64,000 nucleotides of DNA, taken from positions 4,032,001-4,096,000 of the forward strand of contig OZ255842.1 of NCBI GenBank assembly GCA_965277805.1. The letters are read 5' to 3'. A program made the translations under genes and the position numbers. Source of the DNA: Candidatus Lustribacter sp. (GTDB lineage: Bacteria > Vulcanimicrobiota > Vulcanimicrobiia > Vulcanimicrobiales > Vulcanimicrobiaceae). The notes under the pieces were generated by a model, which had not been told where the DNA came from, did not search any database, and was given only the letters and a program-made list of their open reading frames with translations. Below are positions 1 to 64,000 of this stretch, in pieces (the stretch's first letter is position 1; every line of letters begins with the position of its first letter).

Positions 1-573
1 TCGAGCGTGCAGAGCGCCAAGGATCTCAGCGGAAAGACGATCGCCGTCGCGACGCTCGGCAGCATCGGTGAAATCGCCACGCGCGCGTGGCTCGATCAGA
101 ACGGCGTTGCCGCCGGCAGCGTGAAGTTCGTCGAAATGCCGTACAGCTCGATGGAAACGGCGCTCACGTCCGGCCGCGTCGATGCGGCGACGATGGAAGA
201 GCCGGCGCTCGACCGGATGCTGGTCGTCGACACGCGGCTGATCGCGCCCGTGTATGACGCGATCAGCAAAGACTTCGCCGAAGGCGGCTATTTTGCAACG
301 GCGGATTTCGTCAAGACGCACCTCGACCTGATGCGCCGCTTCAACGCCGTGATCACCGCGACGGCGCGCTGGGCAAATGCCAACCAGAGCACGACCGCGC
401 GAATCCTGACCAAGTATACCGGCATCGCAACGGACGATCTCAAGCACCGCGTGCGTTATCACGACACGCTCGATCCCGCCCGCGTCCAGCCGCTCATCGA
501 TGCGGCCGCGAAGTACGGCGCGCTCAAAGCCACCTTTCCGGCCTCGCTCATCATCGCGCAAGGAGTTCAATGA
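1..573 (+). CDS. ABC transporter substrate-binding protein, SsuA/NMT1/THI5-like (5' partial)
   Basis: Frame is open from base 1; 'AKDLSGKTIAVATLGS...GRVDAA' type-II SBP motifs; close paralog of the next gene. Confidence 0.8.
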   Translation, partial: SSVQSAKDLSGKTIAVATLGSIGEIATRAWLDQNGVAAGSVKFVEMPYSSMETALTSGRVDAATMEEPALDRMLVVDTRLIAPVYDAISKDFAEGGYFATADFVKTHLDLMRRFNAVITATARWANANQSTTARILTKYTGIATDDLKHRVRYHDTLDPARVQPLIDAAAKYGALKATFPASLIIAQGVQ

Positions 574-1505
574 ACGCTTTTCGTTTTATCAGCGCACTCG
601 TACTCTGCGCGCTGATCGCGCCGCTCCCGAGTCGCGCGCAAACGGCGCCCGATCGTCTGCGCGTCGGCGCCGCGCCCGTTGAAGTCGGAGCGCTCGTCTA
701 CTACGCGCAGGACGAGGGCTTCTTCAAGAAAGCGAACCTCGACATCGAGATCGTCGCGGCCGCGAACGGGCCGGCGATCGCCGCGGCCGTCGCGTCGGGC
801 ACGGTCGACGTCGGTTCGGGCAACGCGCTCTCGATCGCACAAGCCCACGAGAAGGGCTTGAACTTCGTCTACGTCGCACCGGCCGGCGCGTACACGACCG
901 CCTCGCCGACGGCGGCCTGCGTCGTTGCCAAAGCATCGCCCGTGCGCACCGCCAAGGACTTGAACGGCAAGACCATCGCCGTGGCCACGCTCGGCAGCCT
1001 CGGTGAGATCTCGATGCGCGCGTGGCTCGATCAGAACGGCGCCGATCTCTCGACGATCAAGTTCGTCGAGATGCCCTACAGTGCGATGGATACGGCGATC
1101 GTCGCAGGCCGCGTCGAAGCTGCCGCGATGGAAGAGCCCGCGCTCGACAAGCTGCTCGCAACCGACGGCCGCATGCTGGCGCACTGCTACGATGCGATCG
1201 CGAAGGACTTCTCAGAGGGCGGCTATTTCGCCACCGCCGACTACGTCAAAGCGCACCTCGACGTGATGCGGCGCTTCGCCGCGGTTATGACACAGACGGC
1301 GCGCTGGGCCAACGCCAACCAGCCCATCACGGCGAAGATTCTCGAGAAATACACCGGCGTCGCGATCGCCGATCAAGCGCATCGCGTGTACTATCACGAC
1401 AAACTCGATGCGACGAAAATTCAGCCGCTGGTGAACGCCGCGGCGAAATACGGCACGCTCAAGGCCGTCTTCCCCGCTTCCGAGATCATGGCTCAGGGAC
1501 TCTAA
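570..1505 (+). CDS. ABC transporter substrate-binding protein, SsuA/NMT1/THI5-like
   Basis: Signal peptide, 'YAQDEGFFKKANLDIEI', 'KDLNGKTIAV'; ATGA overlap with the upstream paralog. Confidence 0.85.
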   Translation: MNAFRFISALVLCALIAPLPSRAQTAPDRLRVGAAPVEVGALVYYAQDEGFFKKANLDIEIVAAANGPAIAAAVASGTVDVGSGNALSIAQAHEKGLNFVYVAPAGAYTTASPTAACVVAKASPVRTAKDLNGKTIAVATLGSLGEISMRAWLDQNGADLSTIKFVEMPYSAMDTAIVAGRVEAAAMEEPALDKLLATDGRMLAHCYDAIAKDFSEGGYFATADYVKAHLDVMRRFAAVMTQTARWANANQPITAKILEKYTGVAIADQAHRVYYHDKLDATKIQPLVNAAAKYGTLKAVFPASEIMAQGL

Positions 1506-3104
1506 ATGCGCTTCTTCGCTCTGCTCGCGGTTCTCGCCGCGCTCGGCGCTGCACCGAATTCGGGCAACGCGCCGGTCGGTGCGGCCGCACCGCCGCTGCA
1601 CGTCACCACGCTGAGCGGAACGCCGCTGAATCCAACCGCCACCGCGGGCAAAGTCACGGTGCTGAATTTCTGGGCCACCTGGTGTCCGCCGTGCCGCGCC
1701 GAGACGCCCGACATGAACGCGGCGTACCGCAAACTGCACGCGCCCGACGTCGCGTTCCTCGGCATCGACACGACCGAAACCGCGCCGATCATCAAGACGT
1801 TTCTCTCCGCGAAGGGCGTGCCATATCCGTCCGCGCTGGCCGGCCCCGACGTCTATAACGGCTTCGGCATCGCGTACATCCCCACCACGATCGTGCTCGA
1901 TGCGCACGGCATCGTTCGAGCGCGCTGGGTCGGCGGGATCGAACCGAAGCAGCTCGCGTCGTATATTGCCGCCGCGCGCGCGGGCCGCAACGCCGTCTTT
2001 TCGTCGCCCCAGCAAACGCTGATCGACGCCGAGCTCAACCCGGCCCGCTACAATTTCAGCGGTACCGCCGCGCAACGAAACGCCGTGCTCGCAGCGGCGC
2101 AGAAAGCGATGGCGCGCGCCGAAGCGGCCGAAGACAAGAATCAAGCGATGGTCGACGACGAGAAAACGCAACGCGAAGAGGGCCTGCTGCGCATCGCTGC
2201 CGGCACCGCGCTCCGTAATGCGGCAACGACGCCCGCGCAGAAGGCGGCCGCGCTGGCGCTGCTTGCGCACGGGCTAGGCGATCTCAACCGCTGGGCGGAT
2301 GCGGCGGACACCGACCGCGCCGCACTCAAGCTCGTGCCGGGCAATCCGTCGCTCACCGCGATGCTCTCGCGCGCCTACTACCGCCTCCACGATTATCCGG
2401 CGATGATCGAGCAAGCGAAGCGCTACGTGACCTTGCGGCCGAACGACGGCGACGGCTGGTCGGACCTCGGTCTTGCATATCAGCGCACGCAGCAATTCGA
2501 AGCCGCCGTTCCGGCGTACGTCCGTTCGCTCGCGCTGTTGCGCGCGGCAGCGGCCAAAGCGCCGACCCAGGACAACATCGCCGACGTCGCCGACACGTCG
2601 CTCGACTTGGCGAACGTCTACGTGTCGCTCGGCGACGTGAAGAACACGCGCGCGACGTTCGCGCAAGCGAACGCCTACGGCGATCGTCTCGACCCCAAGG
2701 GCCGTTATCCCGAACTGAAACGCAATATCAAAGAACGCACGCAAGAAGGGCTGATCGCGGTGGCGCTCGCCGGCGGCAACGGCAAACCGGTGCTCTCGGT
2801 TGCACCCTGGACGGGTCCCGATCTACCGGGCAGCGTTGCCTCGACGCTCAAATATCGCTTGATCGTTGCGGCCGCCGGCGATTCCGCGGTCACGCTGCAC
2901 GCCAACGGTTTGGCGCGCGACTGGGTCGGATCGTTCTGCGCCGACGGATTGTGCTCGCCGCAGCAAGTCTCGTTCCACACGCCGCCGACCGGCGTGAAGA
3001 CGTACGAATTCCAACTCGTCCCGCCGTCTCCGGGCGCGCACCCGGGCGACGTCACGATCAGCGCGGCCGGCGGCAACACCGTTACCGTTCCCACCACGCA
3101 TTGA
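1506..3104 (+). CDS. Exported TlpA-like thioredoxin domain + TPR repeat protein
   Basis: Signal peptide; 'VLNFWATWCPPCRAE' and 'IPTTIVLD' TlpA motifs; TPR-like helices; C-terminal domain with CADGLC. Confidence 0.8.
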   Translation: MRFFALLAVLAALGAAPNSGNAPVGAAAPPLHVTTLSGTPLNPTATAGKVTVLNFWATWCPPCRAETPDMNAAYRKLHAPDVAFLGIDTTETAPIIKTFLSAKGVPYPSALAGPDVYNGFGIAYIPTTIVLDAHGIVRARWVGGIEPKQLASYIAAARAGRNAVFSSPQQTLIDAELNPARYNFSGTAAQRNAVLAAAQKAMARAEAAEDKNQAMVDDEKTQREEGLLRIAAGTALRNAATTPAQKAAALALLAHGLGDLNRWADAADTDRAALKLVPGNPSLTAMLSRAYYRLHDYPAMIEQAKRYVTLRPNDGDGWSDLGLAYQRTQQFEAAVPAYVRSLALLRAAAAKAPTQDNIADVADTSLDLANVYVSLGDVKNTRATFAQANAYGDRLDPKGRYPELKRNIKERTQEGLIAVALAGGNGKPVLSVAPWTGPDLPGSVASTLKYRLIVAAAGDSAVTLHANGLARDWVGSFCADGLCSPQQVSFHTPPTGVKTYEFQLVPPSPGAHPGDVTISAAGGNTVTVPTTH

Positions 3105-3136
3105 GGCTGTCCCTCGACAAGCTCGGGATGACACTG
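3105..3136 (+). repeat. REP-like imperfect palindrome, copy 1
   Basis: GGCTGTCCCTCGACAAGCTCGGGATGACACTG; near-identical copies at 3987-4018 (reverse), 59727-59754 and 63715-63743. Confidence 0.8.
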
Positions 3137-4645
3137 GCAAGCGCGCTGCTGGTGGTCATGCTCGCCTCCTTCGCGGCCGTGCGCGCCGACGATACGTCGA
3201 CGCCGGCGCCCGCGCGCGCGGCGCGCACCGTCGTGACGCACCATACGATGCACCTTGCCAACGGTGATGCCCTCGCCTACACCGCGACCACCGGCACGCT
3301 GACGCTGCGCGACGACAAGAACGAACCGACCGCCAACGTCTTCTATGTGGCCTACACCACCGGCGATCGCAAACGTCCGGTCACGTTTCTGTACAACGGC
3401 GGGCCGGGCTCGGCGTCGCTCTGGCTGCACATCGGAGCGTTCGGTCCGCGCCGCATCGTGATGGCCGACAAGACGTTCGGCGCACCGGTTTCCGGTCAGC
3501 TCGCCGACAATCCGTCCACGCTGCTCGACACGAGCGATCTCGTGTTCATCGACCCGGTCGGTACCGGCTACAGCTCGGCCACCGGCAAGAGCGCCGACAA
3601 AGATTTCTGGGGCGTCGATGAAGACATCCGCGCGTTCAGCCAGTTCATCCGGCGCTGGATCGCCGCCAACGACCGCGCCAACAGCCCGAAGTTCTTGCTC
3701 GGCGAAAGCTACGGCACGTTTCGCAGCGCCGGGCTCGTCGATCAACTCCAAAAAGACGGCGTCGCGTTCAACGGCGTGATCCTCGTCTCATCGCTGCTCG
3801 ACTACGCCGACGACTTCGGCAATCCGGGCGATGAGAACGTGCCCGATGCGTTCGCGATCCCGTCGGAAGCCGCGGTCGCGTGGTATCACAAGAAAGTCCC
3901 GAACCCGCCCGCCGACGTGCAAACGTTCATCGATGCCGCGCGCAAATTCACGAGCGACGTGTACCTGCCCGCGATCATGCGCCCTCCCACTGTCACCCCG
4001 AGCTTGTCGAGGGGCAGCGACGACGCTGCACTCGCAGAGCAACTGCACAATTTCATCGGACTCGATACGGATTATCTGCAGCGCGCGAACGCGCGCATTT
4101 CGACGGCGCGCTTTGAAAGCGAACTGTTGCGTTCCGACGGCAAGATCCTCGGGCGCTACGATGGGCGCTTCGCCGGAACCGCGATGGACCGCAATCGCGG
4201 CACGCCCGAATTCGACCCGTCGTACGAAGCCGTGGCCCCGGCCTTCATCACCACGTTCACGGCGTATGCGAAGTCGGAGCTGAACTGGACGACCGACCGG
4301 ATGTACCGCGCGCTGCCGTCCGAAGTCGTCAACAGCTGGAACTTCAAGCGGCGCGGCTTCTTCGGGCGAGTGCTCGCGCCGACGGTGATCCCCGATCTGC
4401 GCGAGGCGATGCACACGAACCCGAACCTGCGCGTCTTCGCGGCCAACGGGCTCTTCGATCTCGCGACGCCCTTCTACACCACCGAGTACGAGCTGGGCCA
4501 GGTGGGCCTGGACCCCGCGGTCCGCGCGAGGATCTCGCTCGGTTACTATCCATCCGGCCACATGATCTACCTCAACGACGACGCGCTCCGCGCGCTGCGC
4601 GCCGATCTCAGCCGGTTCTATGCAACCGCCGTCACAGCGCATTAG
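3128..4645 (+). CDS. Secreted serine carboxypeptidase, S10 family
   Basis: 'NGGPGSAS', 'FIDPVGTGYS', 'GESYG' nucleophile, 'GHMIY' His; start is ATG 3128 or TTG 3101. Confidence 0.9.
   Translation: MTLASALLVVMLASFAAVRADDTSTPAPARAARTVVTHHTMHLANGDALAYTATTGTLTLRDDKNEPTANVFYVAYTTGDRKRPVTFLYNGGPGSASLWLHIGAFGPRRIVMADKTFGAPVSGQLADNPSTLLDTSDLVFIDPVGTGYSSATGKSADKDFWGVDEDIRAFSQFIRRWIAANDRANSPKFLLGESYGTFRSAGLVDQLQKDGVAFNGVILVSSLLDYADDFGNPGDENVPDAFAIPSEAAVAWYHKKVPNPPADVQTFIDAARKFTSDVYLPAIMRPPTVTPSLSRGSDDAALAEQLHNFIGLDTDYLQRANARISTARFESELLRSDGKILGRYDGRFAGTAMDRNRGTPEFDPSYEAVAPAFITTFTAYAKSELNWTTDRMYRALPSEVVNSWNFKRRGFFGRVLAPTVIPDLREAMHTNPNLRVFAANGLFDLATPFYTTEYELGQVGLDPAVRARISLGYYPSGHMIYLNDDALRALRADLSRFYATAVTAH
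3987..4018 (-). repeat. REP-like repeat, copy 2, in-frame inside the S10 peptidase CDS
   Basis: Reverse complement GCTGCCCCTCGACAAGCTCGGGGTGACAGTGG; read as TVTPSLSRGS in the peptidase. Confidence 0.8.
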
Positions 4646-4683
4646 CACAGGCGAACCGTTTGGGGCACCCGAAACACGGGCCG

Positions 4684-5154
4684 GTGAGGTTCCGCGCCGC
4701 CGCGCTTGCGCTTGTCCTCGGCTCACTCCTTGGGTGTAGCCAGGGCGGCTTTTTGCCCGGCGGTCCGCATGCGTTGCCGGCCGGCCAATTGAGCTCGCTC
4801 GTCGACTCGACCGCGCACGAGTTCGGCGTGAAGCCCGCGCTCGTCTACGCCGTCATCGACGCCGAGTCGCACGGCGACCCGGCCGCGATCAGCCGCGCCG
4901 GCGCGATGGGGATCATGCAGCTGATGCCGGCGACCAGCACGCAGTACGGCGTGAGCAACCCGTTCGACCCGCAGTCGAACATCAACGGCGGCGTGCACTA
5001 TCTGCACGACCTGCTGCATCGCTATCACGGCGACGTGTCGTACGCGCTCGCGGCCTACAACGCCGGTCCCGGACTCGTCGACGCCATGCACGGTATTCCG
5101 GCGATTCCCGAAACGCGCTCCTACGTGGCGCGCATCACCGCCGCCCTGCGCTAA
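4684..5154 (+). CDS. Lytic transglycosylase (SLT domain) lipoprotein
   Basis: Lipobox LLGC; 'AVIDAES', 'GAMGIMQLMP', 'ALAAYNAG', 'ETRSYV'; GTG start at 4684. Confidence 0.9.
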   Translation: MRFRAAALALVLGSLLGCSQGGFLPGGPHALPAGQLSSLVDSTAHEFGVKPALVYAVIDAESHGDPAAISRAGAMGIMQLMPATSTQYGVSNPFDPQSNINGGVHYLHDLLHRYHGDVSYALAAYNAGPGLVDAMHGIPAIPETRSYVARITAALR

Positions 5155-6317
5155 TGGCGGTCGCTCCGAGCCTCGATCGCGGCACGCTCGTCCGTAGCCT
5201 GCGCCCGCGGTTCCGTCTGCCGATCCTCGATGCGTACATCATGCGCGAGCTCGTCGGGCCGTTCGCGTTCGGGCTCGGCGCCGTGTACGTCTTCTGGTTT
5301 GCGAACATTTTCGTGCTCGCGGCCGACTACCTGATCAACAAGGGCGCACCGGTCTTCCTCATCCTGCGCTTCCTGATCGCGCGCATGCCCCAAGCGACGC
5401 CGATGGCGTTCCCGTTTGCCTGCTTGTTCGGTGCCCTGCTGGCGTTCGGTCGCCTGGCCGCCGACAACGAGATCACGGCACTGCGCACGTCCGGCGTTTC
5501 GTTCATGCGCATTTGCCGCACGCCGCTCTTGCTCGGCATCGGGATGTTCCTCGTCTCGTTCGCGGTGAACGAGAAGATCGCACCCGGGGCGGTCGATGTC
5601 TCGACGCGCACGTTCTATCAGATCATCTATCGCACGGCGACGCTGCCGATCGAACCGCACATCTTCCGCACCGACCCCGCCACCGGCAAAACATTTTACA
5701 TCGACTCGGTCGACGCCGACGGCAAGACGATGAACAACGTCATGATCTTCGAGCAGGGCAAAGGCACGCCGTTTCTCGACGTGACGACCGCGCGCAAAGC
5801 GACGATCGAAAGCGGTCTCATCGTTTTACAAGGCGCAATCCAGACTCGCGTGTTACCCAATGGAACTGTGCAGGCGCTGACGATCGCGGCGCGCGATATC
5901 ACCGTTCCCTTACCGCTGGGTGACAGCGGTGAGAAGTTCCTCAGCCAAGCGTATAACGATCCCTACGCGATGGATGCCAAACGCCTGAGCGACCAAATTG
6001 CGTTTCGCAAGCTGACCGGCACCGGCGGCGCGGATCTGGCCGGGCTCGAGATTACGCTCGCGCAGAAATACGCGCTGCCGTTCGCGTCGTTCATCGCGGT
6101 ATTGATCGCGCTGCCGCTGGCGGTGCGCTTCGGCAAGAAAGGCCGCACGCTCGGCATCGCGCTCTCGGTCGTCGTGCTGTTCATCTATTACATCTTGGGC
6201 GCGGTCGGGGCCGCGTTCGGGAAGAACGGTGCGATCACGCCTTGGATCGCCGTCTGGCTGCCCAACATCATCGTGGCCGCGGGCGGCGGCTATTTGATCC
6301 TCAAAGAAGACCGGTAG
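5154..6317 (+). CDS. LptF/LptG family LPS export permease
   Basis: 'ILDAYIMREL', 'RLAADNEITALRTSGVS', 'WLPNII'; TM-periplasmic-TM layout. Confidence 0.88.
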   Translation: MAVAPSLDRGTLVRSLRPRFRLPILDAYIMRELVGPFAFGLGAVYVFWFANIFVLAADYLINKGAPVFLILRFLIARMPQATPMAFPFACLFGALLAFGRLAADNEITALRTSGVSFMRICRTPLLLGIGMFLVSFAVNEKIAPGAVDVSTRTFYQIIYRTATLPIEPHIFRTDPATGKTFYIDSVDADGKTMNNVMIFEQGKGTPFLDVTTARKATIESGLIVLQGAIQTRVLPNGTVQALTIAARDITVPLPLGDSGEKFLSQAYNDPYAMDAKRLSDQIAFRKLTGTGGADLAGLEITLAQKYALPFASFIAVLIALPLAVRFGKKGRTLGIALSVVVLFIYYILGAVGAAFGKNGAITPWIAVWLPNIIVAAGGGYLILKEDR

Positions 6318-8860
6318 TGCGTTCGCTGCTGGCCGTTGCGATCGCCGGGACGCTGATCGCGGGGATGGTTGCGCCGGCGCAAGCAGTCGCACCGTCGATT
6401 ACGACGAGCGCCGGCCAAGCGCGCGCGCTCGCGATGCTGAACACGCCGTGTCTGCCGACGCCGAAGACCGTAGCGCAAGCCTCCTCACAGGGGGTCGCTG
6501 ACGACGAAGACGACGAGGATCAAGGCGCTTCGCCCGCACCCTCGCCGTCGATCAGCCCGGGTGCACCCTTGCCGCGTCCGGTCATCCCATACGGACCGGG
6601 CGTGCTCGTGCCGCCGCCGCTGCCGACCGCCACACCGCTGAACACGCCGCCGCCGCTTCCGAGTCCCTCGGCCAGCCCGTCGGCCGCGGCGACCGGACCG
6701 ATCTATCTCGTGCCGGCTCCCTCGCCGACCGCCTCACCAACGCCGAAGCCGCCGCCGACGGCCGGACCGATCGTAGCCGGCGTACGCGCGTCACCAACGC
6801 CGTCGCCGGCGCCCTCGCCCGGCGAAACGCTCGGTCCCAACGACTACGCGATCCTCGGCGATACGCTCACCGGTAACCGGACCGCCGGACAGCCGTTCGA
6901 CCTCGATGGTCACGTCAACGTGATCTATCAGGACGGCATCATCGTCGGCGATCACGCGCATTACGACGGCACGCGCTACATCGACATTACCGGCCACACG
7001 TTCATCCAGAACCGCGAGGGTGACTCGACGCTGACGGCCGATTCGATCCGCTTCGACACGACGACACAGCACGCGCTCTTGATCAACGGGCGCGGCGTTA
7101 CGACCCAAGGCGTCGACCACGGCCGCCTGCACTTCAACGCGCAGAACATGGAGACGCGGCCCGACGGCTTCACGCACGGCACGCATGCCTCGATCACGAC
7201 GTGCGAAAATCCGCACGGCGGCTATCACCTCGAAGCGCGGACGCTCGACATCACGCCGGGTGACAAGGCGATCGCGCGCAGCGTCACCGTGTTCCTCGGA
7301 CCGCTCGCGATCTTCTTTCTTCCGCTGATGGTCATTCCGCTGCGGCACGAGCAGATTCCGGGCGTGCGCAAAACGGGCTTCGTCCCGCTGATCGGCTATT
7401 CCGACGCGGAAGGCTTCTACGTCAAAACGCGCATCGGCTTCGGTACGAGCAATCAGTACTACGGCTATTACCGGGTCGAATTCTACACCAAGATCGGCTA
7501 CGGCCTCGGCTACGTGGCATCGTTCCGGCGCAAGGACGGCAAACGGTCGATCGACGTCGACGTCTTCCGGCTGCACAGCAAGATCGACGGCTCCGATCAG
7601 TGGAATGCCGATTTCAAAGACCAGGAAATCATCTCGCCGGCGCTGCGGGGGACGATCAGCTACACCTACCAGGCCGACTACGGGCCGCTGGTCTCGCTGC
7701 CCCCGAACTCCTCGCTCGCGCTCGGCCTGACCAAAACCACCGGCAAGGATACGGAGAATTACAGCTTCTCCAAGCAATCCACCGGCGGACAGAGCACGAC
7801 CGACAACTACGGCATCAGCGACTCCTACGCGTTTTCGCCCAAGCTGAACAACGCGTTCACCTCGTCGTATACCGACAACATCTCGTCGTTCTCCGGCATC
7901 ACCAGCGACAGCAGCACGCTGCACTTCAACGACGACCTGCACTTAACTGGGAACACCGTCGACTACGACCTCACCGTCGACCGTTACGATACGGCGATTC
8001 CGAGCAGCGTCAACAAACTGCCCGAACTGCTCGTGCGGCCGCACGGATCGCTCTTTCCGCACCTGCTCGGCGGTATTCCCAACACCGCTACATTTACGAT
8101 CGGCGAGTACAGCGATCCGATCGCGGCGCTGGCGACCGGTCGCGCCCAAGCGCAATTCAACTTCGGCCCGGCGCTCTATCATCTGCCGATCGGCGACTTC
8201 AGCTCCTCGCTGAACATCACGCAAGACGCCTACGGAACGGGCGACATGAAGGCCCAGGTCGAGCAGATGGACACGCTCACCTCACCGATCGGTAACCACT
8301 TCCAAAACATCCTTAGCTACTCGAACCAGCACGTCAACGGCCTCGGCAACGAACCGTTCACCTTCGATACGATCGGCGGCGCGTACAAGAACCTGCAGGA
8401 AGTGCTGAAGGTGTACAACGGTTCCGTGTACGCGTTCTCGCTGCAGACCGGCACGGCGTTCAACATGCAGGCCCAGCCGGTGGCCTATCAACTGCTGATG
8501 CGGCCGTCACCGCTCTCGTCGCTTTCATTGACCGGTAACTTTACTCCGGGGCCCGGGTTCGGCTTCGACCGCACCAACGTGCAGATCATCACGCCGATCG
8601 GACGCACCGCGGATCTGCAATTCGCGACCTACGTGGATTGGAAGAACCACATGCGCCTCGAGAGCAAGAACATCTACCTGCGCGAGGTGATCGGCGACTG
8701 TTACGAGATCCGGATCTCCTACAACGAAGACCTCAAGGCCGTCGCGGTCACGCTCGACATCCTCGCCTTCCCCTCGCAAGGCCTGAACTTCGGACTCGGC
8801 TCGGGCAACAGCTCCGTCATTCCGCAGTCCTTCGCCACGTCCCAATTCTTCGGCCAGTAA
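6317..8860 (+). CDS. LptD-like outer-membrane LPS assembly protein with Pro-rich N-terminal extension
   Basis: Signal peptide, OstA-like jellyroll, 'ASITTCENPHGGYHLEA', 'PLIGYSDAEGFYVK', beta-strand-rich C-terminus; GTG overlaps the upstream stop. Confidence 0.75.
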   Translation: MRSLLAVAIAGTLIAGMVAPAQAVAPSITTSAGQARALAMLNTPCLPTPKTVAQASSQGVADDEDDEDQGASPAPSPSISPGAPLPRPVIPYGPGVLVPPPLPTATPLNTPPPLPSPSASPSAAATGPIYLVPAPSPTASPTPKPPPTAGPIVAGVRASPTPSPAPSPGETLGPNDYAILGDTLTGNRTAGQPFDLDGHVNVIYQDGIIVGDHAHYDGTRYIDITGHTFIQNREGDSTLTADSIRFDTTTQHALLINGRGVTTQGVDHGRLHFNAQNMETRPDGFTHGTHASITTCENPHGGYHLEARTLDITPGDKAIARSVTVFLGPLAIFFLPLMVIPLRHEQIPGVRKTGFVPLIGYSDAEGFYVKTRIGFGTSNQYYGYYRVEFYTKIGYGLGYVASFRRKDGKRSIDVDVFRLHSKIDGSDQWNADFKDQEIISPALRGTISYTYQADYGPLVSLPPNSSLALGLTKTTGKDTENYSFSKQSTGGQSTTDNYGISDSYAFSPKLNNAFTSSYTDNISSFSGITSDSSTLHFNDDLHLTGNTVDYDLTVDRYDTAIPSSVNKLPELLVRPHGSLFPHLLGGIPNTATFTIGEYSDPIAALATGRAQAQFNFGPALYHLPIGDFSSSLNITQDAYGTGDMKAQVEQMDTLTSPIGNHFQNILSYSNQHVNGLGNEPFTFDTIGGAYKNLQEVLKVYNGSVYAFSLQTGTAFNMQAQPVAYQLLMRPSPLSSLSLTGNFTPGPGFGFDRTNVQIITPIGRTADLQFATYVDWKNHMRLESKNIYLREVIGDCYEIRISYNEDLKAVAVTLDILAFPSQGLNFGLGSGNSSVIPQSFATSQFFGQ

Positions 8861-8885
8861 GCTCCAAACTGGGTATACGGGCGGC

Positions 8886-9056
8886 ATGAGCACGATGACA
8901 CAGCCCTGCGAATACGAGCTTTGCAACTGTACGGTGACGGGACGCTCCGAGGGCGGTGCGGCCTATTGTTCGGAGATTTGCCGCGAGCGCGACTCGAACG
9001 ACGAAGAAATGGAAACCGGCTGCGAGTGCGGCCACTCGCCGTGCGATGAAGCCTAA
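8886..9056 (+). CDS. Small Cys-rich metallothionein-like protein (56 aa; below the ORF-track cutoff)
   Basis: MSTMTQPCEYELCNCTVTGRSEGGAAYCSEICRERDSNDEEMETGCECGHSPCDEA; 8 Cys + 1 His, with YCSxxC and CGH motifs as in SmtA/BmtA. Confidence 0.7.
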   Translation: MSTMTQPCEYELCNCTVTGRSEGGAAYCSEICRERDSNDEEMETGCECGHSPCDEA

Positions 9057-9068
9057 CGTTTCACGCCA

Positions 9069-9797
9069 CTAAGGCTGGTTGATTACTTCGGCGGCGACGA
9101 TCTGCGCGTTTTGGTTGGCGACCTGCGTATAGCCCGGCGCCTTGTTCACCACAACGTCGAACGGCTGGGTCGTATCGACGGTGAACTGGTTGAACGTCGT
9201 GTCGCTGATGCCGCTGAACGCGATGGCGTCGATCGCGTTGTTGCCGGTTGAGTCGGCGGAAAATAAGTTGAGTTCCCAGACCGTTGAGATGCCCGATGCC
9301 AGCGTCGGCGCCGCATTGGGAGCCAGCGTCGGTACCGGAGTCGGGGTCGCGCTTTGCTGCGGCGTGATCAGCGAACGATTGAACGTGAACGTGAACTCGT
9401 TGCCGAGGCCGTTGCTATTGGCATTGAGCGTCCCCAGCTGCGGGTTCACTTGAAGTTGAACCGTGGTAAACCCGCCTGAGCCGATCGGAATGACTTGGAG
9501 CAGGGCGAACGAGGCGCCGCCGACCTGCGTTCCGCCGAAGACGAGGATGAACGAAAAATCGAGAAACGCCGTGTTGAGGCTATTCGCATACGGCGTGTGG
9601 CCGTCGCCGTTCGTGTTGAAGACGACGAGATAGCGCAGGTTGGTGAAATCTAAGGTTCCGGCAACGCGGTAGCGAATGAGCATGTCGCCGGACGGCACTA
9701 GGCCTCCGCTCGAGCCCGCCTTGGGAACCGTGACAATTCGACCGCACGCCGCCGCCGCCATCGACGCGGTAAGTAACGCAAAGCCAGCCCGTCGCAT
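9069..9797 (-). CDS. Hypothetical lipoprotein
   Basis: 'MRRAGFALLTASMAAAACG' lipobox; AGGAGA SD upstream; beta-rich mature region. Confidence 0.7.
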   Translation of the reverse strand: MRRAGFALLTASMAAAACGRIVTVPKAGSSGGLVPSGDMLIRYRVAGTLDFTNLRYLVVFNTNGDGHTPYANSLNTAFLDFSFILVFGGTQVGGASFALLQVIPIGSGGFTTVQLQVNPQLGTLNANSNGLGNEFTFTFNRSLITPQQSATPTPVPTLAPNAAPTLASGISTVWELNLFSADSTGNNAIDAIAFSGISDTTFNQFTVDTTQPFDVVVNKAPGYTQVANQNAQIVAAEVINQP

Positions 9798-11283
9798 TTC
9801 GATCTCGTCTCCTACGGCGCTCGCCGCCGTTGCTACGGCGTTTTGCGCGTTTGCACTTCACCTCGCCTTCCCGCGGACGGGTGCGTGGTGGCTGATTCCG
9901 TTTGCCTTGGCGGTCATGTTCCGCGTTTGGTCTGGGTTGCCGCTGTGGAGCGCCGCCTTGAACGGTTATGTGAGCGGGCTCGTCTTTTTCACGCTGTCGT
10001 TCTCGTGGTTCGGCGAAACCGCCGCCGCGCTGGTCGGCCCGCTCGGCTTCGTGATCGATCTCGGGCCCGCGCTCGGCGAAGCGCTGGCCTTCGCATTTAC
10101 GGCGCTCGTCGCATCGCTTGCGGCGCGTCGTTGCGCGCCGCTGCTGGCGCCGCTCGTGACGGCGGCGGCGTTCACCGCGGCCGAGTGGATGCGCTCGTCG
10201 GGCATCGTCGGCGTGCCGTTCGGCCAGCTCGGATTGCCGCTGATCGATAGCCCGCTGCGGCCGATCGCGGCATTTGCCGGCGGCTACGGCCTCACGTTCG
10301 TCGTTGCCGCGGTGGCCGCGTATTGCGCCGCTGCGGTGACGCAATCGCGCTTACGTCCTGCGGCAGCCGTTGCCGTCGCAGCCGCGGTGTTCGTCACGAT
10401 CGGCGCGTGGTTTGTCTGGCCCGCGCGCGTGCTCGCTACGCCGGCCACGCGCGTCGCCGCAATTCAAGGCAACATCGCGCAGTCGATCAAGGCAACGGAT
10501 TCGGCGCGTTTGCTCGCAGCGCAGCGCTATGCGCAGATGACGGAAGCGGTGGCCGCACAGCATCCGGCGTTCGTCGTGTGGCCCGAAACCGTCATCCTCA
10601 CCGACATGACGCGCGATACCGGCGCGCGCACGGCGTTCGGCGCGCTCGCGAAACGCCTCGGCTTCCCGATCTTCGTCGGCACCGTGACCAGCGACGCGCA
10701 AGGCCGCCTCTACAACACGTCGATGATCTTCGATCGCAGCGGCAACGTCGAAGCGCAGGTCGAGAAACGGCAACTCGTTCCGTTCGCTGAGTTTTTACCG
10801 GCGCCGCAATGGTTGCGCAACATTCCCGCGGTCAACGAAATCGGCAACTTCACCCAAGGCCACGGCCCGCAAATCGACCCCCTCACGCACGCGGGCGTGC
10901 TGATCTGCTGGGAATCGGTGTTCGGCGACATCGCGGTCGAAGCGGCGAACGCGGGCGCAACGTTCTTCGCGGTCGCGACCGACGACGCGTGGTTCGGGAC
11001 CAGCGACGGCCCCGCGCAGCACGCGCAAGCATCGACGCTGCGCGCGGTGGAAACCGGACGCTGGATCGTGCGCGCCGCATCGACCGGCATCAGCGGCATC
11101 ATCGCCCCCGACGGCACGTGGACGCAACGCAGCGAGCTTGCCACGCAGGCCACGATCGTCGGCGACATCGGCGCACCGGTCGACACGTTCTACACGCACA
11201 TCGGACCGCAGCCGATCGGGTTGGGCATGCTCGTCTTCGTCCTCCTCGCGCTCGCCATTCCGCAAAGGCGCAGCGACGCGTGA
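9730..11283 (+). CDS. lnt: Apolipoprotein N-acyltransferase (start uncertain)
   Basis: N-terminal TMs with 'LAFP'; 'IQGNI'; nitrilase triad WPE / KRQLVPFAE / ICWE; 'DAWFG'; 'RAVETGR'. Confidence 0.9.
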   Translation: MTIRPHAAAAIDAVSNAKPARRISISSPTALAAVATAFCAFALHLAFPRTGAWWLIPFALAVMFRVWSGLPLWSAALNGYVSGLVFFTLSFSWFGETAAALVGPLGFVIDLGPALGEALAFAFTALVASLAARRCAPLLAPLVTAAAFTAAEWMRSSGIVGVPFGQLGLPLIDSPLRPIAAFAGGYGLTFVVAAVAAYCAAAVTQSRLRPAAAVAVAAAVFVTIGAWFVWPARVLATPATRVAAIQGNIAQSIKATDSARLLAAQRYAQMTEAVAAQHPAFVVWPETVILTDMTRDTGARTAFGALAKRLGFPIFVGTVTSDAQGRLYNTSMIFDRSGNVEAQVEKRQLVPFAEFLPAPQWLRNIPAVNEIGNFTQGHGPQIDPLTHAGVLICWESVFGDIAVEAANAGATFFAVATDDAWFGTSDGPAQHAQASTLRAVETGRWIVRAASTGISGIIAPDGTWTQRSELATQATIVGDIGAPVDTFYTHIGPQPIGLGMLVFVLLALAIPQRRSDA

Positions 11284-11816
11284 ATGCATCACGGTGGCGC
11301 ATCATCGCGGCACTCGTCGTGGTTGCCGTGCTGGGTTGGCTCGCGTGGCAAACGGTGCACGCCGGCAGCGACATTCCCTCCCAGAACGGAACGTCGCAAA
11401 CGAAACTCTCCGGCGGCAGCGCGAACGACAAACGCATCGACGGCAAGTCGTGGTCGCTCGATTACGATACCGCCACGCTCTCGCCCGACGGCTCGCTCGC
11501 GGAGATCAGCAACGTGCACGACGGCGTGATCTTGCGCGACGGCAAGCCGTACATGCGGATGACGGCCAAGCACGTATCGGCCAACCTCAGCTTCAACGAC
11601 TTCGTGGTGAGCGGCCCGGTGTCGTTCGTCGAGATCGGCGGCCAGCGCCGTCAGCTCGACACCGACGAAGCTCACTACTCCGGCAACGACCACATCCTGC
11701 ACCTCGACCACACGACGACCATCCGCGCCGGCGGGATGACGTTTCACGTCGCCAAAGCGGTCGTGAACTTCACCACCGGCGATACGAAGCTCGGACGGAT
11801 CACCGGCACGCTCTAG
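11280..11816 (+). CDS. LptC-like periplasmic LPS export protein
   Basis: Single N-terminal TM then beta-jellyroll-like region; GTGA overlap with lnt; Lpt gene context. Confidence 0.6.
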   Translation: MNASRWRIIAALVVVAVLGWLAWQTVHAGSDIPSQNGTSQTKLSGGSANDKRIDGKSWSLDYDTATLSPDGSLAEISNVHDGVILRDGKPYMRMTAKHVSANLSFNDFVVSGPVSFVEIGGQRRQLDTDEAHYSGNDHILHLDHTTTIRAGGMTFHVAKAVVNFTTGDTKLGRITGTL

Positions 11817-11830
11817 GGAAGAGGGCCGCT

Positions 11831-12367
11831 ATGCGTTTCGTGCGATCGGCCGCCATCGTCGCGGCGCTCTTGTCGTTGTCCGTCTCCGCGCCGGCATTCG
11901 CCGAAGGGGTGCCCGGATTTACGGCCACCGACAAGCCGCTCATCGAACAGCGCGGCTTACCGATGAGCGAACAGGAGGCGATGGAACGCATCACGTTCCA
12001 TCCGTTCGTGCCCACGCCGAACTACGCCGAGGTCGCGCTCTTACCGGCCCTGCACGGCGACGATAAGGAAAACCCCGAGAACCGCGGCATCGGCTACGAG
12101 TACGTTTCGGGCGGCCAGGCGTATATTCTGCGCGAGTGGCCGCTGGCGGGCGCGTCGTTCGATAAGTACCCATCGATCCCACCGACCGGTTCGTGCACGA
12201 CCGGACACTTCACCGAGGGCACGGTCCGGCATATGCGTGCCCTCGCCTGGACCACGAGTACCCTGGGATTCGCACTTCAGCCGGACATTCCGCAGGGCGG
12301 CAACCCGAACTTGACCGAGCTGCGAAAAGAATGGTCGCGGCTGGTCAAGCGCGGCGCCTGCCGCTAA
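11831..12367 (+). CDS. Hypothetical secreted protein
   Basis: Signal peptide ending 'SAPAFA'; purine-rich SD-like sequence upstream. Confidence 0.7.
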   Translation: MRFVRSAAIVAALLSLSVSAPAFAEGVPGFTATDKPLIEQRGLPMSEQEAMERITFHPFVPTPNYAEVALLPALHGDDKENPENRGIGYEYVSGGQAYILREWPLAGASFDKYPSIPPTGSCTTGHFTEGTVRHMRALAWTTSTLGFALQPDIPQGGNPNLTELRKEWSRLVKRGACR

Positions 12368-12371
12368 GCTG

Positions 12372-12722
12372 CTAGGACTTTTCTTCTTCGGCTGCCTTCG
12401 CGGCAGCCGCGCTCTTCGCGTCGGCGATCAGCTTTTTGACCTTCTGACCGCCCTTGTGACCGATTTGTTCGTAGAAGTCGGGACCGTACTTTTCCTTGAC
12501 GACCTTGCCGCCTTTTTGGCCGATCGCTTCATAGAAGCCGGCGCCGTGGCGCTCACGAGTCGCCTCTCCACCCTTGCGGCCGATCTCTTCATAGAACCCC
12601 GACCCGTAGCGGTTCCGAACGGTGTCGCCACCCTTCTTCCCCGCCTCACGGACGGACATTTCGCCCTCAGGGTTATCGGCTTTCTTGGGCTTTTTCGGCT
12701 TCGGCTGCTCCTCTTCGGGCAT
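12372..12722 (-). CDS. KGG-repeat general stress protein (GsiB/YciG/Em-like)
   Basis: Repeated 'FYEEIGRKGGE' units and 'MSVREAGKKGG'. Confidence 0.85.
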   Translation of the reverse strand: MPEEEQPKPKKPKKADNPEGEMSVREAGKKGGDTVRNRYGSGFYEEIGRKGGEATRERHGAGFYEAIGQKGGKVVKEKYGPDFYEQIGHKGGQKVKKLIADAKSAAAAKAAEEEKS

Positions 12723-12724
12723 AC

Positions 12725-12946
12725 CTATACGTCAGCCGGGGAACGCTTAGGCTTCTGGCCGCCCTTCGCGCCGATCTCCTCATAGAACGTGGGACCGTAC
12801 TTGGACTTGGTTGCCTCTCCGCCCTTACGACCGATCGCTTCGTAGAATTCCGACCCGTATTTCTCTTTCACGCGGTCGCCGCCGCGCTTACCGGCCTCGC
12901 GCACGCTCATCCCGCCGCCGTTGGAGTTGTTGTCAGTTGTAGACAT
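12725..12946 (-). CDS. KGG-repeat general stress protein (GsiB/YciG/Em-like)
   Basis: 'MSVREAGKRGG', 'FYEAIGRKGGE', 'FYEEIGAKGG'. Confidence 0.85.
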   Translation of the reverse strand: MSTTDNNSNGGGMSVREAGKRGGDRVKEKYGSEFYEAIGRKGGEATKSKYGPTFYEEIGAKGGQKPKRSPADV

Positions 12947-13006
12947 GATCTGACCTGTATCCCCTCTAAAGCTGTCCTGCGCGGCTCTCGCTAGCGCGGT
13001 CTACCC

Positions 13007-13031
13007 GTACCCGGCGAAGGCTAGGCTAAAC
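13007..13031 (-). promoter_or_regulatory. Putative SigB/SigF-type general-stress promoter for the KGG genes
   Basis: Minus strand GTTTAG-N13-GGGTAC, close to the sigma-B consensus GTTTAA-N12-14-GGGTAT, upstream of GsiB-like genes. Confidence 0.55.
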
Positions 13032-13032
13032 G

Positions 13033-14628
13033 CTGTTACACACGATTTTCTCGCATGCCCAGATCATCGACGGACTCGGTACGCCGCCGTTCGTAACCGA
13101 CGTCGCGACATACAAGGGCCGAATTGCCCTAATTGGCGATTGCTCCGGCCGCGACGCTCACGAAACGGTCGATTGCACGGACATGGCGCTCGCGCCGGGC
13201 TTCATTGACGTGCATTCCCATTCCGACGAGTTATGGCTCGTCGACGGCCGCGCATTGGGGAAAATTTCCCAGGGCGTGACCACCGAGATCGGCGGTAATT
13301 GCGGCACGTCCGTTGCACCGCTCCACGGTGAAGCGCGCGCGCGCAAAATGCGCGATGCGCGCACCTATCGCCTCGACGTCGACTGGACGACGTTCGACGA
13401 ATTCTTCGGCGCGGTCGAACGCAGCGGCGTCGCATGCAACGTTGCCTCGCTCGTCGGTCTCGGCACGACGCGCGCGTGTATCAGCGGCGTCAGCGATCGC
13501 CGGCTCGAGCGCGAAGAACTTGAAGCGCAAACGCTGCTCGTGCGCGAAGCCGTGGAGCAGGGCGCGCTCGGCGTGTCGAGCGGGTTGATCTATGAGCCCT
13601 CGCGCTATGCCGATCTCGCCGAGCTCGCGGCGTGCGCCGCCGTCGCGCGCGAAGCCGGCGCCGCGCGCTACGTTTCGCACGTGCGCGACGAAGGCGACGG
13701 TTTGATCGAAGCGATCGACGAAGCGCTGGCGGTCGGCAATGCGGCCGGCGTCGCCGTGCGCTGCTCGCACCACAAAGCGGCCGGCAAGCGAAACTGGGGC
13801 AAGGTGCATCGCACGCTCGCCACGATCGACCACGCGCGCATCCGCGGCGCCGACGTTGCGATCGATGCGTATCCGTACGTGGCGAGCTGGACCGAGCTCG
13901 CGACCATTCTGCCCGATGCGATTCGCCGCGGCGGCGAAGCGGCGACGCTCGAACGCTTGCGCGATCCGGCGATTGCGGCGTCGACCGCGATGCTGCTGCA
14001 GTTCGCGCGCGATCCGTCCACCGGCGGCGATAGCTGGCACGACATCCTCATCACCGATACGGGCTCCGATCGCAACGCCGCGTTCGCGGGGTACCGGCTC
14101 GACGAACTTGCCGCGCATTGGCGCCTCTCGCCGGCGCGAGCCGCGATTCGCCTGTTGGTGGAGGAAGAGCTGCGCGTCGACTGCGCGTTTTTCTCGATGT
14201 CCGAAGACGACGTGGCGGCGGTGTTGACCGCGGATTTCTGCTGCATCGGCAGCGACGCGTCGGCGCGCGCGTTCGAAGGCGCGACGGCGCGCGGCGTGCC
14301 GCACCCGCGCACCTACGGCTGCTTCCCGCGCGTCTTCGGGCGCTTCGTGCGCGGACGCCAACTCTTCTCGGTGGAAGAAGCCGTGCGACGCATGACGTCG
14401 CTGCCGGCGCAACTCTTCGGCATCGCGAACCGCGGCGAAATCAGCGAAGGGGCATGGGCCGACCTCGTCGTGTTCGACCCGCGCCGCATCATCGATCGCG
14501 CAACCTACGAACGCCCGTTCGTGCCGCCCGAGGGACTTCGCGACTGCTTCGTCAACGGAACGGCGGTGTTGCGAAATGGCGGCTACACCGGAGCGCGCCC
14601 CGGACGCGTTTTGCGCGGCGGACGATGA
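13033..14628 (+). CDS. N-acyl-D-amino-acid deacylase (D-aminoacylase family amidohydrolase)
   Basis: 'PGFIDVHSHSD', 'QGVTTEIGGNCG', 'PHPRTYGCFPR'; conserved N-terminal 'QIIDGLG...DVA' lies upstream of ATG 13183, implying a CTG start at 13033. Confidence 0.88.
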   Translation: MLHTIFSHAQIIDGLGTPPFVTDVATYKGRIALIGDCSGRDAHETVDCTDMALAPGFIDVHSHSDELWLVDGRALGKISQGVTTEIGGNCGTSVAPLHGEARARKMRDARTYRLDVDWTTFDEFFGAVERSGVACNVASLVGLGTTRACISGVSDRRLEREELEAQTLLVREAVEQGALGVSSGLIYEPSRYADLAELAACAAVAREAGAARYVSHVRDEGDGLIEAIDEALAVGNAAGVAVRCSHHKAAGKRNWGKVHRTLATIDHARIRGADVAIDAYPYVASWTELATILPDAIRRGGEAATLERLRDPAIAASTAMLLQFARDPSTGGDSWHDILITDTGSDRNAAFAGYRLDELAAHWRLSPARAAIRLLVEEELRVDCAFFSMSEDDVAAVLTADFCCIGSDASARAFEGATARGVPHPRTYGCFPRVFGRFVRGRQLFSVEEAVRRMTSLPAQLFGIANRGEISEGAWADLVVFDPRRIIDRATYERPFVPPEGLRDCFVNGTAVLRNGGYTGARPGRVLRGGR

Positions 14629-15326
14629 ATCGGGCGGATTTTATCGCGGTTACGGCAGCCGCCACCGCCGCACCGGCGCCGGCGCCCCGTCCCACGCGCG
14701 AACCCGCGATCGTTGCGGTCGTGACCCTGCAGCGCGATGCAACCGCACTGCTCGCACCGTTCGTCGTCGCGATCGCGCTGAATAATACGACGGGGAAAAC
14801 GGTCCGGCTCGATTTTCCCACCGCCGATCTCTTTCGCATCGACGTGATCCGCGACGACTCGCCGGTGTGGTCGTCGCTCAGCCAGCACAAGCCGATCCCG
14901 ATCAACCGTCAGCTCGACGTACCCCCCGGCACGACGAAGCTCGCGAGCATGACGATCGACGGCACGACGGATGACCGGCGCTCGTACGCGCCGGGCAAGT
15001 ACATCGTGCGCGTCGCGATGCTCGGCACGTCGTTCGGCATGATCGTCGACAAAGCGATCGAGTTCGCGCAGCCGGTGACGGTCGCCGATGCGCTCAAGGA
15101 AAAGCCCGGCACCGTCGTCACGATCGCGGGCGAGCAGATCTCGTTCGGCGGCAGCGTGTATTTGCGCGACACGACCGGCAGCGTGCACCTCGCGCGCTCG
15201 CTGGGCTTGCATCCGACCGGAACGTTTATCGTTCGCGGTTTTCTGGATGCATCGGGCGACGATCGCATCTTTGACGTCGGGCGCTTCGCGCCGGCCTTCG
15301 ACAACCCGCCACTTCCGTCACCGTAA
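14625..15326 (+). CDS. Exported protein with BsuPI-like (proteinase inhibitor, Ig-like) domain
   Basis: Tat-like 'MNRADFIA'; 'IALNNTTGKTVRLDFPTADLFRIDVIRDDSPVWS' resembles BsuPI; ATGA overlap. Confidence 0.5.
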   Translation: MNRADFIAVTAAATAAPAPAPRPTREPAIVAVVTLQRDATALLAPFVVAIALNNTTGKTVRLDFPTADLFRIDVIRDDSPVWSSLSQHKPIPINRQLDVPPGTTKLASMTIDGTTDDRRSYAPGKYIVRVAMLGTSFGMIVDKAIEFAQPVTVADALKEKPGTVVTIAGEQISFGGSVYLRDTTGSVHLARSLGLHPTGTFIVRGFLDASGDDRIFDVGRFAPAFDNPPLPSP

Positions 15327-15335
15327 GGAGCCTCG

Positions 15336-16397
15336 ATGCACGACTGCCATCCCCAGTCTCATTCGCGATTGAACTTTCTTGCTGCCACGGGTGCGGCGGC
15401 AACGATGTTGCTTCCGGGGACGCGCGCGGTGGCGCAAGCGCCGGCACAGCGCAAGCTGATCGACGTTCACCATCATCACTACCCGCCGGAATTGATGGCG
15501 GTAGCGAACGCGTGGCAGGCGAAACACTCGCTGCCGCCGATCGGACCGGCGTTCTGGACGCCGGAGAAGTCGATGACGGACATGGACGCCAACGGCACGA
15601 CGACGGCGATCCTCTCGCTCTCATCGCCGCACGGCGTCTGGTTCGATGCGGATCCGGCCGCGATTCCCGCGCTCGCGCGCGCCTGCAATGACTACGCGAT
15701 GAAGATGATCAAGGATCATCCCGGCCGCTACGGTGTCTTCGCGGCACTGCCGATGCCCGACGTGGATGCGAGTCTCAAAGAAGTCGCCTATGCGTTCGAC
15801 ACCTTGCATGCCGACGGCATCGGTTTGCCCACGAGCTTCGGCAACCGTTGGCCCGGCGATGCCGCGTTCGCGCCGCTGTGGGCCGAACTCAACCGCCGCA
15901 AAGCGATGGTCGTCTTTCATCCCTATGCGCCGAATTGCTGCGGCGGGCTGCAGCCCGACGTTGCCGAGTCATTGCTGGAGTATCCCTACGATACCGGGCG
16001 CACGTTCCTCAGTTTGCTGCTGAGCGGCACGCTGGCGAAATACCGCGACGTGCGCTGGACGCTCTGTCACGGTGGCGGCGCGTTGCCGTATCTAGCCGGC
16101 CGGATCGAAACGCTCGAAGCAAACTCGCACGCGAAGCTCGACGTCATTGCACCCAACGGCGTCCGTGCCGAACTCAAGCGCATGTACTACGATACGGCCA
16201 ACGCCACGTTCCCCGCGACGATGGCCGCATTGCTCAAAGAGATTCCGATCTCGCAGATCATGTTCGGCACCGACTATCCCTACGTGACCGGTAAACAGAA
16301 CCTCGGCCCGCTAGAATCCCAAGGGATCTCCGCGAGCGATCTCGCCGCGATCGAAAGCGGGAACGCGATGCGGCTCATCCCGCGCCTACGCGCGTAA
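15336..16397 (+). CDS. Amidohydrolase-2 family protein (aromatic acid decarboxylase/hydrolase-like)
   Basis: 'IDVHHH', 'VFHP', 'HGGGALPY', 'YYDTA', 'FGTDYPY'; Tat-like leader. Confidence 0.85.
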   Translation: MHDCHPQSHSRLNFLAATGAAATMLLPGTRAVAQAPAQRKLIDVHHHHYPPELMAVANAWQAKHSLPPIGPAFWTPEKSMTDMDANGTTTAILSLSSPHGVWFDADPAAIPALARACNDYAMKMIKDHPGRYGVFAALPMPDVDASLKEVAYAFDTLHADGIGLPTSFGNRWPGDAAFAPLWAELNRRKAMVVFHPYAPNCCGGLQPDVAESLLEYPYDTGRTFLSLLLSGTLAKYRDVRWTLCHGGGALPYLAGRIETLEANSHAKLDVIAPNGVRAELKRMYYDTANATFPATMAALLKEIPISQIMFGTDYPYVTGKQNLGPLESQGISASDLAAIESGNAMRLIPRLRA

Positions 16398-17192
16398 GAG
16401 CGCTTCGCGCGTCCGGTCGTCGGCGGGTGCGTACACCGTCATCCGCACGGCCCCGCCGGCATTGGGCGCGAAGGTCGTGTACGTGTAGCGTACGCGGCCG
16501 AGCGCCGGGTGATCGAGTTCCATCAGCCCGGGCGTGCGTTCGTGCACGATGTGCTCGTTCCACCACCGTTCGAAGATCGCGCTCTCGCAACACCGCTCGA
16601 TGAGCGGCCCGAAGCGCCGATCGTCTTTGTGGCGCCCGTAACTGGCGCGGAATTCCGCGATGAAACGATGCGCGTGCCGCTCCCAATCGACGAATTGCTC
16701 GCGCCGTTCGGGCGTGGTGAAGAAATCGTAGACCACATTGCGCGAGGTTTCGGGCAGCGCACCGTAATCGATCAAGCCGCGCGCGGCGGCATCGCTCCAC
16801 GCCAGCACGTCCCAGCAATGGTTGGTGAGGTAGACGGCGTTCGTCCCCATGCCGCGCAGCATTTGCTGCAACTCGATCGACACGTCTTCGCTGCCCGAAC
16901 GTTTGCGCGGCGTTTGTTCGGCGAGCTGAAAGAGATGCGCCCGTTCGCCCTCGTCGAGCCGCAGCGCGTCGGCGATGCGCGTCAACGCCGCCGCCGAAAC
17001 CCGGATCCGGCGGCCCTGCTCGAGCCAGGTGTACCACGCCGTGCTGATGTCCGATGCAGCGGCGACTTCCTCGCGCGTGAGGCCGGACGTGCGGCGGCGG
17101 CGCGCGGCACCGGCGACCGGTTCCGGTTCGAGCCGTGCGCGCCGCGACCGTAGGAAGTTCGCCAACTCGTCGCGCCGCAGCTGTTGCTCCAT
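16386..17192 (-). CDS. XRE-family regulator with MmyB-like ligand-binding domain
   Basis: 'LANFLRSRRARL', 'RRRTSGLTREEVA', 'WYTWLEQGR', 'HPALG'. Confidence 0.9.
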   Translation of the reverse strand: MEQQLRRDELANFLRSRRARLEPEPVAGAARRRRTSGLTREEVAAASDISTAWYTWLEQGRRIRVSAAALTRIADALRLDEGERAHLFQLAEQTPRKRSGSEDVSIELQQMLRGMGTNAVYLTNHCWDVLAWSDAAARGLIDYGALPETSRNVVYDFFTTPERREQFVDWERHAHRFIAEFRASYGRHKDDRRFGPLIERCCESAIFERWWNEHIVHERTPGLMELDHPALGRVRYTYTTFAPNAGGAVRMTVYAPADDRTREALLRA

Positions 17193-17197
17193 CGCCG

Positions 17198-18310
17198 CTA
17201 CTTCAGCGCCGCGACCGCGGCGGACTTGAACACGATCCCGCGTTCCGCGATGACCTCGAGCGAAACGGCGTCGCCGGCCGCGAGCGTGACCGCCCGTTCG
17301 GTCGCGAATTCGACCACCGCACCGGCGAGATCGCCCGCGTACTGCCGGCGGCCACCGACGTATTGCACCTCGCGCACGCTCACGGGCAGGCCCGCTCCGC
17401 TGTTGCCGACGGTGAAATCCTCGGGCCGGAGCATCAGCATCGCCGCTTCGCCGGGGGCGAACTCGCCGGCCGCCGACGCGTTCATCGCGTACCGGCCCGC
17501 GCCGGCGGTCACGGCGACGCGCGATCCGTTCGTGCCCTCGATCACGCGTTCGACCGTGCACGGCACGAAGTTCGCTTTGCCGAGAAACCAGCTGACGAAC
17601 GGGGTCGCCGGGCGCTCGTAGATTTCTTCGGGGACGCCGATCTGTTCGATCGTGCCCTCGCGCAGCACGGCGATGCGGTCCGAGAGCATCAGCGCCTCCG
17701 ACTGATCGTGCGTGACGTAAACGGCCGCGATGTTCGTGCGTAATTGGATCTTGCGCAGTTCCGCGCCCATCTCGAGCCGCAGCTTCTGATCGAGGTTGCT
17801 CAGCGGTTCGTCGAGCAGCAAGAGCTTGGGCGAGAACACCAGCGCGCGCGCGATCGCGACGCGCTGTTGCTGACCGCCGCTGAGTTCGGTCGCATTACGG
17901 CGCGCGTAGTCACTCAAGCCGACGAGGGCGAGCATGTCGTCGACCGCCGCCGCGATCTCGCGTTCGGGTTTGTGCCGCACGCGTAGCGGATAGGCCACGT
18001 TTTCGCGCACGGTCATGTGCGGCCAGATCGCGTAGGATTGGAACACCATGCCGAGCTCGCGCCCTTCGGGCGGCACGTGCACGCCGGCGGCCGGATCCGT
18101 CACGCAGCGATCGCCGATGTAAATCGCACCCGCCGCGGCTTCGGCGAGGCCCGCAATCGTGCGCAGGATCGTCGACTTCCCGCAGCCGCTGGGTCCCAGC
18201 AGCGTGAGGAATTCGCCGTCGCGCGCTTCCAACGAAACGCCGTGCACGACCTCCGTTCCGCCGTACGCGACGGAGAGCGCATCGATGCGAAGCCGGGATG
18301 CTGCGCTCAT
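17198..18310 (-). CDS. ABC transporter ATP-binding protein (FbpC/PotA-like)
   Basis: Walker A GPSGCGKS, LSGGQQQR signature, LLLLDEP, TOBE-like C-terminus. Confidence 0.93.
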   Translation of the reverse strand: MSAASRLRIDALSVAYGGTEVVHGVSLEARDGEFLTLLGPSGCGKSTILRTIAGLAEAAAGAIYIGDRCVTDPAAGVHVPPEGRELGMVFQSYAIWPHMTVRENVAYPLRVRHKPEREIAAAVDDMLALVGLSDYARRNATELSGGQQQRVAIARALVFSPKLLLLDEPLSNLDQKLRLEMGAELRKIQLRTNIAAVYVTHDQSEALMLSDRIAVLREGTIEQIGVPEEIYERPATPFVSWFLGKANFVPCTVERVIEGTNGSRVAVTAGAGRYAMNASAAGEFAPGEAAMLMLRPEDFTVGNSGAGLPVSVREVQYVGGRRQYAGDLAGAVVEFATERAVTLAAGDAVSLEVIAERGIVFKSAAVAALK

Positions 18311-19980
18311 CGCGCCTCCGGAACGCGTGCGCCGTTCGTCACGCGCTGCTGGAGCACGTAAAGCCCGAACACGAACGCCACGAGCAGTACGCTGAGCGCC
18401 GCGACGCGCGTGCCCTCACCCTGTTGCCAGTAACTCAAAAGTTGGACCGATGCGACCTCGCTGCCGAACCCGTACAGCATGACCGCCACCGACAGCTCGC
18501 GCGAGAACAGCGTCGCCAGGGTGAACCATGCCGAGACCAACCCGGGCATGATGAGCGGCACCACGATGCGCCGCAGCGTCGTCCCCGCGTTCGCGCCGTG
18601 CACGGCCGACGCTTCCTCGAGATCCGGGCTGAGCTGCGCGAGCACGCTGCCGGTCGAGCGCATCGCGAGCGGAATGCCGAGCGTGATGAAGCCGGCGAGA
18701 ACGCCCCAGAACGTGCCGTACATTCCCGGAACGTTGATGTAGGTCCATAACAGCGCGACGCCGAGGACGAGTCCGGGAATCGCCCACGGAATGAGCAGCA
18801 CCGCGTCGATCGCGATGCGGCCGAACCGGATCTTGCGGATCAGGGCGAAGCTGACCAGAGCGCCGATCGCGACGCATACCGTGCTGGCGACGAACATCAG
18901 CGCGACGGTGTTGAGCAGCGCGCGCTGCGTCGTTGCATCCGTAAGGATGAACTGGTAGTTGGCCAACGTTGCGAGCTTCGGATCGTAATTGCCGAGAAAC
19001 TTCCAGAACGACGACAGCACGATCGCGCCGAGCGGCAGGAGCACCAGCGCCAGATATCCCCAAGCGGCGATGAGGCACGGAACCTTCGACTTCCGCAGCT
19101 TGATCCGCCGCGGTTGAAAGCCTTTGCCGGTGACGGTCGCGCGCGTTTGCTGCAGCCGCGCCGCAACGGCCACGATCACGAGCGCGCCCGTTCCGACCAG
19201 CACGCTCAGCGAGATCGCCGTGCCGTAATGCGGCGGCGTCTGCACCTTCAGCGCATCGTAGATGAAGTTGATGAACACGTAGATGCCCGCCGGCGTTCCC
19301 AAGATCTGCGGGACTTCGAAGGCCTCGATCGCCCGGATGAATGCGATGATCGCAAACGGCAGAAACGCCGGCATCAGGAGCGGCACCGAAATCGTGCGAA
19401 ACACATACCATGGCGATGCGCCGCTCAAGCGCGCAGAATCTTCGAGGCTCGGATCGGAATTACCGAGCGGGCCGAGCATCATCAAGTAGATGAATCCGGC
19501 CGCGGGAAAGGACATCACGAGCGCGACTCCGCCGTAGGAATAGACGTCGATCGCGTTGCCGGTGCCGTGCGTGAGCCCGCGGAAGAACAGGTTGATGACG
19601 CCGTTGTCCGGGTTGCCGAGGATCGCCCAGCCGATCGCGACGACGAGGCTCGGCGCGAGAAACGGAACGATCGCGACGACGCTGAGGACGCGCCGGCCGG
19701 GAATGTCGGTGCGCGCGACGAGCCAGGCGAGAAAGAACCCGGCACTCAGGGCGAGTACCGTCGCGGCGAGCGCGATCCAAAAGGTCGTCACGGCCACCGA
19801 CCAGACGCGCGGATTCAGCAGCACGCTCGCGTAATTTGCCAGCGTCCACGCGCCGCCGGCGCCCGGGGGCGCGTCGCGAAAACTGCTCGCGATCAGCGTG
19901 CCGGCGGGAACGGCGATCAGCAGCAGCGGGGGCGCGATCACCGCCCACCACAGCCACGCATTGCCCCTAAGAGGTTTCAC
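18307..19980 (-). CDS. ABC transporter permease, fused double domain (FbpB-like)
   Basis: Two EAA loops ('LEDSARLSGA', 'LEEASAVHGA'); GTG start 19980 (TTG 19992 possible). Confidence 0.9.
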   Translation of the reverse strand: MKPLRGNAWLWWAVIAPPLLLIAVPAGTLIASSFRDAPPGAGGAWTLANYASVLLNPRVWSVAVTTFWIALAATVLALSAGFFLAWLVARTDIPGRRVLSVVAIVPFLAPSLVVAIGWAILGNPDNGVINLFFRGLTHGTGNAIDVYSYGGVALVMSFPAAGFIYLMMLGPLGNSDPSLEDSARLSGASPWYVFRTISVPLLMPAFLPFAIIAFIRAIEAFEVPQILGTPAGIYVFINFIYDALKVQTPPHYGTAISLSVLVGTGALVIVAVAARLQQTRATVTGKGFQPRRIKLRKSKVPCLIAAWGYLALVLLPLGAIVLSSFWKFLGNYDPKLATLANYQFILTDATTQRALLNTVALMFVASTVCVAIGALVSFALIRKIRFGRIAIDAVLLIPWAIPGLVLGVALLWTYINVPGMYGTFWGVLAGFITLGIPLAMRSTGSVLAQLSPDLEEASAVHGANAGTTLRRIVVPLIMPGLVSAWFTLATLFSRELSVAVMLYGFGSEVASVQLLSYWQQGEGTRVAALSVLLVAFVFGLYVLQQRVTNGARVPEAR

Positions 19981-20007
19981 GAAGCGTTCCAAACACGATA
20001 GGGAGCC

Positions 20008-21048
20008 ATGACGCCTCGTATGCCGTTCATCCTGCGCGCCCTTGTTGCGGGCGGCGCCGCACTGGCCTTGCTCACCCACGGTGCCGCTGCCGATAGCACC
20101 TCGCAAGCCGACAAAGAAGGCGCCGTCGTTTGGTACACCGCGCCCGGCACGGCGGCGCAGCTGGCGCCCGCGCTGGCCGTGTGGTCGAAGCAGCACCCGA
20201 GCATCAAGATCGACATCGTCGAGACGCCGGGACCCGACGGGATGGAACGCGTGCGCACCGAGCAGCGCGCGCATCATATCGTCGCCGATCTGTTTTCTCA
20301 AGGCGACATCGGTACGTGGCAAGCCGTTCAAGGCGGGCTCTACCAAACGTTCGATCCGGCCGGCATGCCGAATCTGCGCACCGTTTCCGCGAAGGTCACG
20401 CCGTTTCTCGACAAGGGGCGGCACGTCGTTCCGATTTATCTGATGGGCTACGGCATCACCGTCAATACGCAAACGCTCCCGCAAGCGGATTGGCCGCAAA
20501 CCTGGAAGGACGTGCTGAAGCCGAACGCCGTCAAGACGCTCGGCATTCACGACCTGGGCGCGATCGGCGGCGGCCTCTCGTTCTACATGATCGGCCAGCA
20601 GCCGCTCGGGGACGCGTTCTTCAAAGCGCTCGTGGCCGCGAAGCCGCGCGTCTTCTCGCGCGCGCCGGAACAAGAGAACGCGGTCGATACCGGGCAGCGC
20701 GGCGTGATCATCCCGGCCTCGATGCAGAACTACGAGGAGTCGAATGCCAAGAACGCGCCGATCAAGTTCATCGTGCCGCGCGACGGCATGTTCTTCGTCG
20801 CAATCTACAACGGCATCGTTGCGGGCGCGCCGCATCGGGCCGCCGCGGAACTCTTCCTGAACTTCTTGCTGAGCCCGGCGGCACAGTCCGCGATTGCCCG
20901 CTCGGGCAACGTGCCGGTTATCAACACGACGATCTCGCCGATCGAATTGAGCCGCGTGAAGTTCTTGGGCACCGGCGTCACCACGCGGGCCCAGGGCGAA
21001 CGGCTGCCCGATTACATCAAGGCCGGGCAAGCGCTGATGGGACAGTAG
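20008..21048 (+). CDS. ABC transporter substrate-binding protein (Fe3+/thiamine/polyamine AfuA-like)
   Basis: Signal peptide, 'KEGAVVWYT', 'APHRAAAELFLNFLLS'. Confidence 0.85.
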   Translation: MTPRMPFILRALVAGGAALALLTHGAAADSTSQADKEGAVVWYTAPGTAAQLAPALAVWSKQHPSIKIDIVETPGPDGMERVRTEQRAHHIVADLFSQGDIGTWQAVQGGLYQTFDPAGMPNLRTVSAKVTPFLDKGRHVVPIYLMGYGITVNTQTLPQADWPQTWKDVLKPNAVKTLGIHDLGAIGGGLSFYMIGQQPLGDAFFKALVAAKPRVFSRAPEQENAVDTGQRGVIIPASMQNYEESNAKNAPIKFIVPRDGMFFVAIYNGIVAGAPHRAAAELFLNFLLSPAAQSAIARSGNVPVINTTISPIELSRVKFLGTGVTTRAQGERLPDYIKAGQALMGQ

Positions 21049-21080
21049 CGGGGAGTTTTTATCCCAGGATATCTGACGGC

Positions 21081-21109
21081 TTGCCGCACCTCCCCGCCTG
21101 TGCGATTCT
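21081..21109 (+). promoter_or_regulatory. Putative sigma70-type promoter of the aromatic catabolism operon
   Basis: TTGCCG-N17-GATTCT with a TGn extension, 9 nt upstream of the TTG start at 21119. Confidence 0.4.
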
Positions 21110-21118
21110 TGAAGTGCC

Positions 21119-22438
21119 TTGCTGAGCGTTGAAGACAACGAGCTACTGACCCGCGTGACGGGCGAGGCCCCGATGGGGCGCGTGCTGCGGTCGTTCTGGC
21201 TGCCGTTCCTGTTCAGTTGGGAAGTCGAGGCGGCGGGACCGCCGCTGCGCGTACGGCTCTTCGGCGAAGACCTAATCGCCTTTCGCGCCGAGAACGGGAA
21301 GGTCGCGCTCGTGGGCGAGCACTGCCCGCACCGCCGCGCCTCGCTCTACTTCGGGCGCAACGAAGACGGCGGCGTCCGCTGCCTCTATCACGGCTGGAAG
21401 TTCGACCGCACCGGGTCGTGCGTCGACATGCCGAGCGAACCCGAAGAGAGCAGTTTCAAAGCGAAAGTCGGCATCGCCGCGTACGCGTGTGAAGAACGCT
21501 GCGGCGTCGTGTGGACCTACATGGGACCCAATCAAAGCGCGCCGCCGCCGCTTCCGCGGCTCGAATGGATGGAACTGCCCGAGAGCCACCATGTCGGCGG
21601 CAAGCGCGTGCAGCCGACGAACTGGGCGCAGGCGCTGGAAGGCGAGATCGATCAGAGCCACGTGTCCTTCGTGCACAGCCGGCTCGACGCGGGCCGCAAC
21701 GGTGCAAAGCCCAACGTCGACCAGATCCGCGCCGTCGACAAGCATCCGCACTTCGAAGTCGTCGAAATGCCGTACGGGCACTGCATCGCAGCCGGCCGCA
21801 ACACGCCCGACGGACAGAAATACTGGCGCATCACGCAACAGCTGCTGCCGACCTTCGCGATGACCGGTCCGTACGGGCCCGACCCCAAGCGCATGTGGCG
21901 TTCGTGGGTGCCGATCGACGATGAGAACGTATTGGTGCTCGGCTTGCAATTTCATCCGCGCCGCCCGCTCACCGATGTCGAGCGTTCGAGCGCGCTCGAG
22001 CGTTCGTCGGTCTGGAACATTTCCGCGAAATTCAAGGCCGCGCCGTCGTCGAAAGCCTTCGGCAACTGGTACGCCAACGCGACGCTCGAAAACGACTACT
22101 TCCAAGATCGTGAAGCGCAGCGCACGTCGACGTTTTCCGGGATTCCCGAGTTTTGGGCGCAGGACGCCGCGATGCAGGTCAGCATGGGAACGGTGTGCGA
22201 CCGATCGCAAGAGCATCTCGGCACGAGCGATCTCGCGATCATCTCGGTGCGCAAGCGGCTCCTCGCCGCCGCGAAAGCGATGCAGGCCGCGGGCACCGTT
22301 CCGCCCGAGTCGCTGCAGCCCGATGCCTACGCGGTGCGTTCGGACGCGATCATTCTCGCGCCCGATCTCTCGTGGTTCGAATCGACGAAAGAGCGACGCC
22401 TCGCCATCGCCGGCACGAACCCGGATTGCCCCTCATAA
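21119..22438 (+). CDS. Rieske non-heme iron oxygenase alpha subunit (phthalate 4,5-dioxygenase/LigXa family)
   Basis: CPHR...CLYHGW Rieske motif; 'EGEIDQSHVSFVH'; 'QDAAMQ'; 'EHLGTSD'. Confidence 0.9.
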   Translation: MLSVEDNELLTRVTGEAPMGRVLRSFWLPFLFSWEVEAAGPPLRVRLFGEDLIAFRAENGKVALVGEHCPHRRASLYFGRNEDGGVRCLYHGWKFDRTGSCVDMPSEPEESSFKAKVGIAAYACEERCGVVWTYMGPNQSAPPPLPRLEWMELPESHHVGGKRVQPTNWAQALEGEIDQSHVSFVHSRLDAGRNGAKPNVDQIRAVDKHPHFEVVEMPYGHCIAAGRNTPDGQKYWRITQQLLPTFAMTGPYGPDPKRMWRSWVPIDDENVLVLGLQFHPRRPLTDVERSSALERSSVWNISAKFKAAPSSKAFGNWYANATLENDYFQDREAQRTSTFSGIPEFWAQDAAMQVSMGTVCDRSQEHLGTSDLAIISVRKRLLAAAKAMQAAGTVPPESLQPDAYAVRSDAIILAPDLSWFESTKERRLAIAGTNPDCPS

Positions 22439-22441
22439 CGT

Positions 22442-23293
22442 ATGGCTGAACTCGTCGAGATCATCGGACTCACGCACAACCCGTTTCTGCCGAAACTGCT
22501 GCTCGAGGGCGGCGACGATCCCGTACTCGAGCAAATCGCCGCCGATTACGCGTACATGCACGACCGGCTGGCCGCTGCGCGTGCCGACGTGATCGTCGTG
22601 ATCGCAAGCGACCACCTCAACCAGTGGTTCATGGATAACATGCCCGCATTTCTCGTGGGCAAGGCGCCGCGCACGAACGGTCCGTTTCCGCACGAGTGCC
22701 GCGCGTTCGGCTTGAAAACGTACGAGGCGAGCATCGACGTCGACCTCGCGAAGTGGTTCGTCGCGCGCGGGTTCGACGAGCACGTCGACTTCGCGTTCTC
22801 CGATGAGTTTCTGATCGACCACGCCTTCACGGTTCCGTTGATGTTCGTGCGCCCCGAGATGGATCTCCCGATCGTTCCGGTTTGGACCAACGTGATGGCG
22901 CCGCCGCTGCCGCCGGCAACGCGGTTCTTCGAAGTCGGCGAAGCGCTCACGCGCTTGATCGCATCGGCACCGGGGAAGCAGCGCGTCGCCGTCGTGACGA
23001 GCGGACATTTCGCGGTCGAAGTCGGCGGGCCGAAGCCGAACACCGCCGGCTCGACGGACGAAGCGTTCGACCGGCGGATGATGCAGCTGATCGCCGACGG
23101 CGACGCGGCGAGCGTCGTGCGCGATGCGACGTTCGAGCGCCTCATGCAAGCCGGCAACGTCACGCCCGGTTTTCTCAACTACGTGCTGCTGCTCGGCATG
23201 GCGGGCGGACGTAAACCGACGGCGACGGCGCTGCGCTTTCCCGCCGCGACCACCGCCGTCTACTACATGGAATGGGCACTGGGAGGCACCTGA
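22442..23293 (+). CDS. Class III extradiol ring-cleavage dioxygenase, LigB superfamily
   Basis: 'THNP', 'SDHLNQW', 'DHAFTVP', 'SGHFAVEVGGP'. Confidence 0.82.
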   Translation: MAELVEIIGLTHNPFLPKLLLEGGDDPVLEQIAADYAYMHDRLAAARADVIVVIASDHLNQWFMDNMPAFLVGKAPRTNGPFPHECRAFGLKTYEASIDVDLAKWFVARGFDEHVDFAFSDEFLIDHAFTVPLMFVRPEMDLPIVPVWTNVMAPPLPPATRFFEVGEALTRLIASAPGKQRVAVVTSGHFAVEVGGPKPNTAGSTDEAFDRRMMQLIADGDAASVVRDATFERLMQAGNVTPGFLNYVLLLGMAGGRKPTATALRFPAATTAVYYMEWALGGT

Positions 23294-23295
23294 CG

Positions 23296-23586
23296 ATGAG
23301 CCGCTACAGCGTCGACAAGGTTTTGCGCCGCGTCATCACCGATGCGCAGGCGAAAGAATCATTTCTTGCCGGTCGCGAAGCGTTTCTCGCCGGCTTCGAA
23401 CTCGACGCAAACGAACACCGTGCGCTGACCGAGGTGGATCTGACCGCCCTCTACCGGATGGGTGCGCACCCGTTTCTCATCGTCGGTTTCGGCGGCGCGA
23501 CCGCCCCGCCGGCCGAACGCCACGCGCGCATGGACGCGTATCAAAAAAGTTTAGCGGGACTCGGCTATCCCGACTACAGCACCTGA
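23296..23586 (+). CDS. LigA-like small subunit of extradiol dioxygenase
   Basis: 'MSRYSVDKVLR...FELDANEHRAL...LYRMGAHPFL'; adjacent to the LigB-like gene. Confidence 0.7.
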   Translation: MSRYSVDKVLRRVITDAQAKESFLAGREAFLAGFELDANEHRALTEVDLTALYRMGAHPFLIVGFGGATAPPAERHARMDAYQKSLAGLGYPDYST

Positions 23587-23605
23587 TCCCACGAAGGAGC
23601 AGCGC

Positions 23606-24763
23606 ATGCGCATTCTTGCAACGGCACTCATCCTGGCAGTCGTCTCGCTCTCGCCCGGACAAGCCGGTGCTCAGGCGACGGTGACCCTCGACATCCTCTT
23701 GCCGCTGACCGGATCCGCGGCGTATTCCGGCGCCGCACAACAGCAAGTCGCCAAAATCTACGAAGCCCAGATCAACAAGACCGGCGGCATTCACGGCGTT
23801 CCGCTCCATTTCGAATTCTTCGACGATCAGAGCAATCCGGCCGTGGCCGTGCAGATTACGAACGACTTATTGCAAAAGCACCCGGTCGCGATTCTGGGGC
23901 CGAGCGTGACCGCAACGTGCGCCGCGGTCGCGCCGCTGTTCGCCAACGGCCCGGTCAACTATTGCTTATCGCCCTCGACCTTGCCCGAGCACGGCAGTTA
24001 CGTGTTCGCCTCGGCCGTCACGCTGCACAACGTCGAGATGGCGATGTTCAGCAAGGCGAAGAAGATGGGCTTCAAGCGGATCGGCCTGATCGCCGCAACT
24101 GACGCGAGCGGCCAGCTTTCGCTGGGCTACATTCGCGAGTGGGCGGCGATGCCCGAGAACAAAGACACGCAGGTCGTCGACGTCGAGGCGTTCGCACCCG
24201 GCGATCTGAGCATCGCCGCGCAAGCATCGAAGCTGAAAGCCGCCAATCCCGACATCATCTACGTGTACGCGATCGGTACGGCATTCGGCACCGTGGTACG
24301 CGCGCTCTCGAACGCCGGCCTTTCAAACATTCCGACATATACGACGCCGGCCAACGGCGGCGCAACCCAGCTCAACACCTATCGCGCATTTTTGCCGGCG
24401 ACGCTGCTCACGTCCGGCATGCCGTATCAAGGCAATCTGACCAATCCCGCGATGAAGGCGGCGGCCGCCGAATACCTTGACGGACTGCGCGCCGCGGGGG
24501 TGAAGTTCGATCCCATGCAAACGTACGCGTGGGATCCGATCAAGATCACGGTCTCGGCGCTGCGCCAATTGCCGGCCGGCGCGACGGCGGCCCAGCTCCG
24601 TTCCTACTTGGAAAGTTTGCACGACTTCGCCGGTTTGTGGGGAGTCTACGATTTCCGCACCGGCGATCAGCACGGTCTCGACGGCCGTGACAGCATCTAC
24701 GTCTACTACGACGCCGCGCACGACACGTGGACGCCGTACGGCGGACCGAACGCAAAGGGCTGA
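23606..24763 (+). CDS. ABC substrate-binding protein, LivK/type I family
   Basis: 'LPLTGSAA', 'INKTGGIHG', 'DDQSNPAVAVQ'. Confidence 0.88.
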   Translation: MRILATALILAVVSLSPGQAGAQATVTLDILLPLTGSAAYSGAAQQQVAKIYEAQINKTGGIHGVPLHFEFFDDQSNPAVAVQITNDLLQKHPVAILGPSVTATCAAVAPLFANGPVNYCLSPSTLPEHGSYVFASAVTLHNVEMAMFSKAKKMGFKRIGLIAATDASGQLSLGYIREWAAMPENKDTQVVDVEAFAPGDLSIAAQASKLKAANPDIIYVYAIGTAFGTVVRALSNAGLSNIPTYTTPANGGATQLNTYRAFLPATLLTSGMPYQGNLTNPAMKAAAAEYLDGLRAAGVKFDPMQTYAWDPIKITVSALRQLPAGATAAQLRSYLESLHDFAGLWGVYDFRTGDQHGLDGRDSIYVYYDAAHDTWTPYGGPNAKG

Positions 24764-24766
24764 AGC

Positions 24767-25723
24767 ATGGCAGAGATCGTCTTGGGCATCGGTGCATCGC
24801 ACAGCCCGCAAGTGAGCACCCCGTGGGCGTTTTGGCCCAAGATGCGCCAAACCGACGAGGCCGGCCCGGTCGCGCCGCCCGACATGGACGCGCTGTTGCG
24901 CCCGCAGGTGCTCGAAGAGCGCTTCGACCGCGTGCAAGCGGCGGTCGAGCGCCTGAGCGGCGTGCTGCGCGCGGCCGCACCGCTCGACGCGATCGTGATC
25001 TTCGGTGACGATCAGCACGAACAGTTCGACGAAGACAACATGCCGGCCATCGCCGTCTACACCGGCGCGACGTGCAGCGTCTTGGAGCCGCGCCGCGCGC
25101 ACATCCCTTGGAACGGCACGGCGGACGAGCGCGCACAGCTCTCATCGCTGATGCAGAAGACGAGAACGGAATACCCGTGCTCGAACGCGCTGGCGCTGCA
25201 TTTGGTCGACGCGCTCACCGAGCAATCGTTCGATCTCACCCGCCTCGCGAAGCTCAACGAACGCGGTCTCGGGCATGCGTTCGCGTTTCTCTACCAGCGT
25301 CTGTGGCCGGAGTGCGACGTGCCGATCGTGCCCGTCATGCTCAACACCTACTATCCGCCGAATCAGCCGACGCCGGCGCGCAGCTATGCCCTCGGCCGCG
25401 CGGTGCGCGAGGCGATCGGCGCGTGGGATGGCGGCAACCGCGTTGCGGTGCTCGCGTCGGGCGGCTTGAGCCACATCGTGATGGACGAAGCCCTCGACCA
25501 TCAACTTCTCGACGGACTGCGCGAGCACGATCCGGCGAAATACACCGCAGTGCCGCGCACGAAACTGCGCGGCGGCACGTCGGAGGTTCTCAACTGGATC
25601 GCGCTCGGCGGTGCAGTCGGCCAAATGCCGATGACGCTGATCGACTACGCGGCCGGGTACCGCTCGCTGCCGACCACGGGCTGCGGTATGGCGTTCGCGT
25701 ATTGGGAGCCGGCTCGCGGGTGA
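24767..25723 (+). CDS. LigZ-like extradiol dioxygenase (LigB superfamily)
   Basis: 'MAEIVLGIGASH', 'GDDQ', 'NTYYPPNQPT', 'ASGGLSH', 'GTSEVLNW', recalled as typical of Sphingobium LigZ-type enzymes. Confidence 0.8.
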   Translation: MAEIVLGIGASHSPQVSTPWAFWPKMRQTDEAGPVAPPDMDALLRPQVLEERFDRVQAAVERLSGVLRAAAPLDAIVIFGDDQHEQFDEDNMPAIAVYTGATCSVLEPRRAHIPWNGTADERAQLSSLMQKTRTEYPCSNALALHLVDALTEQSFDLTRLAKLNERGLGHAFAFLYQRLWPECDVPIVPVMLNTYYPPNQPTPARSYALGRAVREAIGAWDGGNRVAVLASGGLSHIVMDEALDHQLLDGLREHDPAKYTAVPRTKLRGGTSEVLNWIALGGAVGQMPMTLIDYAAGYRSLPTTGCGMAFAYWEPARG

Positions 25724-25749
25724 ATCTGCAGGCTCGATGTGCTATTGCG

Positions 25750-26922
25750 ATGATCCGGCGGATTCTTTCCGCGCTTGCCGCCCTAGCGGTGCTTGCCGCC
25801 GCCGGCGGGGCGACGGCAGCGGAGACCTACAACATCGAGACCATCCTGCCGCTGACCGGGCCGAACTCGTTCGTCGGCAACGAGGAGCGCGAGGCGTTCG
25901 GCGTGCTGGAAACGCTGGCGAACCGCGGCGGGGGCGTTCACGGGCGCTCCATCCATTTCGCGATCCTGGATTCGCAATCGAGCCCGCAGCTGGCGGTGCA
26001 GCTGACGACGCAGCTCTTGCCCTCGCATCCGGCCGTTGTGATCGGTGACTCCGGCAACTCGACGTGCTCGGCGATGGCGCCGATCTTGGCCGGCGGCCCG
26101 GTACAGTTCTGTCTTTCGAACGGCTTCCGTCCGGTGCACGGCGGCAACTCCTACGTGATCGGCGCGTCGCCCGATCAACAGGCCGCAGCGTTTGCGAAGT
26201 ATGCGCGTGGCCGCGGCTGGCGGCGCATCGCACTGCTCAACGGCAATGACGCCACCGGCGATTCCGCCGAGACGGCGATGCTCACCGAACTCGCGAAGCC
26301 CGCCAACCGCGATTTGACGATGGTCGATAAGGAGCGCTTCAACGCAAGCGATATCAGCATCGGCGCGCAGCTGGCGAAGATTCGCGCCGCCGGCGCACAG
26401 GTGATCTCGACGTATAGCGTCGGTTCGTCGTTCGGCGTCGTCTTGCACGGTTTGCACGATGCCGGTCTCGACGTGCCCGTGTGCGCGAGCCAAGGCAACT
26501 TGTCGTACGTCGAGATGAAGCAGTTCGCCGGGATCATTCCGAGCGCGCTGTACTTCGTCTCCGGTCCGCTTCCGGCCGAAGGGCAGCCGGTCGCTGCGGG
26601 ACCGCTCAAGGCGACCGACATCGCCTACCTCAACGCGTTTCGCCGCGCTGGCATCAAACCCGATTGGGGTCATGCGGTCGCGTGGGATACCGGTTCGGTC
26701 GTCATCGGCGCGCTGCGCGCGCGCGGGCTCGATGCCGGACCGGCGCAACTGCACGGCTACTTCGACGGGCTTCACGACTTGCCGGCGATCCAGGGCATGC
26801 TCGACTTCCGCAACGGCTTGATGCGCGGCGTCGCCGACCTCCGCGTGCTGGCGTGGGACCGCGCGAAGGCAACGTGGTCGATCGTTTCACAAAACGGCGG
26901 CACGCCGATGCGCGCCGAATAG
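25750..26922 (+). CDS. ABC substrate-binding protein, LivK/type I family
   Basis: Signal peptide, 'LPLTGPNS', 'GGVHGR', 'DSQSSPQLAVQ'; paralog of the 23606 gene. Confidence 0.85.
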   Translation: MIRRILSALAALAVLAAAGGATAAETYNIETILPLTGPNSFVGNEEREAFGVLETLANRGGGVHGRSIHFAILDSQSSPQLAVQLTTQLLPSHPAVVIGDSGNSTCSAMAPILAGGPVQFCLSNGFRPVHGGNSYVIGASPDQQAAAFAKYARGRGWRRIALLNGNDATGDSAETAMLTELAKPANRDLTMVDKERFNASDISIGAQLAKIRAAGAQVISTYSVGSSFGVVLHGLHDAGLDVPVCASQGNLSYVEMKQFAGIIPSALYFVSGPLPAEGQPVAAGPLKATDIAYLNAFRRAGIKPDWGHAVAWDTGSVVIGALRARGLDAGPAQLHGYFDGLHDLPAIQGMLDFRNGLMRGVADLRVLAWDRAKATWSIVSQNGGTPMRAE

Positions 26923-26931
26923 GAGGCTGCC

Positions 26932-28209
26932 ATGCTGACGCGTGAAGAGAACGAACTGCTGTGCCGCATCGGGCCTGAGGCTCCGATGGGACGGATGCTG
27001 CGGCGCTACTGGATCCCCGCCGCGCTCAGCTCCGAGCTGGAAGCCGGCGGCGCGCCCCGGCGCGCGCGTTTGCTGGGCGAAGATTTCGTCGTCTTTCGCG
27101 GCGACGACGGGAACATCGGCGTGCTCGATGAGGCGTGTCCGCATCGCGGTGCCTCGCTCGTCCTCGCCCGCAACGAAGACTGCGCGCTGCGTTGCCTCTA
27201 CCACGGGTGGAAGGTCGATGCGGCGGGACGCGTCCTCGAGACGCCGGCCGAACCTCAGGAGCATCACTTCGCGGAGCGCGTTCGCGCCAACGCCTATCCG
27301 GCCTACGAGGCGGGCGGCATCGTGTGGACGTATCTCGGGGCGCCGGGCACCGAGCCGCGCAAGATGGAGTTCGACTGGATGTCGCTGCCGGCCGAACACC
27401 GGATCATCCAAAAGGCACGCGAGGAGTGCAACTGGGTGCAGTGCCTCGAGGGCGTGATCGATTCCGCGCACTCGGGCTTTCTGCACTCCAACGTGATCAA
27501 GCCGGTCGCGGGCGAGAAGACGATCATTCCCGAGGATCAGGGCAACACGCAGCGCCCGTCGGACGATTTGGCGCCGCGCATCGACGTCGAGAACACGCCG
27601 TACGGCTTTCGCTACGCGGCGATCCGCCGGCCGCTGATCGATCCGGAGGTGCGCGATTACGTTCGGGTGACGCTGTTCATCGCGCCGTTCATCTCGCTCT
27701 TCCCGGCGCCGAACGGTTGGACGAGTATGCAGATCTTCGTTCCGATGGACGACGAGCACACGATGTTCCACTTCGTCCAGATCCGGCACGACAAACCGCT
27801 CGACGAGCTCACCCGCACGCGCCGCGCCAAACGCTCCGGCATGCAGCTCGGCATCGACGTCGACCCGCTGACGTACCGGAAGGTCCGCAGCCGCGACAAT
27901 AACTGGCTGCAGGACCGCGCGTCGATGCGGACCGGCAGCTTCACCGGCATGCACGGCGTGAACAACGAGGACATCGCGATGCAAGAGAGCATGGGCCCCA
28001 TCTACGACCGCCGCAAAGAGCACCTCGGCGCGAGCGACGCCGCGGTGATCCGCATGCGGCGCGTCATGCTCGATGGGGTCCGCCGCTTCATCGACGACGG
28101 TGCGGCGCCGGTCGGCTTGGCCGAGCCGGTCGACTATGCGGCGCTGCGCGCCGTCGAACGGATGGTTCCGCACGGCGCGCGCTGGCAAGACGACCTCGTC
28201 GCGACGTAA
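26932..28209 (+). CDS. Rieske non-heme iron oxygenase alpha subunit (phthalate 4,5-dioxygenase/LigXa family), second copy
   Basis: CPHR...CLYHGW; 'EGVIDSAHSGFLH'; 'EDIAMQESMG'; AGGAGG SD. Confidence 0.92.
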   Translation: MLTREENELLCRIGPEAPMGRMLRRYWIPAALSSELEAGGAPRRARLLGEDFVVFRGDDGNIGVLDEACPHRGASLVLARNEDCALRCLYHGWKVDAAGRVLETPAEPQEHHFAERVRANAYPAYEAGGIVWTYLGAPGTEPRKMEFDWMSLPAEHRIIQKAREECNWVQCLEGVIDSAHSGFLHSNVIKPVAGEKTIIPEDQGNTQRPSDDLAPRIDVENTPYGFRYAAIRRPLIDPEVRDYVRVTLFIAPFISLFPAPNGWTSMQIFVPMDDEHTMFHFVQIRHDKPLDELTRTRRAKRSGMQLGIDVDPLTYRKVRSRDNNWLQDRASMRTGSFTGMHGVNNEDIAMQESMGPIYDRRKEHLGASDAAVIRMRRVMLDGVRRFIDDGAAPVGLAEPVDYAALRAVERMVPHGARWQDDLVAT

Positions 28210-28218
28210 CGCGCGGCG

Positions 28219-28809
28219 CTACGCGACGAGGTGGTCGTAGACGATGTTCGCGCGAGTGCGCAGCGTCGCGAGATCGCCGTCGTTGTCGATCGCGTAGGTT
28301 GCGCGGCGGCGCGCTTCGTAGGGGTCGATTTGCGCGCGCATGCGGTCGAGCACTGCCGCGCGGTCGATCCCGTCGCGTTGCATCACGCGCGCGATGCGCG
28401 CCTCCTCGGGCGCGAATACCACCACCGTCGCGTCGCACGTGCGCCAGTACTCGCCCTCGAACAGAAGCGGAATTACGTGCACCTCGAGCGCATCTGGCGG
28501 CACCTGTGCGACGAGCGCCCGGGCCAGCGCGCGCACGCGCGGATGCACGATTCCGTTGAGCACGGTACGCTCGGCCTCGTTCGCAAAGATGATGCTCGCG
28601 AGCGCCGCGCGATCGAGCGTTCCGTCGGGCGTGATAACCGACGGCCACCGCAACGCGATCTCGCCGAGACCGCGGCTGCCCGGGGCGACGGCTTCTCGCG
28701 CGAGCAGATCGGAGTCGATGATGAATGCACCGCGTTCGCGCCAGACATCCGCGACCGCGGTTTTGCCCGCACCGATGCCGCCGGTCAACCCGACGCTCAA
28801 CAAACTCAT
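28219..28809 (-). CDS. coaE: Dephospho-CoA kinase
   Basis: 'GLTGGIGAGKT', 'LDRAALA', 'HPRV', 'IPLLFE'. Confidence 0.93.
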   Translation of the reverse strand: MSLLSVGLTGGIGAGKTAVADVWRERGAFIIDSDLLAREAVAPGSRGLGEIALRWPSVITPDGTLDRAALASIIFANEAERTVLNGIVHPRVRALARALVAQVPPDALEVHVIPLLFEGEYWRTCDATVVVFAPEEARIARVMQRDGIDRAAVLDRMRAQIDPYEARRRATYAIDNDGDLATLRTRANIVYDHLVA

Positions 28810-28822
28810 CGCGCGGACAATT

Positions 28823-28854
28823 AAAAAAGGGAAGGCGATGTGCCTTCCCCTTTT
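28823..28854 (-). terminator. Rho-independent terminator downstream of rpsA (possibly bidirectional)
   Basis: GGGAAGGC/GCCTTCCC stem, flanked by A6 and T4 runs. Confidence 0.75.
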
Positions 28855-28876
28855 CGTTTGCGCTACGCGCCGTTTA

Positions 28877-30034
28877 TTAAACGGGTGAAGCGAGTTCCGT
28901 GCCCAGCGGGCTGAACGCATCTTCGGGAACGAACTCGGCAAGCTCGTCCGGCGAAACGTCGGCGACGTGCTGGATCGATCCGGTGATCCGGCGCGTGCCC
29001 TGGTTGATCGTGAGCAGCGTGACCTCGACGTCTTCGCCCGGCGAGTACTGTTTCGCCGTATCGAATTCGCCCTTCGGCACCATCGCGAGCACGCCCGGAA
29101 CGATCTCGACGAGGAGATAGTTCGGGGTGACCTTGACGACTTGCGCGATCAGCTTGTTGCCTTCGAACAAGGCTTCGGCGTGCTCGACCCACGGATCGGG
29201 CAACGCGTGCTTGAGCGAGAGCGAGACCTTCTTCGCATCGGGATCGAACTTCATCACTTCGACCGAAACCGTGTCGCCGATCTTGACGACTTCCGACGGA
29301 TGCTTGATCCGCGCGTACGAGAGTTCGGAGTTGTGGATGAGGCCGTCGATGCCGCCGAGGTCGACGAACGCGCCGAACTCCGCCAACCGGACGACGACGC
29401 CTTCGCGAATTTGGCCGACTTGCAGCGTGCCGAGCAGCTCTTGCTTCTTCTGGTTGAGTTCTTCTTCCAGAACTTGGCGCTGCGAGAGCACCACGCGATG
29501 CCGCTTGTGGTCGAGGTCGATGACCTTGAGCCGCAGCTTCTTCCCGACGAGTTCGTCGAGGTTGCCGACCGGCTGGCGACGGATCTGCGAGGCGGGCACG
29601 AAGCCGCGCATCCCGAGATCGACCAGCACGCCGCCCTTGACGACTTGGGTCACGGTCGCTTCGATCACTTCGTCGTGCTCGTGCGCTTCGATGACTTTTT
29701 CCCACGTCTTGAGTGCGCGGGCGCGGCGTTCGCTCAAATACAGTTGACCATCGTTCTCATCGATACGATGGATCATCACCTCGAGTTTATCGCCGACGCT
29801 GAGTTCTTTCGGCTCGATGATGAGCGAAAGCTCGCGGAAGGGGAGAATTCCCTCGGACTTACCGCCGATGTCGACGAGCAGTTCGTCCTGATACTTTGCA
29901 ACGATGACGCCGACGAGGACTTGGCCTTCGTCGAGAACCTTGAGGCTCTCTTCGTAGAGTCGCTGTTCGAGCGCGAGTTGGTCTTCTTCTTCTTCGATCG
30001 GTGCCGGCGTCTCCGGCGAGATGGTAGCAGAAAT
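28877..30034 (-). CDS. rpsA: 30S ribosomal protein S1 (4 S1 domains), probable ATT start
   Basis: S1 motifs 'LLVDIGGKSEG', 'GFVPASQI', 'FGAFVDLGGIDGLIH'; the first S1 domain lies upstream of the first GTG/ATG; ATT at 30034 follows AAAGAAG. Confidence 0.92.
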   Translation of the reverse strand: MSATISPETPAPIEEEEDQLALEQRLYEESLKVLDEGQVLVGVIVAKYQDELLVDIGGKSEGILPFRELSLIIEPKELSVGDKLEVMIHRIDENDGQLYLSERRARALKTWEKVIEAHEHDEVIEATVTQVVKGGVLVDLGMRGFVPASQIRRQPVGNLDELVGKKLRLKVIDLDHKRHRVVLSQRQVLEEELNQKKQELLGTLQVGQIREGVVVRLAEFGAFVDLGGIDGLIHNSELSYARIKHPSEVVKIGDTVSVEVMKFDPDAKKVSLSLKHALPDPWVEHAEALFEGNKLIAQVVKVTPNYLLVEIVPGVLAMVPKGEFDTAKQYSPGEDVEVTLLTINQGTRRITGSIQHVADVSPDELAEFVPEDAFSPLGTELASPV

Positions 30035-30061
30035 GGTGTGTGTGCTTCTTTCGTTTTGATT

Positions 30062-30877
30062 TTATTTTTGGCAGCCTCGGCACCACCAGGTACCGCGCTG
30101 ACCGAGAACCGTACGCACGATGGGTTTTCCGCATCGTCTGCACGGTTCGCCCAGCCGCCCGTAAACGTCCAGCTGGTTTTGGAACCCGCCCTTGAGCCCT
30201 TCGGCGTCGACGTAATCGTCGACGGACGTGCCCCGCGCCTCTATGGAGCGTTGCAAGACGTCGATGATCGCGCCGTGAAGCCGGCGGCGGGCCGGCCTCG
30301 TGACCTTCTGCGCGGGGCGGTTGGGACGAATCCCGGCCTCCCACAGAGCCTCGCACGCATAGATGTTTCCGACGCCCGAAATATGCTTTTGGTCGAGCAG
30401 AAACGTCTTGATCGGCGTTCGACGCCCGTCCAGCATACTCACAAAGGCCTCAGAGGTAAAGTCCTTCGAGAGCGGTTCCACCCCGCCGTCGGCATCCCAG
30501 ACCTCTTCGGCGGCAAGCAAGCGCATGCGGCCGAACTGGCGGACATCGGCAAAACACAGCCGCCAGCCGTCGGAAAACGTGAGGCGAATGTGCGTGTAGG
30601 GGTGCGGTTCCGAGACTTCCGGCGCCTGGACGATCAAGCGGCCGGTCATGCGCAGGTGCACCGTCAGTCGCCGGCCTGAGCCGAACTGGACGACGATGAA
30701 CTTCCCACGGCGGCCGACCGCCACGATGCGCTCGCCTCGCAGCGTCTCACGAAATGAGACGCCGGGCGGCGCCACGGCGATCTTGGCCATGCTGACCACA
30801 ACGTCCGCGACCGTCTTGCCGACAACCGCATTCGCGAGGCCGCGCGCGATTGTCTCGACTTCCGGGAGCTCGGGCAC
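30062..30877 (-). CDS. mutM: Formamidopyrimidine-DNA glycosylase
   Basis: N-terminal PELPEV, 'HLRMTG', 'GVGNIYA', C-terminal zinc finger. Confidence 0.96.
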   Translation of the reverse strand: MPELPEVETIARGLANAVVGKTVADVVVSMAKIAVAPPGVSFRETLRGERIVAVGRRGKFIVVQFGSGRRLTVHLRMTGRLIVQAPEVSEPHPYTHIRLTFSDGWRLCFADVRQFGRMRLLAAEEVWDADGGVEPLSKDFTSEAFVSMLDGRRTPIKTFLLDQKHISGVGNIYACEALWEAGIRPNRPAQKVTRPARRRLHGAIIDVLQRSIEARGTSVDDYVDAEGLKGGFQNQLDVYGRLGEPCRRCGKPIVRTVLGQRGTWWCRGCQK

Positions 30878-30914
30878 CGGTTTCTAGAACCCGCTCCGCG
30901 CCGGAATCGTTGCG

Positions 30915-31304
30915 CTAATCGGGGCAGTCGGCGGGGGCGCCGCTCAAGCGCTCGGCTGCCATCAGGGCACGGCACTGGTTGATCGTCAGCAGCAAGATGC
31001 GCGCCGCGATCTGCTGCCCGCTGATGGTGCGATACGTGACCCGGGCCAGCAGGCCGGGCGGGACGCGCGTGACCTCCGCGCCGTTGATTTTGCCGTCGCT
31101 GCTTTCGACACCGTGAAAATCAGCCGGAACGATGAAGCCCATCGTCTGGTGGGTCTTGCCGTTGAACACCCGGATCCGGCCCGGCTGCGCGAGCTGCACG
31201 GTGCCCGAAAAGACCAGCGTCTGTGCCGATTCGGCTTTGCACACGAGGCACGGGATCGGGGTGTTCGGCGGCAGCGGAACGTTCTGGGCGAAGAGGCTAA
31301 TCAT
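30915..31304 (-). CDS. Hypothetical protein
   Basis: Fills the operon gap and overlaps the upstream stop; has a CxxC; no recognisable family. Confidence 0.55.
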   Translation of the reverse strand: MISLFAQNVPLPPNTPIPCLVCKAESAQTLVFSGTVQLAQPGRIRVFNGKTHQTMGFIVPADFHGVESSDGKINGAEVTRVPPGLLARVTYRTISGQQIAARILLLTINQCRALMAAERLSGAPADCPD

Positions 31305-31827
31305 CGCGCGGCGGAATCATGACCCCGCTGACGTCGAGCGACGCGCCGGGCTTGATTCCCGCGCGGGCGGCTTCCCCGGCGCCCAGTTCGATCACATACG
31401 TGCCCGTGCCCGAGCGGTGCGGAATCTTCTCATCGGGCGTGTCGACGGTCGTGGAGGGAACGTTGGCACGCACTTCGTTGACTTTGCCGCTCTTCGCGAC
31501 GAAGACCATGTCGAGCGGAATCAGCGTGTTCTTCATCCAGAAATCGCGATAGTTGTCGCCGTCGGGAAAGACGAAGATCATGCCGGTGCGCGGGGGCAAG
31601 AGCCGCACGCACATCAGCCCGTACTCGCGGCGCGACGTCGTATCGGCGACGCGCAGTTCGAGCGTTTCAGCCGGCGCGCGGACATGCACCGGGGTGGGCG
31701 CGGCGGTTTGCGCGGTAACGCAGGCGGCCGGAGTCGGCTCTGCCTGCGCGGCGCCCGGTGCGAGTGCGAACACCGCAGCGATGAAGCCGGCCCGGGCGCG
31801 TTGTGTCATCGGCATCGCCATCCTCAT
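31297..31827 (-). CDS. DUF192 family protein (start uncertain, 31809-31827)
   Basis: 'VADT..RE.GLM', 'GMIFVF', 'FWMKNTLIPLDMVF', 'YVIELGAG'. Confidence 0.88.
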   Translation of the reverse strand: MRMAMPMTQRARAGFIAAVFALAPGAAQAEPTPAACVTAQTAAPTPVHVRAPAETLELRVADTTSRREYGLMCVRLLPPRTGMIFVFPDGDNYRDFWMKNTLIPLDMVFVAKSGKVNEVRANVPSTTVDTPDEKIPHRSGTGTYVIELGAGEAARAGIKPGASLDVSGVMIPPRDD

Positions 31828-31852
31828 ACCCACGTGTAGCCTCGGCCCTACC

Positions 31853-34522
31853 TCAGGTCTCGACCGGTTCCTCGTCGAGATCGAAGCTCTCGACTTCATA
31901 CCAATTGGTGCCGCTCTTCAGCGTCGCTTCGATCGGCACGCTCAGTTCGAGCGCGTGTTCCATCTCGTGCTTGATCGCCGCCGCCACGTCCTGCAGCGCC
32001 GCGCGTTCGACGTCGAAGATCAGCTCGTCGTGGATTTGTAAAATCATCGTTACGTCATCGCCGTAGCTCGCGAGACGCCGGTCGATGCGGACCATCGCGA
32101 GTTTCATCAAATCGGCAGCGCTGCCTTGCAGCGGCGCGTTGGTCGCTTCGCGTTCGGCGGCCGCGCGCAGCGCGTAATTCTTCGCGGCGAGATCGGGCAT
32201 GTAGCGGCGGCGGCCCAGAATCGTCTCCACGTAGCCGCGTTCGCGGCCTTCTTCCAAACAGCGGTCGATGTAGCCCCGCACGCCGGGAAAACGCGCGAAG
32301 TACGCTTCGGTCATCGCGTGCGCTTGGGCGCGATCGATCTCCAAGCGCTGTGCGAGCCCGAAGTCCGACATGCCGTAGAGCAAACCGAAGTTCACGCTCT
32401 TGGCCATGCGGCGCTGGTTCGGCGTGACGTCGGCGAACGGGCCGATGTCGAAGATCTTGCGCGCGGTGAAGTCGTGAATGTCCTGATGATCCCAGAAGGC
32501 TTGGCGCATCGCTTCATCGCCTGAGAGGTGCGCCATCAGCCGCAACTCGATCTGCGAGTAATCGGCAGCCAGCAGCACGCGGCTCGGCGATCCCGCCACG
32601 AAGGCGCGGCGCACTTGGCGCCCGAGTTCGCTGCGCACCGGAATGTTCTGCAGGTTCGGGTTCACCGACGAGAGCCGCCCGGTGGCGGTCGCGGTTTGGT
32701 TGAGCACCGTGTGCAGGCGGTGATCGCGCGGATCGATCAGCGTCGGCAGCACGTCGATGTAGGTGTTCTTCAGCTTCGTGACTTCGCGGTATTCGAGCAC
32801 TTGCGCCGCGATCGGAAAGCTGCGCGCGAGGCCGGCCAGCACTTCCACGCCCGTGGCGTAGCCGGTCTTGTTCTTTCCGCCGTGCGGTAAACCGAGCTTG
32901 TCGAAGAGGACGCGGCCCAATTGCTGCGGCGAGCCGATGTTGAACGGTTCCCCGGCGGCCGAGTAGATCTCGCCCTGCAGACGTTCCACGTCGGCGTCGA
33001 CGCGGGCGCGCAGATCCACCAGCGCGTCGGGATCGAGCGCAACGCCCGCTCGTTCGATTTTCGCCAGCACGACGGCCAGCGGAACTTCGACGTCGGTGTA
33101 GAGCCCGAGCTGATTGCGCGCTTCGAGTTCGGCGCGGGCGGCGCGGGTGATGCGCGAGGCGGCGTCGGCAGCGGCCGGCGGATCGTCGGGCAACTCGCGG
33201 TGAAGCACGGCCGATGCGGCCTGCGTGATGTCGGTGTACGTGCGCGCCGGGTCGAGCACGTGGGCCGCGATCATCGGATCGTCATCGATCGTGCGCGGCA
33301 GCAAGCTCAGTTTTCCGATCACCGCTTTCGCGTCGTGCACGACGAGGTGCGGCACGCCGCTCCACACGGCGTCGAACGCGTCGCCGATCGCGGCATCGGC
33401 GAGCGCGCCGCGATCGAACGCGAAGCCCGACTCGTCCTCGATGCTGACCGCGATCGCCTCGCCGCGCATCGCGATCGCTACGCGCGGGCTCGTCGCCGCC
33501 GCGCGCAGCAGTTCGGCCAGCTTCGCGAAGTCGGGCGGATCGGTTGCGGCGACGAACGACGTGTACGTGCCCTGCAGCAGTTCGTCGGTCGAAACGGGCA
33601 CGGGGTTGGCGGGCGGCGTGAGCTTGGCGAGCAGTCCCTTGAACTCGAACTCGCGGTAGAGCGCGTAGAGCGCCTCGTTCGCGGGTTGGCTGAACTGCGC
33701 CGTGCTCCAGTCGAGGGTCAGCGGCAAATCGCGCTGGATGATCGACACGTCGCGGCAGATGCGTGCCGTCTCGCCGTGCTCGCGCACCAGCGCTTCGAGC
33801 TTCGGGGTACCGGCGAGTTTCGGCTCGGCGAGCAGCGCATCGAGCGAACCGGCCGCCTTCACGAGCTTGATCGCGGTCTTCTCGCCCACGCCCGGAATGC
33901 CGGGCAAGTTGTCGGACGGATCGCCTTTGAGGCCGCGGTAATCCGGCAGCTGGTGCGGTTCGAGGTCGAAGCGCTCGCGCACCGCAGCCGCGTCGTAGCG
34001 GCCGAGGTCGGTGATACCGCGGCGGGTGGTGAGTACGGTCGTCGTGTCGTCCACGGTCTGCAGCATGTCGAGATCGCCGGTCACGACGATCGTGCGTTGC
34101 CCGTCTTCGGCGGCAATACGCGCCAGCGTCGCCATCACGTCGTCGGCCTCTTCGCCTTCGATTTCGATAATCGGAATGCCGTAGGTCGCGAGGATCTTGC
34201 GCACGAGCGCGAACTGGCCGCGCAGGTCGGTCGGCATTTCGTCGCGCTGCGCCTTGTATTGTGGATACATCGCCACGCGCGCGGCCGGGAGCCCCTTGTC
34301 GAAGGCCGCGATCACGTGGGTCGGCTTTTCGTCGGCGATGAGCTTCGTGAGCATCATCGTGAAGCCGTAGGCGGCATTGATCGGCATGCCGTGCGTGGTC
34401 GTCAGCGCCGGTAACGCGAAGAACGCGCGATAGACGAGGCCGTAGGTATCGAGCAGCATCAAGCGCGCGGATTGCGGCGCGGGAACGCCGCGGTCGCCCA
34501 GCGGCAGCGCGACGTCGGTCAT
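31853..34522 (-). CDS. polA: DNA polymerase I
   Basis: 5'-3' exonuclease motifs (EADD, GDPSDN), 'TGRLSS.NPNLQNIP', 'DYSQIELR', 'QIHDEL'. Confidence 0.97.
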   Translation of the reverse strand: MTDVALPLGDRGVPAPQSARLMLLDTYGLVYRAFFALPALTTTHGMPINAAYGFTMMLTKLIADEKPTHVIAAFDKGLPAARVAMYPQYKAQRDEMPTDLRGQFALVRKILATYGIPIIEIEGEEADDVMATLARIAAEDGQRTIVVTGDLDMLQTVDDTTTVLTTRRGITDLGRYDAAAVRERFDLEPHQLPDYRGLKGDPSDNLPGIPGVGEKTAIKLVKAAGSLDALLAEPKLAGTPKLEALVREHGETARICRDVSIIQRDLPLTLDWSTAQFSQPANEALYALYREFEFKGLLAKLTPPANPVPVSTDELLQGTYTSFVAATDPPDFAKLAELLRAAATSPRVAIAMRGEAIAVSIEDESGFAFDRGALADAAIGDAFDAVWSGVPHLVVHDAKAVIGKLSLLPRTIDDDPMIAAHVLDPARTYTDITQAASAVLHRELPDDPPAAADAASRITRAARAELEARNQLGLYTDVEVPLAVVLAKIERAGVALDPDALVDLRARVDADVERLQGEIYSAAGEPFNIGSPQQLGRVLFDKLGLPHGGKNKTGYATGVEVLAGLARSFPIAAQVLEYREVTKLKNTYIDVLPTLIDPRDHRLHTVLNQTATATGRLSSVNPNLQNIPVRSELGRQVRRAFVAGSPSRVLLAADYSQIELRLMAHLSGDEAMRQAFWDHQDIHDFTARKIFDIGPFADVTPNQRRMAKSVNFGLLYGMSDFGLAQRLEIDRAQAHAMTEAYFARFPGVRGYIDRCLEEGRERGYVETILGRRRYMPDLAAKNYALRAAAEREATNAPLQGSAADLMKLAMVRIDRRLASYGDDVTMILQIHDELIFDVERAALQDVAAAIKHEMEHALELSVPIEATLKSGTNWYEVESFDLDEEPVET

Positions 34523-36897
34523 TGCACGGTCAGCGCGATCGACGCCGCGCCGACGTCGCCGTCGTCGGTCATTTTGATGATCGAGAGCACGTAGCGTCCC
34601 GGATCGCGCGGCACCGCAACGTTCACCGTCGCGCCGGTGCTCCGTTCGACCCGCCACGTGTAGACGCGTGTTGCGGCCGCGACGATCGTGTCGGGCGCGG
34701 CGGTTTGGCGCGGCTGATCGAAGCCGAAGATGTCGCCGGCCGTCGACTTCGCGGGCGCGACCCACGTGTGCCACGGCGGGTCGGTGGAAGCGAGATTTTG
34801 CGTCGTCGTGCCGGCCGATGCGAGCACGCCCGGGATGTCGTCAAACGACGCGCCGCCGGTGCCGCGCCGGTCGCTGACGCGCACGGCGATCGTGGCCGCG
34901 CTCGGATCGTTGCCGTCGGCGACCGTGATCGCGGCCGTTGCGCCGGGCGAATACGTTGCGCGATCGGCCTTCAGCGCGATCGAGCGCTGATGCCCTGGGC
35001 CGTCGACGACCAGCGGCTGCGACGCCGCAACGAGCGCGCCGTCGCGCACGAACGCGATACCGACCGTCAGCGCGCCGATCGTTTCCGGAACCGCGATCGA
35101 GGTGTTCGCCGCGCCGCTCGGCGCGGAGACGACCGCCGGCGTCACGCCGCGCGCGCTTTCCATCGTAATGAGCGCATCGCCGGCTGCGCCCGACAGGCTC
35201 GCGCTGATGCCGGTGTGTTCGCCCGGCTTCTGACGCGCTGGGTCGACGGCGATCTTCACGTCGCTCGCATTGTTGACGCTATTCCCGCTGAGCGCGCGCG
35301 GTGCGACCGTGATTGCGGAAACGTCGATCGCTTGCGCGTTGTCGACCGCGGCCTGCGCGGTCGCCAGGTTCATGCCGAGCGCGACGCCGGTAAACGTGGC
35401 CCGCGCCGTACCGTCAGGACCGAGCGTCAACGCATCGTCCTGAATCGTCGGGCCGTGACTGAGGCGCACGCGCACCGCGAGGCCCGACGCCGGCGCACCG
35501 GTGAGCGCATCGAACCCGCGCACGTCGAACGACGCGGTATCCGAGGGATCGATCGATGCCGCGAGCGGCACGATCGCGAGCGCGACGCGCGCGTTCGGCG
35601 CCACGAGATTCGCGCTCGCCGTCGAGGCGCCGCTGGCCGCGGCTACGCCGTACGTCGACGCGAGGCCATCGGTCGGGGCCGGGATCGCAACGTGTGCGAT
35701 GCCGAGCGGATCGGTCTGCACGGTCGTGTCGACGATCGTCGTCACGCCCCAAGCGCTTGCATCCTCTCCCGCGTCGGGCGGTTGTACGTGCGGCGAGCGC
35801 ACGATGCGCACGCGAATGTTTTGCGCGGCGACCGGCGCGCCCGCGCGGGTCAGGTTCAACGTGAGCGGGATCGGCGCAGAGGGCGAGCACGACGTGGAGC
35901 ATGGCGCAACGATTCCGAGCACCGAGTCACCGGCGCCGTCGATGTGGATCGTCGCGCCGCTGCTCGCGCCTTGAATCGAAGCCAGGATCACGGCGTCGCC
36001 GGCGGGCGCCGCCGGCGGAAGAGCGAGGCTCGTGCTAAACGCGCCGGCCGCGTCGAGTGCGGCGCGCGCCGACGCGACCGTGGTGCCGTTGTTGACGACG
36101 GTCAGCGCGACCTCGCCGGTCGCCGGACGATAGACGTTCCCGTTGCGGCGGCGCGCGAAGCCGACGACGCGCACGCTGTCCCCCGCACTTGCCGACGCGC
36201 GGTCGGCGCGCACCGCCAGCACGGAAGCCGGCGGCGGCGATTGCGGAAACAGCGAGACGAACGCTTTGCTCTTGCCCCACTCGGCGAGCGCAAACACCGC
36301 ATGCGCCGGCACGCGCGAGATCCCGTGCGCATCGGTTTGGTCGTATGCGAAATGCGTTCCGATCAGATACGTCACGCGCATTCCGTGCAGCGCTCGCCCG
36401 GTGCCCAAGTCGGCACCGTAGATCAGCGAGCCCGCCGGCGATTCTTTCGTCAGCATGCCCACGCGCGAGAGATTGAGCCACACCTGCTGCACCGCGCTGC
36501 CGCGGCGCGCTTCGATCACGTAGAAGCCTTCGCGATTGAGCAGCGGCACTTCGACGTCGTTCGAAGCGAACGTGAGACCCGGCGGCGGCGCGAAGCGCCA
36601 ATGCGCGACCGCCTTCATGTGCGAGGTGTCGACGGCGCGCGGCCGCGCGTTGGCGCCCGCGACGAGCACGTCGGTCGGATCGACGTCGTAGGCGGAAAAA
36701 TCGACCGCCGCGCCGCTGTAGGTGTCGAGCCGCAGCGTGATGCGCTTCCACGGCACGCTCGTGTTGCGCGCGAAAAGCGCGAAGTAATTGTCCCACTTGC
36801 CCGAGTCCAGCAGCGGACGCGCAGCGCGTGCCGGCGGAACAGCAACGGAAAATGTGAGAAGCAGCACGGCCAGCGCTGCAGCAAGCCTACGGTTCGT
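34519..36897 (-). CDS. Alpha-2-macroglobulin-like secreted protein lacking the thioester/C-terminal half
   Basis: MG-domain motifs ('GFYVIEA', 'TDAHG', 'ADRASASAGDSV', 'ADRATYSPG'); no CxEQ; start is GTG 36867 or ACG 36897. Confidence 0.65.
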   Translation of the reverse strand, partial: TNRRLAAALAVLLLTFSVAVPPARAARPLLDSGKWDNYFALFARNTSVPWKRITLRLDTYSGAAVDFSAYDVDPTDVLVAGANARPRAVDTSHMKAVAHWRFAPPPGLTFASNDVEVPLLNREGFYVIEARRGSAVQQVWLNLSRVGMLTKESPAGSLIYGADLGTGRALHGMRVTYLIGTHFAYDQTDAHGISRVPAHAVFALAEWGKSKAFVSLFPQSPPPASVLAVRADRASASAGDSVRVVGFARRRNGNVYRPATGEVALTVVNNGTTVASARAALDAAGAFSTSLALPPAAPAGDAVILASIQGASSGATIHIDGAGDSVLGIVAPCSTSCSPSAPIPLTLNLTRAGAPVAAQNIRVRIVRSPHVQPPDAGEDASAWGVTTIVDTTVQTDPLGIAHVAIPAPTDGLASTYGVAAASGASTASANLVAPNARVALAIVPLAASIDPSDTASFDVRGFDALTGAPASGLAVRVRLSHGPTIQDDALTLGPDGTARATFTGVALGMNLATAQAAVDNAQAIDVSAITVAPRALSGNSVNNASDVKIAVDPARQKPGEHTGISASLSGAAGDALITMESARGVTPAVVSAPSGAANTSIAVPETIGALTVGIAFVRDGALVAASQPLVVDGPGHQRSIALKADRATYSPGATAAITVADGNDPSAATIAVRVSDRRGTGGASFDDIPGVLASAGTTTQNLASTDPPWHTWVAPAKSTAGDIFGFDQPRQTAAPDTIVAAATRVYTWRVERSTGATVNVAVPRDPGRYVLSIIKMTDDGDVGAASIALTVQ

Positions 36898-37270
36898 AGC
36901 TGATCGTCCCCGTAATGACGGAATCGGGTATCCGGAAACCGACGGTATAATCGCGCTTGTCGCCCTGCTTGAGCATGCGGTGCGGGTTGGCCACGCCGAT
37001 CAGCGCGCTCGATCCGGAGTCGGTACCTTGGTAGCGCTCGTTGCCGGTTGCGGTAAGGAAGAAGCGGCTCACGTCGGGCGTGAAGTCGTGGGACGTGTCG
37101 TTGGTCAGCTCAACCGTTGCGACCGCGTAGGTTTGGATACCCGGCGTCAGGCGCACAATGAGAACGCGGACGTCACCGATTCCGGTCAGCGCCGGAGCCG
37201 CGACCGCGGTTGCCCTGCAGGCACCGACTGCAAGAGCAAGCGCGAGCGCCAAAACCGTGCGTTTCCACAT
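36887..37270 (-). CDS. Exported DUF4352-like Ig-fold protein
   Basis: Signal peptide; 'VELTNDTS...FFLTATGNERY...LKQGDKRDYTVGFRIP'. Confidence 0.6.
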   Translation of the reverse strand: MWKRTVLALALALAVGACRATAVAAPALTGIGDVRVLIVRLTPGIQTYAVATVELTNDTSHDFTPDVSRFFLTATGNERYQGTDSGSSALIGVANPHRMLKQGDKRDYTVGFRIPDSVITGTISYEP

Positions 37271-37331
37271 TCAAATAGCGGTTTCGGCGGCCCCAAAGGC
37301 GCGTCCCGTTGCAAGGCAGAAGGCGAAAAGC

Positions 37332-37502
37332 GTGGACGAAAAGCGCCCCAAACGGAACTCCACCAACGCACCCTGCCGCTCGTGCGGCAGCGACGACCGT
37401 ACGCGCGTCGCGCGCGACGTTCGCGCGGCCGGCGCGACGTTCCAAGTGATCGTGGCCTGCGCGACCTGCGGCCACGCATTCGCAGCGCTCTCGCGCAACT
37501 GA
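37332..37502 (+). CDS. Small zinc-ribbon protein (56 aa)
   Basis: GTG start; CRSC...CATCGH; TGATG coupling to the next gene. Confidence 0.55.
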   Translation: MDEKRPKRNSTNAPCRSCGSDDRTRVARDVRAAGATFQVIVACATCGHAFAALSRN

Positions 37503-38065
37503 TGTCCGCTCCGCTGCGCGCCGCGCTGTGTGCGGCGTTCGCCGCGTTCACCTTGCTGGCGGCCACGCCGGCTCCGCACCCGACGCCGTACCGCATCGAT
37601 CTCACGAAGATTCAGCCGAAGTCGCTGCTGCCGAAGGTGCCGCTGCACACCGAGTTCGTCGTCGCGGTGAACAAGATGGGTCAGGTCACGCGCATCATCT
37701 CGGGCAAGCCCTCGAAAGATCGCACGTACAACATTCAGACGGCCGGCAACGCGCTGCAAGCGTTCATCCGTACGCCCGATGGCAAAGCGATCCCCGGCAG
37801 CTACCGGCTGACCTACGACTACAGCCCGAAGACGACGCGCATCCACCGCGACGTCGCGCTCGTGAAAGCCGGCGGCGTCGATCCGAATGCCGAGGGCGCC
37901 GTCTACCAGATGATGGACGATGTCAAGAAGCACGAGAAAGCCGCCGCGAAAGCCGCGCACACGCCCGCACCGGAGCGTACGGCCGCGGTGACGCCCGGTC
38001 CGCAGCCGACGGGAACGCTGCATCTCCCCAGCCTCCAGCAGATCACCAAGACCCCGTCGCCATGA
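37502..38065 (+). CDS. Exported protein with TonB C-terminal-like domain
   Basis: Signal peptide; 'EFVVAVNKMGQVTRI...PDGKAIPGSYRLTYDY'. Confidence 0.5.
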   Translation: MSAPLRAALCAAFAAFTLLAATPAPHPTPYRIDLTKIQPKSLLPKVPLHTEFVVAVNKMGQVTRIISGKPSKDRTYNIQTAGNALQAFIRTPDGKAIPGSYRLTYDYSPKTTRIHRDVALVKAGGVDPNAEGAVYQMMDDVKKHEKAAAKAAHTPAPERTAAVTPGPQPTGTLHLPSLQQITKTPSP

Positions 38066-38334
38066 GCGCTCGCGACCGCGGTAAAAAACGCGGTCCCGAG
38101 GAGTCGCTGATGGACTTCTTCATCCGCACGCGCAGCGCAGCCGATCCGGCAATCGATCGCGACGTCGCGCGCTCGTGCGGTACCAAACAACCGTACGCGA
38201 GCGAAGGCGAAGCGCGCGCCGTCGCCGCGATGAACGGCATGAAGCTCTTCACCTACCACTGCCGCTACTGCGACTTCTGGCACCTCACCCGCCGCCCCAC
38301 ATCCGCCAACCAAACCGCCCCCGACGAAGACTAG
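38062..38334 (+). CDS. Small putative Zn-binding protein
   Basis: 'CGTKQPY...YHCRYCDFWHLT'; ATGA overlap with the upstream stop. Confidence 0.65.
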   Translation: MSARDRGKKRGPEESLMDFFIRTRSAADPAIDRDVARSCGTKQPYASEGEARAVAAMNGMKLFTYHCRYCDFWHLTRRPTSANQTAPDED

Positions 38335-38349
38335 CCGCTCCCCGAACAG

Positions 38350-38381
38350 ACTGTCATCCCGAGCCCACTGTCATCCCGAGC
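38350..38381 (-). repeat. Two tandem half-copies of the REP-like repeat between convergent genes
   Basis: ACTGTCATCCCGAGC at 38350-38364 and 38367-38381, the reverse complement of the repeat's 3' arm. Confidence 0.7.
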
Positions 38382-38433
38382 GTAGCGCCCGGTTGGGGCG
38401 CGCAGGCGAGCGAGGTGACAATATCTATTATGA

Positions 38434-38916
38434 TTATGCGGGGGCGGCTCCGGCGGGGCTCTTGATGTTGGCGGGGTCGTACATCCAGACGTCGTCGATG
38501 GCGAAGATTTCGAACCAGTTCTCGAGCTCGGGGCGATCGGCGAGGTAGGGATACATCGGCATGACTTGCGCGCGGTGTTCGGCGTCGCGGATCTTGCGAT
38601 TCACGAGCATGTCGTTCAGGCCCGCGTACTTTTCTTGGTCGGTGTTGGCGTGCAGCCAGCGCACGACGTCGTCGTCGGACTTCGCGTTGCGCACGGCGTC
38701 GACGAATTGATCCTCGGTGATGCCGAGCCACTCGAAGATGTAGCCCGAGATGCCGGGCGTGATCTTATAGGGCCCGAGCGTGCCCTGGATCTTGGCGCGC
38801 GCCTTGTCGACCGTCCGCGCGAGGAAGACGATCCCGCCCAGCATCTCGCGCGCCGGGCGCGGCGGGTGCTGGCGGAGGTCGGCGTCGGGATAGGGGAGCG
38901 GGGCATTCTGCTGCAC
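38434..38916 (-). CDS. DUF5069 family protein
   Basis: 'PPRPAREMLGGIVFLARTVDKARAKIQGTLGPY'; TAGGCT -10-like hexamer 5 nt before the GTG. Confidence 0.8.
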   Translation of the reverse strand: MQQNAPLPYPDADLRQHPPRPAREMLGGIVFLARTVDKARAKIQGTLGPYKITPGISGYIFEWLGITEDQFVDAVRNAKSDDDVVRWLHANTDQEKYAGLNDMLVNRKIRDAEHRAQVMPMYPYLADRPELENWFEIFAIDDVWMYDPANIKSPAGAAPA

Positions 38917-38975
38917 GCCCGAGCCTACGTCGGGTCCGCAGGGAAACCTTCGCTTTGGGCGGCAACGCCGTGCCT

Positions 38976-39845
38976 ATGCGTTACGTTTCCTTTTCCGATG
39001 CGTCGGGCAAGCCGCGTCCCGGTGTGATCGAGGGCGACTCGATCAAACCGTTCGGCCCCGAAGTCGCGTCCCTCGATGCCTTCGTCAAAATGTCGCCGGC
39101 CGACCGCAAAGCGGCCGTCGCCAAACTCGGTGCGCCGATTCCCGCCAAGGGCGTGAAGCTGCACGCGCCGCTGCACCCGCAAAAGAACGTGTTCTGCGTC
39201 GGGCGCAACTACCTCGCGCACGCCGAAGAAGGCGCGAAGGCGCTCGGCCAGGAGCTGAAGCTTCCCGATGTGCCGACGTTCTTCACCAAAGCGCCGACGT
39301 CGATCGCCGATCCCGAAGAAGCGCTCGATCTCTCGAGCGACGTTTCGCCGATGTACGATTGGGAAGCGGAGCTGGCGGTCGTGATCGGTACGACGTGCAA
39401 AGACGTCTCGAAAGAAGACGCCCTCTCGAAAGTGTTCGGCTACAGCTGCCTCAACGACGTCACCGCGCGCGACCTCCAACGTACGCATCAGCAGTGGTTC
39501 AAGGGCAAAACGCTCGATCACACCTGCCCGATCGGCCCCTGGATCGTCGACGCCGCCGACATCGGCGACCCGCAAACGCTCGAGATCATGCTGCGCGTGA
39601 ACGGCGTCGAAAAGCAGCACTCGAATACCTCGAAGATGATCTTCGATGTGAAGACGGTGATCTCGAGCCTCTCGCAAGGACTGACGCTCGAGGCCGGTGA
39701 CGTGATCGCCAGCGGCACGCCCGAAGGCGTCGGCTTCGCGCGTACGCCGCCCGAATTCCTCAAGAACGGCGACGTGATGGAAGTCGAGATCGAAAAGGTC
39801 GGCATCCTGCGCAATTCGATGAAGATCGGGCCGACGAAGAAGTGA
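38976..39845 (+). CDS. Fumarylacetoacetate hydrolase family protein
   Basis: 'CVGRNY', 'DWEAEL', 'NDVTARD', 'GKTLD', 'GTPEGVG'. Confidence 0.92.
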   Translation: MRYVSFSDASGKPRPGVIEGDSIKPFGPEVASLDAFVKMSPADRKAAVAKLGAPIPAKGVKLHAPLHPQKNVFCVGRNYLAHAEEGAKALGQELKLPDVPTFFTKAPTSIADPEEALDLSSDVSPMYDWEAELAVVIGTTCKDVSKEDALSKVFGYSCLNDVTARDLQRTHQQWFKGKTLDHTCPIGPWIVDAADIGDPQTLEIMLRVNGVEKQHSNTSKMIFDVKTVISSLSQGLTLEAGDVIASGTPEGVGFARTPPEFLKNGDVMEVEIEKVGILRNSMKIGPTKK

Positions 39846-40810
39846 CCGGACGGCGGCAATTCCTCGGCAGCAGTGCCGCGTTCGGCGCGGCGCTGGCCGT
39901 GCCGGGAATCGCGCGCGGGCAGAGTGCGAAAGCGTTGACGATCGGATACGTTCCGTCGACGCTCTTCGCTCCTGTGTTCGTGGCGCAGGAACGCGGCTAT
40001 CTGCGCGACGCGGGCTTCAACGCAACGTTGACGCCGATCGTCGCCGGACAAGACGCGATGGCGCTGGTCGCGCAGAGCCAGATGGACGTGGCGACGGCTG
40101 GGTTGTCAGCGGCGTTCTTCAACGCGATCAACCGTTCGCTCGACGTGAAGTTCGTTGCTTCGACGGGCTATCAGCCCGCGAAGGGTCATCCGACCGCCCT
40201 GATGATCCGCCAAGATTTGTGGGATGCGGGCCAGCATGACGCGAGCGGATTGAAGGGTAAGACGGTCGGCTGGCTCGGCAATGCCGGCGCAACCGCCGGG
40301 TATTACGTCGCGCTGATCTTGCGCAAATACGGGCTCGGAATGAAAGACATCCAAGCCATCAACATCGCCGCGCCCGATCAGGAAGTCGCGCTCGAACGCA
40401 AGGCCGTCGATGCGATGTTCTGCTCCGCACCGTTCACCGCGCTCTTCGCCGAAAAGAAACTCGCGCAGATCATCGGCAGCGCGCCGGTCGGCATCGCGGG
40501 CACCGGCATCTTCTTTGGGCCGACGCTCCTAAACGACGCGCCGGCCGCAACGGCCGTGATGAAGGCGCTCCGCCGCGGTGCGGCCGACGTCGTCGGCACC
40601 GGCTACCTCAAGCCTGAAAATCTCGCGGCGATGGCCAAGTACACGGGTCAATCGGCCGACTTGATCAAGACGACCGATCGCTACGACTTCAAACCGGATC
40701 TGCGCATCGATCAAACGACGGTGCTCGACATGCAGAACGAATTCATCAGCCAAGGACTGCTCGCGTACAAGACGGCGCTGCCGGATTCGAAGCTCATCGG
40801 AAAGTTCTAG
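39842..40810 (+). CDS. Tat-exported ABC substrate-binding protein, SsuA/NMT1-like
   Basis: 'GRRQFL' Tat motif; 'APVFVAQERGY'. Confidence 0.85.
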   Translation: MTGRRQFLGSSAAFGAALAVPGIARGQSAKALTIGYVPSTLFAPVFVAQERGYLRDAGFNATLTPIVAGQDAMALVAQSQMDVATAGLSAAFFNAINRSLDVKFVASTGYQPAKGHPTALMIRQDLWDAGQHDASGLKGKTVGWLGNAGATAGYYVALILRKYGLGMKDIQAINIAAPDQEVALERKAVDAMFCSAPFTALFAEKKLAQIIGSAPVGIAGTGIFFGPTLLNDAPAATAVMKALRRGAADVVGTGYLKPENLAAMAKYTGQSADLIKTTDRYDFKPDLRIDQTTVLDMQNEFISQGLLAYKTALPDSKLIGKF

Positions 40811-40811
40811 C

Positions 40812-41936
40812 ATGCGCACGCGCGCTGCCATTCTCCACGAACTCGGGCTGCCGCAACCGTACGCGCAGAGCAAGCCGCTCACGATCGAAGAGATCGAGTT
40901 CGATTCGCCGGGCTTCGGCGAAGTGGTGGTGAAGATCGCGAGCGCCGGTCTCTGCCACTCGGATCTGTCGAACCTCAACGGCGCGATGCCGAAGGAGACG
41001 CCGCTCGCGCTCGGTCACGAAGCCGCCGGCATCGTCGAAGACGTCGGCGCCGGCGTCACCGAGTTCAAACCCGGCGATCACGTCGTCTTCGCATTCGTTG
41101 CGATGTGCGGTCACTGCGAGATGTGCATCAAGGGGAAACCCGCGATGTGCATTCCCGGCCACGCGGCCAATCGTGCCGGCGGCATCCTGCGCGGCGGCAC
41201 GCGCTTCCGGCTGCACGGCAAACCCGTGTACCACCATCTCGGCGTCACCGCGTTCACCGAGCGCACGATCTGTGCGCAAGAGTCGCTGGTGAAAATTCCC
41301 GACGACGTGCCGCTCGAATTCGCCGCGGTCTTCAGCTGCGGCGCGCTCACCGGCCTCGGTTCGGTGTTCAACGTCGCGCAGGCGAAACCGGGGATGACGA
41401 TTGCGATCTTCGGCGGCGGCGGTGTCGGAATGATGGCCCTGCTCGGCGCCGTATGCGCCGGCGCGACCGCGATCGTCGTCGATCCGCTCGAGAACAAACG
41501 CGCGCTGGCCCGGGAGCTCGGCGCCGCGCTGACGATCGACCCCAATGCGGGCGATCCGGGCACGCAGATCCGCGAGGCGCTGGGCATCCTCGGTGTCGAC
41601 GTCGCGATCGAGGCCACCGCGCACGCGCCGGTCGTGCTGCAGGCGCTCACGGCGACCGCCCCATGCGGTATGGCGATCGCGCTCGGCATCGCGAACCCCG
41701 CCACGACCGTACCGATCCCGCCGCTGCTGCTGACCGGGGGTGAGCGGACGCTGCGCGGCAGCTTCATGGGCGCCTCCGTCCCACGGCGCGACATCCCCAC
41801 CTACATCCGGCTCTGGCAAAGCGGAAAACTCCCCATCGAGCGTCTCCTCAGCGGTACAATCGGGCTCGACGGCCTCAACGAAGCCTTCGACAAGCTCGCC
41901 GCGGGCGAGGTAATTCGGACAATGTGCATCGCATAG
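40812..41936 (+). CDS. Zinc-dependent alcohol dehydrogenase (MDR, class III-like)
   Basis: 'GLCHSD', 'GHE', structural CxxCxxC...C site, 'FGGGGVG'. Confidence 0.92.
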   Translation: MRTRAAILHELGLPQPYAQSKPLTIEEIEFDSPGFGEVVVKIASAGLCHSDLSNLNGAMPKETPLALGHEAAGIVEDVGAGVTEFKPGDHVVFAFVAMCGHCEMCIKGKPAMCIPGHAANRAGGILRGGTRFRLHGKPVYHHLGVTAFTERTICAQESLVKIPDDVPLEFAAVFSCGALTGLGSVFNVAQAKPGMTIAIFGGGGVGMMALLGAVCAGATAIVVDPLENKRALARELGAALTIDPNAGDPGTQIREALGILGVDVAIEATAHAPVVLQALTATAPCGMAIALGIANPATTVPIPPLLLTGGERTLRGSFMGASVPRRDIPTYIRLWQSGKLPIERLLSGTIGLDGLNEAFDKLAAGEVIRTMCIA

Positions 41937-41945
41937 GGTGAAGTC

Positions 41946-43097
41946 ATGAAAATCGCCGTTCCACGCGAGCGGGTTCCCGGTGAGCGCCGCGTCGCGCTCG
42001 TGCCGGAGACCGCCGGAAAACTGGTCAAAGCCGGGATCGCCGTTGCGATCGAGCACGATGCCGGGCGCGCCGCGGGCTTCCTCGATGAAGCCTACACCGC
42101 CGCCGGCGCGACGATCGCCCCGGACGAAGCCGCGACGGTCGCCGACGCCGACATCATCGTGCGCGTCACCAAGCCCAGCGACGCCGAACTGAACGGCCTC
42201 AAGCGCGGCGCGATCGTCATCGGTTTTCTGGCGCCGCTCGGCGACCCGCGTTCGGTGGAACGCTACGCGCTGCGCGGGCTCACCGCGCTCAGCATGGACG
42301 CGATCCCGCGCACGACCAAAGCGCAAGCGATGGACGCGCTCTCATCGCAAGCGAATATCGCCGGTTACAAAGCGGCTCTAGCCGGCGCCATGGCGCTGCC
42401 GAAATTTTTCCCGATGCTCACGACCGCGGCCGGTACGATCAAGCCGGCCAAAGCGCTGATCATCGGTGCCGGCGTCGCCGGTCTGCAAGCGATCGCGACG
42501 TGCCGCCGCCTGGGCGCGGTGGTGACCGCATACGACACGCGTCCGGTGGTCAAGGAACAAGTGCAGTCGCTCGGCGCGAAGTTCTTGGAGATCGACGTCG
42601 GCGAGAGCGGCGAAGGCCAAGGCGGGTACGCGCGCGAGCTCTCGGCCGAAGCGATCGAGAAGCAGCGCCTCGGCATGATCAAGGCGATCGGCGCATCCGA
42701 CGTCGTGATCACGACCGCGCTCGTCCCCGGACGGCGCGCGCCGATCCTCATCACGAAGGACGCGGTCGCGGCGATGGCGCCCGGCAGCGTCGTCGTCGAT
42801 CTCGCGGCCGAAGCCGGTGGGAACTGCGAATACACGGTGACCGGCGAGACCGTCGCGAGCCCCAACGGCGTGACGATTATCGGAACGCTGAATTGGCCGT
42901 CGACCGTTGCCACCGACGCGAGCCAGCTCTACTCGAAGAACGTGCAGACCCTGCTCGAATATTTCATCAAGGACGCGAAGATCGAACTGGATATGACCGA
43001 CGAGATCATCGCGGGAACGACGCTGGTGCACGACGGCACGATCGTCCACAAGCCGACGCTCGACGCACTCGCGAACGCGAAGGGAAGCGCATCGTGA
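41946..43097 (+). CDS. pntAA: NAD(P) transhydrogenase subunit alpha, part 1
   Basis: 'ERRVALVP', 'QAMDALSSQANIAGY', 'GAGVAGLQA', 'GGNCE'. Confidence 0.95.
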   Translation: MKIAVPRERVPGERRVALVPETAGKLVKAGIAVAIEHDAGRAAGFLDEAYTAAGATIAPDEAATVADADIIVRVTKPSDAELNGLKRGAIVIGFLAPLGDPRSVERYALRGLTALSMDAIPRTTKAQAMDALSSQANIAGYKAALAGAMALPKFFPMLTTAAGTIKPAKALIIGAGVAGLQAIATCRRLGAVVTAYDTRPVVKEQVQSLGAKFLEIDVGESGEGQGGYARELSAEAIEKQRLGMIKAIGASDVVITTALVPGRRAPILITKDAVAAMAPGSVVVDLAAEAGGNCEYTVTGETVASPNGVTIIGTLNWPSTVATDASQLYSKNVQTLLEYFIKDAKIELDMTDEIIAGTTLVHDGTIVHKPTLDALANAKGSAS

Positions 43098-43399
43098 CCG
43101 ACCATCTGCTCACCGAGATCACGGTCTTCATCTTGGCCGTGTTCGTCGGCATCGAAGTGATCGGCCGCGTGCCGAGCACGCTGCACACGCCGCTGATGTC
43201 GGCCACGAACGCGATCCACGGCATCGTGCTCGTCGGCGCGATCCTCGTCGCCGGGCTGCAGTTCGCGCCGCTCGGTCCGGTCGTCGGCTTCATCTTGATC
43301 GTGCTCGCGTCGCTCAACGTGTTCGGCGGCTACACCGTCACGGAACGCATGCTCGCGATGTTCCGCCCGCGCCCCGTCGTCGCGAAGAAGGACGACTAG
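43094..43399 (+). CDS. pntAB: NAD(P) transhydrogenase subunit alpha, part 2
   Basis: 'LHTPLMSATNAIHG', 'NVFGGYTVTERML'. Confidence 0.95.
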   Translation: MTDHLLTEITVFILAVFVGIEVIGRVPSTLHTPLMSATNAIHGIVLVGAILVAGLQFAPLGPVVGFILIVLASLNVFGGYTVTERMLAMFRPRPVVAKKDD

Positions 43400-43400
43400 C

Positions 43401-44813
43401 ATGGAAGCAGTCGCAGCAACGGCGACGTGGTACAACGTCGCGTATCTCATCACGGGGATCCTGTTCATCCTCGGCCTCAAGTACATGAGTTCGCCGAAGA
43501 CCGCGCGCTTCGGCAACCGCCTCTCGATGGCGGGCATGGTGATCGCGCTGATCGCCACGTTTGCGCAGGGCGTCGTGCAGTGGCCCGTGATCGTCGGCGG
43601 CCTAGTCGTCGGCGCGGCCGTCGGCATTTATTCCGGCCGCGCCGTCAAGATGACCGCGATGCCGCAGATGGTCGCGATCTTCAACGGGTGCGGCGGCGGC
43701 GCCGCATCGCTCGTCGCGATGGGCGAGCTCATGAAGACGCTCTCCGCTTCCAACGGCGCACCGCTGCCCTACGATTTCACGATCACGACGATGCTCACGG
43801 CCGCAATCGGCGCGCTGAGCTTCTCCGGCTCGATCATCGCGTTCTTGAAGTTGCAAGAACTGATGACCGGCCGTCCGATCACCTATCCCGGCCAGCAGAT
43901 CGTCAACGCGCTCGTGCTGCTCGGCATTCTCTATTGCGCCGTGATGGTCATCATCAACGGCCCCGACGTGCTGCTGCACTTCAGCATCGCGCTCGTGCTC
44001 GCGCTGCTGCTCGGCGTGCTCTTCGTGCTGCCGATCGGTGGCGCGGACATGCCGGTCGTTATCTCGCTGCTCAACTCGTTCACCGGTCTCGCAGCCGCGC
44101 TAACGGGCTTCGTGCTCAACAACAACGTGCTGATCATCTCGGGCGCGCTGGTCGGCGCGTCGGGCACGCTGCTCACGCTGCTGATGGGCAAAGCGATGAA
44201 CCGCTCCGTCACCAACGTGCTCTTCGGCGCGTTCGGTTCGGTGCAGTCCTCGGGCGGCGGCGCGGCCGGCGGCAGCGGCGCCGAAGTGCGTTCGGTGTCG
44301 GCTGAAGATACCGCGGCGCTGCTCGCCTATGCCTCGCAAGTCATCATCGTGCCGGGCTACGGCATGGCCGTGGCGCAAGCGCAGCACTCGATTCGCGAAC
44401 TCGAGGATCTGCTCGAGAAACGCGGCGTCGAGGTGAAGTACGCGATCCATCCGGTTGCCGGACGCATGCCCGGTCACATGAACGTGCTGCTGGCCGAAGC
44501 TAACGTCCCTTACACCTCGCTTTACGACATGGACGACATCAACCCCGAGTTCGAGCGCACCACCGTTGCACTGGTCGTCGGTGCTAACGACGTCACGAAC
44601 CCCGCCGCGCGCAACGACAAGACCTCACCGATCTACGGCATGCCGATCCTCAACGTCGACAAAGCCGAAAACGTGATCGTCCTCAAACGCTCGATGAAAT
44701 CGGGCTTCGCCGGCATCGACAACCCGCTCTACGAAGACCCCAAAACCGCCATGCTCTTCGGCGACGCCAAGAAATCCATCGACGCCGTAAACAACGCCCT
44801 AAAACAACTCTAG
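43401..44813 (+). CDS. pntB: NAD(P) transhydrogenase subunit beta
   Basis: 'MTAMPQMVA', 'GGADMPVVISLLNS', 'HPVAGRMPGHMNVLLAEA'. Confidence 0.97.
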   Translation: MEAVAATATWYNVAYLITGILFILGLKYMSSPKTARFGNRLSMAGMVIALIATFAQGVVQWPVIVGGLVVGAAVGIYSGRAVKMTAMPQMVAIFNGCGGGAASLVAMGELMKTLSASNGAPLPYDFTITTMLTAAIGALSFSGSIIAFLKLQELMTGRPITYPGQQIVNALVLLGILYCAVMVIINGPDVLLHFSIALVLALLLGVLFVLPIGGADMPVVISLLNSFTGLAAALTGFVLNNNVLIISGALVGASGTLLTLLMGKAMNRSVTNVLFGAFGSVQSSGGGAAGGSGAEVRSVSAEDTAALLAYASQVIIVPGYGMAVAQAQHSIRELEDLLEKRGVEVKYAIHPVAGRMPGHMNVLLAEANVPYTSLYDMDDINPEFERTTVALVVGANDVTNPAARNDKTSPIYGMPILNVDKAENVIVLKRSMKSGFAGIDNPLYEDPKTAMLFGDAKKSIDAVNNALKQL

Positions 44814-44848
44814 CCTAATCGGTGAACAACGCCCTAAAAAAACTCTAG
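44787..44848 (+). repeat. 27-bp direct duplication of the pntB 3' end
   Basis: GTAAACAACGCCCTAAAACAACTCTAG (44787-44813) and GTGAACAACGCCCTAAAAAAACTCTAG (44822-44848); 2 mismatches, 8-nt spacer. Confidence 0.85.
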
Positions 44849-45054
44849 TCGCGCTTTTCGCCTTTGAGGAGTTTGGCGAGTTCGGCGTCCATTACGGATG
44901 TTTTTACGACGCGCAGGTGGGAGCGCGGTTTGGGGCGCTGGCGCGGGGCCGGCATGGTGAAGGTTGGGAGACGGCCGCCGAGTTTGCGGGCGACGATCAG
45001 CCAAACGATGAGCGCGACGACGAGCAGGGGTACGAGCTGGCCGATGAGATTCAT
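44845..45054 (-). CDS. Small single-TM hypothetical protein
   Basis: 'MNLIGQLVPLLVVALIVWLIVARK'; TAGACT -10-like hexamer 7 nt upstream. Confidence 0.6.
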   Translation of the reverse strand: MNLIGQLVPLLVVALIVWLIVARKLGGRLPTFTMPAPRQRPKPRSHLRVVKTSVMDAELAKLLKGEKRD

Positions 45055-45079
45055 CTCCGCGAGTCTAACACAACCGGCG

Positions 45080-45529
45080 ATGAAGATGCTGGTGACCTGC
45101 GTCGCCGCCGTGCTGCTGGCGACGACCGCTCTCGCCGGTTGCGCCAAGGCAGCCGATCCGAGCGGCGCCGGCGATTCGGCGGCAACGGCGTGCGATAACT
45201 CGGGATTCCTCGCCGCGCAGCACGCGCACGTGAACCATGCCGAGGTCACGTTCTGCGGCACGGTCGTACGGCTGCGGCCGGCCAAGCACACGCGCAGCGG
45301 CTGGCATCGCTACGTCTACGTGGACGTCGGGCACGACAACGTGATCGAGATCGACGCCAACCTCGATGAGATGGGCAACTTCCCGGTCACCGACGGCGAG
45401 CAAGCCGTGGTGCGCGGTGAGTACTACTACGACCAGGATGGCCGCGAGGGCGTGCACTGGACGCACCATACCGACCGCGGCTCACACCCGCCGGGCTACC
45501 TCATCCTGAACGGCAAGACGTACAGCTAG
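45080..45529 (+). CDS. DUF3465-like lipoprotein
   Basis: Lipobox LAGC; 'RGEYYY...GVHWTHH...HPPGYL..NGKTY'. Confidence 0.75.
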   Translation: MKMLVTCVAAVLLATTALAGCAKAADPSGAGDSAATACDNSGFLAAQHAHVNHAEVTFCGTVVRLRPAKHTRSGWHRYVYVDVGHDNVIEIDANLDEMGNFPVTDGEQAVVRGEYYYDQDGREGVHWTHHTDRGSHPPGYLILNGKTYS

Positions 45530-45789
45530 CGCCGCGAGGCGATTGCGTCGACGGCGGTCGAGACCAGCGCCAGGATCGCGAGCCCGAGCATCGCGACCAC
45601 GCCGATCACCAGCGTCGCGTAGTGGAACGGCACGCACCCGACCATCGCGATCGCCGCGAGAATAACGAGGACGCGCGAGCGCAGCGAGTACTTCGCGGCG
45701 TTGGCTTTGCGGCTCATCATCAGGAAGAGCACGTAGTAGAGCAGTCCGGCAAATTCGTAGGGGTAGCCGGCCGCGATTACGGCGTTCAG
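45526..45789 (-). CDS. Small membrane protein (start CTG 45789 or GTG 45732)
   Basis: Three hydrophobic segments; GGAGA 7 nt upstream of the CTG that follows the SBP stop. Confidence 0.5.
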   Translation of the reverse strand: MNAVIAAGYPYEFAGLLYYVLFLMMSRKANAAKYSLRSRVLVILAAIAMVGCVPFHYATLVIGVVAMLGLAILALVSTAVDAIASRR

Positions 45790-45790
45790 G

Positions 45791-47395
45791 TCAAAGTCTC
45801 CAGTCGGCGGCGTTCCACGTCGGGTTGAACGCGTTCGGCGCGAAGCCGTGCAATGCCGCGCGGTACGCGTAGATATACGAGGGGTCGAACAAGTACACGA
45901 TCGGGACGGCGGCGGCCACCCGCTGCTCGATGGCCGAATATAGAGCCTTGCGTTCGGCTTGCGAGGGCGCGGCCAGCGCGCGGTGCTCGAGTGCGTCGAC
46001 GTGCGGATCGCACCAGCGCATCACGTTGGCCGGGCCGTCGCACGTCAGTAGAAAACTGTCATCGGGATCGGCACCCATCGGCCACGGCACGTACGCAAGA
46101 TCGAACGCGCCGGTCGCGAGCGCGCCGCCTTCGGCCTTCGGCAAGAACAGCTTCGCGTTGGTCACGGACTTCAATGTCAGTTCGATCCCGCGCGCGTGCA
46201 GCGCCCGCTCGATGAACGCCGCCGCGCGCACGCCCGTCTGGCTCTCCGGAAACTGCACGTAGGTCAGCGCGAGCCGTTTGCCGTTCTTCACGCGCACGCC
46301 GTCCGCGCCGCGCAACCAGCCTGCCGCATCGAAGAGCCGGTCGGCCGCTGCCGGATCGTACGCCGGTAAATGTACCGCCGGATCGCGCGCCCACGAGCCG
46401 AGCGGCTGCGCCGTGTCGACGACCGGATAGCGCTTGAACGTAATCTTGTCGCTGATCGCCTGACGGTCGATCGACGCCGCGATCGCGCGGCGCACGCGCA
46501 CGTCGTCGAGCGGCGGATGCGTCGTGTTGAACGCCACTCCCGCGATCAGCGCCAGCGGAACGTACGTGAATGCAATCCCCGCGTGTCCGAGCATCGATTG
46601 CTGCTGCACGGGCGAGATCAAGTTCCAGTCGAGCGCGCCGCTGAGCAGCGAGGTATAGTTCGTGCCCGGATCGGGAACGATGCGAATGTCGAGCCGCTTC
46701 GTCGCCGGCGCGCCGCGCCAATACGCGGGATTGCTTTCGTACACGAGCCGCTCGCCGCGCTCCCACGACACGAACTTGTACGGGCCGTCGCCCACCGGCG
46801 CGCCGCCGAACGCCGCACGATCGAGCGGCGGTTCGTTCGCGAGCAAATGCGCGGGCAGCACGTACTGCGGCGCGGTACCGTAGCTGAATAACGTCGCAAC
46901 TGCGGGCGCCCACGGCGCCTTGAGCACCACGCGCACGGTTTCATCGTCGATGCGCTCGGCGCGCGCCACGCGGTCGTAGCCTTCGCGCGAACCGACCGGA
47001 TTGCGCGGATCGACGATCGCGTGCAGCGTGAAGAGCACGTCGCTCGCCGTCACCGGCACGCCGTCTTGCCAGCGCACGCCGTGCCGCAGACGGTATGTGA
47101 TCGTGCGTCCGTCACGCGAGAGATCGCCGTTCGCGACGGTTGGGATGCGCGCCAGCAAAATGGGTATGGCGCGTCCGTGCGCATCGATATCGATAAACGG
47201 CTCGAATGCAAGCCGGGCCAGTTGCTGCTCGACGCTGTTGGCGTCGGCATGCGCGAAGAGCGGATCCAGCGTTTGCGGATCGGCGGCGATGGCAAAGCGC
47301 ACGTTCGCGGCGGGCGTCCCGGTACCGCCGGTTCGCGTACAGGCCGTGGCCGCCAGCAGCAGCGCGATTCCAAGCCGGCGGAGAGCGGCGATCAC
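45791..47395 (-). CDS. Peptide/nickel ABC substrate-binding lipoprotein (family 5)
   Basis: Lipobox ATAC; 'LRHGVRWQDGVPVTASDVLFT', 'PVGDGPYKFVSW', 'DVRVRRAI'. Confidence 0.9.
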   Translation of the reverse strand: MIAALRRLGIALLLAATACTRTGGTGTPAANVRFAIAADPQTLDPLFAHADANSVEQQLARLAFEPFIDIDAHGRAIPILLARIPTVANGDLSRDGRTITYRLRHGVRWQDGVPVTASDVLFTLHAIVDPRNPVGSREGYDRVARAERIDDETVRVVLKAPWAPAVATLFSYGTAPQYVLPAHLLANEPPLDRAAFGGAPVGDGPYKFVSWERGERLVYESNPAYWRGAPATKRLDIRIVPDPGTNYTSLLSGALDWNLISPVQQQSMLGHAGIAFTYVPLALIAGVAFNTTHPPLDDVRVRRAIAASIDRQAISDKITFKRYPVVDTAQPLGSWARDPAVHLPAYDPAAADRLFDAAGWLRGADGVRVKNGKRLALTYVQFPESQTGVRAAAFIERALHARGIELTLKSVTNAKLFLPKAEGGALATGAFDLAYVPWPMGADPDDSFLLTCDGPANVMRWCDPHVDALEHRALAAPSQAERKALYSAIEQRVAAAVPIVYLFDPSYIYAYRAALHGFAPNAFNPTWNAADWRL

Positions 47396-47484
47396 CCCGC
47401 TGGCGGTTTTCCCCGGGGGGCCGAAGCCCTGCGGGGCCGGCCGCAACGGTCGGCCGAGGTGGGCGGTTTCAAGGTTTCGGTCTG

Positions 47485-48864
47485 ATGCTCGAACTCGAAT
47501 TACCACCCCCTGGTCAATCGCCGGCCGCCGCGCCGGCGTCGTTCGAACACAGGCGGCTACGCGACGGAGCCTTCTGGCAAACCGTCCCTCGGTACGCTGG
47601 GGTGGATGAGGCGACGTTTCTCGACCATGGCTGGCAAGGCCGAAACTCGGTCAAGACGCCGGACGAACTCTTCGCCACGATCGACGGGCTGGTCGACGCG
47701 GCGTTCATCGCCGACGCCCGCGAGGGCTTCGAGCTCGCGCCGATGGCCGTGCGGGTCTCGCCGTACCTCATCGCCGCGATCGACTGGTCGCAGCCCTACA
47801 CCGATCCGATACGTCGCCAGTTCATCCCGCTGCGGTCGACCGCGCGCTCCGATCATCCGCGGCTGACGCTCGACTCGCTGCACGAACAGCAAGACTCGCC
47901 CGTACCGGGCCTGATCCATCGCTACGCCGACAAAGCGCTCTTTCTGCCGACGCAAACGTGCCCGGTGTATTGCCGCTTTTGTACGCGCTCGTACGTCATC
48001 GGACCCGACACCGAGAGCGTCGACAAACTCGCGCTCGGCAAGACGCCCGATGCATGGGGTCCGGTGTTCGATTACATCGCCGCGCATCCGGAGATCGAAG
48101 ACATCGTCATTTCCGGCGGTGATGCCTACCAGCTCGCGCCGAAGAACATCACGCTCATCGGCGACGCGCTGCTCGCGATCCCGCACGTGCGGCGCATGCG
48201 CTTTGCAACCAAAGGCCTGGCCGTGATGCCGATGAAAATTCTGACCGACCCTGCCTGGGTCGATGCGCTCGTCGGCGTCGTCAATAAGGGCCGCGCGCTC
48301 GGCAAAGAAGTCGTCGTGCACACGCACTTCAACCACCCGAACGAAATCACCGCGATAACGGCGCGCGCCATGGCGGTGTTATTCGAGCGCGGGGTGTACG
48401 TGCGTAACCAAACCGTTCTCATGCGCGGCGTCAACGATGACGCCGCAACCATGTTGCTGCTGGTGAAGCGGCTCGAGTACGTCAACATTCACCCGTATTA
48501 CGTGTACGTGCACGACTTGGTGAGCGGCGTCGAAGACCTGCGCACGTCGGTGCAAACCGCGCTGGACATCGAAAAAACCGTGCGCGGAGCGACCGCCGGC
48601 TACAACACGCCGACATTCGTCTGCGATGCGCCCGGCGGCGGCGGCAAGCGCGACGTGCACTCGTTCGAATGGTACGACCGCGAAACCGGGGTGTCGGTGT
48701 GGACCGCGCCGAGCGTCAAGCCCGGCAAGTATTTCCTGTACTTCGACCCGCTCAACGCACTCGAGCCGCGCATGCAAGCGCGCTGGGCCGTACCGGAACT
48801 GCAAGACCGCATGATCGCCGACGCCTTGGCCCATGCGGGCGGAACCGCCGCCGCACTCGCCTAA
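47485..48864 (+). CDS. KamA-family radical SAM aminomutase (lysine/arginine 2,3-aminomutase-like)
   Basis: CPVYCRFC, 'ISGGD', 'HTHFNHPNE', 'NQTVLMRGVND', PLP-lysine motif 'APGGGGK'. Confidence 0.9.
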   Translation: MLELELPPPGQSPAAAPASFEHRRLRDGAFWQTVPRYAGVDEATFLDHGWQGRNSVKTPDELFATIDGLVDAAFIADAREGFELAPMAVRVSPYLIAAIDWSQPYTDPIRRQFIPLRSTARSDHPRLTLDSLHEQQDSPVPGLIHRYADKALFLPTQTCPVYCRFCTRSYVIGPDTESVDKLALGKTPDAWGPVFDYIAAHPEIEDIVISGGDAYQLAPKNITLIGDALLAIPHVRRMRFATKGLAVMPMKILTDPAWVDALVGVVNKGRALGKEVVVHTHFNHPNEITAITARAMAVLFERGVYVRNQTVLMRGVNDDAATMLLLVKRLEYVNIHPYYVYVHDLVSGVEDLRTSVQTALDIEKTVRGATAGYNTPTFVCDAPGGGGKRDVHSFEWYDRETGVSVWTAPSVKPGKYFLYFDPLNALEPRMQARWAVPELQDRMIADALAHAGGTAAALA

Positions 48865-48874
48865 GCCCCCACGC

Positions 48875-49162
48875 ATGCTCGTCAACTGCGTCATCTACAC
48901 GTTTCCGGCCGACAAAGCCGAGGAAGCGGCGAAAGCTCTGGTCCCGTTGCGCGACGGATCGCGCGCCGAGGCAGGCTGCATCACGTTCGACGTTTCGCGC
49001 AGCAACGAAGATCCCAACGTCTTCGTGCTCTACGAAGAGTGGCGCGATCAGGAGGCGCTCGACGTGCACTACAAGACCGCGCACTTCGAGAAGTACGGGA
49101 TCAACGGGATACGCGTGCTCGCGAGCAACCGCGTCGCCCATCGCTGCCGGCCGCTCGAATAA
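48875..49162 (+). CDS. ABM-family (putative quinol) monooxygenase
   Basis: 'SRAEAGCITFDV', 'FVLYEEWRDQEALDVH...HF'. Confidence 0.85.
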   Translation: MLVNCVIYTFPADKAEEAAKALVPLRDGSRAEAGCITFDVSRSNEDPNVFVLYEEWRDQEALDVHYKTAHFEKYGINGIRVLASNRVAHRCRPLE

Positions 49163-49170
49163 CGCCGCAC

Positions 49171-49734
49171 ATGATGCGGTGGTGTGTCTTCTGCGGTTCG
49201 TCGCCGGGCAACGATCCGCGCTTCGTTGAGTATGCGACCGCGGCCGGCACCGCGATCGCGCAGAGCGGCAACGAACTCGTCTACGGCGGAGGCCGGACCG
49301 GGCTCATGGGGGCCGTGGCGGATGCAACGATCGCTGCGGGCGGCCGGGTCATCGGCGTCATCCCGCGGCACCTCGAGGAGCGCGAGGTCGCGCATCGCGG
49401 CATCAGCGACCTGCGCGTCGTCGGGTCGATGCACGAGCGCAAGGCCCTCATGGCCGAGCTGAGCGGCGGCTTCATCGCGCTGCCGGGCGGCTTCGGGACC
49501 TTCGAAGAATACTGCGAGGTCGTGACCTGGGTCCAGCTCGGGATCCAGCGCAAGCCCTGCATCCTAGCCAACCTCGACGGCTTCTACGACCCCTTGGTGG
49601 CGCAGTTCGACCGCGGCCGCGATGCCGGGTTTATCACGCCGGTCAACCGCGAAATCGTCCAAGTGGTGACATCCCTTGCGGGTTTACTGGCCGTCGTTTC
49701 AAGGAACACCTCGACGGAGCGCATACTTCCCTAG
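49171..49734 (+). CDS. LOG family nucleotide phosphoribohydrolase
   Basis: 'CVFCGSS', 'MHERK', 'PGGFGTFEE'. Confidence 0.92.
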   Translation: MMRWCVFCGSSPGNDPRFVEYATAAGTAIAQSGNELVYGGGRTGLMGAVADATIAAGGRVIGVIPRHLEEREVAHRGISDLRVVGSMHERKALMAELSGGFIALPGGFGTFEEYCEVVTWVQLGIQRKPCILANLDGFYDPLVAQFDRGRDAGFITPVNREIVQVVTSLAGLLAVVSRNTSTERILP

Positions 49735-49749
49735 GCGAGGAAAGAAACG

Positions 49750-50121
49750 TTGGGAGGAATCGGGCGGCGCGCTCTTGTGGTCGATGATAACGCGATCATG
49801 CGCACGATCGTGGGTCGCATTCTGCGCGAAGCGCAGTTTGATATCGTGGAAGCCACCAACGGCGCCGAAGCAATTCAGGCGTTTTTTCGCGATAAGCCCG
49901 ACATCGTGCTGATGGATCTCAACATGGACGGCATCGACGGCACGGCGGCGATCCGCGGCATCTTGCAGATCAACCCGACGGCCCGCATCGTGGTGTGCTC
50001 GGCGACGAGCGACGCCCACATCGTCCTCAACCTGCTCAAGCTCGGCGCGAAGGGCTACGTAACGAAGCCCTTCACGCCGGAGAAGTTGCTCAACGCAATC
50101 GACGCCGCCCTCGCAGCGTGA
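49750..50121 (+). CDS. CheY-like single-domain response regulator
   Basis: 'LVVDD', 'LMDLNMDGIDG', 'TKPF'. Confidence 0.9.
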   Translation: MGGIGRRALVVDDNAIMRTIVGRILREAQFDIVEATNGAEAIQAFFRDKPDIVLMDLNMDGIDGTAAIRGILQINPTARIVVCSATSDAHIVLNLLKLGAKGYVTKPFTPEKLLNAIDAALAA

Positions 50122-50130
50122 TGCGGTGGC

Positions 50131-53100
50131 CTAGCCCTCGGTGAGGGCTTCGCGGATGATGCGCTCTTGCTCGACCGCGTGCGCGCCCGGATAGCCTTCG
50201 GAGGGGCTAGCGCGGTACGAGCGGCCGATGTAGCCGAGGTCGCCGAACTTCTTCGGTAGACGTTCGACCACGCGGCGGCGGACGTGCGCCCGCGCGCCCA
50301 TGTTCTTCGGCTCTTCCTGAACCCAATGGACCGACTTGAGATTCGGGTACGTCGTGGTCAGGAGTTCGAGGATCGCATCCGCCGGCAACGGCGAGAGCAG
50401 CTCGACGCGCGCGATGGCGGTCTTGGTCGCCTTCGGGTAGAGTGCGCTCGAGGTGAGATCGTAGTAGATCTTGCCCGAGCAGAGCAGCAGACGTTCCACC
50501 GACTTACGATCCTCGGCATTGGTGTAGCGCGGGTCGTCGATCAACGCATGGAACGCTCCGTCGACGAGTTCGTCCAGCGTGCCGTAGGCAGCGCGGTTGC
50601 GTAGCAGCGATTTCGGCGTCATGATGACGAGCGGGAAGGCTTCCTCGGCCTTCGCTTGGGCGCGCAGCAAGTGGAAGTACTGCGCGGCCGTCGAGCAGTT
50701 CGCAACGCGAATGTTGCCTTCGGCCGACAGCGAGAGCCAGCGCTCGAGACGGGCGCTCGAATGTTCCGGTCCCGCACCTTCATAGCCGTGCGGCAGCAGC
50801 ATGGTGAGACGCGTCGTTTCGCCCCACTTCGCCGCACCGGCGGAGATGAACTGATCGATGATAATCTGCGCACCGTTGTTGAAGTCGCCGAACTGCGCTT
50901 CCCACAACACCAGCGCTTCCGGCGCTTCGGTCGAGTAGCCGTACTCGAAGCCCAGGCACGCGTACTCGGAGAGCGGCGAGTTGTGGATTTCGAACGAGGC
51001 CTTCGCCGCCGGCAGATGCTGAAGCGGGATGTACTTCTCGTTGGTGTTCGCGTCGTGCAGCGCCGCGTGGCGGTGGCTGAACGTTCCGCGCTCGGAATCT
51101 TGTCCGGTCAGGCGGATCGGCGTGCCTTCGCTGAGCAGCGCGGCGAAGGCCAGCGCTTCGGCCAAGCCCCAGTCGACTTCGCCTTCGAGTTGCAGCGCCG
51201 ATTTGCGCTTGGCGAACTGCGCGGTGAGTTTTTTGCTCGGCGTGAAGCCGTCGGGCGTCGCCACGACCGCTTCCGACCACGCGAGCAACTTCGCGCGTTC
51301 GACGCCGGTCTCGATCGCCGCAGCGCGCGTGCCGCCCTTGGATTTCTGCGTGATGAGCTTCTTCGCGCCGTGTTCTTCCTTGACGTTGCGATGCGCCTCG
51401 GTGATGCGCGCCGTCGCGGCCTCTTGCATCGCCGTGACTTGCTCGCTCGTCAGCACGCCCTGCGCGACCAGCCGGGCAGCGAACAGCTCGCGCACGGTCG
51501 GATGCGTCTTGATGGTTTCATACATCAGCGGCTGGGTGTATGCGGGCTCGTCCTGCTCGTTGTGTCCGAAGCGGCGATAGCCGATCAGGTCGATGAGCAC
51601 ATCGCGGCCGAACTTGCGGCGGAAATCAATCGCCAGATGCACCGAGGCAATGCACATTTCGACGTCGTCGGCGTTGACGTGCACGATCGGCAGATCGTAG
51701 CCCTTCGCCAAGTCCGAAGCGTAGCGCGTCGAGCGGCCTTCCATCGGATCGGTGGTGAAGCCGATCTGGTTGTTCGAAATGATGTGGATCGTGCCGCCGG
51801 TGGCGTAGCCCGCAATCGCTTGCAGGTTGAGCACTTCGGCGACCACGCCTTGCGCCGCGAATGCCGCGTCGCCGTGGATGAGGATCGGGGCGGCGATCTG
51901 CGCGTCGAACCTCGCGATATTGTTGCTGCGATCGGTTTGCAGGCAGCGCGTCATGCCTTCGACGACGCCGTCGACCGCTTCGAGGTGCGACGGGTTGTTC
52001 GCCAGCTCGACCGTGATCTTCGTGCCGATCGGCGTGACGTAGGTGCCTTCGGCGCCGTGATGGTACTTGACGTCGCCGGTAACGTCGACTTCGTCGAGAT
52101 CCGGTTCGGCCGTCTTCATCGCGCCGGCTTCGAACTCGGCCAGCAGTTCTTCGTATGGACGGTTGACGACGTGCGCGATGGCGGAGAGGCGGCCGCGATG
52201 CGCCATGCCGAGGACGGCGGTTTGCGTGCCGTCTTCCGCCAGCATCGAGATCGTCTCTTCGAGCATCGGAATCATCACGTCCAGACCTTCGATCGAGAAG
52301 GTCTTCTGCGACATGAACTGTTTACGGAAGTAGCGCTCCATCGTCTCGACCTTGGTGAGACGCTGGAGAATTTGAACTTTGCGCTGCGGCGTGAGTTCGC
52401 GGCGGTGCATCGAGCCTTCGATGTACTCGCGCAGCCACTCACGCTGTTCGACGTTAGAGATGTGCTCGATCTCGTAGGAGATCGTGCCGCTGTAAACATT
52501 GCGCAGGTTCGGCAGCACCTCGGCGAGCGTGTCGCCGGGCACCTTCACGCGCAGCACTGTTGCCGGCACCGCGTTCATCATCGCCGGGGTGAGCTTGTAG
52601 GTGTTGGTGTCGAGCGACGGATCGCCGGGCGGCGGCGAGCCGAGCGGATCGAGCGACGCCGCAAGATGGCCGTGACGGCGATAGGCCGACACGATCGCCG
52701 AGCCCGCCGCGATGCCGCGCAGCATCTCTTCCGACGGCATGCCGGCGAGTTCGCCCGACGTGCTGCTGGGCGCGCGCGGCGGCGCAAACGTTTGCGCGCC
52801 GGCGTTCGCGTTCGCGTTGACGGCATCGCCGCGGACGCTCGCCGTGAGACCGAAGTCCGCGAAGACGTTCTCGTAGAAGTTGGCGGCGCCGTTAAGGAAC
52901 TCGTCGATGCGCTTGAGGAACTCGCCCGACGCCGCACCTTGGATGATGCGGTGGTCGTAGGTCGAGGTCATCGTCATAACTTTTTCGATCGACAGCGATT
53001 TGAGCGTCGAGTCGGGCGCGTGCGAGAAGCCCGGCGGATATGCGATCGCGCCGGCCGCAACGATCGTGCCTTGGCCGATCATCAAACGCGGCACGGATGC

Positions 53101-54198
53101 GATCGTGCCGATACCGCCGGGATTGGTCAGCGTGAACGTGGCGCCGGTCTGTTCTTCAACCGTGAGTTTGTTGTCGCGCGCTTTGGCCACGAGATCTTCG
53201 TAGGCGGCGCGGAATTGTACGAAGTTGATGCCGGCTGCGTTCTTGATCACCGGCACGACGAGCGTGCGCGAACCGTCTTTGCGTTGCGAATCGACGGCCA
53301 GACCGAGGTTAATGCCGGCCTCGACGCGCTGCGGTTTGCCGCCCTCGCGGCGGAACGACGCGCACATTCCGGGCTGTTCTTTCGCTGCTTGCGCGATGGC
53401 AAACGCGATCAGATGCGTGAACGAGATCTTCTCGCTGCGGCCCGCGCCCTTGAGCGCCGAGTTGAGTTCGGCGCGGCGCAGTTCGAGCGTGCCGACCGAG
53501 AGCGTGCGGAACGACGTGGCCGTCGGGATCGACGTGCTCTGGTCCATGTAGCTGGCCAGCGTCGCGGCCGAGCCTTTGATGTCGGTAACCTTCGTTTCGG
53601 CCGTCACCGGCGGATACGCGATCGCGGCGGCGCCGTTGGTCTTCGCCGCGCCGTTCGCTGCGGCAGGCTTCAAAGTGCCGGCGGCCATCGCGGCATCAAC
53701 GTCTTCGCGCAGGATCAGCCCGTCGGGCCCGGTGCCCTTGACGCCGGAGAGGTCGAGGCTGAAACGATCGGCGAGCCGCCGGGCATGGTGCGAGACGGTT
53801 TTGGAGAGGGCGCCCGTACCGGCGCTGTTCTTCTCGGGCGGCGGCGCGGCCGAGCCGGCCTCGCCGTACGACGCCGGAGTGACCAAGGTGGGTTCGGAGC
53901 CGGCCGGCTTCGGCGCCGGGGCCGCCGCGGCGGCACCCTCGGGCTTGGCGGCAGTGGTGTCGATCTCGATCAGTACCGAGCCGACCGCGATCGTGTCGCC
54001 CTCAGCACCGTGCAGCGCCGTAATTACGCCCGAGGCCGTGGAGGGCACCTCGACGTCGACCTTATCGGTCGTGACGTCGACGATGGTCTCGCCCTCATCG
54101 ACCCATTGACCGACCTTCTTTCGCCACTCGACAATCGAGCCTTCGGTGACCGACTCTCCCATCTCCGGAAGGGTCACCTTTACTAGGGAATCGAGCAC
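50131..54198 (-). CDS. kgd: Multifunctional 2-oxoglutarate dehydrogenase/decarboxylase: lipoyl + PSBD + E2 acyltransferase + E1
   Basis: 'TDKVDVEVPS' lipoyl-Lys, PSBD 'GTGPDGLILREDV', E2 'DHRIIQGA', E1 'GMAHRGR', 'HGDAAF', 'WEAQFGDF', 'GPEHSSAR'. Confidence 0.93.
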   Translation of the reverse strand: MLDSLVKVTLPEMGESVTEGSIVEWRKKVGQWVDEGETIVDVTTDKVDVEVPSTASGVITALHGAEGDTIAVGSVLIEIDTTAAKPEGAAAAAPAPKPAGSEPTLVTPASYGEAGSAAPPPEKNSAGTGALSKTVSHHARRLADRFSLDLSGVKGTGPDGLILREDVDAAMAAGTLKPAAANGAAKTNGAAAIAYPPVTAETKVTDIKGSAATLASYMDQSTSIPTATSFRTLSVGTLELRRAELNSALKGAGRSEKISFTHLIAFAIAQAAKEQPGMCASFRREGGKPQRVEAGINLGLAVDSQRKDGSRTLVVPVIKNAAGINFVQFRAAYEDLVAKARDNKLTVEEQTGATFTLTNPGGIGTIASVPRLMIGQGTIVAAGAIAYPPGFSHAPDSTLKSLSIEKVMTMTSTYDHRIIQGAASGEFLKRIDEFLNGAANFYENVFADFGLTASVRGDAVNANANAGAQTFAPPRAPSSTSGELAGMPSEEMLRGIAAGSAIVSAYRRHGHLAASLDPLGSPPPGDPSLDTNTYKLTPAMMNAVPATVLRVKVPGDTLAEVLPNLRNVYSGTISYEIEHISNVEQREWLREYIEGSMHRRELTPQRKVQILQRLTKVETMERYFRKQFMSQKTFSIEGLDVMIPMLEETISMLAEDGTQTAVLGMAHRGRLSAIAHVVNRPYEELLAEFEAGAMKTAEPDLDEVDVTGDVKYHHGAEGTYVTPIGTKITVELANNPSHLEAVDGVVEGMTRCLQTDRSNNIARFDAQIAAPILIHGDAAFAAQGVVAEVLNLQAIAGYATGGTIHIISNNQIGFTTDPMEGRSTRYASDLAKGYDLPIVHVNADDVEMCIASVHLAIDFRRKFGRDVLIDLIGYRRFGHNEQDEPAYTQPLMYETIKTHPTVRELFAARLVAQGVLTSEQVTAMQEAATARITEAHRNVKEEHGAKKLITQKSKGGTRAAAIETGVERAKLLAWSEAVVATPDGFTPSKKLTAQFAKRKSALQLEGEVDWGLAEALAFAALLSEGTPIRLTGQDSERGTFSHRHAALHDANTNEKYIPLQHLPAAKASFEIHNSPLSEYACLGFEYGYSTEAPEALVLWEAQFGDFNNGAQIIIDQFISAGAAKWGETTRLTMLLPHGYEGAGPEHSSARLERWLSLSAEGNIRVANCSTAAQYFHLLRAQAKAEEAFPLVIMTPKSLLRNRAAYGTLDELVDGAFHALIDDPRYTNAEDRKSVERLLLCSGKIYYDLTSSALYPKATKTAIARVELLSPLPADAILELLTTTYPNLKSVHWVQEEPKNMGARAHVRRRVVERLPKKFGDLGYIGRSYRASPSEGYPGAHAVEQERIIREALTEG

Positions 54199-54313
54199 GC
54201 GCTGTCCACTCCATTTGCGATCTTTGAGGTACGAGTAATTTTGCGGTTATCGAGATTATCTGCCTGCACTACAACCAAAGAAACGACAAAAGCGAGGCAC
54301 TTGTCCTTGGGGA

Positions 54314-54799
54314 CTAAAAGTGTGCGCTTGCTTCCTTCGGCACCGCTAGCCGCCGGATGTCCGCGGCACGGCCGGGCCAGCCGGCAATGAGCGGTTCGGC
54401 GTAGCCGCCCGTGAAGCACGCCGGAGTGAAGCCCGGCGCCATCGTGCAGCCGAACAGGGCGTACCGCCCGCCCGCGAGCAACTCGCCGGCCTGCCAGGTG
54501 CCGGCCGGAACCGTGAACTGCACGGCGTGACCGGCGGCCGGATCCGGTCCCATGACGACGTCGCGATCGGCGCCGCCGGGTTCGAGCAGGATCAGCCGGA
54601 ACGGATCGCCCGCGTAAAAGTGCCACACCTCATCCTGCGTGAGGACGTGAAAGAGCGAACGGCTCGGCGGATCGGCGGCATAGAGCGCGACGATCGCCGT
54701 CGATGCGCTCGAGCGATACGTTTCGGCAAACAGCGTGCCCTCGACCGGCAACGGCTGCAGATCGAATCGTTCGATCAGCGCGCGTACTTCGGGTTCCAC
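54314..54799 (-). CDS. Cupin_5 (DUF985) family protein
   Basis: 'EG..FAETYRS', 'DEVWHFYAGDP', 'VPAGTWQA', 'CTMAPGF'. Confidence 0.88.
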   Translation of the reverse strand: MEPEVRALIERFDLQPLPVEGTLFAETYRSSASTAIVALYAADPPSRSLFHVLTQDEVWHFYAGDPFRLILLEPGGADRDVVMGPDPAAGHAVQFTVPAGTWQAGELLAGGRYALFGCTMAPGFTPACFTGGYAEPLIAGWPGRAADIRRLAVPKEASAHF

Positions 54800-54832
54800 A
54801 GGACGCTGCTTGGATCAAACGGTAACCGTCCC

Positions 54833-55606
54833 ATGGTGATCGCACCGGAAATCGCCGCACTGCTCGACCTGCGCGAGCGCGCCGTTCTCGTAACCGGTTC
54901 GAGCAGCGGCATCGGCGCCGGCATCGCGCGGCGTCTCCACGCCGCCGGCGCGCGCGTCGCCGTGCACTACGCGACCGCGCGCGTCGCCGCAGAAATGCTG
55001 GCGGGTGAACTCGGCGAACGCGCCTGTGTCGTGCACGGCGACGTCGAACGCGACGCGGAGCGCTTATGCACGGATGTGATCGCGGCGTTCGGCGGGCTCG
55101 ACGCGGTGGTGAACAACGCCGGCATTCAGCCGGTGAATGCGCTGATCGATCTGAGCGCGGACGACGTGCGCGAGATGCTGCGCGTGAACGTGGAAGGCAC
55201 GATTGCGCTGACGCACGCTGCGGCGAAGCACATGATTGCGCGCGGCGACGGGGGCGCAATCGTCAACATCGCCTCGATCGAAGGCCTGCAGCCGGCACCG
55301 GGACACAGCCACTACGCGGCATCGAAGGCGGCGGTGCTGATGCACACGCGCGCGGCGGCCCTCGAACTCGGACCGCGGCACATTCGCGTGAACGCGGTTG
55401 CGCCGGGCCTGATCGACGCTGCCGGTCTCGCGGAGGCGTGGCCCGACGGCGTGAACCGCTGGCTCGGCGCGTGTCCGCTCGAACGTCTCGGATCGACCGA
55501 AGACGTGGGCGACGCCGTGCTCTTTCTGCTGTCGGATGCGGCGCGCTGGATCACCGGCGCAACGCTCGTGGTCGACGGCGGCATGCTCGCGCGCCCAACC
55601 TGGTAG
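54833..55606 (+). CDS. Short-chain dehydrogenase/reductase
   Basis: TGSSSGIG, NNAG, YAASK. Confidence 0.92.
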   Translation: MVIAPEIAALLDLRERAVLVTGSSSGIGAGIARRLHAAGARVAVHYATARVAAEMLAGELGERACVVHGDVERDAERLCTDVIAAFGGLDAVVNNAGIQPVNALIDLSADDVREMLRVNVEGTIALTHAAAKHMIARGDGGAIVNIASIEGLQPAPGHSHYAASKAAVLMHTRAAALELGPRHIRVNAVAPGLIDAAGLAEAWPDGVNRWLGACPLERLGSTEDVGDAVLFLLSDAARWITGATLVVDGGMLARPTW

Positions 55607-55609
55607 GAC

Positions 55610-56377
55610 CTAGCGCATTACTGCGCCGCCGTCGACGACCAGCGTCTGGCCGGTGATGAAGTCGCTATCGGGTGAGGCGAAGAACGCCACGGCGCCGGCA
55701 AGGTCTTCCGGTTTTTGCACGCGCTTGAGCGCACGGCTCCCGGCGGCCGACGTACGCATGGCGAGTACGGCGTCATCCGGCTCTTCTTCACTCAGCGTGC
55801 TTCCCGGTGCGATGCAGTTGACGCAGATGCTGTATTGACCGAGTTCGGTTGCGAGCGTGCGCGTGAAACCGACGATGGCGGCTTTTGAAGTGACGTAGTG
55901 GATGCGCGTGCCCGTGCGCTCCCAAACGGTGCCCGAACCGATGTTGATGATCTTACCGTAGCCTTGTTCTTTCATATGCGGAACGACGGCGCGGCAAGCC
56001 AGCCATACTCCGCGGACGTTGACGTCCATCAAGCGGTCCCATTCGTCTTCGGAGATTTCGTCGAACGGAACACGCGACATCGGCACGACCGAGAACATCG
56101 CCGCGTTATTGACGAGGACGTCGATCCGTCCGAACGCGTCGATCGCGCTCTTCGCCAACGCGTCGTTGCCGGCGGCCGTCGACACATCGGCCGCCACCGC
56201 GATCGCCTCGATCCCCGCCGCAGCGCACTCCCCGCTCACGCTTTTCGCGGCGGCGCCGTCGATGTCGGCGACCACGAGTCTCGCGCCTTCAGAACCGAGT
56301 CGAAGCGCATACGCTTTACCGATCCCATGGCCGCTGCCGGTGACGATCGCTACACGGCCGTCAAGTCGTCTGCTCAC
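55610..56377 (-). CDS. Short-chain dehydrogenase/reductase
   Basis: TGSGHGIG, NNAA, YVTSK. Confidence 0.92.
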   Translation of the reverse strand: MSRRLDGRVAIVTGSGHGIGKAYALRLGSEGARLVVADIDGAAAKSVSGECAAAGIEAIAVAADVSTAAGNDALAKSAIDAFGRIDVLVNNAAMFSVVPMSRVPFDEISEDEWDRLMDVNVRGVWLACRAVVPHMKEQGYGKIINIGSGTVWERTGTRIHYVTSKAAIVGFTRTLATELGQYSICVNCIAPGSTLSEEEPDDAVLAMRTSAAGSRALKRVQKPEDLAGAVAFFASPDSDFITGQTLVVDGGAVMR

Positions 56378-56383
56378 CGCGGC

Positions 56384-57355
56384 TCAACGGCCTCGCGACA
56401 AGACGACGGTCGATCCGAGCACGCCGCTGAGATCGAAGTGCTGATCGATGACGCCGGACTTGTACGCGAAATCGAGCGGTCCCTGAAAGTCGGCCGCGGT
56501 CACGGTCTCCGCGGTCGTGGAGCGGATGCCGCGTCCGAGCACCGCTGCGTCTTGGCCCGAAAAGGCGGCGACGAGATCGGTCGTTGCGGCCTGATTGGCA
56601 TTCGTAAACTTCGCTGCCTCGAGGAGCCCGGCCGTGAACGCCTTTACCGTATCGGGATTTTTTGCGATGTAATCGGCCGTCGCAACCCAGCATGAGAGCG
56701 CGAAACGCGATGCGACCGCATCGTAGGGCGTACCGAGCTCACGGTACTTGCCGGTTTCGAGCGCGACGGTGAGATATGGCGGCTTGAGCAGCACCGCGTC
56801 GATACGGCCCGCGTCGAGCGCAGCAAGTTGTTCCGTTTGCTTCAACTCGACCGAGCGCAGCGACTTGCCGTCGCCGCCCTTTTGATCGAGCCACGAGCGA
56901 ATCGCCATGACCGAGATGTCTTTCGCGGAATCGCCGCCGAGGATCTTGCCGTTGAGATCGCGCGGCGTTTTGATCGGCCCGTCTTTCGCCACCAGCAGAA
57001 AGCCGTCGGGATGATCGGCGCGATAGAGCGACGCCGGCGCGATGATACGCAGCGGTACGCCGTGCGCGTACGCTTCGTAGACCGGCCACAAACTGCCCGA
57101 TCCGAAATCGGCCGAGCCGCCGACGACGGCGGCATAGATCGCGGAGCCGCTGCCGATCGCCACGATGTTCGCATCGATCCCGCGCTTGCGGAAGAGCCCG
57201 GCTTTCTCCGCATATAACACCGACTTCGCGCCGTCGGTCGGAACCTCGAGCACGCGAACGGTTTTGAGTTCGTCCGCGGCCGCGCGCTGCGCGTTGACGG
57301 CAACGCCCAGCGACGTGAGCGCGGAGAGTCGAATGAAGTCACGGCGGTGCAGCAT
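56384..57355 (-). CDS. Tat-exported ABC substrate-binding protein, SsuA/NMT1-like
   Basis: 'HRRDFI' Tat motif; 'YAEKAGLF', 'DLNGK'. Confidence 0.85.
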   Translation of the reverse strand: MLHRRDFIRLSALTSLGVAVNAQRAAADELKTVRVLEVPTDGAKSVLYAEKAGLFRKRGIDANIVAIGSGSAIYAAVVGGSADFGSGSLWPVYEAYAHGVPLRIIAPASLYRADHPDGFLLVAKDGPIKTPRDLNGKILGGDSAKDISVMAIRSWLDQKGGDGKSLRSVELKQTEQLAALDAGRIDAVLLKPPYLTVALETGKYRELGTPYDAVASRFALSCWVATADYIAKNPDTVKAFTAGLLEAAKFTNANQAATTDLVAAFSGQDAAVLGRGIRSTTAETVTAADFQGPLDFAYKSGVIDQHFDLSGVLGSTVVLSRGR

Positions 57356-57358
57356 ACG

Positions 57359-58081
57359 CTACGGCGCCTTCTTCGAGGCCGGGTCTTTCCCCGCGTCGAC
57401 CAAGGCCGCGAACAGCGCCGCGCTCGTGCCGGAATCGAGCGCGACGGTCGACTCCGGATGCCACTGCACCGCGAGCCAAAACTGCGGCGCCTCGATCAGC
57501 TCGAGCGCCTCGATCACGCCGTCCGGCGCGCGCGCAACGACGCGCAGGTCGTCCGCGACGCGATCGACGGCCTGATGGTGGCGCGAGCCGGTGATCAGCG
57601 CGTCACCGGCGATGCGCGCGAGCCGCGACCGGGCGGAGATCGTCAGGCGATGCTCGTCGATCAGTCCACGATAGATGCGGCCGTCTTCCGGACGGCTGTG
57701 CGCCACGCTCGCGCCGTACACGTCGGGGACGTGCTGGTGCAGTGTGCCGCCGAGCGCGACGTTCGCAACTTGCAGTCCGCGGCAAATCGCGAGCACCGGT
57801 AGTTGCCGCTCGAGCGCGGCATGCATGAGCGCGAGTTCGTAGTCGTCGCGCGCGGCGGACGCGGTTTCCGTCTGCGCGTGCCGCGCAGCGCCGTAGTGCG
57901 CCGGATCGATGTCTTCGCCGCCCGAGAAGATGATGGCATCGAAGCCGGCGACGTCGGCGGCGACGCGCGTAGCGTCGGGCATCAGTCGGACCGGCTCACC
58001 GCCCGCTTGCCGGACCGCTTCTTCGTATTCGGTTACATCATAATCCGGATCGGCGGTAATGCCGATCCGCGGCGTGCTCAC
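57359..58081 (-). CDS. Gamma-glutamyl-gamma-aminobutyrate hydrolase family (peptidase C26, PuuD-like)
   Basis: 'SGGEDIDP', 'ICRGLQ', 'HHQAV', 'VQWHPE'. Confidence 0.9.
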   Translation of the reverse strand: MSTPRIGITADPDYDVTEYEEAVRQAGGEPVRLMPDATRVAADVAGFDAIIFSGGEDIDPAHYGAARHAQTETASAARDDYELALMHAALERQLPVLAICRGLQVANVALGGTLHQHVPDVYGASVAHSRPEDGRIYRGLIDEHRLTISARSRLARIAGDALITGSRHHQAVDRVADDLRVVARAPDGVIEALELIEAPQFWLAVQWHPESTVALDSGTSAALFAALVDAGKDPASKKAP

Positions 58082-58851
58082 ACATTCAGATAGCGGACGA
58101 GAAACGCCAGGACCTTTCGCGCGGCGTCGGCAGCGGCAGCCGCATCGTAGCGAATGGGTTGGCCGAAGAACATGCGATCGGGTCCCGGCACATCGAAACC
58201 GTGCGTCGCGCCCGGATATGTCGTGATCGTCTCGTTTTTCCCGGCTGCCGTGCCTTTGTTCACCATCGCGACGCACGGCGCCGGCGGGGTAACGGTGTCG
58301 GCGCTGCCGTCGAAGATCGCAAGCGGGACGTTATCGAGATCGCCGCTCTCCTCGCACGACGGGTAGTAGATCGCGGCCGCGCGCAAGCCGGCCGGCGGCG
58401 GCGCGCCGTGCGCATCGATCAGCTTCAGCGCCGCGTCGGCGCCCATCGAGAAACCGACGACGCCCAGGCGATCCGCGGCGACATACGGCTGCGTGCGCAA
58501 CCACGCGAGCGTCGCGCGAGCCGCGCCGGCTTCGTCGCCGTCGGAATTGCCGGTGCATGCGGTCTGCATCTTGTGCGGGGCGAGCGCATCGAGTGCGACG
58601 CCGACGTAACCGCGCGCCGCAAGACGGTCGGCGGCGACGGCCAGGAAGCCGTTGAATCCGACGCACCCGTGCAGCAGCAAGACGGCCGGAAACGGACCGT
58701 TACCTTCCGGCCGCACAACGTAGACGGGGATCGCGGGCGTATCGCGCGTCGCCGGGACCGAAAGCATATTGGCGGCCTGCGAGGGAACCGCCGGGACCAG
58801 GAACGAGACGAGCGCCAGAGCGCCCGCAAGGAGCTGAAAAATGCGTGCCAT
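58078..58851 (-). CDS. Secreted dienelactone hydrolase-family alpha/beta hydrolase
   Basis: 'LHGC', 'GFSMG', 'YPGATHGFD'; TAATAT 7 nt upstream of the ATG. Confidence 0.85.
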   Translation of the reverse strand: MARIFQLLAGALALVSFLVPAVPSQAANMLSVPATRDTPAIPVYVVRPEGNGPFPAVLLLHGCVGFNGFLAVAADRLAARGYVGVALDALAPHKMQTACTGNSDGDEAGAARATLAWLRTQPYVAADRLGVVGFSMGADAALKLIDAHGAPPPAGLRAAAIYYPSCEESGDLDNVPLAIFDGSADTVTPPAPCVAMVNKGTAAGKNETITTYPGATHGFDVPGPDRMFFGQPIRYDAAAAADAARKVLAFLVRYLNV

Positions 58852-58860
58852 GGCGGGAAT

Positions 58861-58883
58861 ATTACTACGCACTGCGTATTAAT
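58861..58883. promoter_or_regulatory. Palindromic operator candidate between the divergent hydrolase and MarR genes
   Basis: ATTACTACGCA-C-TGCGTATTAAT; 11-bp arms, 1 mismatch; AT-rich patch. Confidence 0.6.
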
Positions 58884-58888
58884 GCAAG

Positions 58889-59716
58889 ATGCCTCCCAAA
58901 CGGCTGGTCTCCGACGCCGCCCTCTTGCGCAGCGCGGTCTCCGGCCTGCAGCGGCGTTTGCGCGCGCAAGACGACACCGATAACGTCAGCCCGACGGGCC
59001 TGAGTATCTTGGGCCGTCTGCTGCGTACCGGCGTCGCCAACGCGACGGAGATCGCAGAGCTCGAACATTTGCAGCCGCAGTCGCTCACGCGCGCGCTCAA
59101 GAGCCTCCACGACGACGGGTTGATCGACCGCTGGATCGATGAAGATGACCGCCGCCGCACGTCGCTCGCCATCACGCCCAAAGGCGAGGCGTTGCTGCGT
59201 GAGACGATCCGTAAACGCATCGCCTGGCTCGCGCGCGTGATGGAATCGCGCCTCACGCCGGACCAACGCGACACGATTCGCGCTGCGGCCCTGCTGATGG
59301 AACGAATTACCGGCGGAGCCGATCCCGCGCGACCGTCCGACGCACTTTTCAACCTGATCCCCACCACGCACGTAGCCGACGTTGCGGAATCGCTGCGCTT
59401 CTACGAACGCCTCGGCTTCGTCGAAGACGGACGCTTCGAGGACAACGGCGCGCTGACGTGGGCATCGATGCACGCGCGCAGCGTGCGCGCCGCCCGCATC
59501 ATGTTCGAACGCTCGCTCGGTCCGGTCGATCCCGACGCGCAAGCCGTGTATTTCTATTGCTGGAGCGACGATCTCACCGCACTGCACGCGCGCCTCACCG
59601 AAGACGGCCTCGCGCCGAGCCCCATCACCCACCCGCCCCACATGCGTGACGGCGAGTTCCGCCTCACCGATCCCGACGGTTACCAGCTCGTCATCGGACA
59701 GCCCCGCAGACGATAG
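58889..59716 (+). CDS. MarR regulator fused to a VOC/glyoxalase domain
   Basis: wHTH 'LQPQSLTR...DRRR...ITPKG'; VOC 'SLRFYERLGF...EFRLTDPDGYQL'. Confidence 0.85.
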   Translation: MPPKRLVSDAALLRSAVSGLQRRLRAQDDTDNVSPTGLSILGRLLRTGVANATEIAELEHLQPQSLTRALKSLHDDGLIDRWIDEDDRRRTSLAITPKGEALLRETIRKRIAWLARVMESRLTPDQRDTIRAAALLMERITGGADPARPSDALFNLIPTTHVADVAESLRFYERLGFVEDGRFEDNGALTWASMHARSVRAARIMFERSLGPVDPDAQAVYFYCWSDDLTALHARLTEDGLAPSPITHPPHMRDGEFRLTDPDGYQLVIGQPRRR

Positions 59717-59726
59717 TACGGATGCC

Positions 59727-59754
59727 GGCTGTGCCTCGATAAGCTCGGGATGAC
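59727..59754 (+). repeat. REP-like repeat, copy 3
   Basis: GGCTGTGCCTCGATAAGCTCGGGATGAC; 2 mismatches to copy 1. Confidence 0.78.
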
Positions 59755-59784
59755 TATCGGGGGCGGCGCCGGAAGTCGCGCGGC

Positions 59785-61098
59785 ATGAACTGCTGCCAAC
59801 ACGAACATTACGCGAGTTCTGCAGACGGCGATTACGGTTTCGAAGTCGACGGCGCACGCATCACGTACGGCCGCGGCGTGTTGGCGGAACTGGGCGAAGC
59901 GGCGAAAGCGCTGCACATGAAGCGCGTCGCGGTGTTCGTCGATGCCACGTTGCGCGATCGCGACTTCGTGAAGACCGCGCTCGATTCGCTGCGGGACGCG
60001 AAGATGGACGCGGTCGTCTACACCGACATCGCGGTCGAACCGACCGATGCCTCGTTCAAGCAAGCCGCAGCGTTTGCGGCCGACGGCAAGTTCGACGGCT
60101 ACGTCTCCATCGGCGGCGGATCGACGATGGATACGTGCAAAGCGGCCGATCTCTACGCGACCTATCCGGCCGACTTCATGGATTACGTCAACGCCCCGAT
60201 CGGCGCCGGCCGGCCGATTCCCGGCCCGCTCACGCCCCACATCGCATGCCCGACCACGTGCGGAACCGGCAGCGAATGCACGGGCATTGCGATCTTCGAC
60301 TACCTCGCAATGAACGCCAAGACCGGGATCCGCGCGCGCGAATTGCGGCCCACGCTCGGCATCGTCGATCCCGACGTGACGCGCTCGCTGCCCGCGATGG
60401 TCGTGGCCTGCAGTGGCTTCGACGTGCTGAGCCACGCGCTTGAATCGTACACCGCGCTGCCGTATACGCGGCACGCGCGTTCGCCGAAGGGGGTCGCCCG
60501 CTCGCTCTCGCAAGGCGCCAATCCGTACAGCGACGTCGGCTGCGTCGGCGCGCTGCCGATCATCGGCGAACACATCGCGCGCGCGGTCAACGATCCGAGC
60601 GATGACGTTGCGCGCGAGCGGATGATGTTTGCCGCGATGCTGGCCGGCATTGCCTTCGGCAACGCGGGCTGTCATTTGCCGCACGCGATGTCGTACGCGG
60701 TATCCGGCAACGTCAAAGAGTTTCGCGCGCCCGGTTACGCGCCCGATGAAGCGATGATCCCGCACGGGATGTCGGTGATCCTCAACGCGCCCGCCGTGTT
60801 CCGGTTCACCGCGCCGGCCTGTCCCGAACGTCACCTCGACGCGGCGCGAATGCTGGGCGCCGACGTGCGCGGTGTGGGTTTCGACGATGCGGGCGAGGTT
60901 CTAAGTGCGCGCATCACGGAACTCATGAAGGCCACCGGCATCCCCAACGGGCTGGCCGAGGTCGGATACGAAGCGCGCGACATCGAGGCCCTGGTCGACG
61001 GCTCGTTTCCGCAAAAGGGTCTGATCAACAACGCCCCCCGCGAAACCACACGCGAACAACTGCATTCGCTCTACGCGAACGCTTTGCACCACTGGTAG
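59785..61098 (+). CDS. Hydroxyacid-oxoacid transhydrogenase (iron-containing ADH family)
   Basis: 'EPTDASF', 'GGGSTMDTCKAA', 'YVNAPIG', 'DVLSHALESYTA', 'HLPHAMSY', 'PHGMSV'. Confidence 0.9.
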   Translation: MNCCQHEHYASSADGDYGFEVDGARITYGRGVLAELGEAAKALHMKRVAVFVDATLRDRDFVKTALDSLRDAKMDAVVYTDIAVEPTDASFKQAAAFAADGKFDGYVSIGGGSTMDTCKAADLYATYPADFMDYVNAPIGAGRPIPGPLTPHIACPTTCGTGSECTGIAIFDYLAMNAKTGIRARELRPTLGIVDPDVTRSLPAMVVACSGFDVLSHALESYTALPYTRHARSPKGVARSLSQGANPYSDVGCVGALPIIGEHIARAVNDPSDDVARERMMFAAMLAGIAFGNAGCHLPHAMSYAVSGNVKEFRAPGYAPDEAMIPHGMSVILNAPAVFRFTAPACPERHLDAARMLGADVRGVGFDDAGEVLSARITELMKATGIPNGLAEVGYEARDIEALVDGSFPQKGLINNAPRETTREQLHSLYANALHHW

Positions 61099-61111
61099 TA
61101 AGGGAGCACCC

Positions 61112-61777
61112 ATGACAACGCGTTTCGGAGCGCGCGCCGCGCGCCTGCTGCTCGCCCTCGCGGTCGCGGCGGCGACGACCATCGGCCCCGCGTCCGCGCA
61201 AGTCGTTCCCGCCATGCCCGCGCCGGTCGCCGTAACGCTCGCGCCGGCAACGACGGCGCTGCTCGTGATGGACGTGATCTCGTCAATCTGCAACCCGCAA
61301 CAGCCCAACTGCCTCGCGATGGTGCCGCGCGTAGCGAACCTGATCGCCGCCGCGCGCAAAGCCGGCGTCTGGGTGCTCTATAGCGCCGCCGCACCAACGG
61401 GGCTCGTTGCGCCGGTGGCGACGCCGCCATTCCTGGCCGCCATCGCCCCGCAGAGCGGCGACCCGATCGTGCTCGGCGCCGGCCAAGACCGCTTCTACTC
61501 GACCGCGCTCGATGGTTTGCTGCGCGCGCACGGCATCACGACGCTGATCCTGGCCGGCTGGCGCGAGAACGGCTCCGTGCTCTACACCGCAGTGGGCGCC
61601 AACCTCCACGGCTACACCGCGGTCGTCGCCGAAGACAGCACCTCGGCGAGCACCGACTACGATATCGCCATCGGCCGCTATCAGCTCCTGACGCAATTGA
61701 GCAACAACGCGAAGAACGAGCCGCTTAAGAAAGGCACCACCACGCTGAGCCGCGGCGATTTGATCACGTTTCGTTAG
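61112..61777 (+). CDS. Exported isochorismatase-family protein (catalytic Cys apparently absent)
   Basis: 'TTALLVMD', 'LDGLLRAHGITTLILAG', 'GY..VVAED'; ENGSV where CV is expected. Confidence 0.75.
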   Translation: MTTRFGARAARLLLALAVAAATTIGPASAQVVPAMPAPVAVTLAPATTALLVMDVISSICNPQQPNCLAMVPRVANLIAAARKAGVWVLYSAAAPTGLVAPVATPPFLAAIAPQSGDPIVLGAGQDRFYSTALDGLLRAHGITTLILAGWRENGSVLYTAVGANLHGYTAVVAEDSTSASTDYDIAIGRYQLLTQLSNNAKNEPLKKGTTTLSRGDLITFR

Positions 61778-61886
61778 TGAGCGCGGTCACGAAACGATGT
61801 ACAGTTCAGGGTACGCTTTGAACTTGTAAGCGGGATTGGGCAAGTAGCCGTCTAGAAGCGCACTTTATGGGGTGCTTAAGGACCTC

Positions 61887-63704
61887 GTGAAAGTTCGTTT
61901 TTGGGGCACACGAGGGTCGATCGCAAAGCCCGGGCCGTCTACAGCCCGGTACGGCGGAAACACGTCCTGCATTGAAGTTCGCTCGTCGCAGGGCACCCTC
62001 GTCGTCATCGATTGCGGCACCGGTTCGCACGGTCTCGGCCAAACGCTCGTCGACGAAGGCGTCACGCGCGGCTGTTTGCTGATCAGCCACACGCATTGGG
62101 ACCACATCCAAGGCCTGCCGTTTTTTGCGCCGCTGTTCCAGCCTTCCAACGAGTGGGACATCTGCGGACCGAAGGGCTTGAGCGGATCGCTACGCGAGAC
62201 GCTCGCGGGTCAAATGGAGTCGACCTACTTCCCGGTCGCGCTCGAATCGCTCGGCGCGACGATTCGCTATTGGGATTTGCTGCAGGGCAGTTTCCAAGTC
62301 GACGACATCCGCGTCTCCACGCACCATCTCAATCATCCGGCGCTGACGCTCGCCTACCGGCTCGAGTGCGACGGGGCGAGCGTCGTCTACGCGTGCGATC
62401 ATGAAGTGTACTCGCACGCCGCCGCCGACGGTCACGTCCGGCTCGACGGACCCGACCTGCGGCACGCCGAGTTTGCGGCCGGCGCGGATCTGCTGATCCA
62501 CGATTCGCAATACACGGCATCCGAATATCCGAACAAGATCAACTGGGGTCACAGCACGATCGAGTACGCGATGCGCGTCGCGCGCGAAGCGGGCGTCGGA
62601 CAACTCGCGCTGACGCACCACGATCCGCTGCGCACCGACGACGAGCTCGATCTGCTGGTCGAACGCGCCGAAGCCACGATGCGCGAGTACGGCTCGCCGA
62701 TTCACGTCTTTGCCGCCGCGGAAGGCCAATCGATCGACGTGAAGGCCGCGTCGCCGAACGCCGCCGAGCCGGCCGCCGCGATCGCACAGAATTCGATCCA
62801 AACCACCGAGAACGCCCAGACGGTGCTCGTCGGGCTGTACGATCCCGAAATGGTCACGCTGTTCGGCAACGCGATCTCGACCGATCCGAGCCTGCGCGCC
62901 GTGACGGTGACGAATGCTGATGACGTGCGTTCCGCCGCGGCCAACGACCGGCTCTCGGTCGTGATTCTCGAGCACGCTCCCGGTCACGATGCGCTCGCGA
63001 TGTGCCGGCAGATCGTCGCCGACCGGGCTGACGACCGTCGCCGTTTGCCGATTCTGGTCGTAGCCGACCAAGAATATCCCGGTGGTGCGAAAGCCGGCGT
63101 CACCGAGTGGCTCGTCAAGCCGTTCTCGAGCGTCTACGCGCAAGCCAAGGTGCAAGCGTGGGTTCATCGCGGGACGAGCCGCTGGAAGAAAGCCGCCATT
63201 CCGTCCGACGAAGACCGCCGCCTGAACACGTTGCGCGCGATGGCGATTTTCGACACGCTGCCGGAAGCGCGCTTCGACCGGATCACGCGCCTCGCGAGCC
63301 GTTTCTTCGCCGCACCGATTGCGTTGATCACGCTGGTCGATCCCGACCGACAGTGGTTCAAGTCGCGCGTGGGGCTGAACATCCGCGAGACCTCGCGCGA
63401 ATCGTCGTTCTGCGCGCACGCCGTGTTCGACCGCTCGACGCTGGTGATCAACGATGCGCTCGTCGACGACCGCTTCGCCGAGAACCCGCTCGTCGTCGAC
63501 GAGCCGCGCGTACGATTCTATGCCGGCGCGCCGTTGATTCTGACCGACGGCACGTGCGCCGGCTGTCTCGCGGTCCTCGACACGCGCCCGCGCTGGTTTG
63601 CCGCCTCCGACGTCCAGTTGCTCGAAGACCTGCGTGACCTGGCCGTCAGCGAACTCGAACGCTCCGCCGCCGGCGCCTCAACCGAGGATTCGCGCCTCGC
63701 CTGA
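61887..63704 (+). CDS. MBL-fold metallo-hydrolase fused to degenerate REC and GAF domains
   Basis: 'FWGTRGSI', 'GGNTSC', HTHWDH, 'WGHS', 'HHDP'; 'WLVKPFS'; GAF 'RQWFKS...SFCAHA...RFYAGAPL'. Confidence 0.85.
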   Translation: MKVRFWGTRGSIAKPGPSTARYGGNTSCIEVRSSQGTLVVIDCGTGSHGLGQTLVDEGVTRGCLLISHTHWDHIQGLPFFAPLFQPSNEWDICGPKGLSGSLRETLAGQMESTYFPVALESLGATIRYWDLLQGSFQVDDIRVSTHHLNHPALTLAYRLECDGASVVYACDHEVYSHAAADGHVRLDGPDLRHAEFAAGADLLIHDSQYTASEYPNKINWGHSTIEYAMRVAREAGVGQLALTHHDPLRTDDELDLLVERAEATMREYGSPIHVFAAAEGQSIDVKAASPNAAEPAAAIAQNSIQTTENAQTVLVGLYDPEMVTLFGNAISTDPSLRAVTVTNADDVRSAAANDRLSVVILEHAPGHDALAMCRQIVADRADDRRRLPILVVADQEYPGGAKAGVTEWLVKPFSSVYAQAKVQAWVHRGTSRWKKAAIPSDEDRRLNTLRAMAIFDTLPEARFDRITRLASRFFAAPIALITLVDPDRQWFKSRVGLNIRETSRESSFCAHAVFDRSTLVINDALVDDRFAENPLVVDEPRVRFYAGAPLILTDGTCAGCLAVLDTRPRWFAASDVQLLEDLRDLAVSELERSAAGASTEDSRLA

Positions 63705-63714
63705 CCAGGATCGT

Positions 63715-63743
63715 GGCGGTCCCTCGACAAGCTCGGGATGACA
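63715..63743 (+). repeat. REP-like repeat, copy 4
   Basis: GGCGGTCCCTCGACAAGCTCGGGATGACA; the last A is the A of the next gene's ATG. Confidence 0.8.
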
Positions 63744-64000
63744 TGAGGGTCGCGCGTTATCTTCTCGATGGAAAAACCCGCATCGGCGTGAGCACCGGCG
63801 GCGACTTCGGATTGCTTGCGCCGGAGGTTTCGAGCATCACGGCAGCGCTTGCGGCGAAAACGCACGCGGTCGTCGAGCCGCTCGGCGCGTCCACGCTGCA
63901 GATTCCGCTGGACGCCGGCGCACGGATCTTTTGCATCGGCGTCAACTATCGCTCGCACGTCGCCGAAACGCATCGCGAGGTCGAACCGCAGCCGTCGGTG
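63743..64000 (+). CDS. Fumarylacetoacetate hydrolase family protein (3' partial)
   Basis: MRVARYLLDGKTRIG...'RIFCIGVNYRSHVAE...PQPSV'; runs off the window. Confidence 0.75.
   Translation, partial: MRVARYLLDGKTRIGVSTGGDFGLLAPEVSSITAALAAKTHAVVEPLGASTLQIPLDAGARIFCIGVNYRSHVAETHREVEPQPSV

Follow-up and report, generated by a model that had tools for sequence, protein, structure and literature searches.

The infC gene of E. coli, encoding IF3, starts with AUU and is autoregulated by IF3, and pcnB is another known gene with a conserved near-cognate start. Also in E. coli, translation of rpsA is reportedly autoregulated, its structured leader, which has no Shine-Dalgarno (SD) sequence, being repressed by free S1. 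Elsewhere, infC of Flavobacterium johnsoniae starts with ATA and has been shown to be autoregulated by IF3 (PMC7797042), while an ATA start with proposed IF3 autoregulation was described for infC of Deinococcus-Thermus (PMC2830850) and an AUA start was seen in S. aureus infC (PMC13009471). It has also been reported that in Deinococcus the non-canonical starts of dnaA (ATC), rpsL (CTG), and infC (ATA) were confirmed by N-terminal proteomics (PMC2830850), and that in S. aureus cvfC1 (AUU) and ccpN (AUA) have conserved non-canonical starts, an extended SD, and approximately 10% of the output of AUG (PMC13009471).

Here we report that rpsA of a Vulcanimicrobiota/Eremiobacterota genome is, judging from comparative sequence analysis, most probably translated from a near-cognate AUU at 30034-30032; positions are those of the window, meaning the whole stretch of 64,000 nucleotides that was analyzed. 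A preliminary description of this DNA had proposed that S1 initiates at AUU, and this is now strongly supported by ATT or ATC in relatives, adjacent upstream stops, the SD, and coding conservation from the next codon on. It also knew of no earlier account of the regulatory link, and our literature search agrees, having found no near-cognate rpsA start described in the texts it covered (PMC2830850 and PMC13009471 may list more starts in their supplements). Conserved near-cognate starts are already known as a kind, and rpsA is a new, highly expressed case.

The rpsA frame and the S1 protein

The features of the locus are as follows:
30062..30877, minus strand: mutM, encoding formamidopyrimidine-DNA glycosylase (Pfam PF01149, PF06831, PF06827)
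30045..30052, minus strand: GAAAGAAG, a weak SD-like stretch (duplex with the 3′ end of the genome's own 16S rRNA, -5.2 kcal/mol; spacing 9)
30035..30044, minus strand: CACACACACC, the spacer between SD and start, kept within the genus
30032..30034, minus strand: ATT, the proposed near-cognate start (aligned codon ATT or ATC in 136/136 distinct contexts)
28877..30034, minus strand: rpsA, encoding a four-domain bS1 (385 codons and a stop when counted from ATT 30034)
29933..29977, minus strand: the N-terminal helix, codons 20-34 (LALEQRLYEESLKVL), identified by aligning it with E. coli S1 from residue 7 on
29774..29779, minus strand: GTG followed by ATG, the earliest canonical starts in the frame and the pick of a plain ORF finder

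The gene rpsA lies on the minus strand, and its frame is open from the mutM stop codon, TAA 30064-30062, down to its own stop at 28879-28877, and reading the sequence confirmed the in-frame relation to that TAA (30062-30064) given in the preliminary description. The first ATG, GTG, or TTG in the frame is GTG 29779-29777, followed by ATG 29776-29774, so that the first canonical codon of rpsA lies 85 codons into conserved S1 sequence. The preliminary description was right that no canonical start precedes these two codons but placed each of them three bases off (GTG 29782 and ATG 29779). In all three frames from 30081 to 29779, the only canonical triplet is TTG 29901, which is off-frame and deep in conserved coding sequence. 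Given the codon frequencies of the genome's long ORFs, the probability of 85 coding codons without ATG, GTG, or TTG is 0.0046. ATT is a rare Ile codon of this genome (0.65%, vs 4.5% for ATC) but nevertheless occupies the proposed start site. By eye, the seven Val codons before 29779 also seem to avoid GTG.

The rpsA product is matched by Pfam PF00575 (S1 domain) in four stretches (E 1.2e-50), giving the tandem S1 (OB-fold) RNA-binding domains of a bS1 protein, and by solved S1 chains in phmmer searches with E values of 1e-84 to 3e-88. With S1 chains in ribosome entries (E 1.9e-84), chain residues 7-288 correspond to query residues 25-303, residue 7 of E. coli S1 (QLFEESLK) pairing with query residue 25 (RLYEESLK), and the N-terminal helix and domain 1 are homologous to those of ribosome-bound S1. 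The E. coli segment equivalent to this helix docks S1 on the ribosome. The sole strong S1 match in the genome is rpsA, the runner-up being a 748-aa open frame at E 1e-11, and rpsA is the principal S1 gene rather than a paralogue. Between ATT and GTG, 85 codons specify first an acidic/proline-rich extension, then the N-terminal helix and the larger part of S1 domain 1, in agreement with the earlier reading of this start-less segment; the whole helix (29933..29977) lies upstream of the first canonical start. The tryptic peptide predicted for the long form from Ser-2 is SATISPETPAPIEEEEDQLALEQR.

Proposed start codon and leader across relatives

The comparison set comprised 164 loci of the same order, merged into 136 distinct 123-nt contexts. 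The codon aligned with ATT is ATC in 92 of these contexts and ATT in 44, with no other codon. An ATG at this position in close relatives or reads had been named beforehand as the finding that would speak against AUU; no such ATG was met with. Every relative examined within the order has ATT or ATC, and ATG is found only in a sister family, f3 (6/6 loci). Families f1 and f2 together (24 loci) have 8 ATT and 16 ATC, the aligned codon in f2, also a sister family, being ATC. Among the best 80 loci from public genomes (74 parsed and 6 read) there were 41 ATT and 39 ATC, and 60 further f1 genomes gave 56 ATC and 4 ATT. On a tree of 142 rows, we counted at least 14 switches between ATT and ATC, one change between ATG and ATY, and no other codon.

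An ATT/ATC-only pattern is also expected from purifying selection on an ordinary Ile, and it therefore counts toward selection on a start codon only in combination with the absence of an upstream start. The closest in-frame stop lies one codon upstream in one locus, two codons upstream in one, and three codons upstream in seven (154 loci parsed); 6 contexts have a stop at position -4, and no amino-acid conservation is seen from -1 to -4. On the other side, positions +1 to +3 are S/T, T, and T with synonymous variation across the 136 contexts, so that amino-acid conservation with synonymous change sets in exactly at the codon after ATT/ATC. In 80/136 contexts, there are zero canonical codons from the upstream stop to the N-terminal helix, and the N-terminal extension ranges from 14 to 58 codons before the helix with indels that keep the frame. 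Four f2 loci have a TTG 3 codons downstream of the aligned codon and 14 contexts have a GTG at +8; a near-cognate start is therefore not compelled in those genomes. Like an infC-type start, the rpsA codon is an AUH triplet kept across relatives (136/136 contexts), lies at the N-terminal edge of coding conservation where no usable canonical start is present, and follows an SD at functional spacing.

In the window, ATT 30034-30032 is in frame with rpsA and preceded by GAAAGAAG (30052-30045) and CACACACACC (30044-30035). The corresponding duplexes in relatives range from -5.1 to -10.3 kcal/mol with a spacing of mostly 5-10 nt, the means being -7.2 kcal/mol for ATT (n = 42) and -8.0 kcal/mol for ATC (n = 40), and the weakest SD of the set (about -5.2 kcal/mol) is that of the genus of the window. 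The 16S 3′ end, CCUCCUUUCU, is canonical, as is the anti-SD. No significant fold was found in the 150-nt leader (-41.6 kcal/mol, z = -0.50, with 56/200 shuffles folding as well), consistent with its earlier characterization as unstructured. Searches of 29800-30500 gave no match to Rfam families at E <= 1, and no sigma-70-like promoter was found in 28700-31000, vs 0.4 expected. An E. coli-type rpsA leader, SD-less and with multiple hairpins, was considered and rejected in view of the SD-like stretch, the z value, and the Rfam result. The tRNAs include one initiator-type CAU (GGG/CCC anticodon stem), one elongator-type Met, one further CAU, and one Ile(GAU). A special initiator-like tRNA reading AUY was likewise rejected, the one canonical initiator (CAU) being the only initiator in the genome.

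We propose that the purine-rich SD-like stretch, approximately 9 nt ahead of the start, would position the 30S subunit on a leader that is A/C-rich and unstructured, and that the single ordinary initiator tRNA (anticodon CAU) would pair with AUU despite a mismatch at the third base. The protein would then start Met-Ser-Ala-Thr, with Met probably removed to give SATISPETPAP... Initiation at AUU would be inefficient and discriminated against by IF3, as infC and other AUH starts suggest. This would hold S1 output down and let it increase, together with that of infC, whenever there is little free IF3 for the 30S subunits present. The analysis shows where this AUU lies and how it is conserved, the SD, the lack of alternative starts, and a canonical tRNA and anti-SD; that initiation uses fMet, is inefficient, responds to IF3, and serves regulation is what we infer.

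Possible regulatory meaning and alternative readings

An ATG would give the same protein, yet AUU/AUC is kept throughout f1, and selection therefore appears to act on initiation strength itself. With this conservation in f1 and ATC in f2, the seemingly weak rpsA start is no accident of this one genome. In the same genome, infC starts with ATA after AGGAG, from which IF3-type discrimination is probably in force there. The 30 parsed infC loci have ATA (16), ATT (9), or ATC (5); the retention of AUH in 30/30 implies that these codons continue to be discriminated against. CTG starts rsfS in 22/30 loci, and pth is without a canonical start in 21/30, having ATC or ATA instead. A further candidate, valS, was ruled out as a conserved case: its ATT is confined to the three closest genomes, with GTG or ATG candidates in the other 27 loci, showing that such starts can arise recently.

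A tie between S1 synthesis and IF3, and thereby initiation fidelity, may reasonably be inferred, given the AUA of the same genome's infC and the canonical initiator tRNA. More tentatively, S1 (AUY), IF3 (AUA), Pth (AUC/AUA), and RsfS (CUG) might form an IF3-titration regulon in f1, in which the ratio of free IF3 to 30S would set synthesis and selection would keep the S1 start weak for the sake of coupling. If so, start-codon discrimination alone would set the synthesis of exchangeable factors that ride on or rescue ribosomes.

It seems unlikely that the AUY start is real and without regulatory meaning, persisting by drift or as a fixed throttle in a lineage that tolerates near-cognate starts. 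Such tolerance would fit the lack of canonical starts in rsfS, pth, and valS here, but candidates are few among 4525 putative genes, infC speaks for continued discrimination, and not one of the 136 contexts has ATG, which would give the same protein, although the third base has changed at least 14 times.

A start at a neighboring non-canonical codon, e.g., ATC 30022-30020 (the fifth codon) or one just upstream of ATT 30034, is improbable. Position 0 alone is invariant (136/136), whereas Ile occurs at +4 in 29/136 and at +5 in 53/136 contexts; the ATC at +4 is itself near-cognate, but the SD spacing of 5-10 nt suits position 0 and not +4 or +5, and the synonymous change with conservation at +1 to +3 indicates that these codons are translated. 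For one relative (P0033), NCBI places the start at an ATC that precedes the conserved Ile by 9 codons. On the other hand, a locus with a stop one codon upstream (L017) has only ACT or ATC left as a start.

We consider it very improbable that S1 is made by ribosomes coming from mutM, through termination-reinitiation 27 nt past the stop or through TAA readthrough to a MutM-S1 fusion, which would make the start codon a minor matter. The mutM stop of the window is indeed in frame, with just 27 nt between it and ATT, mutM is upstream on the same strand in 109/110 loci, and an RNA-library contig, X19 (29697-30386), bridges the mutM 3′ end into rpsA, though RNA-library contigs may contain DNA. However, the tblastn match gap between mutM and rpsA is 17-319 nt among loci all keeping ATY, a gap that takes in part of the variable N-terminal extension and so overstates the intergenic distance, and translational coupling was rejected since a short conserved stop-to-start distance was not found. 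Moreover, rpsA is not generally in frame with the mutM stop, as the closest in-frame stop varies by locus, the SD is conserved before ATY, and on general knowledge the flux on a low-abundance repair enzyme cannot supply a ribosomal protein.

That S1 truly begins at GTG 29779 or ATG 29776, as a protein of 300 aa with the upstream frame untranslated, is scarcely credible. This is exactly the call of a plain ORF finder (a 300-aa ORF beginning at GTG 29779 in the ORF listing), and public gene calls for the S1 family are of arbitrary length (331-457 aa). The product would be without the helix and most of domain 1, yet the 85 upstream codons are conserved as protein across the class (70-99% identity), match the helix and domain 1 in alignments with S1 proteins of solved structure, and carry extension indels that keep frame. 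Furthermore, the GTG has no preceding SD, and rpsA ranks first among 4525 putative genes scanned genome-wide for coding signal upstream of the first in-frame canonical start. There is a negligible chance that sequencing or assembly turned an ATG into this ATT, a reading for which nothing was found to speak, with ATT/ATC in 136 distinct contexts from independent assemblies and with X19 and a DNA contig, X1 (29742-30204), both spanning the ATT and having no difference at 30032-30034 among the differences listed, with 97 more beyond the listing. The sequencing evidence consists of assembled contigs of four runs, and as starts, levels, and strand lie beyond such contigs, we draw no conclusion on transcription.

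Comparison with known systems

The AUU start of rpsA, predicted from comparison, is counter-intuitive: if true, a very abundant protein has been made from the weakest start-codon class through the whole history of a large soil/peat family. A weak start on S1 needs compensation, such as in mRNA level, and an AUU/AUC start on this gene would go against the rule that a near-cognate start is the mark of a low-abundance regulator. The AUY of rpsA would also serve as a natural test of whether IF3 co-regulates ribosome-associated factors beyond itself. In practical terms, gene callers appear to mis-start rpsA in genomes across the phylum, which leaves the S1 sequences on which annotation, phylogeny, and structure work in this group draw truncated or falsely extended, as are those of rsfS and pth.

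The rpsA start resembles that of infC in having an AUH codon after an SD, kept lineage-wide, in a gene for a 30S-binding factor. It differs in that S1 is a stoichiometric, very abundant ribosomal protein with no feedback of its own product by this route, and IF3 dependence here is putative. The Deinococcus cases are alike in concerning housekeeping or ribosomal genes whose near-cognate starts are conserved in the lineage and misannotated by gene callers; they involve another phylum, other genes, and another codon (rpsL CTG), and are backed by peptide evidence, whereas the evidence for rpsA is comparative. S. aureus cvfC1 and ccpN likewise have a conserved AUH start whose selection is directed by the SD, but they are low-abundance regulators with an extended SD, and the SD of rpsA here is ordinary to weak. 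Finally, E. coli rpsA is the same gene, and its translation initiation region is likewise atypical and presumably keeps S1 output in check; in contrast, an SD is present here, with no significant leader structure and no Rfam family, and it is the start codon that departs from the norm.

The rpsA frame and its first canonical start codons

The minus-strand rpsA frame is open between TAA 30064-30062, which is both the mutM stop and the in-frame upstream limit, and TAA 28879-28877. Its first canonical codons are the adjacent GTG 29779-29777 and ATG 29776-29774. The preliminary description was right that the frame holds no ATG, GTG or TTG between the mutM TAA and this pair, but placed the two codons at 29782/29779, three bases from their actual positions (29779/29776). 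In all three frames of 30081-29779, the sole such triplet is TTG 29901, which is not in the rpsA frame. The features of the region are as follows.

30062-30877, minus strand: mutM (Pfam Fapy_DNA_glyco, H2TH, zf-FPG)
30052-30045, minus strand: GAAAGAAG, 5' of the ATT at 30034-30032
30044-30035, minus strand: CACACACACC, directly 5' of the same ATT
30034-30032, minus strand: ATT, the proposed rpsA start, in the rpsA frame

Translation from the ATT gives a 385-aa product in which four S1 domains are recognised (PF00575, E 1.2e-50). Aligned with the E. coli S1 chain of ribosome structures (E 1.9e-84), this product has its residue 25 opposite residue 7. The 85 codons 5' of GTG 29779 therefore encode the N-terminal helix and most of domain 1, as had been claimed for the skipped segment, preceded by 18 residues of acidic/proline-rich extension. 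The genome is a single contig of 5.53 Mb (64% G+C), and with codon frequencies from its long ORFs the probability of 85 coding codons lacking a canonical start triplet is 0.0046.

Public gene calls for S1 (P0001-P0120, the best 120 hits) range from 331 to 457 aa with arbitrary starts; some run into the mutM 3' region, others cut into domain 1, and one NCBI call starts at another ATC, 9 codons 5' of the conserved Ile. Several of the records are named IspH reductase, apparently via an IspH-S1 fusion annotation. Just past the rpsA stop lies a terminator-like hairpin with a T-run (28829-28849, plus strand), inside the start region of a downstream minus-strand ORF that encodes a GGIGAGKT P-loop.

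The aligned codon in related genomes

Three batches of relatives were compared: 30 rpsA loci out of 41 related genomes, 80 loci that were the best among 345 relatives in a public species collection, and 60 rpsA N-terminal regions from additional genomes of the window's family (f1). Within f1 and its sister family f2, which belong to the same order, the aligned codon in the first batch was ATT in 8/24 and ATC in 16/24 loci. In f3, a further family of the same class, it was ATG in 6/6, with S1 N-termini such as MADT and MTDT versus ISTT and ITST in f1 and f2. Automatic parsing of 74 loci in the second batch gave ATT in 41 and ATC in 33, and the remaining 6, read by eye, were all ATC; in the third batch 42 were parsed automatically (ATC 38, ATT 4), and the other 18 were again all ATC by eye. 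The merged and de-duplicated set, in which 154 of 164 loci were parsed automatically, comprised 136 distinct 123-nt contexts, 92 with ATC, 44 with ATT and none with any other codon. Conservation of the start codon across relatives, which the preliminary description had proposed to examine, is therefore of ATT/ATC in 136/136 contexts, with ATG at the aligned codon only in f3. Two loci (L012 from G015 and L027 from G036) come from unpublished genomes, and every conclusion is the same without both. More distant families within this phylum-level group supplied 20 loci (approximately 40-45% identity), 19 of them informative, and an in-frame ATG is available 5' of the helix in all 19.

The segment between start and helix (window 29978-30031, minus strand) is a low-complexity acidic/Pro/Ala-rich extension, which spans 14 to 58 codons in relatives (L031-L110, L161-L220) and is always in frame. 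In one of the six eye-read public loci, from a MAG (L065, approximately 1400-1500), a frameshift falls within this extension, leaving the ATC and Shine-Dalgarno (SD) sequence intact but out of frame with the helix; an indel introduced in assembly may account for it. Several f1 genomes also carry a second S1-like gene, of 39-51% identity and matching only residues ~100-384, for which no match was found in the window's own genome (G000).

G090:C5:688711-689538, G144:C11, G154:C1, G148:C46, G051:C1 and G129:C83: second S1-like gene, f1
G012:C1:1769496, G008:C24, G010:C190 and G016:C1:3726773: second S1-like gene, f1

Start codon, isoleucine and other readings

A FastTree phylogeny of 142 rows, computed from ~360 nt of coding sequence with the start region left out, requires a minimum of 14 ATT/ATC changes and one ATG/ATY change (ATY, ATT or ATC), a pattern that by itself would equally fit a conserved isoleucine. 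Several features bear on this reading. In nine loci the closest in-frame stop is only 1-3 codons 5' of ATY (1 codon in a single locus, TGA ACT ATC; 2 in another; 3 in the other seven), and no canonical codon intervenes. The four triplets 5' of ATY, where a purine-rich SD dominates, show no amino-acid conservation, and 6/136 contexts have a stop at position -4. Codons +1 to +3 encode S/T, T and T with free synonymous change (TCT/TCC/TCA; ACA/ACC/ACG/ACT), and protein-level constraint therefore begins exactly at this boundary. ATT is a rare isoleucine codon in this genome (0.65% vs 4.5% for ATC), and the rpsA site is nonetheless ATT.

In 80/136 contexts the stretch between the upstream stop and the helix lacks any ATG, GTG or TTG. 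In 32 a canonical codon is found only 5' of ATY, mostly at least 12 codons off, and in 24 one lies 3' of it (GTG at +8 in 14; TTG at +3 in 4, all f2). In these minority cases, sequence does not compel a near-cognate start (one base from ATG), and since the TTG at +3 leaves the f2 start ambiguous, the secure claim is that for f1.

Coupling of rpsA translation to mutM is an alternative in keeping with a mutM-rpsA synteny kept in 109/110 loci; however, ATY stays although the interval separating the two tblastn matches (mutM end to rpsA start) runs from 17 to 319 nt, a distance that takes in some of the variable N-terminal extension. A truncated S1 initiated at GTG 29779 would miss the helix and most of domain 1, in conflict with the conservation and with a coding signal that places rpsA first among 4525 putative genes in a genome-wide scan for coding potential 5' of the first canonical start. 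An assembly error at the ATT is ruled out by many independent assemblies, and assembled contigs spanning the site (contigs only) list no difference there.

Taken together, the ATT/ATC conservation, nearby upstream stops, SD and constraint from the next codon make it very likely that rpsA initiates at AUU 30034-30032, as first proposed. If so, the codon would be read as Met and ATG would give the same protein; the total absence of ATG therefore points to selection on initiation strength.

Initiation context and apparent near-cognate starts on other genes

The 16S 3' end of this genome is CCUCCUUUCU, and complementary SD sequences lie mostly 5-10 nt 5' of ATY. Their duplex with the 16S end averages -7.2 kcal/mol over 42 ATT contexts, -8.0 over 40 ATC contexts and -10.5 over the 6 ATG genes of f3; the window's genus has the weakest (-5.2 kcal/mol). 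No known RNA element and no structure were found in the rpsA leader of the window, in agreement with its description as unstructured. Of the three CAU tRNAs in the genome, one is of initiator type, with a GGG/CCC anticodon stem; there is also one tRNA-Ile(GAU), and no special decoder for AUY was found in this set; aragorn also labels one tRNA, unusually, as Ser with anticodon ACT.

Outside the window, infC (encoding IF3; G000:C1:3912135-3912137, plus strand) starts with ATA, 8 nt past AGGAG; the start lies 3' of a hairpin and T-run. In 30 parsed relatives (L111-L140) the infC start is ATA in 16, ATC in 5 and ATT in 9, and in one locus a stop lies 3 codons 5' of it. The classical infC arrangement is thus intact, an indirect sign of continued IF3 discrimination against AUH (AUA, AUC or AUU) codons here. 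Initiation at the rpsA AUU would probably be SD-assisted with fMet-tRNA and a third-base mismatch, intrinsically inefficient and opposed by IF3, an opposition already established for AUH starts such as that of infC. S1 output would then be throttled and would rise whenever IF3 falls short of the 30S subunits. Such a start may serve as a regulatory coupling or as a fixed throttle.

The translation genes rsfS, pth and valS also lack canonical starts, and near-cognate starts on such genes may be more widely used in f1. In rsfS, encoding ribosome silencing factor (L223:506-508, minus strand; G000:C1:4912405-4912407), 105 codons of open frame lack a canonical start. The aligned start is a CTG with GGGAGA in front; among 30 loci (L287-L316), 22 keep the CTG, the 5 f2 loci have ATG, and GTG, TTG and ATC occur once each. 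In pth, encoding peptidyl-tRNA hydrolase (L222:313-315, plus strand; G000:C1:3891012-3891014), ATC or ATA lies 1-4 codons past the preceding gene's stop in 8/8 genomes of the genus. In 21/30 loci of the class (L257-L286), these 8 among them, no canonical codon occurs 4 or more codons ahead of the GLGNPG motif. The alanine/proline-rich end of the preceding gene looks like L25/Ctc. The apparent valS start (L221:314-316, plus strand; G000:C1:1465513-1465515) is an ATT 3 codons past a TAA, with no SD, confined to the 3 closest genomes (relatives L227-L256); elsewhere in the genus a GTG lies upstream.

Conserved near-cognate infC starts are documented in many bacteria. Further reports describe an ATA start for infC in Flavobacterium (PMC7797042), conserved near-cognate starts with peptide evidence for Deinococcus dnaA (ATC) and rpsL (CTG) (PMC2830850), an IF3-repressed GTC start for Streptomyces sigR (PMC5472188), and near-cognate starts with approximately 10% of AUG output for S. 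aureus cvfC1 and ccpN (PMC13009471). A literature search, exclusive of supplements, returned no description of a near-cognate rpsA start and nothing on start codons in this phylum. Among conserved near-cognate starts, rpsA is an unusually prominent new case.
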